DNA of 64,000 nt, taken from contig OZ250173.1 in the NCBI GenBank assembly GCA_965238075.1, positions 2,592,001 through 2,656,000 of the forward strand, given 5' to 3'. The translations under genes and the position numbers were made by a program. This document shows, piece after piece, positions 1 through 64,000 of the stretch; position 1 is the stretch's first letter; the number at the start of each line of letters is the position of its first letter. This DNA comes from Candidatus Entotheonellaceae bacterium. Lineage in GTDB: Bacteria; Tectomicrobia; Entotheonellia; Entotheonellales; Entotheonellaceae. The notes beneath the pieces are model-generated. The model was not told the origin of the DNA, did no database searches, and worked only from the letters and a program-made list of their open reading frames with translations.

Positions 1-317
1 CGCCGCTGATTCTGGATCAGCCCGAAGGCGACCTTGACAATCGGTCCATTACCGAGGGCATCGTGCCCCGGATGCGTGAGGAAAAACAGCGGCGGCAGTT
101 CATCTTCTCGACCCACAACGCCAACATCCCGGTGCTCGGCGACGCCGAACTGATCCTCGGGCTGACCGCCTCGGGCGAGTCCGGCGGCGGACAGGGGCGC
201 ATCGCGCCGGAGCACCTGGGTTCTATTGATACCCAACTGGTGCGCGCGTTGGTGGAGGACATTCTCGAGGGCGGCAAAGACGCCTTTGAGACGAGACGGC
301 TGAAGTACGGCTTCTGA
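1..317 (+). CDS. 3' end of an ABC/SMC-like ATPase (TrlF/PHP-associated AAA-like family), truncated by the window edge
   Basis: Frame from nt 3 reads PLILDQPEGDLDN (Walker B/D-loop) ... QFIFSTHNANIPVLGDAE (H-loop), typical of this family. Confidence 0.75.
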   Translation, partial: PLILDQPEGDLDNRSITEGIVPRMREEKQRRQFIFSTHNANIPVLGDAELILGLTASGESGGGQGRIAPEHLGSIDTQLVRALVEDILEGGKDAFETRRLKYGF

Positions 318-332
318 GAACAAGGAAGAACC

Positions 333-1040
333 ATGTGCGGTCGCTTCACCCAGCAACTGACCGGAGGCGAGATTCACGACCTGTACGGTGCGACGCAGCC
401 AACGCTGCCGATGGAACTGCCACCGCGTTACAACGGTGCGCCGACGCAGGACTTCGCAGCCTGCCGGCTCGATGAGACGGGGCGCCGTGTCGTAACCAGG
501 TTGCGTTGGGGACTGGTGCCGTTCTGGGCGAAGGATGTCGGGATCGGTGCGCGGTTGATCAACGCACGGGCGGAGACGGTGAGCGATAAGCCGGCGTACC
601 GGGCGGCCTTTCGCGCCCGCCGGTGTCTGGTGCCGGCCAATGGCTGGTTCGAGTGGCAGCGCGCCGGGCGTAGCAAGCAGCCCTGGTTTGTCGCTTTGAC
701 GGATGGCTCGCCGGTGTCGTTCGCGGCGCTGTGGGAATGCTGGGACAAGGCGGGCGACGGTCTGGAAACCTTCACCATCATCACCACGGAAGCCTGCGAG
801 AGTCTGACGGATATTCATCACCGCCAGCCCGCGATCATCCACCCCGACCATGTTGCCGATTGGCTTGATCCGGCCTCGCGGCCCGATCAACTCCTTGATC
901 TGGTGCGTGAACCTTGCGCCGGCCCCTTCGAGAAACGCCCCCTCAGTACCCGGGTGAACAGCGTTGCCAATAACGACGTAAGCATCCTGAGCCCCGCGCG
1001 GCTGCACCGCACTTCGGAGCCAGGGCTGTTTGACCGATAG
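333..1040 (+). CDS. SOS response-associated peptidase (SRAP/YedK/HMCES family) abasic-site protein
   Basis: N-terminal MCGRF (catalytic Cys2); RWGLVP, INARAET, GWFEW, IHHRQP motifs. Confidence 0.92.
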   Translation: MCGRFTQQLTGGEIHDLYGATQPTLPMELPPRYNGAPTQDFAACRLDETGRRVVTRLRWGLVPFWAKDVGIGARLINARAETVSDKPAYRAAFRARRCLVPANGWFEWQRAGRSKQPWFVALTDGSPVSFAALWECWDKAGDGLETFTIITTEACESLTDIHHRQPAIIHPDHVADWLDPASRPDQLLDLVREPCAGPFEKRPLSTRVNSVANNDVSILSPARLHRTSEPGLFDR

Positions 1041-1055
1041 AGGGGAGCATTCGCT

Positions 1056-1352
1056 TTACTCGCCCGTGTTGGTCAGTTCAAGCCGCAAGCGCTTACCGCA
1101 TACAGTCGCTGCTTTTTGAAGGGTGTGAAGCGTAACAGAGGAATTGCTCGGATCTAACAAACGGTTCAGGGCCGCTCGGCTCGTTTGCATGCGGGCCGCC
1201 ATGGCCGTTCGAGTCAAGCCCTTCTCCTGCAGGGCACGCTTGATCTGCTCGGCCAGCAATTCTTTAATCGCCTGTTCTTCGCAGGCTTCGAGAAGGCCCT
1301 CCTTAGCTAAAAAGTCATCGAAGGAGGATCCGACACGGGGGTTCTGGCTCAT
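1056..1352 (-). CDS. XRE/HTH antitoxin (HigA-like)
   Basis: GSSFDDFL N-terminus, HTH MAARMQTSRAALNRLLDP; 4-nt overlap with upstream toxin gene. Confidence 0.85.
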   Translation of the reverse strand: MSQNPRVGSSFDDFLAKEGLLEACEEQAIKELLAEQIKRALQEKGLTRTAMAARMQTSRAALNRLLDPSNSSVTLHTLQKAATVCGKRLRLELTNTGE

Positions 1353-1699
1353 GGTCCAACTTCCTTCTGATCGCGTTCGATTTCCATTTTGCGCGCTCGG
1401 GCGAGATCGAGGTCCCGCTTTGGTGTCTTCTGGGTCTTCTTGATGAAGCCGTGCAGTAAGATCATTTGACCCTCAACGATGCAGAAGAATACCCGGGCGG
1501 TGCGCTGTGACGGTAATTCGCTACGAACTTCCCACAGACCTTGGCCGAGAGCGCGACAGACGGGCAATCCAAGCGGCCAACCGAACTCAACTTTTCGAAT
1601 ATCCTTGCCGATGACTTGGCGCTCGCTCTGGGCTAGGCGCTTCAGCCATTCGCGAACAGGTTCATGGCCGTTGGTGTTGCGATAAAACCGTGTAGGCAA
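1349..1699 (-). CDS. Type II toxin, RelE/ParE superfamily (Gp49/DUF891-like); start approximate
   Basis: FY..NG.EPVREWL, GLWEVRS, ILLHGFIKKTQKTP motifs; toxin-before-antitoxin order. Confidence 0.85.
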   Translation of the reverse strand: MPTRFYRNTNGHEPVREWLKRLAQSERQVIGKDIRKVEFGWPLGLPVCRALGQGLWEVRSELPSQRTARVFFCIVEGQMILLHGFIKKTQKTPKRDLDLARARKMEIERDQKEVGP

Positions 1700-1825
1700 T
1701 TTCTTGATGAAGGACCCGAAGCAAGTGTATCTAAAATGATACGGTCAATCAATTGTGAAGTGTGACGATTGTTTCTGCTGGAAGGGCGCGACCCGTCCGG
1801 TGGGAACACCTGGGTAGAGAGAAGT

Positions 1826-2713
1826 TCACCGGCTCAGCATCGCGGCCATTGCCAGCACGCGCTGGGCGGATTCGACGATGGGGTAGTCGATGAACTGGCC
1901 GTCGAGCTGGATGGAGGCCAGGCCGTCGGCTTCGGCTTGGGTGAAGGCATCGACGACGCGGGTGGCGAAGTCGATTTCGGCGGCTGAAGGGGAGAAGACA
2001 GTATTGAGCGGCTCGACTTGGCTGGGGTGGATGGCCATTTTGCCCTGGAAGCCGAGTTGCTTGGCGGTACGGGCGCTGCGGGTAAGGCCGCGTTGATCGC
2101 GCAGGTCCACCCAGACGGTGTCGAGGGGCGATTCGAGGCCGGCGGCGCGGGAGGCGATAACCAGGGCGGAACGGGCGTGCTGGCTTTCGATTTCGCGCCG
2201 CGACCAGGCGACACCGATGTCGCGGGTGAAATCGCCGGCGCCGAAGGCGAGGCGTTTGACGCGCGTGCCGGAGGCGGCGATGTCGTAAGCGCGCTGCACG
2301 GCGAGGGCAGTCTCCACAATGGGAATGACGTCGACGCTGCCGGGCGCGAGGCCGTGCTGCGTTTCGAGCCCCTGCAGCAGCGTGTCGGTACGGCGCAGGT
2401 CGTCGGGCGATTCCACCTTGGGCAGGATGATACCCGCCAAGCCGGGCCGTACGATCGCGGCCATATCCGCCTCGCCGATGGGCTGCGAAAATCCCGTCGT
2501 CGCCACCAGCGGGTTGATGCGCACGTACACGGGGCACGTGTCGATAGCGCCGACCGCTTCGCGCACCGCTTGCCGGGTGGCTTCCTTCTCGCTGATCGGC
2601 ACCGCGTCTTCGAGGTCCAGAATCACGGCGTCGGCGCCGCACTGTCCCACCTTTTGTAGCATGCGCGGGCGATTGCCGGGGGCAAACAACAGGGTTCGCA
2701 ACGGGCTTGGCAT
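1826..2713 (-). CDS. CoA-ester lyase, CitE/malyl-CoA lyase family
   Basis: RTLLFAPGNRP, ILDLEDAV, LPKVES, IVETA, GFQGKMAIHPSQ, LDGQFID motifs. Confidence 0.88.
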   Translation of the reverse strand: MPSPLRTLLFAPGNRPRMLQKVGQCGADAVILDLEDAVPISEKEATRQAVREAVGAIDTCPVYVRINPLVATTGFSQPIGEADMAAIVRPGLAGIILPKVESPDDLRRTDTLLQGLETQHGLAPGSVDVIPIVETALAVQRAYDIAASGTRVKRLAFGAGDFTRDIGVAWSRREIESQHARSALVIASRAAGLESPLDTVWVDLRDQRGLTRSARTAKQLGFQGKMAIHPSQVEPLNTVFSPSAAEIDFATRVVDAFTQAEADGLASIQLDGQFIDYPIVESAQRVLAMAAMLSR

Positions 2714-2736
2714 CTCTGGGTTCTCCAGCTACTGCT

Positions 2737-2772
2737 CCCTCTCCCCTTGGAGGGAGAGGGTTGGGGTGGGGG
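2737..2772. repeat. REP-like palindrome, family B (CCCTCTCCC-n-GGGAGAGGG)
   Basis: Hairpin ccctctccccttggagggagaggg; related copies at 30471-30553 and 54894-54932. Confidence 0.75.
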
Positions 2773-2893
2773 GGAAGTCTTGACGTCCCAACATCAAGGA
2801 AGCTTGTCCGGGGGCAGGCATTCTGCCACAATCGCCGCATCGCCTCCAGGTTTCGACACGCCAACGACATCAGGGAAATGAAGGAGACAGTTC

Positions 2894-3631
2894 ATGCGCG
2901 AAAACCGCATCAAGCGCCAATTGCAAGCGGGCCAGACGGCGATTGCCGTCTCCGGCCATCACAATGCGGACATGATCGATTTTCTCGGACAATTCGGCTT
3001 CGACGGCGTGTGGCTTGAGGGCGAGCACGGCCCCGTGGATTGGGACGCCATCGGCGACATGTCGCGCGCCTGCGACCTGTGGGGCATGGCATCGGTGACG
3101 CGCGTCAACAACAACGACCCCGGCACCATCATGCGTGCCCTCGACCGCGGCACCATGGGCGTCGTGGTGCCGCACGTCAACAGCCGCGAAGCCGCCGAGC
3201 AGGCCATGAAGTCGGCCAAATACGCTCCCGTCGGCTATCGCGGCATGTTCGGCGGCCGCCAGTCCTTCGGGGTGCCGGATTATTTCCAGCACGCCAATGA
3301 CCAAACCCTCATCGTCGTGCTGATCGAGGAAATCGAGGCCGTCAACAACCTCGCCGAGATACTCACCGTGGACGATATCGACGTGTTCTTCGTCGCCCCC
3401 GCCGACCTCGCCCAGACCATGGGCCACATCGGCAACCATACCCACCCGGACGTGCAAGCCACCATCGATAAAGCTCTGGCCCAGATCATTGCCGCCGGAA
3501 GAACGGCGGGCACGCTGGCGACGGACGACAACGTGGCGCGCTACCGCGACGCCGGGGTGCGCTTCTTCCTGACGGGCTGGACCAATTGGGTATCGCAGGG
3601 TGCCAAGGGTTTCCTGCAGCGGGTGCGGTGA
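2894..3631 (+). CDS. HpcH/HpaI class II aldolase family protein
   Basis: GFDGVWLEGEHG, RALDRG..GVVVPHV, LIEEIEA, FFVAPADL motifs. Confidence 0.88.
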   Translation: MRENRIKRQLQAGQTAIAVSGHHNADMIDFLGQFGFDGVWLEGEHGPVDWDAIGDMSRACDLWGMASVTRVNNNDPGTIMRALDRGTMGVVVPHVNSREAAEQAMKSAKYAPVGYRGMFGGRQSFGVPDYFQHANDQTLIVVLIEEIEAVNNLAEILTVDDIDVFFVAPADLAQTMGHIGNHTHPDVQATIDKALAQIIAAGRTAGTLATDDNVARYRDAGVRFFLTGWTNWVSQGAKGFLQRVR

Positions 3632-3706
3632 TCAGCCTTCATGTCGGCGTTGTCGGTCTGTCGGATTACGCTGCGCTAGAGCACTTTCGGATCCCAACGG
3701 CTTATG

Positions 3707-3783
3707 GTCACCCCGGCGAAAGAACGTCACCCCGGACCCCGGATCAAGTCCGGGGCAGGCTTTGATCCGGGGCCGGAGTCCAG
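3707..3783. repeat. Palindromic repeat, family A (GTCA(T/C)(T/C)CCGG...CCGGA(A/G)TCCA type)
   Basis: Nested hairpins; near-copy at 59303-59405, related copies at 6824-6875, 16974-17051, 23733-23805. Confidence 0.8.
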
Positions 3784-3814
3784 GAGTTCGCCTGGGATAA
3801 GAGCCTGCCCGGGA

Positions 3815-3935
3815 CTAAAGTGCGTTCACGTTGATACCAAGAATTTTCGCGGAAGCTTGCCCAGTTGTAACCAAAGCGCCCTCACAGGGACCTCGACTCC
3901 GAAAAATTCTTCATCTCAAACGAAACGCACATTAA
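3815..3935 (+). mobile_element. 121-bp MITE-like element, copy 1
   Basis: Ungapped inverted copy of 6692-6812 (about 16 mismatches by manual alignment); own terminal inverted repeats CTAAAGTGCGTT...AACGCACATTAA; contains the TAA stop of the grdE-like gene. Confidence 0.75.
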
Positions 3936-5227
3936 AAATCCAGGCACCCCTGCTTACCAAAGCCATAAAAGTCATGCAGATGGGTAACGCCGTATCTGCC
4001 GTGGATCGGCGGCTTTTCCTCGTACCAATTTGGGTCAGGCTGGCGCAGCCCGAGAACGCGCTCCACCTTTGGAAAGGTGACCTCGACGCCGCCGGTGCCC
4101 GTGCTCACCGCTGACACGATCTCCGGCACGGACATCAGCAACGGCGGCGCATTGCCATTTTCGTTGTCTTCCTCTTCGGTCATGAGGACCGTATCCACCC
4201 CCACCCGTTCGAGTGCCTGAACCGTGAGAACCGTTTCCACAAAGCGCTGACCGCGCTGATTGGTAGTCACAATGGCCCCGTTGGCGCCCAGGGCAGAGGC
4301 CATCTGCGCCGCCCGATTTGCCATGAGTTGTTTTTCGGCTTGGGCTTCCCAATTGCTGCGTACCACGATGCAACCGACAAAATTGAAGTCCTGGCCATGA
4401 CGCGAGCACAGGTAGGGCACGATCGTTTCCATGATGGGCCAGGTAAAATGTTCCATGTAGGTGCCGAAAACAGCGCCATCGATCATCTCCGTGGGTCGCA
4501 GAAGCCAGGGTTCGGTGAGGCGTCCGATACCGTACACGTTGGTGCCCAGGCTGGTACGTGGACCAAACCGGTACTCCGCCGAAGCCAAGGCCGGGACAAA
4601 CACGATATTGGGTAAGGCGTTGTCACGATAGTCAAGATCGTACGTGGTGATCTCGTGCGGTTCAAAGCCTCGTGTAGTCTCCGCCAGGCGGTCGTTGAGC
4701 TTCAGCATGGCGGCATTGCTCGCCCGGTTCCAGTCATCGGCATAGGATTCCTGGTGCGGTTCCATTTGCAAACAGAGGTTGATGGTGTGGGCAAAAGGGG
4801 TTACGGCACCCGGTCCCGACATATCGATAAAGGTGATGTCGCTGCGGCCCTCGACGGATGTGGCCCCCCACCAGTGCGCCCCGTCGGGGTTGAAACCGGG
4901 CATTTCGGAGCACGCGATGAGGGTCATACCGCCCAGGCGATGGGTGCGGCCTTGCCCCACTGTGGTCACGTCGCGCCCGGAGATACCGGGATAGGTGACC
5001 CCCGGACCGGATACTTTGACCTTTGGCTCAACGATGTCTCGGATCTGCACAATGCGCACCGAGTCCCCGGGGCGGGTCACGTCAATGTCTGCCCAGGCGA
5101 TATAGGGGTCTTCCATGACCAAGGCGAGAAGCTCGTCTTTGTTGACGCTCAGGACGCCGTCTTGCCAATGCGTCTGCGTTCCGAACACGATGTCACGGAC
5201 TGGAAACGTGCCGACTTCAAGTTTCAT
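3932..5227 (-). CDS. Glycine/sarcosine/betaine reductase component B, alpha/beta proprotein-like subunit (GrdE/GrdI family)
   Basis: MKLEVGTFPVRDIVFG, PGDSVRI, DIVEPKVKV, VGQGRTHRL, FIDMSGPGA, LRPTEMIDGA; ATG overlaps the stop of the upstream selenoprotein (ATGA). Confidence 0.85.
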   Translation of the reverse strand: MKLEVGTFPVRDIVFGTQTHWQDGVLSVNKDELLALVMEDPYIAWADIDVTRPGDSVRIVQIRDIVEPKVKVSGPGVTYPGISGRDVTTVGQGRTHRLGGMTLIACSEMPGFNPDGAHWWGATSVEGRSDITFIDMSGPGAVTPFAHTINLCLQMEPHQESYADDWNRASNAAMLKLNDRLAETTRGFEPHEITTYDLDYRDNALPNIVFVPALASAEYRFGPRTSLGTNVYGIGRLTEPWLLRPTEMIDGAVFGTYMEHFTWPIMETIVPYLCSRHGQDFNFVGCIVVRSNWEAQAEKQLMANRAAQMASALGANGAIVTTNQRGQRFVETVLTVQALERVGVDTVLMTEEEDNENGNAPPLLMSVPEIVSAVSTGTGGVEVTFPKVERVLGLRQPDPNWYEEKPPIHGRYGVTHLHDFYGFGKQGCLDF

Positions 5228-6567
5228 CGTGAGACGTCCTCCAGCACCGTCTGGTCGGGCTCGAAGAGAGTTGGTATGGATACGGGCGTGGTCAGGGCGT
5301 TTAGGGCAGTCGTGACGATGCGCGCTCTGAGTTCGTGGTCTCTGTCCTCGGATAAAGCCGGGTCCCCGCACACATGAGGCACACGCACGCCTCGAACGAC
5401 ACGGCTGGCGCCGACCGAGAGTGGAATGGCCGGCATAGCCGTCATCATACCCACAGGAATTCCTGCCCTCTCAATTTCCTTGGCTAACGTTGCACCGCAA
5501 CGGTTACAGCTGCCTCACGTGGCCACCAGCAAAACGCCATCCACGTGGTTCGCGGTCAGTTCTGCGGCAATCTCACCGCCCATGCGTCTGGCAGCGCTTA
5601 CCGCCGTAGCGTTGCCGGTGGTCGAGAAAAACTGTGGGTAGACATGCTTGATGTGCCCAGCATCTTCGAGATAACGCACGGTACTCAAGGGCATGGCGTA
5701 ATTGGGATCCTTGGTGTTGAGGATGAGGGTGCCGAAGCCACCGTGTACCGACTCCCATTCTTCCACAGTCAGGGAGCTGACTTGCTCGATGTCGTATTTG
5801 AAAAACTGTTCCGCCTTAGAACCCACCAAGCGGTCCCGGTTACCGCGAGGCACCAAGCCACCGCTGGAGACCAGCCCGATGACGGCATCTTTCAGGTCGC
5901 GTAACGGTGGAGCGGGTGTGACGTCGTCGTATCCGGTGAGGCACATTTCAGAGTTGTAAGGTTTTCCCGCCATGCGGGCCAGCAACATATCGGCTGCTCT
6001 TCCATAACCGTACTTCTCGTGCATCACCTCTTGGCGTCTGCCAGTAGGGACATAACCCGCAGCGACCGCCGGCCCCAACTCTGTACCGCGGACCCGTTTA
6101 AGGGCCAGCGTAGCCATCTGGCGCAATATCGCAACCATCTCGGTGCTGTCCGTGCCAGTAGATACGGCCAGTACATCGCTCCGGTACGTGAGTATTCCCG
6201 CGTTATCAGGATGCATGCCCGTAACGGCAGGGATGTTTCGAGCGGTGGCGATACGACACACCTCCGCGCAAGCCAGCCCGTATCGTCCGGCGTCAAAAGC
6301 CGGACCCGCGATGACCACGTCGGGCCTAAGTTCGTCAAGATACCTTTCCACCGCGGGTTTGGCAGCGTCCAACTCTTCAGTAAAATAGTTGTCACCCGCA
6401 ATGAGGGTCCCAACAATCGTCGCTTGGTCACCCAAGGCGCCCTGGAGCGCACGACCGGGTCCTACCGGTCCCGGTTTGACCTGGACCGGCTCGTACGCCT
6501 GTGCTTCGCCACCAATGCCGCCGAAAAACTGGTTCAAGTAGTGCACGACTCGGATTGCTTCTGCCAT
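5224..6567 (-). CDS. Glycine/sarcosine/betaine reductase selenoprotein B (GrdB/GrdH family), 447 aa with Sec at codon 351 (TGA 5517-5515)
   Basis: VVHYLNQFFGGIGGE, AGPAFDAGRYG, HGGF; reading through TGA gives VAT-U-GSCNRCGATLAKEIERAGIP, matching the U-x-x-C-x-x-C motif, and the frame stays open to 5224. Confidence 0.92.
5482..5514 (-). promoter_or_regulatory. Putative bacterial SECIS hairpin downstream of the GrdB-like UGA
   Basis: TGA-GGCAGCTGTAAC-CGTTGC-GGT-GCAACG-TTAGCC: 6-bp stem with G-containing apical loop starting 12 nt after UGA. Confidence 0.65.
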
Positions 6568-6691
6568 CAGCCTCTCCTCCGTTCTACGGTAGGTGTTTAT
6601 GGTTGACGTCACGCCTGTACCGCGGATGCCTTGGCATCGCTTCAGCGCTATTTTAAGCCAGCGCCGAAAGGGATCAATCAAATCCACAACT

Positions 6692-6812
6692 CTAACGTGC
6701 GTTTCGTTTGAGAGTAAGAATTTTTTGGTGTTGAGGGCCATGCGAGGGCGTTTTGGCTACAACTGGCCAAGCTTCTGCGAAAATTCCTGGTATCAAAGTG
6801 AACGCACTTTAG
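6692..6812 (-). mobile_element. 121-bp MITE-like element, copy 2 (inverted)
   Basis: Reverse complement aligns without gaps to 3815-3935; TIRs CTAACGTGCGTT / AACGCACTTTAG. Confidence 0.75.
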
Positions 6813-6823
6813 ATCCGGGTTCA

Positions 6824-6875
6824 CTGGATTCCGGGGCCTGCCCCGGACCTGATCCGGGGTCAAGCCCGGAATGAC
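6824..6875. repeat. Palindromic repeat, family A
   Basis: ctggattccgggg...caagcccggaatgac with inner hairpin ccccggacctgatccgggg. Confidence 0.8.
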
Positions 6876-6924
6876 GCCTCTTGGATGGTTCATTCAGAAC
6901 CGAAAAAGCCCTAATTCTATCTGC

Positions 6925-8073
6925 TCAGCCCTTCTTCAACGCCGGAATGACGTCCCGCCCCAGCAGTTCCAGCGACCGCATGGTTGCCTTGTGCGGCATG
7001 GCGCCGGCCTGTGCCTCCAGCAGCAAGGAGCCAAAGCCGAGCTTGTCCCGCATGTGGCTGAGCTTTTCCAGCACGGTCTGCGGGCTGCCCACCACCAGGT
7101 GATAGGCGTCCTGCAATTCCTCGTAGCTGAGCAGGTGCAGCGGCTTGCGGTCGCCGCTCGGCGCGCCGCCGCGGTGCGGACGCAGCGGCCGTCGGCGCCC
7201 GAGGTAACCCGGTGGCGCCCAGTACTCCGCGGGACCGCGCAGCGGATGCCCCATGCGCCACATGTAATGTTTACCGATCTCTTGCGCCTCCTCATCCGTG
7301 TCCGCACAAACGCAGCACACCATGTAGGCGAAATTGTCCGAGGTGGCCTCGTAGCCGGCCTCGGCGGCGTGCTCGCGGTAGGCGTCGTACAGGCGCACCG
7401 TGGCGTCCATCGGCACCAGAAACGCGGCGTAGGTGTAGCCGTGCTTCGCCGCCCACACGATAGTCTCCGGGCTGCCCGTGCCCGGCACCCAGATCGGCGG
7501 GTGCGGCTTCTGCACCGGCAGCACCCAGGGATTGATGACCCGGAAGTGATAATGGGTGCCCTCCCAGCGAAACGGCCCGGGCCGCGTCCAGGCGGCCAGC
7601 ATGAGGTCGTGGCATTCCTCGAAGCGCTCGCGGTTGTGGTTCGGGATGGTGTTGTTGGCCCACGACTCGATGCCGATGCCGCGTACCACGCCGGCGATGA
7701 TGCGGCCGCCGGAAATCACGTCCGCCATGGCCACCTCTTCGGCGAGGCGCACCGGGTTGTCGGTCGTCGGCAGCATGTTGCCCAGCAGCAGAATTTTCGC
7801 CCGTTTGGTGACCCGCCCCAGCACCGCAGCGGACAGATTGACCGCCACGTCCATGCACGACGGCGTGTTGTGATGCTCATTGATCATCAGGCCGTCGAAC
7901 CCCACTTCTTCGGCCCACTGGTACTGGTCGAAATAGTCCCGGAACAAGCCGTGCGCGGTGTCGGCGTCGAAGTACGAGTTGGGGAAGGTGAGGCGCATGG
8001 AGGGGTAGCGCTCCGCTTCCGTTTCGTCGAAGGCGGCGTAGGGCATTTCGGTGAAGTAGTAGACATCGACCAT
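6925..8073 (-). CDS. LLM-class flavin-dependent oxidoreductase (luciferase-like monooxygenase)
   Basis: AEEVGFDGLMINEHH, NPVRLAEEVAMADVISGGR, PVQKPHPPIW, VVGSPQTV. Confidence 0.9.
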   Translation of the reverse strand: MVDVYYFTEMPYAAFDETEAERYPSMRLTFPNSYFDADTAHGLFRDYFDQYQWAEEVGFDGLMINEHHNTPSCMDVAVNLSAAVLGRVTKRAKILLLGNMLPTTDNPVRLAEEVAMADVISGGRIIAGVVRGIGIESWANNTIPNHNRERFEECHDLMLAAWTRPGPFRWEGTHYHFRVINPWVLPVQKPHPPIWVPGTGSPETIVWAAKHGYTYAAFLVPMDATVRLYDAYREHAAEAGYEATSDNFAYMVCCVCADTDEEAQEIGKHYMWRMGHPLRGPAEYWAPPGYLGRRRPLRPHRGGAPSGDRKPLHLLSYEELQDAYHLVVGSPQTVLEKLSHMRDKLGFGSLLLEAQAGAMPHKATMRSLELLGRDVIPALKKG

Positions 8074-8095
8074 CGTCGTCTCCTTATGCCTCTTG

Positions 8096-8893
8096 CTAGC
8101 AGGCTTGGAACGTCAGGAAGGGTAGAGCGGCAGCGAGGAATGCGTCGGGCCTTTCGACTTGCGGCGAGTGGCCGCAGCGGTCGATCACGGTCAGCCCGGC
8201 AGCGGGAATGGCCTGCTGGTACAATTCGCCGCACTCGACCGGCACAATAGCGTCTTGCTTACCCCAGACGATCAGCGTCGGCAGCTTCACCTGGGCCATC
8301 AGGTGGGGCATCTTGGGGTTGTGCATGTAGGGTTTCCAGGTCAGCAGGGCGGCCATTTCACGGTCCCAGGCGGCGGTTTGGCGAGCCTCGGGGGTCGGCT
8401 CCTGGCCGAACAGGGCGTCGTAATCCGGCACCTGCGCGGCGTCATAGAACCGCAGCGCGTTCACTTCCTCAGAGGTCAGCAGGAAGATGTCGGCGATCTC
8501 GGCGTCGCGGGGTTTCATGCCGGCGGCGCCGACCAGCACCATGCGGCTGAGGAGTGCCGGGCACATGGCGGCCATTTCCGCCGCCAGCCAGCCGCCCATG
8601 GAGAAGCCGACCACCGGCAGCGGACCGAGCCCTTTTTCCTCCATGAACCAGCGGTAGAAATAGGCCAGATCGTGCACCCGCTCCATCCAGTCGGGCCGGT
8701 CCGAGGCGCCGAAACCGGGGTGCGACGGGGCGATGACGCGAAAATGCGCCGCCAGCGCCTCGCAGTACGGCATCCAACCCGGATTGCCGCCGGCCCCGTG
8801 CAGCACCAGCAGCGGCTCGCCGCTGCCGCCGCTGAAGACCTGGGTGTCAAGGCCCGCAACGCTTATCGTTTCTTCCTGCCAATTGCTCGCCAC
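8096..8893 (-). CDS. Alpha/beta hydrolase
   Basis: LHGAGG, PGFGAS, GFSMGG nucleophile elbow, WGKQD, CGHSP. Confidence 0.9.
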   Translation of the reverse strand: MASNWQEETISVAGLDTQVFSGGSGEPLLVLHGAGGNPGWMPYCEALAAHFRVIAPSHPGFGASDRPDWMERVHDLAYFYRWFMEEKGLGPLPVVGFSMGGWLAAEMAAMCPALLSRMVLVGAAGMKPRDAEIADIFLLTSEEVNALRFYDAAQVPDYDALFGQEPTPEARQTAAWDREMAALLTWKPYMHNPKMPHLMAQVKLPTLIVWGKQDAIVPVECGELYQQAIPAAGLTVIDRCGHSPQVERPDAFLAAALPFLTFQAC

Positions 8894-8980
8894 GCTGCTT
8901 CTCCTATCGCTCGCTGCGTTCGCGCTACTCGTTCCATACGCACGCCTACGCTTCGCTTTCGGCGTGCTGTGGACGCGCCG

Positions 8981-9430
8981 CTATGCCAATTCGCCGACGA
9001 CGCGCAGCATCTCCTGCGGGTCCGGCAGCACGCCCGGCGAATAGGTCTGCCGGTAGCGGATGAGGCCGCCTTTGTCGATGATAATCACCCCGCGCCGCGA
9101 GGTGCCCCGCTCCTCGTTCCACAGATCGTACGTCTGCGCCACCTGCCCCTTCGGGTGCCAATCCGACATCTCCGGGTACGGCAGGCCGCCCATGGTGGCG
9201 GCCCAGGCCCGATGCGCAGCGACGTGATCACAGCTAATCCCCAACACCTGGGTATCGAGCTCCTCCAGCCGGTCGTGAATACGCCGGAAGGAGACCGCCT
9301 GCTCGGTTCAGCCGCCGGTGAAATCGAAAATGTGGAAGGAGAGGATGACGTGCTTTTGCCCGCGGTACTGGCTCAGGGTGATGTCGCCGTCTGTCGATGG
9401 AAGGGTAAACTCAGGCGCCGTCTGACCCAC
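8981..9430 (-). CDS. Selenocysteine-containing peroxiredoxin (AhpC/TSA, AhpE/BCP-like); Sec TGA at 9310-9308; start uncertain
   Basis: Continuous frame VGQTAPEFTLPSTDGDITLSQYRGQKHVILSFHIFDFTGG-U-TEQ...VLGISCD...SRRGVIIIDKGG; UGA at the peroxidatic Cys position (TxxC). Confidence 0.82.
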
Positions 9431-9569
9431 TGCCCTGCCATGGTGTGTCCTTTCCGTTAAGGATTTGCGTGAGGGTGTGCGGCTCCGGGTTCGGGAGCGG
9501 CGACAGTATAGCGTAATTCAGGTTGGCCGCATAAAGCGCCGTGGCCGTTAAGCAAAGCGTTGTTTTTGC

Positions 9570-9598
9570 TTGACTCACCTGGGGCAGAGGCATAGTGT
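9570..9598 (+). promoter_or_regulatory. Putative sigma70 promoter for the Fe-S/corrinoid-type gene
   Basis: TTGACT-17 nt-TAGTGT, about 50 nt upstream of the ATG at 9650. Confidence 0.4.
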
Positions 9599-9649
9599 GG
9601 CGACATCATACCGGTTCATGGTTCTTGGAATTGTGTAGGGAGGGTTAAG

Positions 9650-10900
9650 ATGGCAAAGCCAGTCAGTCACGTGGTAACACGACCGGGAAGGCGACAGGGT
9701 GATCCGGACGTCACGATCCCTGTTGCCGAAGAACTCGCCACCGTACCTGGAATTCCTCTCAAGGAAGAAGACCTCAGCTTTTACAGCCGGGTGTATCCTC
9801 AGGAAACGCAAAACATCGAGAAAGCCGCCGACCGCGAGTGGGTATGGACGGTCTACAGCGACGAGATGGCCGCCTACCGGCGCTATCACGATGAAGTCAG
9901 CGAGCCGCTCATCGACGCTGCCGCGGTTTCCGGCGATCTCGAGCCGACCGGTACGCCGGACCCGGAGCTGAACGTCACCGAGGCCATTCGCAGCAAAGCC
10001 CGTGAGCTGGGATTCAACGAGGCTGGGTTCACTAAGCACGACAAGCGCTTCACCTACACCCGCAAGAAACGCTGGATCAAATACCCGCACGCGATTTGCC
10101 TGGCCCTGGAACAGGATTACGTGCAGACGCAATCGATCCCCAGCATGGACGCGGAGTACGCCCACTTCGGCACCTACGAGATGGAAGGCGCGTTCCTGCT
10201 GGACCTGGCCGACTACATTCGCTCCCTGGGCTATCACGCCCAGGTGCACAGCCCCAATGACAACAGCGCTCCGTACATTCCCATGTTCGTCAGCGCGGGG
10301 CTGGGCCAACTCGGCGCCAATGGCCAGTTGCTGTCGCCGCACTTCGGGTCGCGCGCCCGTTTGGCGATGATCACCACCGACGCGCCGGTGACGCACGACG
10401 AGCCCGTCGATTACGGCATTCACGAATTCTGCCAGCGTTGCCAAGTGTGCGCCAACCGCTGCCCGGGCCGCGCCATCGTGCGCGACAAGGTGTGGTGGCG
10501 CGGTGTCGAAAAGAACAAGCTGATCTACGAACGCTGCCGTCCGGTGATGGCCCGCTACGAAGGCTGTGCCGTGTGCATGAAGACCTGCCCGATTCAGCGC
10601 TTCGGCATGCCCGCCGTCATGGAACACTTTGTCGAGACCGGTGAGGTGCTCGGCAAGGGCACGCACCTGCTTGAGGGCTATACCTTCAAGGAAAAGGGCT
10701 ATCACGGCCCCGGCGAGTTGCCGCAGTTTGACCGGCAGTTCTTCGAAATCCCGCACGGGCGCAAGGAAGACTGGCTGTTCGAGCAGTTCAAGGAACGCCT
10801 GATGAAGGAAGGGGTCCCCGAGGAGGGCGGCCTGCAAGAGTTCGCGCAGCAGGTCAAGGTCATCCTGGATCAGGGGAACTCGACCATCGGCGATGAGTAG
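9650..10900 (+). CDS. Reductive dehalogenase/QueG-like protein with two 4Fe-4S clusters
   Basis: LADYIRSLGYHA, AGLGQLGANGQLLSPHFGSRARLAMITTD, FCQRCQVCANRCP and CRP...CAVCMKTCP. Confidence 0.75.
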   Translation: MAKPVSHVVTRPGRRQGDPDVTIPVAEELATVPGIPLKEEDLSFYSRVYPQETQNIEKAADREWVWTVYSDEMAAYRRYHDEVSEPLIDAAAVSGDLEPTGTPDPELNVTEAIRSKARELGFNEAGFTKHDKRFTYTRKKRWIKYPHAICLALEQDYVQTQSIPSMDAEYAHFGTYEMEGAFLLDLADYIRSLGYHAQVHSPNDNSAPYIPMFVSAGLGQLGANGQLLSPHFGSRARLAMITTDAPVTHDEPVDYGIHEFCQRCQVCANRCPGRAIVRDKVWWRGVEKNKLIYERCRPVMARYEGCAVCMKTCPIQRFGMPAVMEHFVETGEVLGKGTHLLEGYTFKEKGYHGPGELPQFDRQFFEIPHGRKEDWLFEQFKERLMKEGVPEEGGLQEFAQQVKVILDQGNSTIGDE

Positions 10901-10934
10901 GTTTCAACTGACGATTTGACGAATGAAGTAACGT

Positions 10935-10963
10935 ACGGGGCCAGCGCGGTTAGCTGGCCCCGT
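10935..10963 (+). terminator. Hairpin, possible terminator
   Basis: Perfect 11-bp stem acggggccagc/gctggccccgt 35 nt after the stop; weak U-tract. Confidence 0.45.
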
Positions 10964-10994
10964 TGTGCTTCCGGCATCAGAAGGAGGGAAGGGG

Positions 10995-11180
10995 ATGTTT
11001 GAGAAGGACCATCTGGACGCCTTGTTTGCCGAACTGGACAGCGAATGGCGCGGCTCGGTCGATTTCGACCAACTAAGCCGCGATGCGCACCTCGGCATCG
11101 CCCTCAGCGACGCCGGCCGGCCCCTGGAGGACCGCATTGATTCCCGTGTGATCGCGCTTATCGACAAGCACAAGCCGTAA
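10995..11180 (+). CDS. Small hypothetical protein (61 aa)
   Basis: Strong SD (AAGGAGG), GC3-rich codon usage. Confidence 0.55.
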   Translation: MFEKDHLDALFAELDSEWRGSVDFDQLSRDAHLGIALSDAGRPLEDRIDSRVIALIDKHKP

Positions 11181-11275
11181 TGCCACCGCGCAAGAGCGCT
11201 TCGAGGTTCAGTCTCTTCGTTCTATATCGTTAGGCGTAGAGAGGGCTGCAACTCGGACGTGTAAAAGGCGGGGGC

Positions 11276-11500
11276 ATGATGGACCTTCAGCCTGTAACCC
11301 TGGCTCAACTGCTGCAACCGGTCGTGACGGCTGGCATCGGCTTGGCACAATGTGTCCTGATATGGACTGGCCTGCGACAGATGCGAGCAGCCTCGGCAGC
11401 AAGGGACCGGCAACTGGATGCCACGGACCGAAAGACAGATGCCCAACTGGGAGCGCTATCGGTTCTCATTGAGCGGACCGGCGGCAGGGGAACGGTCTGA
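11276..11500 (+). CDS. Small hypothetical membrane-anchored protein
   Basis: Hydrophobic N-terminal segment followed by a helical charged tail. Confidence 0.45.
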   Translation: MMDLQPVTLAQLLQPVVTAGIGLAQCVLIWTGLRQMRAASAARDRQLDATDRKTDAQLGALSVLIERTGGRGTV

Positions 11501-11619
11501 ATGGATTAAAGCCTTCTTTTCTCGACTTCGAAGCGGGTCGCCTCAGGCCGGAATTTCAACATCGTCCTTCTTACCCTTTCAACCGCGAATGGAGATGACA
11601 CCCTCTTAGCCTGTGGTCC

Positions 11620-12081
11620 TTACGTTTGGAGTTCCCCCAGACATGCCTGCCAGCGGCGCGACAACTCTTCGAGGCACTGCTGCGTCGAATCCGCCCGTCC
11701 GTCACCGTGCTGAAAGACCGACGCGCTGTGGTCGGTGAGGCCTCGTACTGCGGTACGCAGACGGGCCTGGGCCTGTTCCATCTGGTCGGCCAACTGGGCC
11801 ACGGTGCGTCCGGTCAGGCGGCCAACGGCGCGGGCGTCCATGTCGTCGGCTGAAGCATGGATGCGGACCGGCGCGCCGCCCGCGGCTACCGATTCCATGC
11901 CGTCGGCGGCCGTTGCGCTCCACCACACGAGCTGGCACAGTGTTTCGCGCGGCCCATACGTCCCCATTTTGATTCTGCCCTCGGTTTCCAACTGACGAAG
12001 CTGTGTCAGTCCCGTCTCAACCTGTTTATCCAACGCTGTAATCAGGTCGTCAATCGATAGCGTCTCTGTCATGTGAAGCAT
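11620..12081 (-). CDS. Hypothetical protein, possibly a DinB/ClbS-like four-helix bundle
   Basis: GTYGPRETLCQLVWW and terminal ELSRRWQACLGEL resemble DinB helices but lack the His ligands; SD GGAGG. Confidence 0.5.
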   Translation of the reverse strand: MLHMTETLSIDDLITALDKQVETGLTQLRQLETEGRIKMGTYGPRETLCQLVWWSATAADGMESVAAGGAPVRIHASADDMDARAVGRLTGRTVAQLADQMEQAQARLRTAVRGLTDHSASVFQHGDGRADSTQQCLEELSRRWQACLGELQT

Positions 12082-12327
12082 CCCCTCCTAAGGTCCCGTC
12101 ATTGATCGTTTACCAGCATGCGGAAAGCCTGATAGTGCGTTGTTATAGACGCGGCATGGGCGGGTGTCAACAAAGCCGGACGTGTGAAAAGGTGGCAATA
12201 TGTGTAGACATTCACAAACGGATGGGCTATAGAAAACGCGTGTTTCTGACATGAATTCAGGCGCTGATTCGCCCGCCGGAATGGGGGTCGACAGGCCGCC
12301 ACGCCGGACACTAGAGGAGGCAAAACT

Positions 12328-12684
12328 GTGGAAGAGCGAACGATACTGACGGCACTGGGGAATATCGTGGATTCTCTTGGGACGTTGTCGCTCGTTGCGA
12401 CAGCGCCGGACGATCCCTTGGCGCTGCCGGAGCCTCCAGGCCCGGAGCAGATCGCGGCGTATGAGACGCACGTCAGCGCGGTCAAAGACCAAGTGGATGC
12501 GAGCTACCACTCCCTGCTGGCCATGTCGGTGCGGGATTACCAGGCGGGCTACGCCGACCGCGCGGGGCTGTACCTGCTGGAGTTTCTGGGCAAACTCAAG
12601 GAAGAGCCCGACTATGACCGGACCTTCTCCGCCGAGGGCCAGCGCACCCTGGCCACGTGTGTCGCCGACCTGCGCGAGCTTTAA
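12328..12684 (+). CDS. Hypothetical protein
   Basis: SD GAGGAGG before GTG; coding-like codon bias. Confidence 0.6.
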   Translation: MEERTILTALGNIVDSLGTLSLVATAPDDPLALPEPPGPEQIAAYETHVSAVKDQVDASYHSLLAMSVRDYQAGYADRAGLYLLEFLGKLKEEPDYDRTFSAEGQRTLATCVADLREL

Positions 12685-12750
12685 GGGTGTCCACCAACAT
12701 CGAACAAGACAACGTTTGACAAACCTGCCATCAATCAACACGTTGCGGCT

Positions 12751-12804
12751 ATGATCAAGAGCATCAAGCACAAGGCGCTCCGCAACTACTGGAGATGTCC
12801 CTGA
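12751..12804 (+). pseudogene. 5' remnant of a HigB-type (plasmid maintenance killer) toxin
   Basis: MIKSIKHKALRNYW then stop; resembles the MIKSFKHKGL N-terminus of HigB/RelE toxins; broken just before a MITE. Confidence 0.6.
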
Positions 12805-12820
12805 ACGCATACGGATGTCT

Positions 12821-13198
12821 TAGAGCGGTTTTCGCGCCTATATGGGGATATCCGCAGCGGTGTAAGGCGTCGGACAAAGACGTGCACCCGAGCGGCCCTG
12901 CGCCTGCGTTGGCGTAACCCCCCAACCCCCCCTTGTCAGGGGGGCTTTGGAGGTGTTGTCCTTGTGCCCTTGCGGTCTTCAGAAATTCCCCCCTGATAAG
13001 GGGGGCAAGGGGGTTCTATCCCCGACAACAAATCCCTGGCCGAAAAGGCGCGTTAGAGCCGCAAAAACCCAACCCCCGCAGAGCCCATGTGCTGGACGAG
13101 GTCCTGCAAAACAAACGCCGCGGTCACGAACGATCTCGATGCGGCGCATCACAACATGACGCGTAGATGGGCCAGACATACGAACGCAAACCGCTCTA
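12821..13198. mobile_element. 378-bp MITE with TA ends (IS630/Tc1-like termini) and an internal REP pair
   Basis: TIRs TAGAGCGGTTTTCG / CGCAAACCGCTCTA (13 of 14 match); internal inverted pair ccccccttgtcagggggg and cccccctgataagggggg. Confidence 0.7.
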
Positions 13199-13217
13199 TG
13201 GCCTGGGAGGTGAGATC

Positions 13218-13640
13218 ATGCTTTCCAAATCCGCCGCACGGGCGTTCTTTCTGATCGGCACCGTCGGGTTTTCGGTCATTTTCCTGCTGCTGACGCTCGA
13301 CACCATCCGTCGCGTGCCGGATCAGACCAACGCCGCTAACCTGACGCCGTAGGCGATTGCGGGCAAGCACCTGTGGGACAAGAACAACTGCATGGGCTGC
13401 CACACCATCCTGGGCGAGGGCGCCTATTACGCGCCGGAGCTGACCAAGGTATACGAACGGCGCGGGCCGGCGTTCATCAAGGCGATGTTGCGCGACCCGG
13501 AGGCCATGTATCCCGGGCAGCGGCGCATGGTGAAGTACGACTTCACGGACGAGGAAATGGAGGCCATGGTCGCCTTCCTCAAGTGGATCGGCGAGATGGA
13601 CCTCAACGGCTTTCCGCCCGAGCCCACCTTGCTGCCATGG
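13218..13640 (+). pseudogene. norC: Nitric oxide reductase cytochrome c subunit, in-frame TAG at 13350-13352
   Basis: MLSKSAARAFFLIGT TM anchor; after the stop: GKHLWDKNNCMGCHTILGEGAYYAPELTKV...RRM...GFPP. Confidence 0.85.
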
Positions 13641-13659
13641 CGGTGCAGACGCCGGTGGC

Positions 13660-14456
13660 CAAGGATGCGGTGGCCGCTATTCTGCGCAAGCACGCCCGTG
13701 TGATGTGCGAGGTGCGCCTGCTGCTCGACAAGCTGCGGCATCAACGCCGGTTGCGGAACCGGCAAACCGAGGGGACGGACATTGACGTTGACGCGGTCGT
13801 GGACCGCTACGCCACGGTGCGCGGCGGTCAGCGGCCCGACGACCGGCTGTACCTGGCGCAGCGGCGGCAGCGGCGTGATCTGGTGACCCTGCTGCTGATC
13901 GACATGAGCGCTTCGACCGACGCCTGGATTGAGGGCTCACGGGTACTCGACATCGCCACGGAATCGGCGCTGGTGCTGGGGGAGGTGTTGTCGCAGTGGG
14001 GGGATCGGGTCGGCATGGCCGGGTTCTACAGCAATACCCGGCGTGACTGCCGATTCGTCATGCTGAAGCCGTTTGACGCCGACTGGCACCGCAGCCGAGC
14101 CGCTGCTCACGGGTCTCGAACCGACGGGCTACACCCGCATCGGCCCCGCCGTGCGCCATGGCACCGCGCTGCTGCAGGGCCAGCGGTCCGCCAGGAAGCT
14201 GTTGCTGTTGCTGTTGCTCAGCGACGGCAAGCCGATCGATTACGACCGCTATGAGGGGCGCTACGGCATCGCCGACATTCGCCAGGCCATTCGGGAAGCG
14301 CACCACAGCCGCATCCACACCTACGCCCTGGCCATCGACGTGCAGGCGAAGCTTTACCTGCCGCAGATGTTCGGCAGCGGTTCGTTCCGCATCCTGCCGC
14401 ACCCGACGCATCTGGTGCGCGGCTTGTCCGAGGTGTACGGTCAATTGGCGCGTTGA
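13660..14456 (+). pseudogene. norD: C-terminal vWA part of the NO reductase activation protein, 5'-deleted and frameshifted near 14100
   Basis: RQTEGTDIDVDAVVD, LLIDMSAST in one frame; GYTRIGPAVRH, LSDGKPIDYDRYEGRYGIAD in another. Confidence 0.85.
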
Positions 14457-14498
14457 GACGGCGGCGCGATGGCCGCCGTCAAAAGCAAAGGCAGGGAG

Positions 14499-16894
<2,396 letters not shown>

Positions 16895-16973
16895 ACTTCC
16901 TCCCATTCTGAATTCAGATAAACGAGAGCAGCGCTCTCAATAGGTTTCACATGAATAGCCGAGCCTTCCGTTG

Positions 16974-17051
16974 GTCATTCCGGCGGGAAGCCGGAACCCA
17001 GCGGCCTGGGCCACCAGAAAATTCCTGAACTCCGGCATTTGCCGGAGTGAC
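16974..17051. repeat. Palindromic repeat, family A
   Basis: gtcattccggcgggaagccggaaccca ... tgaactccggcatttgccggagtgac. Confidence 0.75.
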
Positions 17052-17104
17052 GTGGATTTGCCAGCGAAAGGTAGGCATCGGGGACTTACTTACGCAGGTA
17101 ATTC

Positions 17105-18103
17105 CTAACCCTGGGGAAACAGATCGTGCATTTCGGGAATGACCCACAGCGGCGGCTCGCCGGCGGCAACGCGCCGGATGTTGGCGTAGCCGTTGTGGAA
17201 ACGCTTGCGGAAGCTGTCCACGGTAGGTCCGGCGCTGTGCGGCGTCAGCGTCACGTTGGGCAAGGTGAGCAACGGGTTGGACGGGTCCGTCGGTTCCTGC
17301 GCCAGGGTGTCGAGCCCGGCGGCCAGGATACGGCCTTGCTGCAGGGCGTCGAACAGCGCCGCCTCGTCCACCACCTCGCCGCGGCAGGTGTTGATCAGGA
17401 CCGCCTTGGTCTTCATGCGGGCCAGCGCCCCGGCGTTCATCATGTCCCGGGTGTCGTGGTTGAGGGGCACGTGCAGGCTCACCACGTCGGCAGTTTCCAG
17501 CAAGGTTTCCAACGACACGTAGCGCACGCCGAGGCGTTCTTCCTCCTCGGCGCTGCGCCGGAAGGCGTCGTGATAGATGACGCTAGCGTCGAACGCCCTG
17601 ATCCGCTGGGCCACCTGCTGGCCGATGTTGCCCAGGCCGACGAGGCCGACCGTCTTCCCGGCCAACTCGTACATGTCGACCGTGCGTGGGACGCCGCTGT
17701 GCCACTTACCGGCGGCCACGTTTTGATGCAAGACGACAAGCTTGCGGTACACGGCCAGCATAAGCATGATGGCGTGCTCGGCCACCGCCACCGAATTGGC
17801 GCCGCCGTTTGAGCACACCGGCACCCGCGCCGCTCGCGCCCCGGCGATGTTGACCTGGTCGTACCCAGCGCTCAGTACCTGCACCAGCTTGAGCCGCGTC
17901 GCCGCCGCAAACGCCTCGTCCGGCAGATGCCGCACAAAGCCCAGCAGGTACTCCGCCTCACGCATGGCGGCCGCGATTTCGCCGTCCGGCGTGCCAACCG
18001 GCAGATGCTGCAGGCTGAACCCCTCGGGCGCCATGTCACCTGCCAGAGCCACGATATCGGGCGGCATCTCAATACCCTGCGTGAAAACAATCGTTTCCTG
18101 CAC
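17105..18103 (-). CDS. D-isomer-specific 2-hydroxyacid dehydrogenase
   Basis: AGYDQV, SVAVAEHA, GLGNIG, INTCRGEVVDE, LD...EP, TPHSAG. Confidence 0.92.
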   Translation of the reverse strand: MQETIVFTQGIEMPPDIVALAGDMAPEGFSLQHLPVGTPDGEIAAAMREAEYLLGFVRHLPDEAFAAATRLKLVQVLSAGYDQVNIAGARAARVPVCSNGGANSVAVAEHAIMLMLAVYRKLVVLHQNVAAGKWHSGVPRTVDMYELAGKTVGLVGLGNIGQQVAQRIRAFDASVIYHDAFRRSAEEEERLGVRYVSLETLLETADVVSLHVPLNHDTRDMMNAGALARMKTKAVLINTCRGEVVDEAALFDALQQGRILAAGLDTLAQEPTDPSNPLLTLPNVTLTPHSAGPTVDSFRKRFHNGYANIRRVAAGEPPLWVIPEMHDLFPQG

Positions 18104-18121
18104 CCCGTCCTCCGAAACAAT

Positions 18122-18149
18122 CGGTCGGATTCGCGACTCGTAATCCGAC
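18122..18149. repeat. GTAG-type REP, family C (degenerate)
   Basis: gtcggattcgcgactcgtaatccgac resembles 61278-61308. Confidence 0.6.
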
Positions 18150-18363
18150 TTGTCGCTTGATCGGTTGCCGCTTAAAGCTAAGTACCCTACCTTAGCCCAT
18201 TGTCTGACTGCAAGTTTTTTTCCGTGCGTTCAGGGGTGTGGAAAGTGAACAGGGTAGAGTCGGTGGATGGTTGACCTCGCCGGGTGGGAGCAGGGATGGC
18301 ATCGGTTGACGACATGACATTGTGTAGCTACGATCTTGTCGTTATGAAATTGAAGCTAAGCCA

Positions 18364-18654
18364 TTGCGCTGGACGTGGGACGACGCCAAGAACCGCGTCA
18401 ATAAACGGAAGCATCGCCTCAGCTTCGAGACGGCGCAATTCGTATTCGATGACCCGCTGTCGGCGCACCGCCCGGATCTGGGTTCGGACGAAGAACGATG
18501 GCACACCATCGGTATGATCAGCGGCGTGGTCGTGATCGTGGCGCATACATGGCCCGAACCGCAACCTGGAAGCCATGTCGAAGTGGGTCGTATCATCAGT
18601 GCTCGGAAAGCCACGACGCATGAAAGGAGAGCCTATGAAGAAGGGAGTTACTAA
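18364..18654 (+). CDS. brnT: BrnT family toxin
   Basis: WDDAKNRVNKRKH.LSFE, EERW.TIG, RIISARKAT.HERR.Y. Confidence 0.9.
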   Translation: MRWTWDDAKNRVNKRKHRLSFETAQFVFDDPLSAHRPDLGSDEERWHTIGMISGVVVIVAHTWPEPQPGSHVEVGRIISARKATTHERRAYEEGSY

Positions 18655-18925
18655 AAAACTCACTCAGGAACAAAAGGCGGAGGTCCGGACGCTTGCGAAC
18701 CTTCCCGACGAGGCGATCGATACCAGCGACGTGCCTGAGATTCTGGATTGGTCCGGTGCTAGGCGCGGTCTCCTGTACCGGCCGGTCAAGCAACAGATCA
18801 CCCTGCGGCTGGATGCCGACGTGGTGTCATGGTTCAAAGCAAACGTTCCGAACGGCCGGGGCTACCAGACCGAGATCAACCGCGTGCTTCGCGAGCATGC
18901 TCGACGAGCTTTGAGTCAGGCGTAG
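18635..18925 (+). CDS. brnA: BrnA family antitoxin
   Basis: IDTSDVPE, YRPVKQQITLRLDADVVSWFK, GYQTEINRVLR; overlaps brnT. Confidence 0.9.
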   Translation: MKKGVTKKLTQEQKAEVRTLANLPDEAIDTSDVPEILDWSGARRGLLYRPVKQQITLRLDADVVSWFKANVPNGRGYQTEINRVLREHARRALSQA

Positions 18926-19066
18926 GGGCACCCGCCCGCCGTTGCCCCATCACAAATTTGCTTTTGCCTTCAAGCCGCAAGGTGTGCTACGGTTGCCGGA
19001 TTCTGCAGGTTGTTCCGATCTCCTCAACACGATCAATCGTTGCAAGACAATAAGCGGGACTCGTCT

Positions 19067-20989
19067 ATGGATGTTTTGACAGGATTAGCCCAGATACGGG
19101 CGGGAATGGATCAGTACGTTGTCGGCCATGACGATGTGAAAGAAGGCATTCTACTTGGTGTCATTGCGCGCGAGCATATCTATCTCGAAGGCCCGCCAGG
19201 GACGGCGAAAACGATGCTGGCCGAGGTGACCTCGGACGCTGCGGAGTTGAAGTTCTTCTTCTATCAGTTGCACCGCGACACCCGTCTGGCGGAATTGGTC
19301 GGCGATACGGTGATTTTCCGTGAGAAGGACGAGTCGGGCGGCGAGGTGATCCGGCAGGTGAACCGCAAGGGCGGCATTCTGACCTCGGAAATCTGCGTGC
19401 TCGACGATATCTCCCGTGCGCCCGGTGAGGCCCTGAACGTCCTGCTTCGCGTGCTCAATGAGCGCAAGTTCGGCGACGACCGCATTCCCCTGCTGACCGC
19501 CATCGCCACCGGGAATCCCACCAAGGAAGACTATTACAACGAGCCCCTGGATCCGGCCAACCTGGACCGCTTCACCATCCAGATGCGCACCCTCGGTCTG
19601 CTGCAGCGCAACATGTGGCAGGCGGCCGCGGCGGTCATTGACCGCTATGCCGACGGCCATCTGAGTCCCGAAGCCTCGCCGCGCGTCACGCGGGCGGTGC
19701 TGGACGGCGCCACCGAACTGCTCCCCAAGGTGGATCTGACGGCGGCGGTGAAGGAACTGTTGCTGGAATTCCTCAACGTGCTGCTGAACGACTACGGCTG
19801 CAATGACAGCAACTCGCTGCTGACGGACCGCACCTTCCTCGTCAAGGCGGTGAAAATCCTCAAGGCCAAGGCCGTGCTCGAGGGCCGCGACCACTGCGTG
19901 CCCGAAGACTTGCACGTCCTCAAATACCTCACGGCGTTCCGCATTCCCGAGGAACTGCACAACCGCCTCGATGAGATCATCGACCAGCTGCTGCGAAAAA
20001 AAAAAGTTGAGCCAGAAGACGACGACACCGTCGAGCAACTGAGCGAGGCGCAGTCCGAGGAGCGTTCGGACGGGCAGCCGCGCACCGATTACACCGCTCA
20101 GGAAGCGAACGTCGATCACCGCAAGCAGGAACTCGAGCTCGGCGACATGGTGCAGCAGTCCCTCAGCCCGAACGCCGACGATGACGGTGAGAAAGCCGAG
20201 CTGAACCTCGATAACGAGTCGATCGACAACATCGAGGTGCTGCTCAAGGTCCTGAAGGGCCGCATCGAAAAGAACCTCGCCGAAAAGGTGCCGCACCGCG
20301 GCGGCCAGCCGCGCAAGTGGCGCCGCATGACGTCGTTCGACGACCTCCTCGACACCGATCCCGTCGAAAGCACCATCTGGTACGAGAATGTCACTCCCCA
20401 ACTGCCCCGCATGCTGTTGCGCGAGCGCCACGACCGCGGCGGCGAGCTCGCCATCCTGCGTGACATCAGTTCGTCCATGGCCGGCATCTACTCCAAGTGG
20501 GCGTCGTCCGTCATCCTGCGCCTGGTGGAGATGGTCCGCAAAAAGCGCATGCGGGTGGGCTATATCGAGTTCAATCACCTGTCCACCAAGTACCAGGTGG
20601 ACGGCAAGTTCTTCATGCGCGACTACGAAAAGATGACGCGCCGCGCCCTGCACCTGCACTGTTCCGGCTGCACCAACTACCAGAATTCCCTGGAGGACGC
20701 GCTGCACGAATTCAAGCGTCTGGGACGCGGCAACCAGCACATCCTCTTCCTGACCGACGGCGTGCCCACCCAGGGCGACTGGGAAGTGAAAGCCGAGCGC
20801 GCCCTGGCGCAGGAGTTGAACGTTTCCATTCACACCATTTTCATCGGCAAGAACAAGTGCCCGCGCATCCTGGAAATCCTCTCCGAGGAGACCAACGGCG
20901 CGCAGTTTCAGGCCTCGACGGATCGCTACGGCGTCATTCGTATTGAAGAGCGCCATTCGCAGCAGGCCCCTGAACTGGTTGCGCACTAA
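19067..20989 (+). CDS. RavA/MoxR-like AAA+ ATPase fused to a C-terminal vWA (ViaA-like) domain, paralog 1
   Basis: Walker A GPPGTAKT, Walker B VLDDI, LNER, LDRF; acidic linker; MIDAS DISSS, TNY, LTDG. Confidence 0.85.
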   Translation: MDVLTGLAQIRAGMDQYVVGHDDVKEGILLGVIAREHIYLEGPPGTAKTMLAEVTSDAAELKFFFYQLHRDTRLAELVGDTVIFREKDESGGEVIRQVNRKGGILTSEICVLDDISRAPGEALNVLLRVLNERKFGDDRIPLLTAIATGNPTKEDYYNEPLDPANLDRFTIQMRTLGLLQRNMWQAAAAVIDRYADGHLSPEASPRVTRAVLDGATELLPKVDLTAAVKELLLEFLNVLLNDYGCNDSNSLLTDRTFLVKAVKILKAKAVLEGRDHCVPEDLHVLKYLTAFRIPEELHNRLDEIIDQLLRKKKVEPEDDDTVEQLSEAQSEERSDGQPRTDYTAQEANVDHRKQELELGDMVQQSLSPNADDDGEKAELNLDNESIDNIEVLLKVLKGRIEKNLAEKVPHRGGQPRKWRRMTSFDDLLDTDPVESTIWYENVTPQLPRMLLRERHDRGGELAILRDISSSMAGIYSKWASSVILRLVEMVRKKRMRVGYIEFNHLSTKYQVDGKFFMRDYEKMTRRALHLHCSGCTNYQNSLEDALHEFKRLGRGNQHILFLTDGVPTQGDWEVKAERALAQELNVSIHTIFIGKNKCPRILEILSEETNGAQFQASTDRYGVIRIEERHSQQAPELVAH

Positions 20990-20997
20990 GGGCATGT

Positions 20998-21028
20998 TGT
21001 CGGAATACGCTTTGCTAATCCGACCTAC
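20998..21028. repeat. GTAG-type REP, family C
   Basis: tgtcggaatacgctttgctaatccgacctac. Confidence 0.7.
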
Positions 21029-21076
21029 GTGTTGTGAAGGTTTGTCTTTACTAAACACTGTTTTAAGGAGAATGAC

Positions 21077-21976
21077 ATGCTGTTGGAGGGCAAGGTCGCC
21101 GTGGTCACGGGCGGTGGCAACGGCATCGGGCGTGAGATCAGCAAGCTGATGGGCGCCGAGGGCGCCAAGGTGGTCGTGAACGACCTGGGGACGGCTGTTG
21201 ACGGGGCAGGCGAATCGAGTTCCGCGGCCGATCAGACCGTGCAGATGATCAAGGACGCCGGCGGCGAGGCGACGCCGAATTACGAGAGTGTGGCGACCCC
21301 GGAGGGCGGCGAGAGCATCATCCAGACTGCGGTGGATACGTACGGCAAGCTGGATATTCTGGTGCACGTGGCCGGCATTTTGCGCGACCGCATGATTTTC
21401 AACATGAGCGTCGAGGAATGGGACGCGGTGATCAACGTGCACCTGCGCGGCGCCTATTGCGTCAATAAGCCGGCCTGCGTCCTGATGCGGCAGCAGAAGA
21501 GCGGCTGCATCATCAACTTCTCGTCGATTTCCGGTGCCGGCAACTCCGGGCAGGCCAACTACGCGGCGGCCAAGGCGGGCATTCTCGGCTTGACGCGCAC
21601 CATTGCGCGCGACATGGCGAAATACGGCGTGCGCGCCAATGCCATCTGGCCGGGTGCGGACACCCGCATGACCGCCACCGTGCCTGAATCGGCACGCCAG
21701 ATTCGCTCCGAGCGCGGCCTGGGCGAGATGCGCATGTCGGCCATTCGCCGACCCGAAAGCGTCGCCTCGGTGGTGGCCTTCCTGGCTTCGGACATGGCCG
21801 AGAACATTACCGGCTGGACGGTCGGCATCATCGGCGACCGCCTGTCGCTGATCGACGACCCGGTGCCCGTGAAGACGGTATTTTGCGAGGGCGGCTGGAC
21901 GCTGGACCAGGTTGCCGAATGGTGGCCGGAGACCTTCGGGACCGACTTGCGCCACCTGGATCAGCCGCAGCAGTAA
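21077..21976 (+). CDS. SDR oxidoreductase (hydroxyacyl-CoA dehydrogenase-like), copy 1
   Basis: TGGGNGIG, VVVNDLG, AGILRDRM, S...YAAAK. Confidence 0.92.
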   Translation: MLLEGKVAVVTGGGNGIGREISKLMGAEGAKVVVNDLGTAVDGAGESSSAADQTVQMIKDAGGEATPNYESVATPEGGESIIQTAVDTYGKLDILVHVAGILRDRMIFNMSVEEWDAVINVHLRGAYCVNKPACVLMRQQKSGCIINFSSISGAGNSGQANYAAAKAGILGLTRTIARDMAKYGVRANAIWPGADTRMTATVPESARQIRSERGLGEMRMSAIRRPESVASVVAFLASDMAENITGWTVGIIGDRLSLIDDPVPVKTVFCEGGWTLDQVAEWWPETFGTDLRHLDQPQQ

Positions 21977-22008
21977 TCGGCAACAACCCATTCCTGAGGG
22001 AAAACGAC

Positions 22009-22911
22009 ATGCGATTGGAAGGTAAGGTCGCCGTGGTCACGGGCGGTGGCAACGGCATTGGGCGTGAGATCAGCAAGCTGATGGGCGCCGAGGGCGCCAA
22101 GGTGGTTGTGAACGACCTGGGGACGGCGGTTGACGGGGCAGGCGAATCGAGTTCCGCGGCCGATCAGACGGTGCAGATGATCAAGGATGCCGGGGGCGAA
22201 GCGACGCCGAACTACGAGAGCGTGGCGACCCCGGAGGGCGGCCAGAGCATCATTCAGACCGCGGTGGATACGTACGGCAAGCTGGATATTCTGGTGCACG
22301 TGGCCGGCATTCTGCGCGACCGCATGATTTTCAACATGTCCATCGAAGAATGGGATGCCGTCATCAACGTGCACCTGCGCGGCGCCTACTGCGTCAATAA
22401 GCCGGCCTGCGTCCTGATGCGTCAGCAAAAAAGCGGTTGCATCATCAACTTCTCGTCGATTTCCGGCGCCGGCAACTCCGGGCAGGCCAACTACGCGGCG
22501 GCCAAGGCCGGGATTCTCGGCCTGACGCGCACCGTCGCGCGTGACATGGCGAAATACGGCGTGCGCGCCAACGCCATCTGGCCGGGTGCCGACACCCGCA
22601 TGACGGCCACGGTTCCCGAGGCGGCGCGCCAGATTCGCGCCGAACGCGGTATCGGACAGGTCATCGCGGCCACCGCCGAGCGCCGGCCGGAGAACGTCGC
22701 CGCGGTGGTGGCTTACTTGGCCAGCGATGCGGCGGCAGACATTACGGGCTGGACGGTTGGCATTTCGGGTGACCGGCTATCCCTGATCGAAGACCCGCGT
22801 CCGGTGAAAACGGTCTTCTGCCCCGGCGGCTGGACGCTCGACAAGGTCGTTGAGTTGTGGCCCGGCTCTTTCGGGCTCGACCTGCGCCACCTGCAACGCG
22901 CCGGTCAATAA
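22009..22911 (+). CDS. SDR oxidoreductase, tandem copy 2
   Basis: Same motifs; near-identical to copy 1 over the first ~200 aa. Confidence 0.92.
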   Translation: MRLEGKVAVVTGGGNGIGREISKLMGAEGAKVVVNDLGTAVDGAGESSSAADQTVQMIKDAGGEATPNYESVATPEGGQSIIQTAVDTYGKLDILVHVAGILRDRMIFNMSIEEWDAVINVHLRGAYCVNKPACVLMRQQKSGCIINFSSISGAGNSGQANYAAAKAGILGLTRTVARDMAKYGVRANAIWPGADTRMTATVPEAARQIRAERGIGQVIAATAERRPENVAAVVAYLASDAAADITGWTVGISGDRLSLIEDPRPVKTVFCPGGWTLDKVVELWPGSFGLDLRHLQRAGQ

Positions 22912-23013
22912 CCCCATTGGCACCGCGCCCGCCACTTGCGGCGTGCGGTGCCTTCCCTCCGCCTCAGAATACTTTGTCCGGGTGTCTCCCTCCGGTCAGG
23001 AGAAGTAAGGCCC

Positions 23014-23685
23014 GTGATTCTCGACATGCACGCGCATACCGCGGCCTCCGATGACAGCACCGCCACGATCGAAGGCTATATCGAACTGATTCAAGCCTAC
23101 CGCCAATTTCATCCCTTTGACGGCTTTGTCCTCACCGAGCACCGCACCTACACTCCCGGATTGAACCTGCAGCATTACTGGGACACTCACGGCGTCCGCA
23201 TTTTCCAGGGCATCGAGATGGACACCAACCTGGGCCATCTGCTGGTCTACGGCGTCAACCAGCGGGTTCTGGAACGCTTCGACGTGACCAAGCGCATGCA
23301 CGACGGCCGCCGTATTATCCCGCAGCTGACCAGCCTGGGTGCATTCGCTGCTCCGTCTCACCCCTTTCGGGAATCGGTGTTCGGGCCCATCATGGAGCGC
23401 GACCCCGAGGAAATCGCGGGCATGCACACCATCGAGGCGCACAACGGCCAGAATCGCCCGGAGCAGAACAGCCGCGCGTCGGACCTGTGCGAGCGTTATG
23501 ACCTGCGCGCGCTGTGCGGCAGCGACGCGCATTACGTCAGTCCCCTGTGGTTCCTCACCTGCGCCACGGCCTTCGAGGACACCATCACCTCGGAGGCAGA
23601 ACTGGTAGAGGCGCTGCACGACGGTGCGTATCGCCCGATGTGTCTGCCGCGGATGCATGCCGTGAGCGGTGAGAAGAAAGGGTGA
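23014..23685 (+). CDS. PHP domain metal-dependent phosphoesterase
   Basis: DMHAHT, TEH, GIE, GHLL, HPFR, GSDAH. Confidence 0.87.
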   Translation: MILDMHAHTAASDDSTATIEGYIELIQAYRQFHPFDGFVLTEHRTYTPGLNLQHYWDTHGVRIFQGIEMDTNLGHLLVYGVNQRVLERFDVTKRMHDGRRIIPQLTSLGAFAAPSHPFRESVFGPIMERDPEEIAGMHTIEAHNGQNRPEQNSRASDLCERYDLRALCGSDAHYVSPLWFLTCATAFEDTITSEAELVEALHDGAYRPMCLPRMHAVSGEKKG

Positions 23686-23732
23686 CAGGGAGGGTGTGAA
23701 CGAGTCGCTGAGGCGCGAATAGCCTTCTGGTG

Positions 23733-23805
23733 GTCATTCCGGGCTTGACCTGGAATCCACTGACCTCGGATCCAGTCCGGGATGGCGTTCTTTCGCCGGA
23801 GTGAC
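23733..23805. repeat. Palindromic repeat, family A
   Basis: gtcattccgggcttgacctggaatcca ... gttctttcgccggagtgac. Confidence 0.75.
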
Positions 23806-23851
23806 AACATCCTCCGACATTTCCCCACTCACTCACCAGAGGAACTCCGAT

Positions 23852-24937
23852 ATGCCAGCGAGCCCGCTGTTCAACAAGCATCTCGAACAACAAGCCTGCT
23901 TCACCACCGTTAACGACTGGCAAATGCCGCAGCACTACGGTAATCCGCAAGCCGAATACCGGGCGCTGCGACGCGGTTTCGGGTTGATCGATCTGTCGAA
24001 CCGGGGTCTGATCCGCGTCGAGGGCCACGACCGGCAACGCTTCCTGAACGCCATGTTGTCCAATAACACCGAAGATCTGGAGCCGGGCCAGGGATGTTAC
24101 GCCACGTTTCTGAACGCCAAGGGGCACATGGTGACGGACCTGGTGGTGTACGCTGAAGAGGCGTCGTATCTCCTGGAAGTCGAGCCCCACATGGTGTCTA
24201 CCTTTCTGGAGGCCATCGATTATTTCGTCATCTCCGAGGACGTCACGTTTACGGTCGAGACCGAAACGTGGGCCGTGCTCGGTGTGCAGGGTCCCAAAGC
24301 CCCTGACGTGCTGATTGCCGTGAGCGGCCAGGAACGGCTTCGAGACTTGGCGCCGTACGGCAGTCAGCCATGCCGGGTTGAGGACCATGACGTATGGGTC
24401 GCCCGGCGCAGCTATACCCGAGAGCCGGGCTACCTGGTTCTCGCTGCCCCCGCGGTTGCGGAGGACGCCTGGACGACGATGTGGCAGCAGGGTGAGGTGT
24501 TCGAGGGGTGTGCGGTCGGCCTCGAGGCGTTGGACACCCTGCGCATTGAATCGGGTACGCCGCGTTTCGGGGTCGACATGACGGCAGCGACGATCCCGAT
24601 CGAGGCCAACCTGCAGGACGCCATCAGCTACACCAAGGGCTGCTACATCGGGCAGGAGGTTATTGCGCGCATCGACGCGCGCGGACACGTCAATCGCCAG
24701 CTTACCGGCCTGCTGCTCGGCGACGCCGAATTGCCCGAAGCGGGGACCAAAATTTTTTCCCCGGAGCGGGAAGTCGGCTGGATTACCAGTGCGACGCAAT
24801 CGCCGGCCATGAAACAGACCATAGCCTTGGGCTACGTACGCTGGGAGGCGTTGGAGCCGGGCACGGCTTTGCAGGTGCGGACGGATGCTGGCGACATCCC
24901 GGCGATGGTGAGCGCATTGCCGTTCGATGACCGGTGA
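23852..24937 (+). CDS. GcvT/YgfZ family folate-binding aminomethyltransferase-like protein
   Basis: DLSNRG, LNAKG, LRIESG, KGCYIGQE (YgfZ signature). Confidence 0.88.
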   Translation: MPASPLFNKHLEQQACFTTVNDWQMPQHYGNPQAEYRALRRGFGLIDLSNRGLIRVEGHDRQRFLNAMLSNNTEDLEPGQGCYATFLNAKGHMVTDLVVYAEEASYLLEVEPHMVSTFLEAIDYFVISEDVTFTVETETWAVLGVQGPKAPDVLIAVSGQERLRDLAPYGSQPCRVEDHDVWVARRSYTREPGYLVLAAPAVAEDAWTTMWQQGEVFEGCAVGLEALDTLRIESGTPRFGVDMTAATIPIEANLQDAISYTKGCYIGQEVIARIDARGHVNRQLTGLLLGDAELPEAGTKIFSPEREVGWITSATQSPAMKQTIALGYVRWEALEPGTALQVRTDAGDIPAMVSALPFDDR

Positions 24938-24975
24938 CCCCTGACTACCTTTTACCAGCCCTGTGGAGATGAATC

Positions 24976-27105
24976 ATGAGTTACGATCAAGCCGCGGTAC
25001 GAGTCGTTCTCGATCAGGTGCGGGCGGATGGGCGCAGCGCCTTGACGGCCCCGGAGGGGAAGCGGCTTTGCGAGGCGTACGGCATCGCGGCGCCTCAGGA
25101 AGGCATGGCGGCTTCGGCTGCCGAAGCGGTGGCTCTGGCGCGGCAGATCGGCTTTCCCGTGGTGCTCAAGATCGCCTCCCCCGACATTCTCCACAAGACG
25201 GACGCTGGCGGCGTTCTCACCGGGCTCAACTCGGCTGCCGAGGTCGAGCAAGGCTACGCGACGGTCATGGCCAACGCCGCTGCGCATCAACCCGGCGCGG
25301 CCATCGACGGCGTGCAGGTGCAACGCATGCTGGGTGCCGCCCATGAGGTCATTATCGGCGCTGTCACGGACCCCAGTTTCGGCAAGCTGGTCGCCTTCGG
25401 CATGGGCGGTGTGATGGTCGAGGTCATGAAGGATATTGCCTTCCGCCTGGCGCCGGCGTCGCACCAGGAAGCCGTCGGCATGCTCGACGACATCGCCGGC
25501 GCCGCCGTGCTGCGCGGCGTGCGGGGCGCTGCGGGGGTGAATCGTGACGCCCTGGGCGCGGTAATCGAGAATGTCTCGCATTTGGTGCATGATTTTCCCG
25601 AAATCAGCGAGCTGGACCTCAATCCGGTATTCGCCGACAGCGCCGGCGCCACGGCCGTCGACGTGCGCATTCTGGTGGATTTTGCCGCCGCCCCGGCGCG
25701 CCCTCGGCCGTCGCAGGACGACATCCTGCGGGCCATGCGCCGGATCATGCAGCCCGAGTCAGTGGCGGTCATCGGGGCGTCGCCGGAGGAGGGGAAGATT
25801 GGCAATTCGGTGATGCAGAACCTCATCAACGGCGGCTACCAGGGGCAGATTTACCCGATTCATCCGCGCGCCGAGGAGATTCTGGGGCGACGGTGTTATC
25901 AGCGTGTCACCGACGTGCCCGCCGAGATCGACATCGCCATCTTCTGCATCCCGGCGCGCTTTGTGGCCGGCGTGCTGGCGGAAGTGGGCAAAAAGGGCAT
26001 CCCCGGGGCGATTCTGATTCCTTCCGGCTTCGCCGAGGTGGGTGAGGACGCCTTGCAGCAGGAGGTCGTCAGGGTGGCGCGCGAGCACAACGTGCGCCTC
26101 ATGGGGCCTAACATTTACGGCTTCTACTACACCCACAGGAACCTGTGCGCGACCTTTTGCACGCCGTACGACGAAAAGGGCGCCGTGGCTCTAACCTCGC
26201 AGAGCGGCGGGGTTGGCATGGCAATCATCGGTTTCAGCCGTTCGGCGAAGATGGGGGTGTCGGCGATTGTCGGGCTGGGGAACAAGGCGGATATCGACGA
26301 GGACGACCTGCTGACCTTTTTCGAGCAGGACCCGAACACGCAGGTCGTGGCCATGCACGTTGAGGATCTGAAGGACGGGCGGGCGTTTGCCGAAGTCGCC
26401 CAGCGGGTGTCCAAGCACAAGCCGGTGGTGGTGCTGAAGGCCGGCCGCACGGCGATGGGGGCGCGGGCGGCAAGGTCGCACACCGGCGCCCTGGCGGGCA
26501 ACGACGCCATTTACGACGCGGTGCTGCGGCAGAGCGGCGTCATTCGCGCCCGCAACCTCAACGACATGCTGGAATTTGCCCGCGGGCTGCAAATCCTGCC
26601 GACGCCGCAGGGCGAGAACGTCGTCATCGTCACCGGCGCCGGCGGCTCCGGCGTGCTGCTCTCCGACGCCTGTGTAGACCACGGCCTCAACCTGATGGCC
26701 ATGCCGTCCGACCTCGACGCTGCCTTCAAAGCGTACATCCCGCCGTTCGGCGCATCCGGCAATCCCATCGACATCACCGGCGGCGAGCCCCCCTCCACCT
26801 ATCGCAACACCATCAAGCTCGCCCTCGACGACGCCCGCATCCACGCCCTCATCCTCGGCTATTGGCATACCATCATCACGCCGCCCATGGTGTTCGCCAC
26901 CCTCCTGCAGGAAGTGGTGACGGAGGCCAGGGAACGCGGCATCCACAAGCCCGTCGTGGCCTCGCTGGTTGGCGACGTCGAGGTCGAAGACGCCTGCCGC
27001 TATCTCGTCGATCACAGCATCCTGGCCTACCCGTATGCCACCGAAAAACCCGTTGCCGTTCTGGGCGCCAAGTATCGCTGGGCGCGGATTGCAGGGCTGT
27101 TGTAG
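24976..27105 (+). CDS. NDP-forming acyl-CoA synthetase (acetate-CoA ligase family), ATP-grasp domain first
   Basis: GFPVVLKI.SPDILHKTD, ELDLNP; then VAVIGAS, GPN, SQSGG, SHTGALAG, NPID. Confidence 0.9.
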   Translation: MSYDQAAVRVVLDQVRADGRSALTAPEGKRLCEAYGIAAPQEGMAASAAEAVALARQIGFPVVLKIASPDILHKTDAGGVLTGLNSAAEVEQGYATVMANAAAHQPGAAIDGVQVQRMLGAAHEVIIGAVTDPSFGKLVAFGMGGVMVEVMKDIAFRLAPASHQEAVGMLDDIAGAAVLRGVRGAAGVNRDALGAVIENVSHLVHDFPEISELDLNPVFADSAGATAVDVRILVDFAAAPARPRPSQDDILRAMRRIMQPESVAVIGASPEEGKIGNSVMQNLINGGYQGQIYPIHPRAEEILGRRCYQRVTDVPAEIDIAIFCIPARFVAGVLAEVGKKGIPGAILIPSGFAEVGEDALQQEVVRVAREHNVRLMGPNIYGFYYTHRNLCATFCTPYDEKGAVALTSQSGGVGMAIIGFSRSAKMGVSAIVGLGNKADIDEDDLLTFFEQDPNTQVVAMHVEDLKDGRAFAEVAQRVSKHKPVVVLKAGRTAMGARAARSHTGALAGNDAIYDAVLRQSGVIRARNLNDMLEFARGLQILPTPQGENVVIVTGAGGSGVLLSDACVDHGLNLMAMPSDLDAAFKAYIPPFGASGNPIDITGGEPPSTYRNTIKLALDDARIHALILGYWHTIITPPMVFATLLQEVVTEARERGIHKPVVASLVGDVEVEDACRYLVDHSILAYPYATEKPVAVLGAKYRWARIAGLL

Positions 27106-27267
27106 CCGGTGGATTCGGCGTTCTGTGAAGAGCTTGGCAATGGCTTTCGGGCCAATGTGCCTGAGTTATTCTCCACTACCGAGTTATCAGAACGAACATG
27201 CCTGATATTTGATGGTTAGGTGACACTATGGGATACCAAGCGTTAGAAGTCACAGGAGCGAGACAGT

Positions 27268-28179
27268 ATGGAATCAGAAAGACCTCGGTTCCGGAATGCC
27301 GAGTACTACAGCTCGTTTACTCTTGAAGAGTTGGGAAACGCAAACCGGGAAACCCAGAAGGAGGTGATGCGTAACTGGTTTTTTGATAACTACGAAGATC
27401 CAGTGGAGCGTACGCCTTATGAATCGAGAGAAGGGGGGTATATTTACATCTGGGGTGGCCCGTACAAAGCCGATTGGGAGATCAGTGGGGTTTTCGAAGG
27501 ATACATCCCTGATGACGTCATTCAGGAACTCGTCGATGAGTTGGAATACTATTGTTCTGACTGGACAAGCGCGCCTCGGGATGACGATTATGATGACTAT
27601 TATTCGTCGGTCCTACTATCGAACCCTGAGTTCCACAAGGACCTGGTAGAAAGCCTGGAGAGAGTTAACACGCTCCTCGACGTCGAAGTAGTTGAACAAC
27701 TGCGGCAGCATTACCTACGTCTGCTTTACATAAACGTCATAACGGCTCTAGAAAGTTTTCTGTCTGATGGCTTCATCAATACGGTGATGTCAGACCCCGC
27801 ACTGGTCCGAAAATTCGTTGAGACAAACCCAGACTTTGCAAGAAAGAAATTCGCACTCAGCGAGCTATTCGAGCAGGCGGACGTAATCGAGGACAAGGTA
27901 AAGCGCTACCTCAGCTCACTCATGTGGCACAATCTTGAGAAAATCAAACCCATGTATAAAGAAACACTCGATATTGAGTTCCCGAAAGACCTTGCACATC
28001 TATTTCGGGCAATACTCATGCGACACGACTTGGTCCACCGCAACGGAAAGACCAAAGACGGCGGAGAGATTTTGCTAAACCGGAACGACGTTTCTGACCT
28101 CATAGAGCAAGTCCGAACTTTTGGCGAACATGTGGACGGCCAATTTGGATCTAATCTGCCCGATGATTTGGGGTTCTAG
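27268..28179 (+). CDS. Low-GC hypothetical protein with a C-terminal HEPN-like R-x4-H motif; integron-cassette-like
   Basis: ITALESFLSD helix and RHDLVHRNG motif; visibly AT-richer than neighbours; flanked by complementary core sites. Confidence 0.65.
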   Translation: MESERPRFRNAEYYSSFTLEELGNANRETQKEVMRNWFFDNYEDPVERTPYESREGGYIYIWGGPYKADWEISGVFEGYIPDDVIQELVDELEYYCSDWTSAPRDDDYDDYYSSVLLSNPEFHKDLVESLERVNTLLDVEVVEQLRQHYLRLLYINVITALESFLSDGFINTVMSDPALVRKFVETNPDFARKKFALSELFEQADVIEDKVKRYLSSLMWHNLEKIKPMYKETLDIEFPKDLAHLFRAILMRHDLVHRNGKTKDGGEILLNRNDVSDLIEQVRTFGEHVDGQFGSNLPDDLGF

Positions 28180-28200
28180 AAGACGAGTTGGCGATTAGCC

Positions 28201-28287
28201 ACTTCTAACAATGTCTTCTAGCCGACCGCCTACAGCCTACGTTCCTTCGTCGCTTCGGCTTCCGGCAGCGGCTGAAGGCTAGTAGGT
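28201..28287 (+). other. attC-like recombination site (right core degenerate)
   Basis: Inverse core ACTTCTAAC exactly complements GTTAGAAGT at 27242-27250; imperfect stem gtcttc(t)agccg / cggctgaaggc with one extra base. Confidence 0.7.
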
Positions 28288-28302
28288 GTAAGGGGGAAGA
28301 TT

Positions 28303-28548
28303 GTGGGAGCCGTATCAGGGTTTGAGCGCATTACCTTTGATCCACACGTGATGGGCGGACGAGCATGCCTGCGAAGCATGCGGGTCACGGTATCGCTACT
28401 GATGAACCTGGTGGCTAATGGCATGACCATACCCGAGATTATCGCAGCCTACCCATATCTCGAACCGGAGGATGTCCGCCAAGCCCTGCAATACGCGGCA
28501 TGGCTTGCGGAGGAAACGGTCCATCCGTTGGAACCAGCCCGCCTGTGA
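28303..28548 (+). CDS. DUF433 antitoxin
   Basis: RITFDPHVMGGRACLRSMRVTV, YPYLEPEDVRQAL.YAA. Confidence 0.88.
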   Translation: MGAVSGFERITFDPHVMGGRACLRSMRVTVSLLMNLVANGMTIPEIIAAYPYLEPEDVRQALQYAAWLAEETVHPLEPARL

Positions 28549-28767
28549 AATTCCTGGCAGACATGGGCATCTCTCCCCAGACAATTGATTTCTTACAAAC
28601 CCTGGGACACGATGCCGTCCATTCGCCTCCGCAATATGCATCCTGATCAAGTCGATGCCGCGCTACAGCTCATTATTCCTCAGCATTGGGAAGCCCTTGA
28701 GCATGGGGCTATTCTCAGTGTGACCGAGGGGCGGGTGCGGGTGCGTTCTTTGCCGATTGGAACCTGA
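28545..28767 (+). pseudogene. DUF5615 PIN-like toxin with internal deletion and frameshift
   Basis: GTGA overlap; MKFLADMGISP...GHDAVH then jumps frame to RLRNMHP...RVRVRSLPI; the central catalytic segment is missing. Confidence 0.75.
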
Positions 28768-28954
28768 AGAGATGCGAATTGCCGGATTTCCCTTGTCTCA
28801 AGCCAGAAGCCCATTGAAATCGCATTACTTGCATAAAGCAGCACCCGAATAGCAAAGCACTACAGGCGGTTACGAGAGGCGGAAACACCGGACAACCTGT
28901 AAGGGCGCACGACGGGAAGCACCGCAGCCCTGGCCGCGGTGCCGGTTACAGGGA

Positions 28955-30568
<1,614 letters not shown>

Positions 30569-30659
30569 TTATAAGGTGAGATGATGTCGTAAGGGCGCTT
30601 ATCCTAACCAAAAACAGGACCCCTTGACAACTAGGGCGGGCACCCGAGGGTGGACCGCT

Positions 30660-32288
30660 TCAGTAGCCGATGGCCTGCCCGTCCCGGCGAGGGTCGGCGG
30701 CGCCGGTGAATGTACCCGTATGCGGGTCGATGCGGATGGCGTGCACGCCGCCGAAATAGCGGTTCTTGCCGCGGTAACGTTTGACGGTGTGGCCTCTCTG
30801 CTGCAGTTGCGCGGTCACCCGCGGCTCGATGCCGGCTTCCAGGTGCAGGACGCCGTCCTGCCAGTGCACGCGCGGCGCGGCCACGGCAGTGGCCAGATCC
30901 ATGCCGTGGTCGATGACGTTGGAAAGGGTCTGCAACACCGCGGAGGGGATGCGGTGACTGGCAGGGGAACCCAGAATCATGCAGGCCCGGTCGTCCTTGA
31001 GCACAATGGTCGGGCACATGTGACTGCGCGGGATTTTGCCGGGCGCCACGGCGTTGAGATGGGTGCGGCCTTCGGAAAAGTCGTTCATTTCATTATTCAG
31101 CAGCAGGCCGGTGCCGTCCAATACCATGCCGGAACCCCAGAAGAGGCCGATGGTCTGGGTAGCGGAGACGATGCTTCCCCAGCGATCGATGATCGAATAG
31201 TGGGTCGTACAGCCCTGACCGTCGTCGGTCGAACTGTCGCGTGAGAACGACGGGTTGGCGCGGTTGAACGACAGGCTGTGGCTGAAGTCGGCGGCCCACG
31301 ATTTGTCGAGCAGCGCGCCCATTGGAATGGCCGCCAGGGTGTCGGGGTCGGCGATGTAACGTTCCCCGGCGACGAACGACGGCTTGAGCGCCTCGGCGAT
31401 CAGGTGGATGGTGTCGACGGCGTGGGGGCCCCAGTCGCGCACAGGGTAGCGTTCCATGATGTTGAGTACCTGGAGCAGCCGCATGCCGCCGGTGCTGGGG
31501 GGCGGGGTGGTCAACAACGTGTAGCCGCGGTAGGTGCCGCGGAGAACCGGGCGTTCGTGCGGCCGGTAGCCGATCAGGTCGTCGGCAGTGATCAGGCCGC
31601 CGTTGGCCGCCATGAACCGGCCAAGCCGGTGGGCAAATGTATCCTGGCTGAAGGCTTCCAGCCCGATTTCCGAGATGCGTGTTAAGGTTTGCGCCAGTTC
31701 AGGCTGCCGTAGCGACTCGCCGGCGGCAATGGGGCCTTTGGGCCGGGTGAAAATGCGTGCTGTTGAGGGATAGCGAGACAGGAAGTCGTGGTATGAAGCG
31801 AAGTGTCTGGCCATTTTGGAGGTCACGGTGACGCCGCGTTCCGCGTGTCGGATGGCCGGCGCAAGCATGGGTTCCAGTGTCCGACGCGACAACAGGCCGA
31901 AACGGGCGGCGGCGTAGGCCAGCCCGCCTGGCATACTCGGCACTGCAACCGCCAGCGGGCCGTGCAGGGTAAGATCATGCAAGGATTGGCCCGTGCCGTA
32001 GTAGCGGTCGGGCGTCGCGGCGGCGGGCGCTCTTTCCCGGAAGTCCAGACAGAACACCCGGCCGCTGTCGAAGCGGCCCGCCGGGGAATTGGCATTGGCT
32101 TGCGGTATCCATAGGGTCATGAAGCCGCCGCCGCCAAGGCCGGAAGCGAAGGGTTCAATCACGTTAAGTGTGAACGAAACCGCCAGCGCGGCGTCGATTG
32201 CGTTGCCGCCACGTTGCAGCATTTCAAGGCCGGCCTGCGCCGCCGCCGGATGCGCGGCACAGACCATGCCTTGCGAATAATGAGGCAT
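30660..32288 (-). CDS. Gamma-glutamyltransferase family Ntn hydrolase (no signal peptide)
   Basis: GGNAIDAA, SGLGGGGF, DFRERAP, TTHYSIID nucleophile site, LLNNEM, GAADPRRDG. Confidence 0.9.
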   Translation of the reverse strand: MPHYSQGMVCAAHPAAAQAGLEMLQRGGNAIDAALAVSFTLNVIEPFASGLGGGGFMTLWIPQANANSPAGRFDSGRVFCLDFRERAPAAATPDRYYGTGQSLHDLTLHGPLAVAVPSMPGGLAYAAARFGLLSRRTLEPMLAPAIRHAERGVTVTSKMARHFASYHDFLSRYPSTARIFTRPKGPIAAGESLRQPELAQTLTRISEIGLEAFSQDTFAHRLGRFMAANGGLITADDLIGYRPHERPVLRGTYRGYTLLTTPPPSTGGMRLLQVLNIMERYPVRDWGPHAVDTIHLIAEALKPSFVAGERYIADPDTLAAIPMGALLDKSWAADFSHSLSFNRANPSFSRDSSTDDGQGCTTHYSIIDRWGSIVSATQTIGLFWGSGMVLDGTGLLLNNEMNDFSEGRTHLNAVAPGKIPRSHMCPTIVLKDDRACMILGSPASHRIPSAVLQTLSNVIDHGMDLATAVAAPRVHWQDGVLHLEAGIEPRVTAQLQQRGHTVKRYRGKNRYFGGVHAIRIDPHTGTFTGAADPRRDGQAIGY

Positions 32289-32324
32289 GGTCATCTCCAA
32301 AGCCCGAACGCTTTTCGTTCCTGA

Positions 32325-34013
<1,689 letters not shown>

Positions 34014-34120
34014 GCTTTGGAGCCGTGCTATCCGTTGTATCTCATGAAGGGAGCGGCGAGAATAAGCCTACGCTTGCGTAAGGCTCCACAGCAGGGCATC
34101 TTCTGACTGGAATCGTCGTG

Positions 34121-36019
34121 ATGCACATTGCCAACGAACTGCAGAAAATCCGCCACAACATGGATGCCTTCGTGATCGGCCACGAGGCGGTGAAGGAAGC
34201 CATGTTGTTGGGCCTCATTGCCCATGAGCATATCTATCTCCAAGGCCCGCCGGGCTGCGCCAAAACCTTGCTGGCGGAGGTGGTCGCCGCCTCGGTGAAT
34301 TGGCCGTACTTTTTTTGCCAACTACATCGTGATACCCGCCTGACTGAACTGATCGGGGACGTAATTCTGGAAAAATCCGTGCTGCCCGATAGCGGGGGAG
34401 AGGTCGTCCGCCAGCGGGTACGCGAGGGCGGGGTGCTCACCTCTGAGGTGGTGGTGCTGGATGATATTACCCGAGCGCCCGGGGAGGCCTTGAATGTCCT
34501 GCTGCGGTTGCTCAACGAGCGCAAGTACCACGCGCAACCCATCCCGCTGCGCCTGGCCATAGCCACCTCCAATCCCACGGCCGAGACTTATTTCAACGAA
34601 CCGCTCGACCCGGCTCATCTGGACCGCTTCACGCTGCAGCTGCAGACCCGAGGAACCATTTGTACCCAACAGTGGGACAAGGCCGGTGCCATCGTGGACC
34701 TCGGCCACACAACTCCGACAACCCTGACCGTTCGGCATCTGGTCGCCGCTGACCTGCTGGATGAAGCCCACCGGGCCATGCAAGACGTGGACGTGCCGCA
34801 CCACGTGATGCGGGTCTATCGCAATGTCCTCGACATCCTGCAAAACGAGCATGACTGCAACCCCACGAACTCGCTTCTCAGCGACCGCACCATGTTGGTT
34901 AAGGTTCCGGTCATGATCAGGGCCATGGCCGTGCTTGCCGGACGCTCTGTGGCAACGGCTGAAGATTTGCGTGTCTTGAAGTCGATCCTGACCTTCCGGG
35001 TTCCGGAAGCGGTTTATCAGCAGCTTGATGAGATCTTGCAGCGCGCCGCAGCGTTGGCCATGGGGCTGCCAGAGTGGTTCGATGACCAGACGCAGAAACA
35101 GGCAGCCGTCCGGGAAGCTTCAAATGAGGCGCAACGCATTGACGAAATGTCTGATAGTGACTTGGTCGATGAGTTACTGGCAACCCTGAACGTGGGTGAT
35201 GACGTATCTGATCCGCAGGCGCCCCTGCACGTCAACCGGGCGCTGACGTCACCCGAGCGGTTTCAAGAAAGCGCCCGCTACAGGGTGAAAAACCTGGAGT
35301 TGCTTGTCGAGCGAATCAACGGGCGACTGGACCGCCACAGCGCCGCTCCCGAGGCCCATCCGGGCGGCTCGCCTCGCAGTTGGAAACGCATGCGCTCTTT
35401 GCAGGAGTTTCTTGATACCGACGCCGCCGAGATGGCCACCTGGATGGACCGTGTGCATCCCGGTCTGCCGCGCGTCTACAAGAGGGAAAAGAAACATGTA
35501 GGCGGAGACATGGTGATCATCCGTGACGTGAGTGAATCCATGCGGGGCTACTATGCCCGATGGGCGGCTTCGGTGGTGACTGCGTTGGTGCAACTGGTGC
35601 GCAGGAAGCGTATGCGTATCGGATACATCGAGTTCAATCACGTGTCGCGCAAGTACAGCCATGGCGGGCGATTCTTCACACGCGACTACGATCAGATATT
35701 GGCTTTTGCCGCCAATGTGGCCTGTTCGGGCGTGACCAATTACCAGCTTCCCTTGCACGATGCGCTAACGGAGTTGCGCGCCTGGGGCACCCCCAATAAG
35801 CATGTTGTTTTGCTCACCGACGGCGAACCCACCCACGGCGACTGGCTGGTGCGCGCCGAGCGGCGCCTGGCCAAGGACCTGCGGGTCACCATCCACACGC
35901 TCTTCATTGGCGACATGGAATGCCCGGAGATCCTGGACGTCCTCTCCGAAGAATCGGGCGGCTGCCAGTTGCTGGCGGCGCCGGATGGACAAGGGGGGCT
36001 GAGCCTGCAGGAGCGCTAG
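34121..36019 (+). CDS. RavA/MoxR-like AAA+ ATPase fused to a vWA domain, paralog 2
   Basis: GPPGCAKT, VLDDI, LDRF, MIDAS DVSES, LTDG; colinear with 19067-20989. Confidence 0.85.
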   Translation: MHIANELQKIRHNMDAFVIGHEAVKEAMLLGLIAHEHIYLQGPPGCAKTLLAEVVAASVNWPYFFCQLHRDTRLTELIGDVILEKSVLPDSGGEVVRQRVREGGVLTSEVVVLDDITRAPGEALNVLLRLLNERKYHAQPIPLRLAIATSNPTAETYFNEPLDPAHLDRFTLQLQTRGTICTQQWDKAGAIVDLGHTTPTTLTVRHLVAADLLDEAHRAMQDVDVPHHVMRVYRNVLDILQNEHDCNPTNSLLSDRTMLVKVPVMIRAMAVLAGRSVATAEDLRVLKSILTFRVPEAVYQQLDEILQRAAALAMGLPEWFDDQTQKQAAVREASNEAQRIDEMSDSDLVDELLATLNVGDDVSDPQAPLHVNRALTSPERFQESARYRVKNLELLVERINGRLDRHSAAPEAHPGGSPRSWKRMRSLQEFLDTDAAEMATWMDRVHPGLPRVYKREKKHVGGDMVIIRDVSESMRGYYARWAASVVTALVQLVRRKRMRIGYIEFNHVSRKYSHGGRFFTRDYDQILAFAANVACSGVTNYQLPLHDALTELRAWGTPNKHVVLLTDGEPTHGDWLVRAERRLAKDLRVTIHTLFIGDMECPEILDVLSEESGGCQLLAAPDGQGGLSLQER

Positions 36020-36402
36020 TCGTAGGTTTTGAGATAGTCGATGATGATCCGGCGTTGCTCCGCATCGGGTATCTTGACGAGCATTCTCGAGTTGGGGACA
36101 AGTCCCTGAGCGTGGCGTATCCAGGTGTCCAGATTGTCTTCATTCCAGATAACATCGGGGGCAAATTTCCGAAACGCTCCGGAATACTCATAGCCCTCCC
36201 TCTTGCCGGCCGGAGCATTGAAAATCCCGCGCAGATCCGGCCCTAACCACACATACGCTTTCTGCCGCTCCGTTACATGGCAGGGGGCGCATTGACGATT
36301 GAAAGCGTCCTCACCGGTTACGAATTCCTCGGCCTGCAGCATCGGTGCGTGTATCGTCCCTAGCATCAGAACGATGGTAGCTACCAAGCGTCCGCGGTTC
36401 AT
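36016..36402 (-). CDS. Periplasmic class I cytochrome c (c2-like)
   Basis: Signal peptide, CAPCH heme motif, GPDL.G, YEYS, distal Met in PNSRM. Confidence 0.88.
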   Translation of the reverse strand: MNRGRLVATIVLMLGTIHAPMLQAEEFVTGEDAFNRQCAPCHVTERQKAYVWLGPDLRGIFNAPAGKREGYEYSGAFRKFAPDVIWNEDNLDTWIRHAQGLVPNSRMLVKIPDAEQRRIIIDYLKTYD

Positions 36403-36428
36403 GATTCAGGTCCCTCCAGGGAATGGTG

Positions 36429-36457
36429 TTGACACCACTTATGAGTGGGTATATAGC
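36429..36457 (+). promoter_or_regulatory. Putative sigma70 promoter with an operator-like palindrome in the spacer
   Basis: TTGACA-17 nt-TATAGC; spacer contains CCACTTATGAGTGG. Confidence 0.45.
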
Positions 36458-36523
36458 CAACCTCTAAGTGGATCAACGTATCCCACAACTCTCGATCTGA
36501 AGTTCTGATACGGAGGGAGCATC

Positions 36524-38068
36524 ATGGGAGATTCCTGGTTGACCAAAGAGCAACTGAAAGTCCTGCGGCATGCCAATGAGGATGAGGGGTTTCGCTTACC
36601 GATTCCGACACAGGTTATTTCAGACGGCGAAATCTTCCCGCCCCCGCAGTCGAGACAACAGGCCATGGTCGAGGCGCTGATCAAGGAAAGGGCCGGCGTT
36701 CTCGGCAAGCCACATGGCCTGAACCGGCGGCAGTTTCTCAGAACCGCCTCGGGTATGGCCGCCGCCTTCCTGGCCATGAACGACGTGTATGGCAAGGTTT
36801 TTACCGTCGATCAGGCGGAAGCGGCGGATTTCGAAGCGGCCGACGCGCGCCTGGCGGCCTTGCGCGACCAATTCATCTTCGACGCCCATACCCACCACGT
36901 CCACGATGACTACACCTGGGAAGGGCAGCTCTTCCTGCTGCAATACTCCCGGGGTGATCAAGAGGCAGGGTTGCCGTCGTGGACCAGCGAGTTGGAGGGC
37001 CGCGAGCTTGACCTGAAGTACTTCAAGTTCCCGCATTACGTCAAGGACATCTTCTTTGACAGTGAAACCGATGTCACTATCCTGAGCAATTCCCCTTCAG
37101 TTGTGCCGGAAAAGCAGCTCCTCACGGAGGACCAGTTGGTGGCCAGCCGGAACTACATCAACGGCATGGCGCGCACCAAGCGGGTCTATGCCCACGGTAC
37201 GATCTGGCCCAGCAATCAACCGTTCCTCGACGATATGGACCGGCAGGCCGAGGAGCTCAAGATCGACTCCTGGAAGGGCTATACGATCGGCGATCCGTTG
37301 GGGCTCGTGCCGGAGGCCAATTTTCCCTGGCGGCTGGATGACGAGAAGGTCACCTACCCAGCCTATGAGAAGGCCATGAAGTATGGCATCAAAAACCTCT
37401 GCATCCATAAAGGATTGCTACCGGTTGACTGGAAGTCTTTCGAAAACTGGCGTTACGCCGCGGTGGATGATGTGGTCAAGGCGGCAAAAGATTGGCCGGA
37501 ACTGAACTTCATCATCTACCACTCGGGTTTCAGGGCCTTCATGGACGTACGAGAGTTTGCCGCGGAATTTGAGCAAACCGGCAAGATTCCGTGGGTCGAC
37601 GATTTGGCCGAGATTCCGAAAAAGCACGGTCTTACCAACGTTTATGGCGAGATCGGGCTATCCTTCTCGTCCTGCATCACCTCCTACCCCAGGGTCGCAG
37701 CTGCCATGCTGGGCCGGCTCATCCAAGGCATGGGCGCCGACCATGTTATCTGGGGCACGGATTCGATTTGGTTCGGCTCGCCTCAGTGGCAGATCGATGC
37801 CTTCCGGCGTCTGGAGATCCCCATGGACCTGCAGGAGAAATTCGGCTTTGCCCCCTTGGGTCCTGCGGATAGCGAGGTCAAAAAAGCCATCTTGGGCTAC
37901 AACTCAGCGAGGATGTACGGTCTGGGGCTCACGGCTGATGGCCGACCGGTTGAGGCGTTCGAGAAGGATCGACTGGCGCGCTTGAGGAACGACTATCTCG
38001 CTGCCGGTGGCATGCGTGACAACATCTACTGGGGTTGGATCCATAAACAGGAGCGGGCAACCGTCTAG
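36524..38068 (+). CDS. Amidohydrolase_2-family metallohydrolase with an internal twin-arginine-like motif
   Basis: FDAHTHH, CIHKG, IIYHSG, WGTDS; NRRQFLRTASGMAAAFLAMN at about aa 67. Confidence 0.85.
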   Translation: MGDSWLTKEQLKVLRHANEDEGFRLPIPTQVISDGEIFPPPQSRQQAMVEALIKERAGVLGKPHGLNRRQFLRTASGMAAAFLAMNDVYGKVFTVDQAEAADFEAADARLAALRDQFIFDAHTHHVHDDYTWEGQLFLLQYSRGDQEAGLPSWTSELEGRELDLKYFKFPHYVKDIFFDSETDVTILSNSPSVVPEKQLLTEDQLVASRNYINGMARTKRVYAHGTIWPSNQPFLDDMDRQAEELKIDSWKGYTIGDPLGLVPEANFPWRLDDEKVTYPAYEKAMKYGIKNLCIHKGLLPVDWKSFENWRYAAVDDVVKAAKDWPELNFIIYHSGFRAFMDVREFAAEFEQTGKIPWVDDLAEIPKKHGLTNVYGEIGLSFSSCITSYPRVAAAMLGRLIQGMGADHVIWGTDSIWFGSPQWQIDAFRRLEIPMDLQEKFGFAPLGPADSEVKKAILGYNSARMYGLGLTADGRPVEAFEKDRLARLRNDYLAAGGMRDNIYWGWIHKQERATV

Positions 38069-38171
38069 GCTGGGCGCCAGAGCCTTCCCGCGGCCATGCC
38101 GTGCAGGCTTGGCGCGGGAACGGTCAGGCTTCGGAGAGGTCGGGGCGAAAGATTTTCGCCCCGACAATGGC

Positions 38172-39242
38172 CTAGTACAGAGCCACCGGGTTGCCGGGAG
38201 AGCCGGTCGCGCCGACGATCTTCAGGGGTGACCAGACGAACAGGAACTCGTACGCCCCGTCCCTGATCAGCGGGGTGAAGTCGAGATTCTCGATGTTCCA
38301 GATACCGCGCCGCGTTTGCATTTCGGTGTGGCACGGTACCGCGTACCCTTCTGCCTCGCCAACCGGCTGGGCGTCATTCGCCGACGTATCGCCGCCGGTC
38401 AGAATGATTTTGCGCTCGGCAAAGTACTCGCAGGCGCTAACGCCGAAGCCCGGCTCGCCGGAGTTGAACATCTGCCGGCGCTGCGCCTTCTCTTCTGCGG
38501 ACAGGGTGGGCCACACTTCGTTCGACCACAGGTCGCCGTGGCCGGTGTACAGAAACACGCAGTCGCCCTCGCTTATGTCCGAGAGGCCCTGCTTGCGCAA
38601 CATGCCCCGCACGTCGTCGGCGGTGACAATGCCTGGACTGTCCGTCGCGCGCGGAATCGGCAGCGGGTTCATGCCCTTGTAGTCGGCGGCGTTCAGCAGC
38701 ACGCCGCGGCACACGAAGCCCTTCTCCGCTACAAACTCGACACCAAGGCCGCCCATACCGATGACGCGTCCGCCGGCGCCGCGGGTGTAGGCCTCGGCAG
38801 CCATTTGGCCGTTGTAGAAGAAATCGCCCGCCGAAGTGCGCACGCCGATGTGTCCCGGACCGTCGAATTGGGTGCTCACCTGGCCGATCTCAGTGGTTAC
38901 CATCTCGTCGTGATACACCAGGTTGTTCTTGCCGAACGGGCCGCCGGTGGGAGTGCCGGGAATGGTCAGGCTCCAGATGCGCGGGCCAAAAAGGGGAACG
39001 TCGGAGGCGTACAGTTTGCCAAGCGTCGCCACCTTGCCCTGCTTGACCAGCCTGATCGCGTTCAAAACCATCTCCGGCGTGGTGCGGTTGGGTGCGCCGA
39101 CCCGGTCGTCCGGACCCCATTCCGTCGGAGCCCAGTTTTCCATGAGCGGCTTATCGTCCATCTGGGCGTGGGCCGCGGCGCCAAACAGGCACAGCGCAAC
39201 GACCATCGCCAAGGCAGAAATCCTGTTCATTCGGGATGCCAT
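38172..39242 (-). CDS. Secreted cyclase-family (kynurenine formamidase-like) metallohydrolase
   Basis: Signal peptide (AHA-Q), WGPDD..GA.N, TQFDGPGH, GIWNIENL, GATGSPGNPVA. Confidence 0.85.
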   Translation of the reverse strand: MASRMNRISALAMVVALCLFGAAAHAQMDDKPLMENWAPTEWGPDDRVGAPNRTTPEMVLNAIRLVKQGKVATLGKLYASDVPLFGPRIWSLTIPGTPTGGPFGKNNLVYHDEMVTTEIGQVSTQFDGPGHIGVRTSAGDFFYNGQMAAEAYTRGAGGRVIGMGGLGVEFVAEKGFVCRGVLLNAADYKGMNPLPIPRATDSPGIVTADDVRGMLRKQGLSDISEGDCVFLYTGHGDLWSNEVWPTLSAEEKAQRRQMFNSGEPGFGVSACEYFAERKIILTGGDTSANDAQPVGEAEGYAVPCHTEMQTRRGIWNIENLDFTPLIRDGAYEFLFVWSPLKIVGATGSPGNPVALY

Positions 39243-39357
39243 ATCAACTCCTTCTCGAAGTCGGACATACACTTTCCGAAGGCAACGACGTACCGTTACC
39301 AAATATAAGGGGATATGCGGGTATTGATTTCATAAACGGCCTGTGATGTCAAGCGCA

Positions 39358-40242
39358 TTACACCGGCATGGCGCGTCTGGTATGGGTGCGACCCTCCTTA
39401 GCTGTTTCCTCCCGGCCGCCGGCGATCACACGCACGCCCGCGTCGATTTTTGCGATCACCGTCTCCGGTGTGCAACTTTCCAGGAAGGCCAGTCCGTTTA
39501 CCCGGCAGGCCCGAAAGACACGGTCGCGCGCCCGCTGCATGTCCGGCGGGAACGGCTCGCGCGGCACCTGTTTGTAGCCCAACGCCAGACCCAGATCGCC
39601 GGGGCCCATTTCGGCGAACCCAAGGCCGGGCACGCTGAGTATCTGTTCGGCGTTGGACACGCCTTCGGGGCTCTCGATCTTCACACCCAGGAGTAGCTCG
39701 CCGCGCGGGTTGAGGGGCCACGGGTCGGCGCGGTCGAGGTATGCCTCCGGGCTTACGCCCCATACGGCCGCCGCCTCGGACTCCGAACCGCGCCCGCGCC
39801 GGCCAACCCGCAGACCGCGACCGACGCCGACGGCATGGATCGGATAGCGGCAAGACTCCACAAAGGCGCGCACGGCGTCGGCTGATTCCGCCTGGCAGAG
39901 CAGGATACCGTGGACGCCGCGGGCCAGAATCTGCCTGAACTGCCAGCTGTTGTTTCGAATAACAGGCTCGCTCGATCCGTCGACCGGGACTTCGACAATG
40001 ATTGTCGGTGTTCGGTGACCACTGGCCGTCGGGCCGCCGTCGACCAGCCCCTGCATGTACGTCCCCAGCCCGGTCATGTCGAACGCCCCGTGCTCCATGC
40101 CGACGTTGATGTAATCCGCCCACGTGTTGGCGTCCTCACGGCCCTGCTCGTAGGTGAGGACGTGTCCGGTATGGCCCCCGTCGTAGTAAACGGGCTGGCC
40201 GCTCACCAGCAGGGCGATGGTACGATTGATACGGTGTTGCAT
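39358..40242 (-). CDS. HpcH/HpaI aldolase/citrate lyase family protein
   Basis: MEHGAFD, QILARGVHGI, KIES.EG, MGPGDLG. Confidence 0.8.
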   Translation of the reverse strand: MQHRINRTIALLVSGQPVYYDGGHTGHVLTYEQGREDANTWADYINVGMEHGAFDMTGLGTYMQGLVDGGPTASGHRTPTIIVEVPVDGSSEPVIRNNSWQFRQILARGVHGILLCQAESADAVRAFVESCRYPIHAVGVGRGLRVGRRGRGSESEAAAVWGVSPEAYLDRADPWPLNPRGELLLGVKIESPEGVSNAEQILSVPGLGFAEMGPGDLGLALGYKQVPREPFPPDMQRARDRVFRACRVNGLAFLESCTPETVIAKIDAGVRVIAGGREETAKEGRTHTRRAMPV

Positions 40243-40435
40243 GGGGCATCCTTTCCGTTTTTGGCCAGGAAATTCGGGCCTCAAGAGGTGTTGTTCAGAA
40301 CGCCTCGTTCTGCGCCTGTCAGTGCGCCCGGGAAGCTCTTGACAGGTAGAAGAGGGCATGGCACCTTAGATGCCTTCGCCGCCGCAGGCAAGGCGGTAAA
40401 CAAGTTTGGCGATATTCCTTAATAGGAGAGAGGGC

Positions 40436-41416
40436 ATGCAAAGGTACAAGGCACTAATTATTGTCATGCTGGCGCTTGTATTTTGCGTCTCGTCAGCGAT
40501 GGCTCAGACCAAGGAGATGGGACCGTGGTGGCCGCACCCGATCTGGGGGGCTGGTGATCAGTCCGGCGGTTCGAACTGGATTACGGCGGAAAAGATTGTC
40601 GACTCGCTGAAGATGGTGACGACGGGCAAAGTCTACGAGATCGGTCAGGTGTACGAGCGTGGCATGCCGCTGTTCGGGCAGCGCACCTATTCGATTTTCG
40701 CCAACCAGGCAGGCCCGTTTGGCGACAACATGCTGATGGGTCACGACGATTTTCTGTGCGCCGAGATCGGCCAGGTGGGCACGCAGTTCGACGGCCCGGC
40801 CCACATCGGCATGCGCATGACCATGGCCGACGGCACCAGCAAGGACGTGTACTACAATGGCTTTACGGAACAGGACGACATGAAAGGCTTTTACGGCGTC
40901 GAGAGTTTGGGTATCGAGAACGTCAAGCCGTACATCACCCGCGGCGTTCTGGTTGACGTTGCCGGGTACAAGGGCGTGGATACCCTCGACCACAGCTACG
41001 AAGTCACCATGGACGACGTGCGTGGCGCGCTCGCCAAGCAGGGCATTTCCGAGTCGAGCATCAACGACGGTGACGCGCTGTTCTTCAACTATGGCTGGTC
41101 GAAGCTGTGGGGCGATCCCGACACCTATAACACCAACCCCCCGGGTATCGGCATGGAAGTGGCCGGGTGGGTCGTGGCGCAGAATGCCTCAATGGTCGGC
41201 TCCGACTCCTGGCCGACCGAGGTGTGGCCGAGCCCGACCGGTCTGGTCGTGCCGGCACACCAGGAACTGATCACGAAGAACGGTATTTTCAACCTGGAAA
41301 ATATGGTCTTCGAAAGCGTGATTGCAGACGGCGTGTACGAGTTCCTCTATATCTTCACGCCCATCCGGTTTAAGGGCGCCACCGGCTCGCCGGCCCGTCC
41401 GCTGGCTATTCGGTAA
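40436..41416 (+). CDS. Secreted cyclase-family metallohydrolase
   Basis: Signal peptide (AMA-Q), WGAGDQ.G..N, TQFDGPAH, GIFNLEN, GATGSPARPLAIR. Confidence 0.87.
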   Translation: MQRYKALIIVMLALVFCVSSAMAQTKEMGPWWPHPIWGAGDQSGGSNWITAEKIVDSLKMVTTGKVYEIGQVYERGMPLFGQRTYSIFANQAGPFGDNMLMGHDDFLCAEIGQVGTQFDGPAHIGMRMTMADGTSKDVYYNGFTEQDDMKGFYGVESLGIENVKPYITRGVLVDVAGYKGVDTLDHSYEVTMDDVRGALAKQGISESSINDGDALFFNYGWSKLWGDPDTYNTNPPGIGMEVAGWVVAQNASMVGSDSWPTEVWPSPTGLVVPAHQELITKNGIFNLENMVFESVIADGVYEFLYIFTPIRFKGATGSPARPLAIR

Positions 41417-41441
41417 TCATCCACACATAGCCGCGTAGCAG

Positions 41442-41477
41442 AAAAGGGGACGCCCGCTTCGGGTCGTCCCCTTTTTT
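41442..41477 (+). terminator. Rho-independent terminator (likely bidirectional)
   Basis: aaaaggggacg...cgtccccttttttt stem with A- and T-tracts, between convergent genes. Confidence 0.8.
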
Positions 41478-41491
41478 ATTCCGACAAACAG

Positions 41492-41532
41492 AAAGGCCGG
41501 GAAACGCTTGCGCGCTCCCCGGCCTCTTTTTT
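41492..41532. terminator. Second terminator-like hairpin
   Basis: aggccggg...cccggcct followed by a T-tract. Confidence 0.65.
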
Positions 41533-41547
41533 GCCTAGCGGGTCAAC

Positions 41548-43053
41548 TTACGCCCGTTTGGCGATATACCCGTAAGCGGTGTTGTCACGCAGGGCCGTGA
41601 GCTTACCAGCCGCGTCGTAATCCCGCTTGATTTGCGCAAACTTGTCCTCGCTCAGGCGGCCATAGTTAGCCTGCAGATCGAGGTTGTACAAGCGTGCGGA
41701 GTTGAGGCCGAAGATCTGTTGCTTGACTGAGCTGTCGGCACCACCCAGAGGCGCGAAGCCGTACTTCTCCTGCATGTCCTCGGGGATTTCCATCCGGCGC
41801 ATCGCCTCGATCTGCCACTGCGGCGAACCGTAGAGCACGGAGTCGGTGCCCCACACGACGTTGGAGGCGCCCAGGCCCTTGATCCAGGTGCCCAGAATCG
41901 CCGCCGTGAGGCGCGGGTTGACGATGGACGTGGATGCGAAGGTCGTACCCATTTCGGCGTAGATGTTCGAGGCGCCGTTCTGGGCCGGGATGTCGGCCAG
42001 ATCCGAACACCACTCGATCCTGCCGGTATTCTCGAAATCGCCCAAGCCATCTTCGGGCTTGTCGAACCAGGCCCGGAAGCAGCCGTGGTAGATGATGAAG
42101 TTGAGCTGCGGCCAGTCTGCCGCGGCCTTGACGAGGTCGCGCGGCGTCTGGTATTCCCACACGCCAGCCCAGCTCTGCTCGTAATCCCTCGGCATCAGGC
42201 CCTTGTGGATGCACAGGTTGACGATGCCCGCCTTCGCGGCTTTCTCGTAGAACGGGTACATCAACTTCTCGTCATCGAGCCAGAAAGGATACTTCGTTTT
42301 GGCAGACAGGGGATCGCCGATGGTGTAGAGCTTCCAGCTTGCGGGCGGCCGCTCGGCCAGGGCGCGGTCGACTTCTTCCATCCAGCCGGGCTGTCCCGGG
42401 GTCACCACGTTATGGGCCAGCATGCGGGTGTGCCCCGCCGTGGTGTTGACCATCTTGGCGGCTTCGGCGATCTGCGCGTTGCTGAGGAATTCCCAGGAAT
42501 CGTCATCAAACGGCGCACCGCTCAACACCGACACGTCGGTATCGCTGTTGAGGTAAATCTGCCGCACGTAGTTCTCGAACTTGATCAGATAGATGTCGAT
42601 GTTATTGGGGTCCATCCCCGTCTTAAAGTCCGTGGCCGTCTGCTGCAAGAAGCCGAGGAAGCCTTCCTGCGAGTAGTCGTCGCGCACGAAGTGGGTCTGC
42701 ACGTCGAAGATGAACTGCTGCCTGAGGGCTTCGGCGCGCTCGTTGGCCATGGCGGCGTCGGCGGCCTCGGCCTCGGACACGTTGAACACGTTGCCGTACA
42801 CGCTGTTCATCGCCAGGAAGGCGGCGGCCATGCCGGAACTGGTTTTGAGGAACTCGCGGCGGTCCATGCCCTGCTTGGCACCGTACGTGTCGGCCAGTTC
42901 CTTGATGCGTGCTTCAACTTGCTTTTGCTGTGCGTTCTGCGGCGGCGGGTTGAATTCGCCGTTGGAGATGACCTGCGTGGGAATCGGCGAGTGGAACGCG
43001 TTTTCCGCTCCTTCGACGAGTGAAAACTCACGATCACTGAAATAGGTACCCAT
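41548..43053 (-). CDS. Amidohydrolase_2-family protein with an internal twin-arginine-like motif, tandem copy
   Basis: FDVQTHF, CIHKG, IIYHG, WGTDS; DRREFLKTSSGMAAAFLAMN. Confidence 0.87.
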   Translation of the reverse strand: MGTYFSDREFSLVEGAENAFHSPIPTQVISNGEFNPPPQNAQQKQVEARIKELADTYGAKQGMDRREFLKTSSGMAAAFLAMNSVYGNVFNVSEAEAADAAMANERAEALRQQFIFDVQTHFVRDDYSQEGFLGFLQQTATDFKTGMDPNNIDIYLIKFENYVRQIYLNSDTDVSVLSGAPFDDDSWEFLSNAQIAEAAKMVNTTAGHTRMLAHNVVTPGQPGWMEEVDRALAERPPASWKLYTIGDPLSAKTKYPFWLDDEKLMYPFYEKAAKAGIVNLCIHKGLMPRDYEQSWAGVWEYQTPRDLVKAAADWPQLNFIIYHGCFRAWFDKPEDGLGDFENTGRIEWCSDLADIPAQNGASNIYAEMGTTFASTSIVNPRLTAAILGTWIKGLGASNVVWGTDSVLYGSPQWQIEAMRRMEIPEDMQEKYGFAPLGGADSSVKQQIFGLNSARLYNLDLQANYGRLSEDKFAQIKRDYDAAGKLTALRDNTAYGYIAKRA

Positions 43054-43125
43054 TATTACTTACCCTCACATGTTAACAATGTTGTACTACACAGGTGCGG
43101 ACGATGACGCGTGTCCGCTTGATGA

Positions 43126-43160
43126 GTGCATGCGGGACGGGAAGACCGGCCCGCATGCAC
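43126..43160. terminator. Intergenic hairpin between the tandem amidohydrolases
   Basis: 11-bp perfect stem gtgcatgcggg/cccgcatgcac, no clear U-tract. Confidence 0.4.
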
Positions 43161-43191
43161 CGTTGGGGCAAGAGCGGAAACTCAGATCCGA

Positions 43192-44697
43192 TTAGGCACG
43201 TTTGGCAATATAGCCGTACGCCTTGTTGTCACGCAGGGCGGTGAGCTTGCCGGCCTGATCGTAGTCCCGCTTGATCTGCGCGAACTTGTCCTCGCTGAAC
43301 CGACTGTAGTCGGCTTGCAGGTCGAGGCCGTATAGGCGCGCAGAGGTGAGACCCAAGATCTGGTTCTTGACCGCGCCATCGGCGGAGCCAAGCGGCGCAA
43401 AGCCGTACTTCTCCTGCATATCTTCGGGTATTTCGAGGCGGCGCAGGGCGTCAATCTGCCACTGCGGCGAGCCGTGAAATACGGAGTCCGTTCCCCACAC
43501 CACGTTGGAGGCGCCGAGGCCGTTGATCCAAGTGCCCAGGATGGCCGCCGTGAGGCGCGGGCTGACGATTGCTGTCGAAGCGAAGGTGGTACCCATCTCC
43601 GCATAAATGTTCGAGGCGCCGTTTTGCGCCGGGATCTCGGCAAGGTCGCTGCACCACTCGATCCTGCCGGTGTTCTCGAAGTCGGCCATGGCATCTCCGG
43701 GCTTGTCGAAGAAGGCCCGGAAGCAGCCGTGGTAGATGATGAAGTTGAGCTGCGGCCAGTCTTTCGCCGCCTTGACGAGGTCGCGCGGGGTTTGGTATTC
43801 CCACACGCCGGCCCAGCTGTCGGCGTAATCCCTCGGCATGAGCCCCTTGTGGATGCAGAGATTGTTGATGCCCGACTTCACGGCCTTCTCGTAGAAGGGG
43901 TACATCAGCTTCTCGTCATCGAGCCAGAAGGGGTATTTCGTCTTGGGAGTCAGCGGGTCGCCGATGGTGTACAGCTTCCAACTGGCGGGTGGCCGCTCGG
44001 CCAGGGCCTGGTCCACTTCATCCATCCAGCCGGGCTGTCCTGGCGTTATCACCGCGTGGGCCAGCATGCGGGTATGCCCCGCCGTCTGGTTGACCATATT
44101 GGCGGCTTCGGCAATCTGCGCGTTGTTGAGGAACTCCCAGGTGTCGTCATCGAAGGGCGCGCCGCTCAAGACGGATACCTTGGTATCGCTGTTGAGGTAG
44201 ATCTGGCGCACATAGTTCTCGAACTTCATCAGGTACATGCTGATGTTGTTCGGGTCCAGGCCGTTTTTCCACACGTCGGCGCCTTCTTTCAGGAAGCCGA
44301 GGAAGCCGTCCTGAGTGTAGTCGTCGCGTACGAAGTGGGTCTGGACGTCGAAGACGAACTGGTTCTTGAGGGATTCAGCGCGTTCGTTGGCCATGGCGGC
44401 GTCGGCAGCCTCGGCCTCTGAGACATCGAACATGTTGCCGTACACGCTGTTCATGGCCAGGAAAGCGGCGGCCATGCCGGAACTGGTTTTCAGGAACTCG
44501 CGGCGGTCCAGGCCCTGCTTGGCGCCGTACGTATCGGCCAGTTCCTTGATGCGCGCTTCGACCTGCTTCTGCTGCGCGCTCTGCGGTGGCGGATTGAACT
44601 CCCCATTCGAAACGACCTGGGTTGGAATCGGTGAGTGAAAGGCGTTTTCCGCGCCTTCCACGAGCGAGAATTCTCTGTCACTGAAATAAGTACCCAT
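43192..44697 (-). CDS. Amidohydrolase_2-family protein with an internal twin-arginine-like motif, tandem copy
   Basis: Same length (501 aa) and highly similar to 41548-43053, with many synonymous differences. Confidence 0.87.
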   Translation of the reverse strand: MGTYFSDREFSLVEGAENAFHSPIPTQVVSNGEFNPPPQSAQQKQVEARIKELADTYGAKQGLDRREFLKTSSGMAAAFLAMNSVYGNMFDVSEAEAADAAMANERAESLKNQFVFDVQTHFVRDDYTQDGFLGFLKEGADVWKNGLDPNNISMYLMKFENYVRQIYLNSDTKVSVLSGAPFDDDTWEFLNNAQIAEAANMVNQTAGHTRMLAHAVITPGQPGWMDEVDQALAERPPASWKLYTIGDPLTPKTKYPFWLDDEKLMYPFYEKAVKSGINNLCIHKGLMPRDYADSWAGVWEYQTPRDLVKAAKDWPQLNFIIYHGCFRAFFDKPGDAMADFENTGRIEWCSDLAEIPAQNGASNIYAEMGTTFASTAIVSPRLTAAILGTWINGLGASNVVWGTDSVFHGSPQWQIDALRRLEIPEDMQEKYGFAPLGSADGAVKNQILGLTSARLYGLDLQADYSRFSEDKFAQIKRDYDQAGKLTALRDNKAYGYIAKRA

Positions 44698-44965
44698 GGG
44701 AATGCCTCCTCTTTAAGGTACACAAAGGACAGAACTTCTTCCGTTTCCATAGAACACAACCCGGCAACAGCCAAAGGACACCGCGGCATCCCGTTGCCGT
44801 TGCTGGTTGTCTCAATGATCACCACGGTAGCGCGCACTCTAGCGCAGTCATTTTACCCATGTCAATAGAGTATTTGCATTTCGGACGTATTTGCGTTTCG
44901 CACAATAAGGATTTCGACTGATGTTCGGGAGCAATCCAAGGCGAGCTTCCGGGGATGACATGGGG

Positions 44966-44996
44966 TTTGACACCGTCAAACGGCTATCAGTATAGT
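44966..44996 (+). promoter_or_regulatory. Putative sigma70 promoter of the RND pair with a palindrome over the -35 box
   Basis: TTGACA-18 nt-TATAGT; TTTGAC-ACC-GTCAAA inverted repeat. Confidence 0.45.
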
Positions 44997-45096
44997 ATGC
45001 CATCCTTTGAGACGAACGGGTGTGAGGGTCGCCAGTGGCTTCGACAGCAAATGGTGCGCTTAAGGCTGCTATGGAGATAAGGCTAAGATAAAGCTC

Positions 45097-46470
45097 ATGA
45101 AGAACAAGACCAGTTGCACTCCTTCCATGATGACCTCTTCTTCTATAAGTGGACAAGGAGGCGGCCGACGCCGTTACGGTGCTTGGGCCTGCTGGCTTTT
45201 CCGAACCGGTCGACCGCCGGGTGCGGTTGTCCTGTGGGTTTGTGTACTTGCCTTGTCTGCCTCTACGTGGGGCACGGCGGGCGCCCAAGACGCGCCGCAG
45301 GGCCCGCCCCCGGCGCCGGTGACGACGGCCGTGGCCGAGGGTGGGGCGTTCAGCAAGCCGGTGCACGTGACGGGCACGGTCGAGCCGCTGGCCAGCACGG
45401 TGCTTTCGAGTGAAGTCGATGGTTATCTGGCCGAACTGCTGGTTGATGAGGGCGACACCGTGACCGCGGGGCAGGTGTTGGCCCAGATTCGTGCCTTGCC
45501 GTACCGCTATGCTCTGGAGCAAGCCCAGGCACTGGCGCGGGCGGATCAGGAGCGCCTGCGGGAGTTGCGCCAGGGAACCCGCGAGGAAGACATCGTGATG
45601 GCCAAGGCGAATCTCGCCAAAGCCGAGGTGGTGGCGGAAAAGGCGAACAAGCGCTATGCCCGCAGCCAGTCGTTGCTGGAGAAGAAGATCATCAGCGATG
45701 AGGAATTAGACGAGGCGCATGAACGCTGGGAGGAAGCCCAAGCGACATTGGAGGTCGAGAAGGCGACCTATGACCGCGCCTTGGCCGGGGCGCGCGAAGA
45801 GGAGATAGGGGCTGCTGAGGCCCACGCCGCTGCCAGTGAGGCACAGGCTGCCGTGGCCAAGGACCTGCTCGAGCGCGCCACGATTCATGCCCCGTTCGAT
45901 GGCGTGATCACCGCAAAACATACGGAAGTCGGGTCGTGGCTTTCGATCGGCGAAGGCGTCTTCGATCTCGATACCACCAGTAAGGTGCGTGTGCGGGTGG
46001 ACATTCCAGAGACGTATTACGGCCGGATTGTCATCGGCAGTGACATGTCGATTACCTTCGACAGCGTTCCCAATCAGAGTTTCGTCGGCAAGGTGACGAA
46101 GAAAATTCCGCGCGCCAGTGGCAGGAGCCGGGCCTTCCCCATTTTGGTGAATCTGGATAACCGCGAAGGTCACTTGGCGTCCGGCATGTTGGCCCGTGTG
46201 ACGCTGGAGACCCCGAACACGGGCGAGCGTAGTGTCATCGTACCGCGCGACGCCTTGGTGCCGCGCGGTACGAACCACATCCTGGTGCGCGTGCAGGACA
46301 AGGACGGTCAGCCGATTGCGGAGATTTTGCCGGTTAAGCCGGGGCGCTATTTCGGCGAGGCGGTGGAGGTATTTGGCGATTTACAGGCCGGCGACCGTGT
46401 CGTGGTGCGCGGCAATGAGCGGCTGCGCCCGGGTCAGCCTCTGGTGCTGGATCGGTTTCTGACAAATTAA
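45097..46470 (+). CDS. RND efflux periplasmic adaptor (MFP); start uncertain
   Basis: SEVDG.L..L.VDEGD.V..GQVL, coiled-coil hairpin, I.APFDGVI, L.AGDRVVVRG. Confidence 0.88.
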   Translation: MKNKTSCTPSMMTSSSISGQGGGRRRYGAWACWLFRTGRPPGAVVLWVCVLALSASTWGTAGAQDAPQGPPPAPVTTAVAEGGAFSKPVHVTGTVEPLASTVLSSEVDGYLAELLVDEGDTVTAGQVLAQIRALPYRYALEQAQALARADQERLRELRQGTREEDIVMAKANLAKAEVVAEKANKRYARSQSLLEKKIISDEELDEAHERWEEAQATLEVEKATYDRALAGAREEEIGAAEAHAAASEAQAAVAKDLLERATIHAPFDGVITAKHTEVGSWLSIGEGVFDLDTTSKVRVRVDIPETYYGRIVIGSDMSITFDSVPNQSFVGKVTKKIPRASGRSRAFPILVNLDNREGHLASGMLARVTLETPNTGERSVIVPRDALVPRGTNHILVRVQDKDGQPIAEILPVKPGRYFGEAVEVFGDLQAGDRVVVRGNERLRPGQPLVLDRFLTN

Positions 46471-46515
46471 ACGGTGCTTACGGCGTTGGGCACCGGGAGT
46501 TGAGGGCGTTAAACG

Positions 46516-49500
46516 ATGATTCGATACTTCATTCGGAATGGCATTGCCGTCTCCGTACTAAGCATGGCGTTGTTGCTGTTCGGCGTGCTGGCCCTGTTCA
46601 GCCTGCCTATCCAGCTTACCCCCGACGTTTCGGCGCCGGTCATCAGCGTTGTGACCTACTATCCTGGTGCGACCCCGGAGGATATCGAGCAGGACATCCT
46701 GATCGATCAGGAACAGTACCTGAAGAGCCTTCCCGGGCTGGAGAAGATGATCAGCACGGCTTCGATGGGGCAGGCGGAGGTCGAGCTGGAATTCGGGTTG
46801 GAGACGAACCAGCAGGAGAACATCGTACGTATTAACAACGCCCTCGCACAGGTGCCCGGCTACCCGGAGAACGTGGATGAGCCGACGATTCAAAGCTCCC
46901 GTGCCTCCGAGCAGCCAGTGGCCTGGATCAGTGTGCGTACTCGCTCCGACCACCCGGAATCGCTCGATGTGCAGGAAATGTTCGACTACGTGGAGGACCA
47001 CGTTAAACCGTATTTCGAGCGGCTGACGGGCATTTCCAGCGTTCGCGGCGTATACGGCGGTACTGAGCGGCAGATGCAGGTGATGATCGATCCCACCAAG
47101 TTGGCTGATCGGGGCATTCCCATTTCCAAAGTGCGGTCGGCGATTCGGGCCCGTAACCGCGACGTATCCGGCGGCGACCTGGACGAGGGCAAGCGGCGTT
47201 TCAACGTGCGCACGGTCGGCCGCTATGAATCCTCTGCCGATATCGAAGATACGATCATCGACATCCAGGACGGCACACCCATCTACCTGCGCGATGTCGG
47301 TTACGCCCGCCTGGGACACGCCGAGAAGCGCACCCTGATCCGCCAAAATACCGAACCCGCTCTGGCGTTTGGTCCGCAACGCAAGCGGGGGACGAACCTG
47401 CTGGTCGTCATGGAACAGGTCCAACAGGCCATTCGGGACATGAATGATGGGCCCTTGCGCGCGAAGGGTATCTACCTGACACAGGTGACGGATAGCACCA
47501 GCTACGTCCGCGACGCGGTCGACATGGTGCGGTTCAACCTGCTTTTTGGCGGCCTGCTGGCCCTTGGCATCCTGTTAATCTTCTTGCGGCACGCCCGTTC
47601 CACCCTGATCGTCGGCCTGGCTATTCCGCTGTGCGTCATCGGTGCCTTTTTCGTGATCAGCGTGTCCGGACGTTCCATCAACGTGATCTCGCTGGCGGGC
47701 CTCGCCTTCTCAATCGGCGCCGTCCTCGATGCCTCGATCGTCGTGCTGGAGAACATCTACCGACACCGCTCCATGGGCAAATCGTCCTTTGATGCAGCCT
47801 ACGACGGCACCAGCGAAGTGTGGACGGCTATCCTGTCCTCGGTCCTGACGAATGTCGTGGTCTTCACGCCCATTATCACGTTGGCGGACGAAGCAGGGCA
47901 GATCTTCCGCGACCTCGCCATCGCTATCGTGGCGGCTAATATTCTGGCCCTGATTGTTTCCATCCTCATCATTCCCCCTCTCGCCGCCCGGCTGCTCACG
48001 AGCGTGCCGACGATGGGCAAGCAGGGATTCGCGGGGCAACTGCAGCGCCTGTTCGGAGTCGCCTCCTTGGCAGCCAGAATCCATGACGGCTTTCTGCGAT
48101 CCGCGCTCACTTGGCTGATGGCCGGCGTCATCCGGCGCATCATCGTCACGGCGTCGGTCTTGGCCTTTGCGGTGGCGTGCATCGTGGCTTTCATGCCCAA
48201 GACGGAATACCTGCCGGAAGGCAATCGGCAAACGATTATTGGCGTCCTCATCCCGCCGCAGGGTTACGGCATGCCTGAGATAACGGCTATCGGGAAGGAA
48301 TTGGAGAAGCGGGTGAAGCCGATGCTGGATGCCTCCGTGGCCGATTTCGAGGAAGGTCGAGTTGAGGCGCCGCCGCTGAAATACTTCTTCTTCGCGGCAT
48401 TTCGCAATCGCATGTTCCTCTTCACCCGCCCGAAGAGCCGCGCCCACCTGTCTGCGGTGCCGCCCGCTCTGCAGCGCCTTATGAGCGATGTCCCAGGCAC
48501 CATAGCCTTTGCTATCAAGATGTCCATTTTCAGCCGCGACATCATGGGTTCGCGCGCTATCAATGTCGATATCATCGGTCCTGACGTAAAGGTCCTGACC
48601 AACATTGCGCAGGGAACCTTTTTCAAAGTCTTGCAAGCGCTGCCCGGGGCGCGACCCGAGCCGAAGCCGGGTATTGAGATCGGCCAGCCGCAGGTGATCG
48701 TGCGGCCCGACTGGGAACGCGCCGCGCAGCTTGGGATCGACGTGCAGGACATCGGTTACAGCACCTGGGTGCTGGGCGATGGGGCCTATGTGGACGATTA
48801 TTACCACGAAGGCGACAAGATGGACCTGTACCTCTATTCCACCATGGGGGCTTACGACACCCTGGGGAATTTCGAGAACATCCGCATCGCGACGCGGTTG
48901 GGAGATACGGTGCCGCTGTCCGATGTTGCCAGTATTGATTTCACCTACGGTCTGGAACGCATTCGCCGTGTGGATAACCAGCGCGCGGTGACCCTGCGGA
49001 TTACCCCGCCCAGCAACATCTCGCTGGAAGAAGCAATTGAGATCGTGCAAAACGACATCATTGGCGCCGTGCAAGCGGATGGCATGGTACCGCCGGGATA
49101 TACCATGCGCATCAGCGGCACCAGCGATAAGCTGTCAGCCATTCGTGCCAAGCTCGGCACCGACTTCCTGCTGGCGCTGATGCTGACGTATCTCACGATG
49201 GTTCTGGTGTTCCGCCACTGGGGTTATCCTCTGGCCGTTATGCTGTCGGTTCCCATCGGTTTGACGGGCGGCGTGCTGGGCCTCTGGGTGCTTAACCGCT
49301 ATTTGGACATCGTCAGCCCGGGAACTATTCAGTCGCTTGACGTTCTGACCATGCTTGGCTTCGTCATTCTGCTGGGCAGTGTCATCAACAACCCCATTCT
49401 GATCGTGCAGCAGGCAATCAATTTTATGCGCCAGGGTCTGGATGCCCATCAGGCGATTGTGGAATCGACCCTGACCCGCATCCGTCCAATCTTGATGACG

Positions 49501-49746
49501 ACGGGAACCACCATTTTCGGCTTGATGCCGCTGGTGCTGAACCCTGGTGCCGGCAGCGAGTTGTACCGCGGCCTCGGCATGGTCATGTTCGGCGGCCTCA
49601 TTCTGGGCACCGTTACGACCATTGTCTTCATCCCGTCGGTCATGTCGCTTATGTTCGACTTTGTTGGACTGCTACGGCGACAGAGCAGCTTCGCGGCTGC
49701 TGCCGCGACACCGGCGCCACTCGCCAGCGAAGCCGGTAGCGACTAG
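46516..49746 (+). CDS. RND efflux permease (AcrB/AcrD/AcrF family)
   Basis: 1076 aa; LPIQLTPD, LDASIVVLENI, GSVINNPIL, RIRPILMTT. Confidence 0.93.
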   Translation: MIRYFIRNGIAVSVLSMALLLFGVLALFSLPIQLTPDVSAPVISVVTYYPGATPEDIEQDILIDQEQYLKSLPGLEKMISTASMGQAEVELEFGLETNQQENIVRINNALAQVPGYPENVDEPTIQSSRASEQPVAWISVRTRSDHPESLDVQEMFDYVEDHVKPYFERLTGISSVRGVYGGTERQMQVMIDPTKLADRGIPISKVRSAIRARNRDVSGGDLDEGKRRFNVRTVGRYESSADIEDTIIDIQDGTPIYLRDVGYARLGHAEKRTLIRQNTEPALAFGPQRKRGTNLLVVMEQVQQAIRDMNDGPLRAKGIYLTQVTDSTSYVRDAVDMVRFNLLFGGLLALGILLIFLRHARSTLIVGLAIPLCVIGAFFVISVSGRSINVISLAGLAFSIGAVLDASIVVLENIYRHRSMGKSSFDAAYDGTSEVWTAILSSVLTNVVVFTPIITLADEAGQIFRDLAIAIVAANILALIVSILIIPPLAARLLTSVPTMGKQGFAGQLQRLFGVASLAARIHDGFLRSALTWLMAGVIRRIIVTASVLAFAVACIVAFMPKTEYLPEGNRQTIIGVLIPPQGYGMPEITAIGKELEKRVKPMLDASVADFEEGRVEAPPLKYFFFAAFRNRMFLFTRPKSRAHLSAVPPALQRLMSDVPGTIAFAIKMSIFSRDIMGSRAINVDIIGPDVKVLTNIAQGTFFKVLQALPGARPEPKPGIEIGQPQVIVRPDWERAAQLGIDVQDIGYSTWVLGDGAYVDDYYHEGDKMDLYLYSTMGAYDTLGNFENIRIATRLGDTVPLSDVASIDFTYGLERIRRVDNQRAVTLRITPPSNISLEEAIEIVQNDIIGAVQADGMVPPGYTMRISGTSDKLSAIRAKLGTDFLLALMLTYLTMVLVFRHWGYPLAVMLSVPIGLTGGVLGLWVLNRYLDIVSPGTIQSLDVLTMLGFVILLGSVINNPILIVQQAINFMRQGLDAHQAIVESTLTRIRPILMTTGTTIFGLMPLVLNPGAGSELYRGLGMVMFGGLILGTVTTIVFIPSVMSLMFDFVGLLRRQSSFAAAAATPAPLASEAGSD

Positions 49747-49821
49747 AAGGAGATCTAGCGGGCGCCCTATCGCCGTCCGGTCTGCGTTTTCGGTCACAAC
49801 GAAATGAAAGGGGAGTCGGAT

Positions 49822-50763
49822 ATGATACTCGGCAGTGGTGACTTACGCTTCGAACCGGTGGTCGATTGGGAAAAGCTGCCGGCGGGTTGGTCGTTCGTCG
49901 ATGTCGCCGGCGTGGCGGTCGATTCCCACGATAACGTGTACGTGCTGAACCGCAGCGAGCACCCCGTCATCGTCTTCGACCGCGACGGGAATTTCCTGCG
50001 CTCCTGGGGCGAGGGCGCTTTCAGCGACCGCACGCACGGCATTTACGTCGGACCCGACGACAGCGTCTATTGCGTGGATGACGGCCTGCACACGGTTCGC
50101 AAATTCACGACCGAAGGCAAACTGCTCCTCACCCTCGGCACGGAAAGCCAGCCGGCTCCCAAATGGGCCGGTAAGCCCTTCAACCGCCCGACGCATGCGG
50201 CAGTCTCGCCGATTACCGGCAATCTGTATGTTTCCGACGGTTACGGCAACTCCCGTGTTCATATCTTCACGCCCGACGGGCGGCCCGTGCATTCCTGGGG
50301 TGAGCCCGGCATCGACCCCGGACAGTTCATTCGCCCGCACAACGTGGCCATCGATCAGGATGATCAGGTGTATGTGGCCGACCGGGAAAACCACCGTATT
50401 CAGGTATTCGACGCCAAGGGCAACTTCCTCAGCATGTGGAACAATATCCACCGTCCCGACGGCATCTGCCTCGACAAGGCCGGTTATCTGTACATCGGCG
50501 AGTTGAACGGCATGGCCGGCGTCGATGATGCGCCCGGCTTGGGGCACCGGGTGAGCATCTACAACCTGAAAGGCGAGTTGCAGACGCGTTTTGGCGACCC
50601 CGAGGAGGGGGAGGGGCCGGGCCAGTTCATCGCGCCGCACGGGGTGGGCGTCGACTCACGCGGCGACGTCTATGTCGGCGACGTGGCCTACACCATCCGA
50701 GGACGACACCTCGAGCCGCCGCGGGAATTGAAGTGTTTGCGGAAATTCAGCCGGAAGCGATAG
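49822..50763 (+). CDS. NHL-repeat beta-propeller, peptidyl-alpha-hydroxyglycine lyase (PAL)-like
   Basis: FNRPT, YVSDGYGNSRV, PGQF..PH, VADRENHRIQVFD repeats. Confidence 0.87.
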   Translation: MILGSGDLRFEPVVDWEKLPAGWSFVDVAGVAVDSHDNVYVLNRSEHPVIVFDRDGNFLRSWGEGAFSDRTHGIYVGPDDSVYCVDDGLHTVRKFTTEGKLLLTLGTESQPAPKWAGKPFNRPTHAAVSPITGNLYVSDGYGNSRVHIFTPDGRPVHSWGEPGIDPGQFIRPHNVAIDQDDQVYVADRENHRIQVFDAKGNFLSMWNNIHRPDGICLDKAGYLYIGELNGMAGVDDAPGLGHRVSIYNLKGELQTRFGDPEEGEGPGQFIAPHGVGVDSRGDVYVGDVAYTIRGRHLEPPRELKCLRKFSRKR

Positions 50764-50795
50764 GCGGGCCGGTGCCAGGCGAATTGGGGGGAGCC

Positions 50796-51344
50796 ATGTC
50801 AGGTACGTTGGCGACGGCAACGTTTGGAACCGGGTGTTTCTGGTGCACTGAGGCGGTGTTCTTGGAGGTTAAGGGCGTCCATCGTGTCGTTTCCTGCTAC
50901 GCTGGCGGCCACACGAAAAATCCGACCTATCAGCAAATCTGCACGGGCACGACCGGCCATGCGGAGGTCATCCAGATCACCTTCGATCCTGCCGTCATTA
51001 CCTTCGAGGACCTGCTCGAGGTGTTTTGGCGCACCCACGATCCCACCACGCTGAACCGCCAGGGGGCCGACGTTGGCACGCAGTACCGTTCGGTGATCTT
51101 TTACCACGACGACGAGCAGCGGGTGAGCGCCGAAAAATCCAAGCAGGAGACGGACGCCTCCGGGTTGTGGAAAGACCCGATCGTTACCGAGATCACGCCT
51201 TTCGACACGTTCTATACCGCCGAGGGCTACCACCAGGAATTCTACCAGCGCAACCCGCACCAGCCGTATTGCTTCGTGATCATCGACCCCAAGATGAAGA
51301 AGTTTCGCAAGGACATGCCGGACATCCTCAAGACTGCGAAGTAA
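50796..51344 (+). CDS. msrA: Peptide-methionine (S)-S-oxide reductase
   Basis: GCFWC, TGHAEV, HDPTTLNRQG.DVGTQYRS, AE.YHQ. Confidence 0.95.
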   Translation: MSGTLATATFGTGCFWCTEAVFLEVKGVHRVVSCYAGGHTKNPTYQQICTGTTGHAEVIQITFDPAVITFEDLLEVFWRTHDPTTLNRQGADVGTQYRSVIFYHDDEQRVSAEKSKQETDASGLWKDPIVTEITPFDTFYTAEGYHQEFYQRNPHQPYCFVIIDPKMKKFRKDMPDILKTAK

Positions 51345-51354
51345 CCGCGCTGTG

Positions 51355-52296
51355 TCAGTCCTGTTCTCCGCGCTCCTTTTGCAAGACTTCTTGAAGCACC
51401 TCGCGCGGCACACGCACCTCAACCCCTGCGCGTTCTTCCTGCAACAGCATGGCCGCACGCGAATCCCGTTGCCCCCAACCCTTGTTCAGCGCTTCGGTGA
51501 GTTCCGCCAGCGTCAGATTGGCAAGACGCATCGGCACGTCGAATTCCCTGCCGACCTCCACGGCCAGTGACACATCCTTGCGAGCCAGTCGGAGGGCAAA
51601 ATCGGCTGGATCGAACCGCCCCGGCAGGTAGTTTTGCGCCAGGCCGTCGAAGGTCTGCCGGCGTCCCAGGGCGCCCTGGCGGACCGCCTGCCAAAGCGCC
51701 AGCGGCTCGACGCCCGCCTTGACGCCCATGCTGAAAGTCTCGGCGAGCGCCGTCTGCAGGATGTAGCCGGTGCAATTGTGCACCAGCTTGGCGACGGAGC
51801 CCGTGCCGATGGCTCCCACATAGAACGCTTGGTCGCCGATGGCGTCAAGGACCGGCTTGCAGCGCTCGAAGACGTTCTTGTCGCCGCCGACCCAGATGGC
51901 CAGTCGGCCGGTGCGGGCGCCCAGCGGTCCGCCGCTGACCGGGGCGTCCAGCAGGTGCGCGCCGCGCGCCGTGAAGGCGTCGTGGATGCGGCGGATCAAC
52001 GTCGGCGAGTTGGTGCTCAGGTCGAAATAGACCTTGCCGGGGCTGAAGCCTGGCAAAATGCCGCGCTCGCCGAGGGCGACGGCTTCCACCTCCGGCGGCC
52101 CCGGCAGGGAGGTGAACAGGATGTCGCTGGCCTCGGCCACTTCCCGCGCGCTGTCGGCCCACACGGCGCCGGCTTCCAGGTGCGGCCCGGCGGCATCCCG
52201 GTTGATGTCGTTGACGATGAGATGGTGACCGGCTTTGAGGACGTTGAGGGCCATGCTCGACCCCATGGTTCCCAGGCCGATGAATCCGAGTTCCAT
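51355..52296 (-). CDS. Beta-hydroxyacid dehydrogenase (3-hydroxyisobutyrate/tartronate semialdehyde reductase family)
   Basis: GFIGLGTMG, LDAPVSGG, AKLVHN, F.L.LA.KD. Confidence 0.9.
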   Translation of the reverse strand: MELGFIGLGTMGSSMALNVLKAGHHLIVNDINRDAAGPHLEAGAVWADSAREVAEASDILFTSLPGPPEVEAVALGERGILPGFSPGKVYFDLSTNSPTLIRRIHDAFTARGAHLLDAPVSGGPLGARTGRLAIWVGGDKNVFERCKPVLDAIGDQAFYVGAIGTGSVAKLVHNCTGYILQTALAETFSMGVKAGVEPLALWQAVRQGALGRRQTFDGLAQNYLPGRFDPADFALRLARKDVSLAVEVGREFDVPMRLANLTLAELTEALNKGWGQRDSRAAMLLQEERAGVEVRVPREVLQEVLQKERGEQD

Positions 52297-52329
52297 GCCG
52301 TGCTCCTTCCGCTAAGTTGGCAGTCTTGT

Positions 52330-53004
52330 CTACCGTTCTCGCAGTTTTTCCAGGGAGAAATCGTCGCTGTTGATCCAGTCGCGGTAGGCGGCTTCGGCGT
52401 CCAGCACCTTGCGCGATTCGGCGATGACGTCGCGGGCGATTTCCAGTGGGATGGTGACCACGCCGTTGGCGTCGGCATGAATCAGGTCGCCGGGTTGCAC
52501 CCGAACGCGGCTTACTTCAACGGGCACCTGGGCTTCGAGAAATCCGAAGTTGCCGTGCGCCGGCACCATGCCCGGCGCGAAGTAGTGGAAGCCCATCTCT
52601 CGCACGGTGTCCACGTCGCGCACCCCGCCGTCCGTGACCAGACCGATGGTGCCCAGCCGCTGTGCCACCGTCGTCAGGCCGTCGCCGAAATGACAGCCGT
52701 GGAGTGGCTTGGGGCCCACGTCCTTCAGCACCAGCACCACGGGTTTCGGCGAGTTGTGTATCGCCTCGAAGCATTTCAGGCGCGCTTCCTTGTCGTGCAC
52801 CCGTCCGTGCGTGGTGGTGTCGAGCGTTGCGGTTACGGCGTATCCGACCATGACGCCGAGCTCGGGGAACATGCACCGGATGTCCCAGCCCATGAAGCCG
52901 TCGGTGTCGCTGCGCACCTTGAAGGGCTCAATGGCGTTGGCTATAGTAGGCGTGTCGATTTGCCGTAAAGCGTTAAATTCGCTATCGGTAAGCGCATTCT
53001 GCAC
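52330..53004 (-). CDS. RraA/HMG-CHA aldolase family protein
   Basis: DTPTIANAIE, MVGYAVT, VTDGGVRD, PGDLIHADANGV. Confidence 0.87.
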   Translation of the reverse strand: MQNALTDSEFNALRQIDTPTIANAIEPFKVRSDTDGFMGWDIRCMFPELGVMVGYAVTATLDTTTHGRVHDKEARLKCFEAIHNSPKPVVLVLKDVGPKPLHGCHFGDGLTTVAQRLGTIGLVTDGGVRDVDTVREMGFHYFAPGMVPAHGNFGFLEAQVPVEVSRVRVQPGDLIHADANGVVTIPLEIARDVIAESRKVLDAEAAYRDWINSDDFSLEKLRER

Positions 53005-53085
53005 GTCATCTTCTCCTTGGAATCGGATGCGGTCACACAGTTTCAATCGGCTGCATGAAACCTATACGGAAAGTTAGTGGACAGT

Positions 53086-53997
53086 ATGGCAACTACGGTG
53101 CTTATGACCGGCGCAACAGGGTACATTGCCAACCAGCTTTTGCCCACCTTTGCCGAGACGTACAAGATGGTGCTGGTGGACGTGAAGGAAGAGAACCGGG
53201 CGGGGGAACGCGTTGAAGGCGTCGTGCTGGCCGACCTGATTGACATGGATCGCAGCAAGTACGCGCATCTGTTCCAGGGTGTGGATGCGGTGGTGCACCT
53301 GGGCTACACGCGCCGGACGGGCGACCCGCTGGACCATTTTCACGACGAGAACCGCAACGTCGCCATGGCCTACAACGTGCTGCGCTGCGCCTATGAAGCC
53401 GGCACCTCACGCGTCGTGATCGCCAGCTCCAACCACGCCGCCGACTGGTACGAGCACAACCTCATTCACGCCGGCAAGATGGATGTCCTCGACCCGTACC
53501 GGCTGCCTTTGTCGGACAATTTCTACGGCTGGGCCAAGGCCACCTACGAGCATATGGGATTCCTGTTCGCCTGCGGCTTTGGGGATTTCGTCGATGCCAA
53601 CGGCCGTCAGCAGCACACCCGGCCCATTACCACACAGCGGAAGATGGGCGTCGTCATGGTGCGTATCGGCGCGCCGCGTGAGTTGGACCCGAGCCTGTAC
53701 CAGGGCGATCCGGCCAATTACAAGCGCGACCTCGGGGCCTACATCAGCCCGCGCGACCTCACCCAACTGATCGCCAAAGCGGTGGAAACGCCCAACATCG
53801 ACAACGAGCACGGCATTCCCTGGCAGGTCGTCTACGGCATCAGCAACAACACCCGCGCCTTCTGGTCGCTAACCAGCGCCCGCCGCGTGCTGGGTTATGA
53901 GCCGCAGGATGATTCGGAAATCAAGTTCGCCAAGGACATCCGGCAAATCCTGCACGATGCCGGGGCGCCGGGTGGCAAGGTTGGTCCGCCTGCCTAA
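53086..53997 (+). CDS. NAD-dependent epimerase/dehydrogenase (uronate dehydrogenase-like extended SDR)
   Basis: TGATGYIA, ASSNHA, YGWAK, RIG, YGISNN. Confidence 0.82.
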   Translation: MATTVLMTGATGYIANQLLPTFAETYKMVLVDVKEENRAGERVEGVVLADLIDMDRSKYAHLFQGVDAVVHLGYTRRTGDPLDHFHDENRNVAMAYNVLRCAYEAGTSRVVIASSNHAADWYEHNLIHAGKMDVLDPYRLPLSDNFYGWAKATYEHMGFLFACGFGDFVDANGRQQHTRPITTQRKMGVVMVRIGAPRELDPSLYQGDPANYKRDLGAYISPRDLTQLIAKAVETPNIDNEHGIPWQVVYGISNNTRAFWSLTSARRVLGYEPQDDSEIKFAKDIRQILHDAGAPGGKVGPPA

Positions 53998-54003
53998 ACA
54001 CCC

Positions 54004-54858
54004 TCACACTTCTGCCCACAGGCGCCGCAGGTACGCGGCGTCTTCCCGCGCCCACGCCTCCAGGTTCGGCGGCGTCTCGTCGGCATAGCCGACCTGCCGG
54101 ATAATGGACTCATCGAAACCGTACTCGGTGTGCACCGAAAATGGCCCGTCGTAGCCCAGGGCTTTCAACGCCCCCAGCGCCCGGCGCCAGTTGACCGCGC
54201 CGCTGCCGAGCTTGACGAAGCGCGGCAGAAACGGTGGCTCGCTGCCCTCTGGCTGCGGGGCGTGGAAGGCGTCCTTGACGCCGATGATCGACAGGTAATC
54301 CCGCACCATCGCCAGCCCCATGTCGTAATCCTCACCATCCAGAATCATGTGCCCCAGGTCCGGGTAAGCGCCGATCCACCGCGCGTCCAAATCCCGCAGC
54401 AGGTGCATCATGCCGGCGCAGTTGGAACCCAGCACGGGGCCGCTGTGGAGTTGGTAAACGGTCTGCACGCCGTGTTTCCGGCCGATCTCCGCGAACCGTT
54501 CCAGATTTCGACGCCCGGCGTCCACCAAAGCCCAGTAGTTGTCCCCGGGTTTGAAGGCGAAGAAGCCGAGCTTCACGCGGGGGACCCCGGCGGCAGCGCA
54601 ACCGGCGTAGAGCGGTTCGACGTCCGCTGCATTGGGATCGACCCAGGAGATGGGGGTGGTTGCCAACGGGCAGGTGAGGCCCTGATCCCGCCAGACGCGG
54701 GCAGCCTGCGGCAGCGCCGTTTCGGCGTTTTCGGGGTTGACCGGGTGGCCGGGACGCACGTTGACGTCAACGCCGTCGAAGCCCAGCGCACAAACCTTGT
54801 CGCCGAGCTCCGGAACGCTCAGGGCGTGAAAGAATTTGGAGTTCAGTACAATCTGCAT
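54004..54858 (-). CDS. Sugar phosphate isomerase/epimerase (AP endonuclease 2 TIM barrel)
   Basis: GFDGVD...RPG, DLGH, VKD, LGSGAVNW, GPFSVHTEY. Confidence 0.85.
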   Translation of the reverse strand: MQIVLNSKFFHALSVPELGDKVCALGFDGVDVNVRPGHPVNPENAETALPQAARVWRDQGLTCPLATTPISWVDPNAADVEPLYAGCAAAGVPRVKLGFFAFKPGDNYWALVDAGRRNLERFAEIGRKHGVQTVYQLHSGPVLGSNCAGMMHLLRDLDARWIGAYPDLGHMILDGEDYDMGLAMVRDYLSIIGVKDAFHAPQPEGSEPPFLPRFVKLGSGAVNWRRALGALKALGYDGPFSVHTEYGFDESIIRQVGYADETPPNLEAWAREDAAYLRRLWAEV

Positions 54859-54893
54859 AACGGATGCCGTCAAAAAAGAAGCGAAAATGGCTG

Positions 54894-54932
54894 CCCCCTC
54901 TCCCCTGGCGGGAGAGGGTTGGGGTGAGGGGG
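54894..54932. repeat. REP-like palindrome, family B
   Basis: cccctctcccctggcgggagagggttggggtgaggg. Confidence 0.75.
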
Positions 54933-54964
54933 CAATCTGGAGTGAGACACGGCCAAGAAGCGCG

Positions 54965-56290
54965 TTACGAGCCGCCGCCGGCCGCGTGCAGCGCCGTCGG
55001 AAGCGAATCGGCCAGTTCCCCCTGTTCATCGAACGGCCACGGTTCCGGCTCGCCGAGAATGTCGAAACGGTCGTCGTGGCGCAGGGCATCGGCCAGCGGT
55101 TCTGACACCTCGAAGTGCGTGACCGCCAGGGTATTTCGCACGCGCACGACGCGGCAGTCCAGCGGCTCCACCCGCGGCACGGACTTGATGGCCAGGGCGA
55201 CGGCTTCCTGTGAGGTGTTCATGATGAGGGGAATGGCGCCGCCGTCCAGGTAGGCGGAGGCGATGATGTTGGCGTAGAAGGCGCTGAAGTCGATCTTGCG
55301 GAAGAGCTTCATGGTGATCACGTCGGCCAGCGAAATGCCCGCCGCGTTGCCGTGCGAGGCGTCCGTGAGGTCCAGAACGACGATGCGCTTGACGCGCGGC
55401 GTGTCGAATCCCTCGATGCCCCGATTGTTGCGGCCCGTGACGTTGGGATCGAAGCCCGCGCCGCTGACGTTCTTGCCCATTTCTTCGATGACCAGCACGT
55501 CGATGTCGTCAATGGCGAGGCGGCCCATGGATTGCTTCGCCAGCGCCTGCAAGGCGGCCTCGCGCTCCAGCAGACGTTCGGCGGCGATGGCCTCGACGAG
55601 CATGGTGTCGTCGTGGGCGTTCTCCACAATGCCGATGCCGAATCGGAAGGGCGCCTCGCGCATGATGAGACGAGCGGCGGCAGGCAGCACCTCGGGAAAG
55701 TGGTCCATGCCCTGGCTGTGCAGCGTGGTGGCGCCGCGAATTTTCCCCATGCCGATGGTCATCATCTTGACGATGCCGCTCTCGATGTTGCCGCGGAAAC
55801 TGGTGTGGGGCTTGATGCGATTGACCAGCACGATGCCGTCGGCTTCCGCCGCATAAGCGTCGGCGTGGACCGGCAGGCCGCTTTCCAGTTGCCCTAGCAC
55901 CTTGGTGTCCATGGTGGCGCGGATGGGAGCGCCCACCGCCGCCTCGGTCAGACCGTAGTCTTCCAGCACTTGTCGCTGACCGGCGGCGTTGCTGGCGCCG
56001 TGGCTGCCCATGGCCGGAAACAGGAAGGGATCGCCGCCGAGCGATTTGATGCCGTCCACGACCGCCTTGACGATGGCCTGGATGTTGGCGATGCCGCGGC
56101 TGCTGCAGCCAATGGCGATGCGCTCGCCCGGCTTGATCTTGGCGGCGATTTCAGGCTTCTTGAACTGCTCGGCGACGGTCTCGGAAATGTTGTCCACGCG
56201 CGTGGTCTGGGCCTTCTGCCGTACCGGCACCATGCGGGGCAGGGGGATCTCCAGACCGCCGGCGATATTGACGTCGATGCGCTCGATCAT
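54965..56290 (-). CDS. LarA-like (lactate racemase domain/DUF2088) protein
   Basis: SSRGIANI, PAMGSHG, NRIKPHT.F, ESGIVKM, GKNVSGAG.DPN, SHGNA.G. Confidence 0.8.
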   Translation of the reverse strand: MIERIDVNIAGGLEIPLPRMVPVRQKAQTTRVDNISETVAEQFKKPEIAAKIKPGERIAIGCSSRGIANIQAIVKAVVDGIKSLGGDPFLFPAMGSHGASNAAGQRQVLEDYGLTEAAVGAPIRATMDTKVLGQLESGLPVHADAYAAEADGIVLVNRIKPHTSFRGNIESGIVKMMTIGMGKIRGATTLHSQGMDHFPEVLPAAARLIMREAPFRFGIGIVENAHDDTMLVEAIAAERLLEREAALQALAKQSMGRLAIDDIDVLVIEEMGKNVSGAGFDPNVTGRNNRGIEGFDTPRVKRIVVLDLTDASHGNAAGISLADVITMKLFRKIDFSAFYANIIASAYLDGGAIPLIMNTSQEAVALAIKSVPRVEPLDCRVVRVRNTLAVTHFEVSEPLADALRHDDRFDILGEPEPWPFDEQGELADSLPTALHAAGGGS

Positions 56291-56519
56291 GGCATGCACT
56301 CTCTCGTGTTTGAGTGGGGTAGGGCGGGGTTCAAGGGCGAACGAGGCGCTAGTATACCACGCCCCACCGAGCCCGCTGCCGGGCGCCCGCGCGGGCTTTG
56401 GCGGACGGGTTGAGACGAAAATTTCTATAGGCACTTGGCGGCGTTTGCCCTATGATGGCGCGTCCTGTAAGCCTCACATCATCCACGCGGGGCGGCGCCC
56501 CGTCATAAGGTGGCCGATT

Positions 56520-58109
56520 ATGACGTTTGATCTGTTAATCAGACACGGTACGGTAATCGACGGCGCCGGGCGCCCGGGTGTGGCTGCCGACGTCGGCGTC
56601 AGCGGCGGGCGGGTCACCGCGGTGGCTCCTGCGTTGGAAGGCGACGCGGCGCGCGACATCGACGCCAGCGGCCGTGTCGTGGCGCCGGGGTTCATCGACG
56701 CGCACACCCATTCGGACTTCACCCTGTTGAGTACGCCCGGCGCCGACAGCAAGGTGCGCCAGGGCATCACCACCGAGGTCGTTGGCAACTGCGGCTTCTC
56801 GCCGGCGCCGGTGGCGCCGCAGACGCTTGGTTTGCTGAAGGAATACGTCGGTTTTCTGAACGCCGACCTGCCCTGGAACTGGCAGCGGCTGGGTGAGTAT
56901 TATCAGCGCGTCAGCGATCAGGGCTGCGCCTTGAACCTGGTGCCGCTCGTTGGTCACGGCGCCGTTCGCATCGCCGTCATGGGATTTGCCGATCGGGCTC
57001 CCAGCGCCGACGAATTGGTGCACATGCAGCGTCTCGTGGGCGAGGCTATGGAGGACGGCGCCTTCGGTCTGTCCTCGGGTCTGATCTACACCCCCGGATG
57101 CTACGGCGACACAGCCGAGCTCGTTGCCCTGGCGCAGGTCGCGCGGCAGGCCGGCGGCGTTTACGCCACGCACATGCGGGGCGAGGGCGGCACGCTCGAG
57201 GAGGCCATCTCCGAGGCTCTGAGCGTTGGCGAAGAAGCTAGCATCCCGGTGCAGATATCCCACCTGAAGGCGTCCGGACGCGAGAATTGGGGCAAGATGG
57301 AACGGGCGCTGCACATGATCGAGGCGGGGCGGGAACGCGGCATCGCGGTGACCGCGGACATCTATCCCTACATCGCGGGCAGCACGACGATGACCAGCCT
57401 GTTCCCGGCCTGGACGCTGGAGGGCGGTATGGATCGCTTCCTGGCCCGCATCGGCGACCGGGACACGCGGCAGCGCATCATTGATGAGGTGCAGGGCGGC
57501 GGCGCGGGCTGGTCGCGGGCCACGGGGTCGCTGGGTTGGGACGACATTTTGGTGGCGTCCTGCCAGCAGCAGAAGCAGTTCGAGGGCTGCACGGTGGCGC
57601 AGATTGCCGATGCCATGGGGAAGGAACCGCCCGAGGCCATGATGGATTTCCTGCTGGCCGAACAGGGCAAGGTGGCGGTGGTGCTGTTCATGATGTGCGA
57701 GGAAAACGTCGCCCGCGGCATTGCGCACCCGCTGTTGATGATCGGCTCCGATTCCCTGGCGCTGGCCGCGGGGCAGGGCGGCAAGCCGCATCCGCGCACT
57801 TACGGCACGTTTCCGCGCGTGCTGGGGAAGTACGTACGCGACGAACGCCTCCTCAGCCTCGAAGAAGGCATCCGCAAAATGACCTCTATGGCGGCGGACA
57901 CGTTCGGCCTCGGCGACCGCGGCGTACTCGCCAAGGGCAAGGCGGCGGACATCACGATTTTCGATGCGGCGACCGTTGCCGACCAGGCCACCTTCGGCGA
58001 GCCGCACCAGTATTCCATCGGCATTGATTACGTGATCGTCAACGGCCAGGTTGTCGTTGAGCACGGCGTGCAACACCCGGTTTTGCCCGGTCAGGTGTTG
58101 CGGAAGTAG
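56520..58109 (+). CDS. N-acyl-D-amino-acid deacylase (D-aminoacylase)
   Basis: PGFIDAHTHSD, GNCG.S, THMRGE, SHLK, IGSD, PHPRTYGTFPR. Confidence 0.9.
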   Translation: MTFDLLIRHGTVIDGAGRPGVAADVGVSGGRVTAVAPALEGDAARDIDASGRVVAPGFIDAHTHSDFTLLSTPGADSKVRQGITTEVVGNCGFSPAPVAPQTLGLLKEYVGFLNADLPWNWQRLGEYYQRVSDQGCALNLVPLVGHGAVRIAVMGFADRAPSADELVHMQRLVGEAMEDGAFGLSSGLIYTPGCYGDTAELVALAQVARQAGGVYATHMRGEGGTLEEAISEALSVGEEASIPVQISHLKASGRENWGKMERALHMIEAGRERGIAVTADIYPYIAGSTTMTSLFPAWTLEGGMDRFLARIGDRDTRQRIIDEVQGGGAGWSRATGSLGWDDILVASCQQQKQFEGCTVAQIADAMGKEPPEAMMDFLLAEQGKVAVVLFMMCEENVARGIAHPLLMIGSDSLALAAGQGGKPHPRTYGTFPRVLGKYVRDERLLSLEEGIRKMTSMAADTFGLGDRGVLAKGKAADITIFDAATVADQATFGEPHQYSIGIDYVIVNGQVVVEHGVQHPVLPGQVLRK

Positions 58110-58121
58110 CGGGGGGAAGGG

Positions 58122-59291
58122 ATGTCTCAAACCACGTTAGCTGATCCCCTGGCGGCGGCGATTGACCTGCTGCCCCAGGTGCGGGCGGCGCGCGACGAGT
58201 TGGAAGAGATTCGTCACATACCGAGCGCCCTGGCGCGGGCGATCGGCGATGCCGGGCTGTTCCAGCTTTATCTTCCGAGCGCCATCGGCGGTGCGGAAAC
58301 CCCGCCGCTGAAGACGTTCCGGGTGATTGAAGAGTTCTCCAAAGCCGAAGGGTCGGTGGGCTGGTGCGTCATGATCGCCAACAGCGTCTCGTTGTTCACC
58401 GGCTGGCTGGCACCGGACGTCGCGCGCGACATGTTTGGGCAGCCGCCCGTGGTGCGCATGGCCGGCTCGGTGCGGCCTGAAGGCAAGGCGTGGGCCGTGG
58501 ACGGCGGCTACCGCGTGACGGGGCAATGGAATTTCGCTAGCGGGGTGCATCACGCCAACTGGCTGTTCTGCACGTGCACCGTCATGGACGGCGACACGCC
58601 GCGTCGGTCTGCCAACCAGGCGCCCGTGATCCGTTCGATGTACATCCCGGCCGAAAATGCCACGATCGAGGACACCTGGTCGGTGGTCGGCATGTGCGGC
58701 ACCGGAAGCCACGATTTCGTGATCGACGACGTCTTCGTGCCGGAGGCGCACGCCTTTTCGCTCTATGAACCGCCCAAGGTTGTCGCGCCCCTGTATAACC
58801 CGCGCCTGGTTATGGTCGCCGCCTGGACGAACACCGCGGCCAACGCCTTGGGCATCGCCCGGGGCGCCATGGACACCTTTGTCGAGTTGGCGAGCCGTTC
58901 CGGCTCGACGAACTCGGCCACGCTGTTGCGCGACCGGCCTTTGGTGCAGTCGCGTATCGCCGAAGCGGAGGCCATCCTGGGCGCGGCGCGGGCCTATGTG
59001 CTGGAATCGGTGGGGGCGGCGTGGGATGCGGTGTGTGAACAGGCACCCGATCCGGGCCCGGAGATCGCCCGGGCACGGCTCGCCATCACGCACGCCATGC
59101 ACGAAGCGGTGCGGGCCGTGGACTTGGTGTTCCACACTGCCGGCACCAATGCCGTGTATCGCAAACACCCGCTGGAGCGTTATTTCCGGGACATCCACGT
59201 TGCCGTGCAGCATGCCGCCGGGCTGGCGTCGCACGTCGAATCGGCGGGGAAGGCGCTGTTGGGGTTGCGCCCGATGGACCTGGGTTGGTGA
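58122..59291 (+). CDS. Acyl-CoA dehydrogenase-fold flavin monooxygenase component (HsaA/IacA-like)
   Basis: GSVGWC, WNFASG, TW.VVGMCGTGSHD, LERYFRD.H...QH. Confidence 0.85.
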   Translation: MSQTTLADPLAAAIDLLPQVRAARDELEEIRHIPSALARAIGDAGLFQLYLPSAIGGAETPPLKTFRVIEEFSKAEGSVGWCVMIANSVSLFTGWLAPDVARDMFGQPPVVRMAGSVRPEGKAWAVDGGYRVTGQWNFASGVHHANWLFCTCTVMDGDTPRRSANQAPVIRSMYIPAENATIEDTWSVVGMCGTGSHDFVIDDVFVPEAHAFSLYEPPKVVAPLYNPRLVMVAAWTNTAANALGIARGAMDTFVELASRSGSTNSATLLRDRPLVQSRIAEAEAILGAARAYVLESVGAAWDAVCEQAPDPGPEIARARLAITHAMHEAVRAVDLVFHTAGTNAVYRKHPLERYFRDIHVAVQHAAGLASHVESAGKALLGLRPMDLGW

Positions 59292-59302
59292 TTGGTGTGG
59301 GC

Positions 59303-59405
59303 ATCACTCCGGCGAAAGAACGTTACCCCGGACCTGATCCGGGGCCGGAGTGCAGTGGCTTTCCGGGGAATAAGGTCGCTGGATTACGGCGTGCGCCGGA
59401 ATGAC
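59303..59405. repeat. Palindromic repeat, family A
   Basis: atcactccggcgaaagaacgttaccccggacctgatccggggccggagt...gccggaatgac. Confidence 0.8.
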
Positions 59406-59480
59406 CATTTGAAGGCGCGGGGAGATTGCCAAGGGCAAAGTAGAGACCCTTGGCAATCGGGTTCGCAGGCTTAGGTTTAT

Positions 59481-59996
59481 CTATTCAACCATCTTCTTGA
59501 TGTTGTCCAAGCCCGTCTGGTAAATGCCGCGCAGGGCTTCGGCCATCTCAGCGCCACCGTCTTCATAGGTGTCGGCGTCGATCTGACCTATCCACTCGAC
59601 GACGGAGGTTCCCGGGTCCGTTGCGGGGTACACCCTGATCGTGGAACGGTAGCGGGCGTCGGTCAGGAAGCCCTTGCTCATGACGTAGGTGTAATGGCTC
59701 GGACCTTGGTCGACCATGGGTTCGTCGATCTTCACACCGTCTTCGAGCGTGAGGTAGCGGATCGAACCAACTCCCTTGTCGTTGGTCATGACGCAATCCA
59801 CGACAATGGGCACGAATTTGGGTAAGTCGCAGAAGCCACCGACCTGTTCCCACACGGCTTCGGTGGTGGCATTCACCTGGATCCAGGTGTATATGTTGAG
59901 GTTCTTCGCATACGCCGTGCCGGCGCCTAGCATCAGGGTGACGGCCGCTACGCCGATCAGGCGGCGCATCGTCCGCTGCAGGTACGTCTGATTCAT
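59481..59996 (-). CDS. Secreted SRPBCC/polyketide cyclase-like (MxaD-like) protein
   Basis: Signal peptide AYA-K, VWEQVGGFC, GSIRYLTL.DG, IYQTGLDNIK. Confidence 0.8.
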   Translation of the reverse strand: MNQTYLQRTMRRLIGVAAVTLMLGAGTAYAKNLNIYTWIQVNATTEAVWEQVGGFCDLPKFVPIVVDCVMTNDKGVGSIRYLTLEDGVKIDEPMVDQGPSHYTYVMSKGFLTDARYRSTIRVYPATDPGTSVVEWIGQIDADTYEDGGAEMAEALRGIYQTGLDNIKKMVE

Positions 59997-60200
59997 TTCC
60001 AGCTTTCCTCCTCGCTTCCCTCCGATTGATTTCGCCTATTCTGACTTTCCGTAAAACAGGCGGCTACTGAGCGGGCGGCAGAATAGCCGTTGCTATCCCA
60101 GGGGTCAATACCCCGGTTGCGTTGCGGGAAGAGTTGGCATAAGGTGAGACCCGCTGCAGGGACATCGTGTCAGGACAGGCGATCACAAGGAGAACCAGCC

Positions 60201-60632
60201 ATGGCGAAGATTAAGCACATTGCCCTTTCGACGCAGAACCCGGACGAAACGGCCAAGTTTTACACCGAGGTGTTCGGCCTGGAAGAAATCGCCAAGCTCG
60301 ACGGGCCGGGGGCTTCCGGTTACTACCTCAGCGACGGCGACATCAACATCGCGATTCTCAAATTCAAGAACGACGCCGTGGCCGGAACGGAGCGCGGCAA
60401 GGAATGGAGCGGCCTGCACCACATCGGTTTTCAGGTGGAAAGCCTGGAGGACATCGCGGCCAAGCTGACCGCCGCCGACGCGGCGCCGCGCGATGACATC
60501 AACCAGGCGCTCAGGGTGGGGATGGGACGCCCGCATCATGCCAACGTCGAGGTCAAATACAGCGGACCGGACGGCGTCATTGTCGACGTATCGGAAACTG
60601 GCTGGGTGGGCACCTCGCCGCTGAAGACCTGA
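60201..60632 (+). CDS. VOC/glyoxalase family protein
   Basis: KIKHIAL, FYTEVFGL, GLHHIGFQVE, GPDGVIVDVS. Confidence 0.88.
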   Translation: MAKIKHIALSTQNPDETAKFYTEVFGLEEIAKLDGPGASGYYLSDGDINIAILKFKNDAVAGTERGKEWSGLHHIGFQVESLEDIAAKLTAADAAPRDDINQALRVGMGRPHHANVEVKYSGPDGVIVDVSETGWVGTSPLKT

Positions 60633-60636
60633 TCCC

Positions 60637-61257
60637 CTATGGCTGTCCCCACAGCAATCCTTCCAGGGCCGCCAGGCACGACGCCGTGTCCTCAAACACG
60701 ATGCCGTGCATGCCTAGCGCCCGCGCGGCTTCGACGTTCACCGGCAGGTCGTCGATAAACACGCAGGCGGACGCCGGCAGGGCGAGCATTCCAAGGATGG
60801 CTTCATACGCCGCGGCGTCCGGCTTCATCACGCCAATCTCGGCGGAAATGGCGACGTGGTCGAAACGCCGCACCAGGTCCTGCGCCTCAAGCATGCCGCG
60901 CAGGTCGGTGCTGAAGTTGCTCAGCAGTCCCAACGCCATACCCTGTTGCCGCAGTCGGTCGATGCAGGCCAACAGTCGTTGATTGAGAACGTCCCCGCCG
61001 TAAAACGACGCCCGCAGCCCGCGCAATTGCGATTTGCTCAGCCCCAACGCCTCACCTACCGCCTGCCAGTGCGCGTCCGATCGGATGCTGCCGTTTTGCG
61101 CCGCCACCCACAACCGCTTGTCGTGCACCGTCGCCGTCAAGGTGCCCGGCGTCAGGCCGAGGTCGCGTTCCCAGGCCGCCCGCGGTTCCGGATCGACAGT
61201 CCGGGCCAAGACGCCGCCGTAGTCGAAGATCACGGCCTCGATGCCACCGCCCCGCAT
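60637..61257 (-). CDS. HAD-family phosphatase
   Basis: FDYGGVL, LSN, KPD, FIDD...NVEAA..LG. Confidence 0.88.
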   Translation of the reverse strand: MRGGGIEAVIFDYGGVLARTVDPEPRAAWERDLGLTPGTLTATVHDKRLWVAAQNGSIRSDAHWQAVGEALGLSKSQLRGLRASFYGGDVLNQRLLACIDRLRQQGMALGLLSNFSTDLRGMLEAQDLVRRFDHVAISAEIGVMKPDAAAYEAILGMLALPASACVFIDDLPVNVEAARALGMHGIVFEDTASCLAALEGLLWGQP

Positions 61258-61277
61258 GTAGGATTCCTCATCAAGCT

Positions 61278-61368
61278 GTGGGTCGGATTAGCGAAGCGTA
61301 ATCCGACATTCCACTGTCGCCCCATAGGCTTCTTCTGTCGGGTTAGACCTACGGCTAACCCGACCTAC
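61278..61368. repeat. GTAG-type REP pair, family C
   Basis: gtgggtcggattagcgaagcgtaatccgaca and inverted tgtcgggttagacctacggctaacccgacctac. Confidence 0.8.
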
Positions 61369-62131
61369 TTGAAGCCGCCAGTCCACACATGATTCAATCC
61401 GACACGGAAATGCTCCAACCCGAGGGCAGGGCTAACCAAGTGCAGATGTCAATACCGCATAGCCTGCCGAAGAACCGCGAGGCGTCCCAGGGCAGGGCGC
61501 TGCTGGTTCGGACTTGCGCTTCCCTGGCTGTACGTCTGAACAGTTGGGAACGTTCTCCGAGGACGTGCGGGTTATGAACGAGGACACCAAGTCCATGAAC
61601 TCGGCGATCTCCGACGATACCTCAGCCGGTATTGCAACCGAATCCCTCACCGCGGTGCATACAAATTACCAGGATCCCTCCCGTTGGAACCATTTTTCAG
61701 GCCAAGCTACAAACACCTGCAACGAGACCATGCGCGTCACGTATGGGTACCATACAAGATTGGATGGGACACCCGGTCAAGTCCCGTGGTGTACACCCGG
61801 GCACGCAGGGCTCAGGTCGGGAGCAACGACGCTTTCTCCCTGGCAAAGTGAACCCGTCGCCTCTTTAACCTGCGGGCATCTCGATCAGGTGGTGTGCCTG
61901 TAGCGATGCGCACACTCGGGCAGCGTTTGCTGAACCGATAGGTCTGGGAGTTCACGATTGCAGGCGTCGATGCGTTTCTCGGTAGCTGACCTGCGTCCAT
62001 CCATCGAGCGGTCGATGAACGTTTCGAGCCCCGGTAGTTCCCCTGTAACCCCTGCTGAAAAACCGTCTCCGTTCCAAGAGCCCAACTTCTGATAACCCCG
62101 GCTTATGTGAACCTCTAGGCGGTGGCGCGAA

Positions 62132-62359
62132 TCAGTCTCGGAATGGCAACACGTAGTCTTCCCAGTATTCACGCGCAAGTTCCTGTGCGCGGGCAATTCC
62201 TTCGCGGGTCATACGTTTGGCGACAAGTTCTTTGAATTTCTCAGCGCATGCGTAACCCTGACCGACGGCAATGTTGAGCCAGGCGTAGCCTTGCACGTCG
62301 TTCTGCGGCCCGCCCCTGCCGAGCAAGTACATGACACCCAAGCTGGCTTGCGCCTTTTT
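62132..62359 (-). pseudogene. 3' fragment of a Sel1-like repeat protein
   Basis: AQASLGVMYLLGRGGPQNDVQGYAWLNIA...MTREGIARAQELARE; in-frame stop just upstream, N-terminal part absent. Confidence 0.7.
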
Positions 62360-62467
62360 CTATCTCCCACTTTTCGAGGAAAGGCCAGCTTGCATGGCCG
62401 TCTGCCATCGCCCCGTTGTCTTGCGAGAACAGCGGCTCTCCGGTCCGGATTACTTGCCCCGGCAGGC

Positions 62468-63556
62468 TCAGGAAGAGTCCTCGCGGGCGAGCAGGATCCG
62501 CTTCCGTTCCACTCCCCAGCGGTAGCCGCCGAGTGCGCCGTCGTTCCGGACCACCCGGTGGCAGGGGATCGCGACGGCGAGCGGGTTGGAGGCACATGCG
62601 CGCGCGACCGCCCGGGCCGCTTTCGGCGAGCCGACGCGATCGGCGATCGTGCCGTAGCTGGCGGTCGTACCGGCGGGAACTTCCCTCAGCGCCTGCCATA
62701 TCCGCCGCTGGAACGCCGTCCCGAGGATGTCCAGCGGCAGGTCGAGGCCGAGCGCGGGCGCTTCGACGAAGCCGATGACTCGGGCTACCACGGATTCGAA
62801 CTCCGAATCTCCCCCAACCAGTTTCGCCCGCGCAAAACGGTCCTCCAGCTCGTTCACCAAGACGGTCGGATCGTCGCCGAGCAGAATCGTACAGACCCCT
62901 CCGGCCGTCGCCGCGACGAGGATGGAGCCGAGCGAACACTCGCCGACGGCGAACCGGATCTTCTCGCCCGTGCCACCGCGCCGGAAGGTCGAGGGAGCCA
63001 TCCCGAGCGTCGCCGACGAGGCCGCGTAGAACCGGCCGCTCGAGTTGAACCCGGAGTCGTAGATAGCGTCGGTGACTGTTCGGGACGTCCGCAGCGCCTC
63101 GCGCATCCGATCCGCACGGTGAGCGGCGGCGTACGCCCGCGGCGTGCAGCCGGCGACGGCCTTAAAGACTCGGTGGAAATGAAACCGGCTCATGCCGGCC
63201 GCTCCCGCGAGCGCGTCGAGGTCCGGGACCTCCTCCGCGGTCTCGATGAGGCGGCACGCGGTTGCCACCGCCTCCGCATGCCTTTCGGCAAGCGGAAGAT
63301 CGTTTGGGCGACAGCGTCGGCACGGCCGGAAGCCGGCATTCTCGGCGACCTCGCAGGAAGCGTGGAAGCGCACGTGCTCGCGCCGCGGTCGTCGGGCCGC
63401 GCAGCCCGGACGACAATAGACACCGGTCGTCGCGACGGAGTAGACAAACTCGTCACCAGCGGCATGGTCGCGGTTCACGACCGCCACCCAACGTTCCTCG
63501 TCGCTGCTGAATCGGGTCGGCATGGGGGTTCGGATCGCCTTCGGTTCGGCCATCAT
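62468..63556 (-). CDS. ada: Bifunctional transcriptional activator / O6-methylguanine-DNA methyltransferase
   Basis: TTGVYCRPGC, GFRPCRRC Zn domain; AraC HTH MSRFHFHRVFK; active site PCHRV. Confidence 0.95.
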   Translation of the reverse strand: MMAEPKAIRTPMPTRFSSDEERWVAVVNRDHAAGDEFVYSVATTGVYCRPGCAARRPRREHVRFHASCEVAENAGFRPCRRCRPNDLPLAERHAEAVATACRLIETAEEVPDLDALAGAAGMSRFHFHRVFKAVAGCTPRAYAAAHRADRMREALRTSRTVTDAIYDSGFNSSGRFYAASSATLGMAPSTFRRGGTGEKIRFAVGECSLGSILVAATAGGVCTILLGDDPTVLVNELEDRFARAKLVGGDSEFESVVARVIGFVEAPALGLDLPLDILGTAFQRRIWQALREVPAGTTASYGTIADRVGSPKAARAVARACASNPLAVAIPCHRVVRNDGALGGYRWGVERKRILLAREDSS

Positions 63557-64000
63557 ATCTTCTCCTCGGGTCGTTGCATCGCCGGCGGTGAGCGGCCCTG
63601 CTCGCCGCGATGGATATCTTGGTATTTGCGCCACGATAGAGAATTTGGCATGCCCGCCGCGGTCGCGCACTCCGATTCTTGCTTTCGAATTCGCCGGCGG
63701 AGGTGAGTGCCGGCCCCCGCTCCGATTCGAACGCCACACGGCCGGCGAGATCGCAAATCAGGCCAACCAGCTATCCGCCGAGGGTCATGCCGGAGCCGGA
63801 GAACAAGTACTGCGCGGCGATTCGCCGTGCGACTTCGTCGAACAGTAAGAAAGGACAATTAGCGTTTTCCTGAGAGGAGGGCAACATCATCAAGCGGGTT
63901 TAACGATCTGACTTATATATTCTGATAATGTCTCAATATGTCAACTTTCGCCAGCGGTAAAACCCACGCCGTTACTGGCCGAAGCGCCCCTCGTCCAGCG

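Follow-up and report, generated by a model that had tools for sequence, protein, structure and literature searches.

A conserved A10 run at the AAA+/vWA junction of a MoxR-type fusion gene is a probable programmed slippage site

A run of ten adenines at the AAA+/vWA junction of gene P1 is, in our judgement with good confidence, a conserved site of programmed slippage shared by a clade of MoxR-type AAA+-vWA fusion genes. P1 probably has two products, the long fusion and a short chain with the ATPase alone, and the slippage would most likely take place at the level of RNA polymerase. We observe directly that the run is conserved at the nucleotide level, that in-frame and shifted layouts alternate among the relatives, that the out-of-frame vWA half is selected and that loci without the run have a stand-alone AAA+ gene. 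From these sequence comparisons we infer slippage in the Entotheonellaceae host itself along with its level, the ratio of the products and their co-assembly.

Gene P1 and its A10 run

The window, by which we mean the whole 64 kb stretch of DNA analysed, holds P1 and one paralog. The features referred to below are as follows.

19067..20989, + strand: gene P1, MoxR-type AAA+ module, disordered acidic linker and vWA domain (ORF, translation, Pfam)
19067..20005, + strand: AAA+ module including the lid domain (Pfam, AlphaFold model)
19996..20005, + strand: A10 slippery run, (CG)A AAA AAA AAA, proposed RNA polymerase slippage and/or -1 frameshift site
20008..20010, + strand: TGA in the -1 frame (AGT TGA), ending 5 nt past the run (sequence)
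20009..20218, + strand: acidic linker, residues 315-384, predicted disordered (pLDDT <50, AlphaFold model)
20020..20033, + strand: 5-bp hairpin CGACG/CGTCG, present in the sequence, not conserved and not unusually stable
20040..20042, + strand: TGA in the +1 frame, ending 37 nt past the run (sequence)
20447..20908, + strand: vWA domain (Pfam VWA, 26.1 bits against a cutoff of 23.8)
20462-20476, + strand: MIDAS motif D466-x-S468-x-S470 within the vWA domain (alignment)
34118-36019, + strand: paralog 2, AAA+-vWA fusion without the run, 47% identity (homology, tree)

Read in the zero frame P1 encodes one fused protein of 640 aa. In the ORF listing the frame can be extended upstream to a TTG at 19010, and in the alignment the homologues begin at MDVL..., which corresponds to 19067. 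The Pfam search matched bpMoxR at 74.3 bits (cutoff 27; 9e-21), AAA_5 at 65 (22), AAA_3 at 41.7 (27) and AAA_lid_8 at 26 (22.8). Among PDB sequences P1 matched 2r44 at 5e-15 and RavA at 1e-9, and these two also ranked top when the P1 model was searched with Foldseek, ChlI (6l8d) appearing only at rank 8. P1 is a MoxR-class AAA+ ATPase with a RavA-type lid. It is likewise a vWA/MIDAS domain protein, as both the profile match and the DxSxS motif are present; D466, S468 and S470 are invariant across 37 aligned sequences.

More specific assignments were considered and rejected. P1 is not an ortholog of E. coli-type RavA, since the RavA equivalog model NF010054 scores only 51.2 bits against a cutoff of 681; further, its vWA is fused to the ATPase instead of having a gene of its own. 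As for a ChlD/BchD medium subunit, Pfam Mg_chelatase reaches 17.0 bits (cutoff 20.3) with no domain-level match, and none of the NCBIfam chelatase models match P1; neither cobN nor chlH was found among the scanned neighbours of the window gene and 12 loci. The MoxR-vWA-beta-propeller ternary system, which is the context of bpMoxR, was set aside as no beta-propeller third gene is linked to P1. The neighbours of the window gene and the 12 loci are unrelated housekeeping genes, and no partner gene common across the phyla was found among them. A PD40-repeat protein is located near one of these loci only (L022), on the opposite strand. A promoter and terminator scan of 18300-21300 gave nothing exceeding the shuffled expectation.

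The initial annotation of this DNA had described the A10 run as unusual in GC-rich sequence and had placed it where the AAA+ module ends and the acidic linker begins. Both points hold: no base forms a longer homopolymer in the window, where the GC content is 57-66%, the next A runs measure 6 and the longest run of other bases measures 7. The zero frame at the junction reads CTG CTG CGA AAA AAA AAA GTT GAG, and the run encodes K311-K313 in the final AAA+ lid helix, which comprises residues 301-314 in the AlphaFold model. As this helix ends at 314 and residues 315-384 have pLDDT below 50, the run is found exactly at the domain boundary. The codon choice at the run is far from chance, with AAA used 7 times and AAG 24-25 times for the Lys residues of P1 outside the run, and with CGA being 1 of 49 Arg codons, the one that gives the run its tenth A. 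The immediate -1 stop and the nearby +1 stop are also where they had been annotated, and the distance of the -1 stop, 5 nt past the run, ranks within the lowest 4.2% among the positions sampled in P1. The window gene has the layout known from Thermus dnaX, that is, at least 9 A/T with near stops in both non-zero frames.

A weak 5-bp hairpin had been noted at 20020-20033 as well. It is present in the sequence, but it is not conserved: folding 11 Entotheonella-clade sequences to a consensus gives 8 pairs at -4.6 kcal/mol and no compensatory change, hence we reject it and consider it probably non-functional. The 45 nt downstream of the window's run have z = +0.07 relative to other windows of P1. 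When the 45-nt windows flanking the run were compared with controls from the same genes in 73 sequences, they were not more stable (mean z -0.28 downstream and -0.42 upstream).

Conservation of the run and frame layouts among relatives

We compared 77 related loci, taken from the best 80 of 242 relatives in genome contigs. An unbroken run of A9-A12 is found at the junction in 72 of the 77, the conservation in orthologs that the initial annotation had led us to look for, the relatives all being MAG assemblies, some of them long-read, in which homopolymer length can be mis-called. The shortest run among the 72 is 9 (best 80 of 242 relatives), and the loci that carry a run span Tectimicrobiota, Nitrospinota, Poribacteria, Abyssobacteria and Dadabacteria/Thermodesulfobacteriota. 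Given KKK and the AAA/AAG usage of each gene, 9.4 unbroken runs would be expected, compared with the 72 of 72 observed. The run is placed in all three codon phases (51, 8 and 13 loci; best 80 of 242 relatives) and in 36 different 6-aa contexts over the 72 loci, and five loci read KKN yet retain A10 through CAA+AAA+AAA+AAC/T. Because of these three phases, 36 contexts and KKN variants, the constraint acts on DNA or RNA and not on a Lys motif, and the nucleotides of the slippery site are kept more strictly than the protein requires. It should be noted that A/T runs of at least 9 are not very rare in the AT-rich relatives, which counts against the slippage reading; elsewhere in the same loci there are 17 in 643 kb.

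The vWA half is in frame in 27 of the run-bearing loci, as it is in the window gene, in the -1 frame in 43 and of a +1 type in two (72 loci, best 80 of 242 relatives). The two +1-type loci (L018, L057) may be homopolymer mis-calls. Orthologs with the vWA out of frame, another check proposed at the outset, are hence common: in 43 of 43 -1 loci the vWA reading frame runs uninterrupted for 328-443 codons and contains the MIDAS motif. The median dN/dS in these loci is 0.054 over the first 60 codons past the run and 0.047 over the remainder (98 pairs), by which measure purifying selection acts on the out-of-frame vWA half, beginning with the codon next to the run. Independent initiation of the vWA seems unlikely, as 25 of the 43 have no ATG, GTG or TTG within the first 54 codons past the run. 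On a tree of 70 genes the frame state has switched at least 6 times, 5 of the switches being forced by well-supported branches, and a single A in the run separates L037 (A12, in frame) from L055 (A11, -1), the flanks of the two being nearly identical. In 26 in-frame loci and the window the -1 stop ends at a median of 6 nt past the run, against 56 nt for the control; in the A9 in-frame loci of the Dadabacteria type the alternative-frame stops are not closer than chance. In-frame and shifted layouts thus occur side by side, with a downstream frame that is under purifying selection in the latter, as is characteristic of a recoding site.

Proteins resembling the predicted short product are already annotated. 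P0122, which is 96% identical to the window protein, ends LLRKKKS, in agreement with the ATPase-only product ending RKKKS that had been predicted from the window sequence, and the close relatives include annotated short proteins ending RKKKS (96%), RKKK, RKKKNSA and similar.

In the loci that lack the run, a stand-alone AAA+-only gene is located directly downstream of the run-less fusion (5 of 5). These genes share an AAA+ clade with the run-bearing modules in the tree and end about 24 residues past the FRVPEE motif, at the place that the run occupies in the other loci; they do so with IQRVAE and without a K-run. A search for a hidden vWA ORF behind one of them (L014) gave no Pfam family. No second AAA+ module is found within about 4 kb in 71 of the 72 run-bearing loci (best 80 of 242 relatives), the exception being L019, a tandem copy with its own A10.

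A homopolymer scan of the window agrees with the earlier statement that paralog 2 has no such tract. It falls in the clade of run-less fusions, which elsewhere are followed by a stand-alone AAA+ gene of the P1 type. P2-type proteins are few in Entotheonellaceae; those named come from SAR324, Lambdaproteobacteria and 'Deltaproteobacteria' MAGs, and the P2 protein search gave none labelled Dadabacteria, names being sparse. Among more distant MoxR-vWA fusions 9 of 10 full-length, anchor-bearing representatives (50% clustering) have no K-run, hence the slippery site is specific to one clade. Judging from these fusions and from paralog 2, MoxR-vWA fusions do not in general need a short chain, a point against the slippage reading. 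A tblastn search of a plasmid collection gave 333 weak MoxR matches, all below 60% identity and none covering 80% of the query, and the collection yielded no relative of the fusion.

Proposed slippage and alternative explanations

We propose that RNA polymerase slips on the 9 or more A:T pairs and yields transcripts with a few As gained or lost; the ribosome may contribute with a -1 shift on A_AAA_AAA/G. For P1 of the window, the unslipped transcript would give the 640-aa AAA+-linker-vWA chain, while a transcript one base longer or shorter would run into the stop at 20008-20010 or at 20040-20042 and give an AAA+-only chain of 314-324 aa that finishes exactly where the lid helix does. An additional A in the transcript, or the ribosome shifting by -1, would produce a protein ending ...RKKKS, and the loss of one A would produce ...RKKK plus 11 residues. 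The -1-frame relatives would make the short chain by default and the long chain upon a slip. Short and long chains would then enter one AAA+ hexamer, resulting in a ring with fewer than six vWA arms, similar to CbbQ6O1 and NorQD with their one vWA per hexamer. That slippage sets the subunit stoichiometry, as the initial annotation proposed, is speculative; one fixed stoichiometry is hard to reconcile with long-to-short ratios that should be opposite in the in-frame and the -1 layouts.

The same two products might come mainly from programmed -1 ribosomal frameshifting on A_AAA_AAA or A_AAA_AAG, which we hold to be unlikely as the principal route. Every run contains an in-phase heptamer, the A11 clade reads AAA AAA AAA AAG in the zero frame, i.e. 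the A_AAA_AAG of E. coli dnaX, exactly a -1 shift is needed in 43 of 45 out-of-frame loci (best 80 of 242 relatives), and chlD/'Mg chelatase' genes use A_AAA_AAR with measured efficiencies of 10-63%, according to the available text of the sources. A heptamer would suffice for the ribosome, yet all 72 runs have at least 9 As, the length at which RNA polymerase slips efficiently, and a -1 shift would not restore the frame in the two +1-type loci. Conserved hairpins do occur downstream of the run in the clade L063-L077; they start 21 nt past it, however, which is far for a frameshift spacer, and no general stimulatory structure was found, the Entotheonella clade having none.

Since homopolymers also slip in replication, as the accessible literature describes, the run could instead be a DNA-level contingency locus, with replication slippage toggling cells between fusion-only and ATPase-only states and no recoding involved. 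The C-termini of Entotheonellaceae relatives of 77-96% identity fit such phase variation: they are RKKKS, RKKK, RKKKKK, RKKKNSA and an in-frame RKKKKVVPEE, and with so many endings the run length must vary at the DNA or the assembly level. Whole clades are nevertheless stable, 20 loci being A11/-1 and 12 A10/-1, with about 6 changes among 70 genes. Moreover, the vWA of permanently out-of-frame clades has a dN/dS of about 0.05 and the MIDAS motif in 43 of 43, so it must be expressed routinely, and P1 is cytoplasmic and housekeeping-like rather than a surface antigen; we find phase variation improbable. Still further down we rank the view that the lid helix ends in KKK because this basic motif has a function, with an incidental A-run, the out-of-frame cases being split genes whose vWA is initiated independently, pseudogenes or assembly errors. 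K311 and K312 hardly vary in the protein alignment and the relatives are all MAGs, some from long-read assemblies, and still this view is hardly credible against the 72 of 72 unbroken runs where 9.4 are expected, the A10 retained in KKN variants and the window's sole CGA codon lengthening the run. Many independent assemblies contribute to the 43 loci with the -1 layout, where the stop position is conserved, the linker just past the run is selected with no nearby start codon in 25 of the 43, and the stand-alone AAA+ homologues with their IQRVAE ends have no K-run at that place.

Returning to programmed slippage, MoxR machines appear to need more ATPase chains than vWA arms, as different lineages arrive at surplus ATPase chains either by slippage or by a separate short gene. 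Further, as stand-alone orthologs follow P2-type fusions in 5 of 5 run-less loci, what P1 made originally, as its essential product, may have been the short chain. On this basis we speculate, doubtful as it is, that the run acts as an evolvable dial and not as a fixed switch: single-A changes, of which there were at least six, would flip the default chain, short P1 would be ancestral, and in the window's genome, where P1 and the run-less paralog 2 occur together, short P1 could also join the paralog-2 fusion in a mixed ring. If true, this ring would be the MoxR counterpart of ChlI/ChlD, arisen independently through the same recoding trick.

If the slippage reading is true, the MoxR-type AAA+-vWA family has a deeply conserved recoding site across several phyla. 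Databases annotate the family as one fusion or as two unrelated genes, 'MoxR family ATPase' and 'VWA domain protein', and dozens of gene pairs in Dadabacteria/Thermodesulfobacteriota may be one recoded gene. The stoichiometry question would become directly testable in a single-gene system, and the in-frame, -1 and split-gene states of close relatives would offer a natural series for the evolution of slippage sites. The initial annotation knew of no such description for RavA/ViaA-like genes, and our literature search concurs: judged by title and start of abstract, no relevant report of slippage or frameshifting in MoxR-type genes was found among the matches listed, and none of the listed MoxR/vWA matches mentions transcriptional slippage.

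Comparison with known systems

The recoding precedents invoked for dnaX and chlD were confirmed in the literature (PMC5009743; Antonov et al. 2013, PMC3711429; Kuznetsov et al. 2022, PMC9227772), as far as its available text goes. According to Atkins et al. 2016 (PMC5009743), runs of 9 A or T allow efficient slippage, T. thermophilus dnaX has transcriptional slippage at a 9-base run with near stops in both non-zero frames, and E. coli dnaX makes tau and gamma by -1 frameshifting at A_AAA_AAG (both PMC5009743). Like Thermus dnaX as so described, the window gene has its long product in the zero frame, a long A tract and near stops in both other frames; reversed layouts, in which the long form comes via the shift, exist in dnaX too. 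The product is in both cases an AAA+ protein with or without its C-terminal domains, but dnaX encodes a clamp loader and P1 a MoxR chaperone-like ATPase, from a family known from sequence alone.

The closest likeness is to frameshifted chlD, from which small and medium subunits are made from one gene, as the available parts of PMC3711429 and PMC9227772 have it. The shared features, within that text, are an AAA+ module, linker and vWA/MIDAS domain with an A-rich slippery site at the AAA+ end, orthologs that occur both as single fusions and as overlapping -1-frame ORFs, small AAA+-only and medium AAA+-vWA subunits from one gene (proposed for P1), and a separate small-subunit gene that replaces the signal in other genomes. 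Unlike chlD, P1 has an AAA+ module that is MoxR/RavA-like (nearest 2r44 and RavA) and not ChlI/BchI-like, and the runs of its family are 9-12 As long, whereas chlD is described with a heptamer and a downstream structure.

With RavA-ViaA, CbbQ-CbbO and NorQ-NorD, as far as the sources at hand describe them, P1 shares a MoxR-class AAA+, hexameric in those systems, and a MIDAS-bearing vWA partner; these pairs are encoded by separate genes with no recoding, while P1 is one gene split by a slippery run. The available text of PMC4660213 and PMC13036017 reports the CbbQ6O1 stoichiometry, the authors hypothesising that one vWA protein per AAA+ hexamer is general, and it places the NorD finger in the NorQ pore; for these reasons an excess of ATPase over vWA chains would make sense. 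A similar design is seen in Rea1/midasin, described in the same partial text of PMC4660213 as having one MIDAS/vWA joined to six AAA+ modules through a long acidic linker. Unlike P1, Rea1/midasin is eukaryotic and a single polypeptide, and we speculate that a ring of five short and one long P1 chains would mimic it.

The A10 run and the domain boundary of the window gene

The window gene encodes a MoxR-type AAA+ module (bpMoxR 9e-21, AAA_5, AAA_3, AAA_lid_8) followed by a C-terminal vWA domain. Paralog 2 is a second AAA+-vWA fusion, and no MoxR ATPase beyond these two was found in the 64-kb window. A BrnT toxin/BrnA antitoxin pair (18364-18925, plus strand) lies directly upstream of the window gene.

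18364-18654, plus strand, BrnT toxin (1.4e-22)
18575-18925, plus strand, BrnA antitoxin (3.6e-15)
19067-20989, plus strand, window gene; the mechanical ORF opens earlier, with TTG at 19010
34118-36019, plus strand, paralog 2, run-less AAA+-vWA fusion with 47% identity to the window gene

At the junction the zero frame reads CTG CTG CGA AAA AAA AAA GTT GAG, and the ten As occupy 19996-20005. The -1 frame continues AGT TGA (stop 20008-20010) and the +1 frame reaches a TGA at 20040-20042, so the run, the immediate -1 stop and the nearby +1 stop are all present as the initial annotation had described them, and the run is indeed missing from paralog 2. The 5 bp hairpin it had reported exists at 20020-20033, but is neither conserved nor unusually stable (z = +0.07). 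In the window DNA, which is 57-66% GC, no other homopolymer is as long as A10, other A runs reaching at most 6 and runs of other bases at most 7. Codon choice in the window gene is non-neutral, since lysine outside the run is mostly AAG (24-25 codons, and 7 AAA) and the sole CGA among 49 arginine codons (37 CGC), at 19994-19996, gives the tenth A by starting the run with its last base.

In an AlphaFold model built from 37 sequences (mean pLDDT 69) the last AAA+ helix comprises residues 301-314, in agreement with the earlier placement of the run at the AAA+ end. As this helix ends with the run-encoded K311-K313 and residues 315-384 have pLDDT <50, the run is predicted to mark the exact boundary between the ATPase and the acidic linker. 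The closest ATPase matches by sequence and fold are 2r44 and RavA, with ChlI only at rank 8 by fold, and in profile searches the protein scored below the RavA equivalog and chelatase model cutoffs. The Walker B region L112-D113-D114 (about nt 19400-19408) reads LDD, the usual form being hhhhDE, and both Asp are invariant in 37 family members. Elsewhere in the window, weak matches below cutoff were seen to HEPN RiboL-PSP (ORF 27268-28179, plus strand; E = 1e-4, 22.7 bits, cutoff 28.4) and to DUF58 (ORF 13373-14254, plus strand). DUF58 proteins are frequent companions of MoxR/vWA operons.

Run conservation and frame layouts among relatives

The nearest protein relatives belong to Candidatus Entotheonella/Tectimicrobiota (79-96% identity), and MAGs labelled Nitrospinota, Abyssobacteria, Dadabacteria and Thermodesulfobacteriota contain further ones (48-60%). 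In nearly all the junction is xKKKx or xKKNx with variable flanking residues. A scan of genome contigs with the 37-sequence alignment, keeping the best 80 of 242 relatives, all of them MAGs, yielded 77 loci, and 72 of these 77 carry an unbroken A9-A12 at the junction, in keeping with the recoding that the initial annotation had proposed. From each gene's AAA/AAG usage, three consecutive AAA codons are expected in only 9.4 of the 72. The first A of the run is at codon position 1 in 51 loci, 2 in 8 and 3 in 13, and the run sits in 36 different 6-residue contexts; in L010, L011, L012, L022 and L024 the third lysine is lost (QKKN) but A10 is kept via CAA AAA AAA AAC/T. Since the run is unbroken in 72 loci, occurs in any codon phase and is kept in QKKN, the constraint acts on the nucleotides and not on a lysine motif. 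Other A/T runs of at least 9 are not rare in AT-rich relatives (17 in 643 kb), and among more distant MoxR-vWA fusions 9 of 10 full-length anchor-bearing representatives have no run. Paralog 2 has few close orthologs (8 clusters at >=76% identity, versus about 74 at >=79% for the window gene). A second A9, possibly a promoter or leader element, precedes the start codon (ATG after GGAGG) by about 60 nt in nine Dadabacteria-type loci (L046, at 3895-3903, and L033, L034, L040, L045, L047, L048, L050 and L051).

The vWA half is in frame, as in the window, at 27 loci (A9 6, A10 19, A11 1, A12 1), and at the A9 loci among these the alternative-frame stops are no nearer than chance. Orthologs with the vWA half out of frame, such as the recoding proposal would lead one to seek, are numerous: in 43 loci (A9 2, A10 21, A11 20) it lies in the -1 frame, with a zero-frame stop 0-8 codons past the run, and two loci are +1-type (L018, A12; L057, A10 on a short contig). 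All 43 -1 loci have a vWA ORF of 328-443 open codons with its MIDAS; median dN/dS is 0.054 over the first 60 codons past the run and 0.047 over the remainder (98 pairs), and 25 of the 43 lack ATG, GTG and TTG in the first 54 codons. Given the low dN/dS directly past the run and the missing start codons, this region is probably read as a -1 continuation of the ATPase, and a start codon of its own is unlikely.

On a quick LG+G4 tree of 70 genes, rooted with paralog 2 and omitting L018, L023 and L057 as truncated, the frame state switched at least six times, five of the switches being forced by well-supported branches. The flanks of L037 (A12, in frame) and L055 (A11, -1) are nearly identical, and their runs differ by one A. 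In the Entotheonella TSY1 and DD2 loci (L019, L020) A10 is directly followed by TAG and the vWA half is in the -1 frame, while related proteins read RKKKIVPD in frame. L019 (Entotheonella sp. DD2) holds two tandem gene copies (about 6-690 and 4001-5886), each of this layout.

AAA+-only chains and a possible subunit stoichiometry

The database protein P0122 (314 aa, 96% identity to the window protein) has the C-terminus LLRKKKS, which at sequence level matches the short product ending RKKKS predicted earlier. Other short database proteins end RKKK, RKKKKK, RKKKSSA or RKKKNSA. The halves are named as separate proteins, 'MoxR family ATPase' and 'VWA domain protein', hence the putative recoding is unannotated.

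The run-less loci (5 of 77; L013-L016, L021) each have a run-less fusion and, directly after it, a second gene, AAA+-only and 325-338 aa long (the L013 copy is cut by the contig end), that stops about 24 residues past the FRVPEE motif, which is the run position. Of the 72 run-bearing loci only L019 has another AAA+ module within about 4 kb, its tandem copy, which again carries A10. The AAA+ module tree puts the stand-alone genes and the run-bearing modules together in one strongly supported clade. As the stand-alone gene is confined to the run-less loci and shares this clade, it seems that lineages obtain the AAA+-only chain by two routes, through a separate gene or through the run. In the same tree paralog 2 groups with the N-terminal modules of the run-less fusions, which elsewhere precede a stand-alone AAA+ gene of the window-gene type.

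Across the window gene and 12 loci examined, neighbours were not conserved across phyla and no linked beta-propeller was found. Entotheonella loci neighbour 2-hydroxyacid dehydrogenase, SDRs and GcvT, Dadabacteria-type loci YceG, ProB and GST, and a peptidase S58 gene lies beside L009 and L022. For CbbQ/CbbO a Q6O1 stoichiometry is reported, and the same authors suggest that a single vWA protein on each hexamer is a general theme, Rea1 being the fused analogue (PMC4660213); NorD puts one finger into the NorQ pore (PMC13036017). By analogy, a ring in which short chains predominate over one or a few long ones would give a layout like CbbQ6O1 or NorQD. Against one fixed stoichiometry, in-frame and -1 layouts should have opposite product ratios.

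Level of the proposed slippage and known recoding systems

Bacterial RNA polymerase slips efficiently at runs of 9 A or T (PMC5009743). We favour transcriptional slippage at the present runs, because the shortest of the 72 is 9 although a heptamer is enough for ribosomes, because no general stimulatory structure was found, because the run occupies any codon phase, and because a -1 ribosomal shift cannot rescue the +1-type loci. That the same two products arise mainly by such a ribosomal shift seems to us less probable, even though every run contains an in-phase heptamer and the zero frame of the A11 clade reads A_AAA_AAG. Conserved hairpins 3' of the run in one clade (L063-L077) also speak for it, but they begin 21 nt past the run, a long spacing for a stimulator. 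In this Thermodesulfobacteriota clade the two hairpins lie 21-53 and 58-89 nt past the run, with a consensus energy of -27 kcal/mol and compensatory changes in 2 pairs. DNA-level phase variation as the main mode is less likely than transcriptional slippage; run length clearly drifts among close Entotheonellaceae, but the frame state is stable across whole clades while the vWA half remains under selection.

This kind of recoding is already known from dnaX and from chlD or 'Mg chelatase' genes, and the MoxR-type family appears to be new for it. Literature searches gave no report for MoxR with transcriptional slippage, nothing relevant by title or abstract start among the matches listed for MoxR with frameshift, and no 'transcriptional slippage' among those listed for MoxR/vWA. 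Neither 'MoxR' nor 'von Willebrand' occurs in the 300,000 characters covered of the Atkins 2016 recoding review (PMC5009743), and Antonov 2013 (PMC3711429) has neither 'MoxR' nor 'ATPase'. The comparative support is unusually complete, with in-frame, -1 and split-gene states within one family.

In 'magnesium chelatase' genes the ORFs overlap and A_AAA_AAR is conserved (PMC5009743, PMC3711429), with a measured frameshifting of 10-63% (PMC3711429). For chlI/chlD the same alternation is reported, between a separate small-subunit gene and a recoding signal (PMC3711429, PMC9227772). Thermus thermophilus dnaX has a 9-base run, close stops in both other frames and a gamma:tau ratio of about 1:1 (PMC5009743), and the window gene has the same design, a long run with near stops in both other frames.
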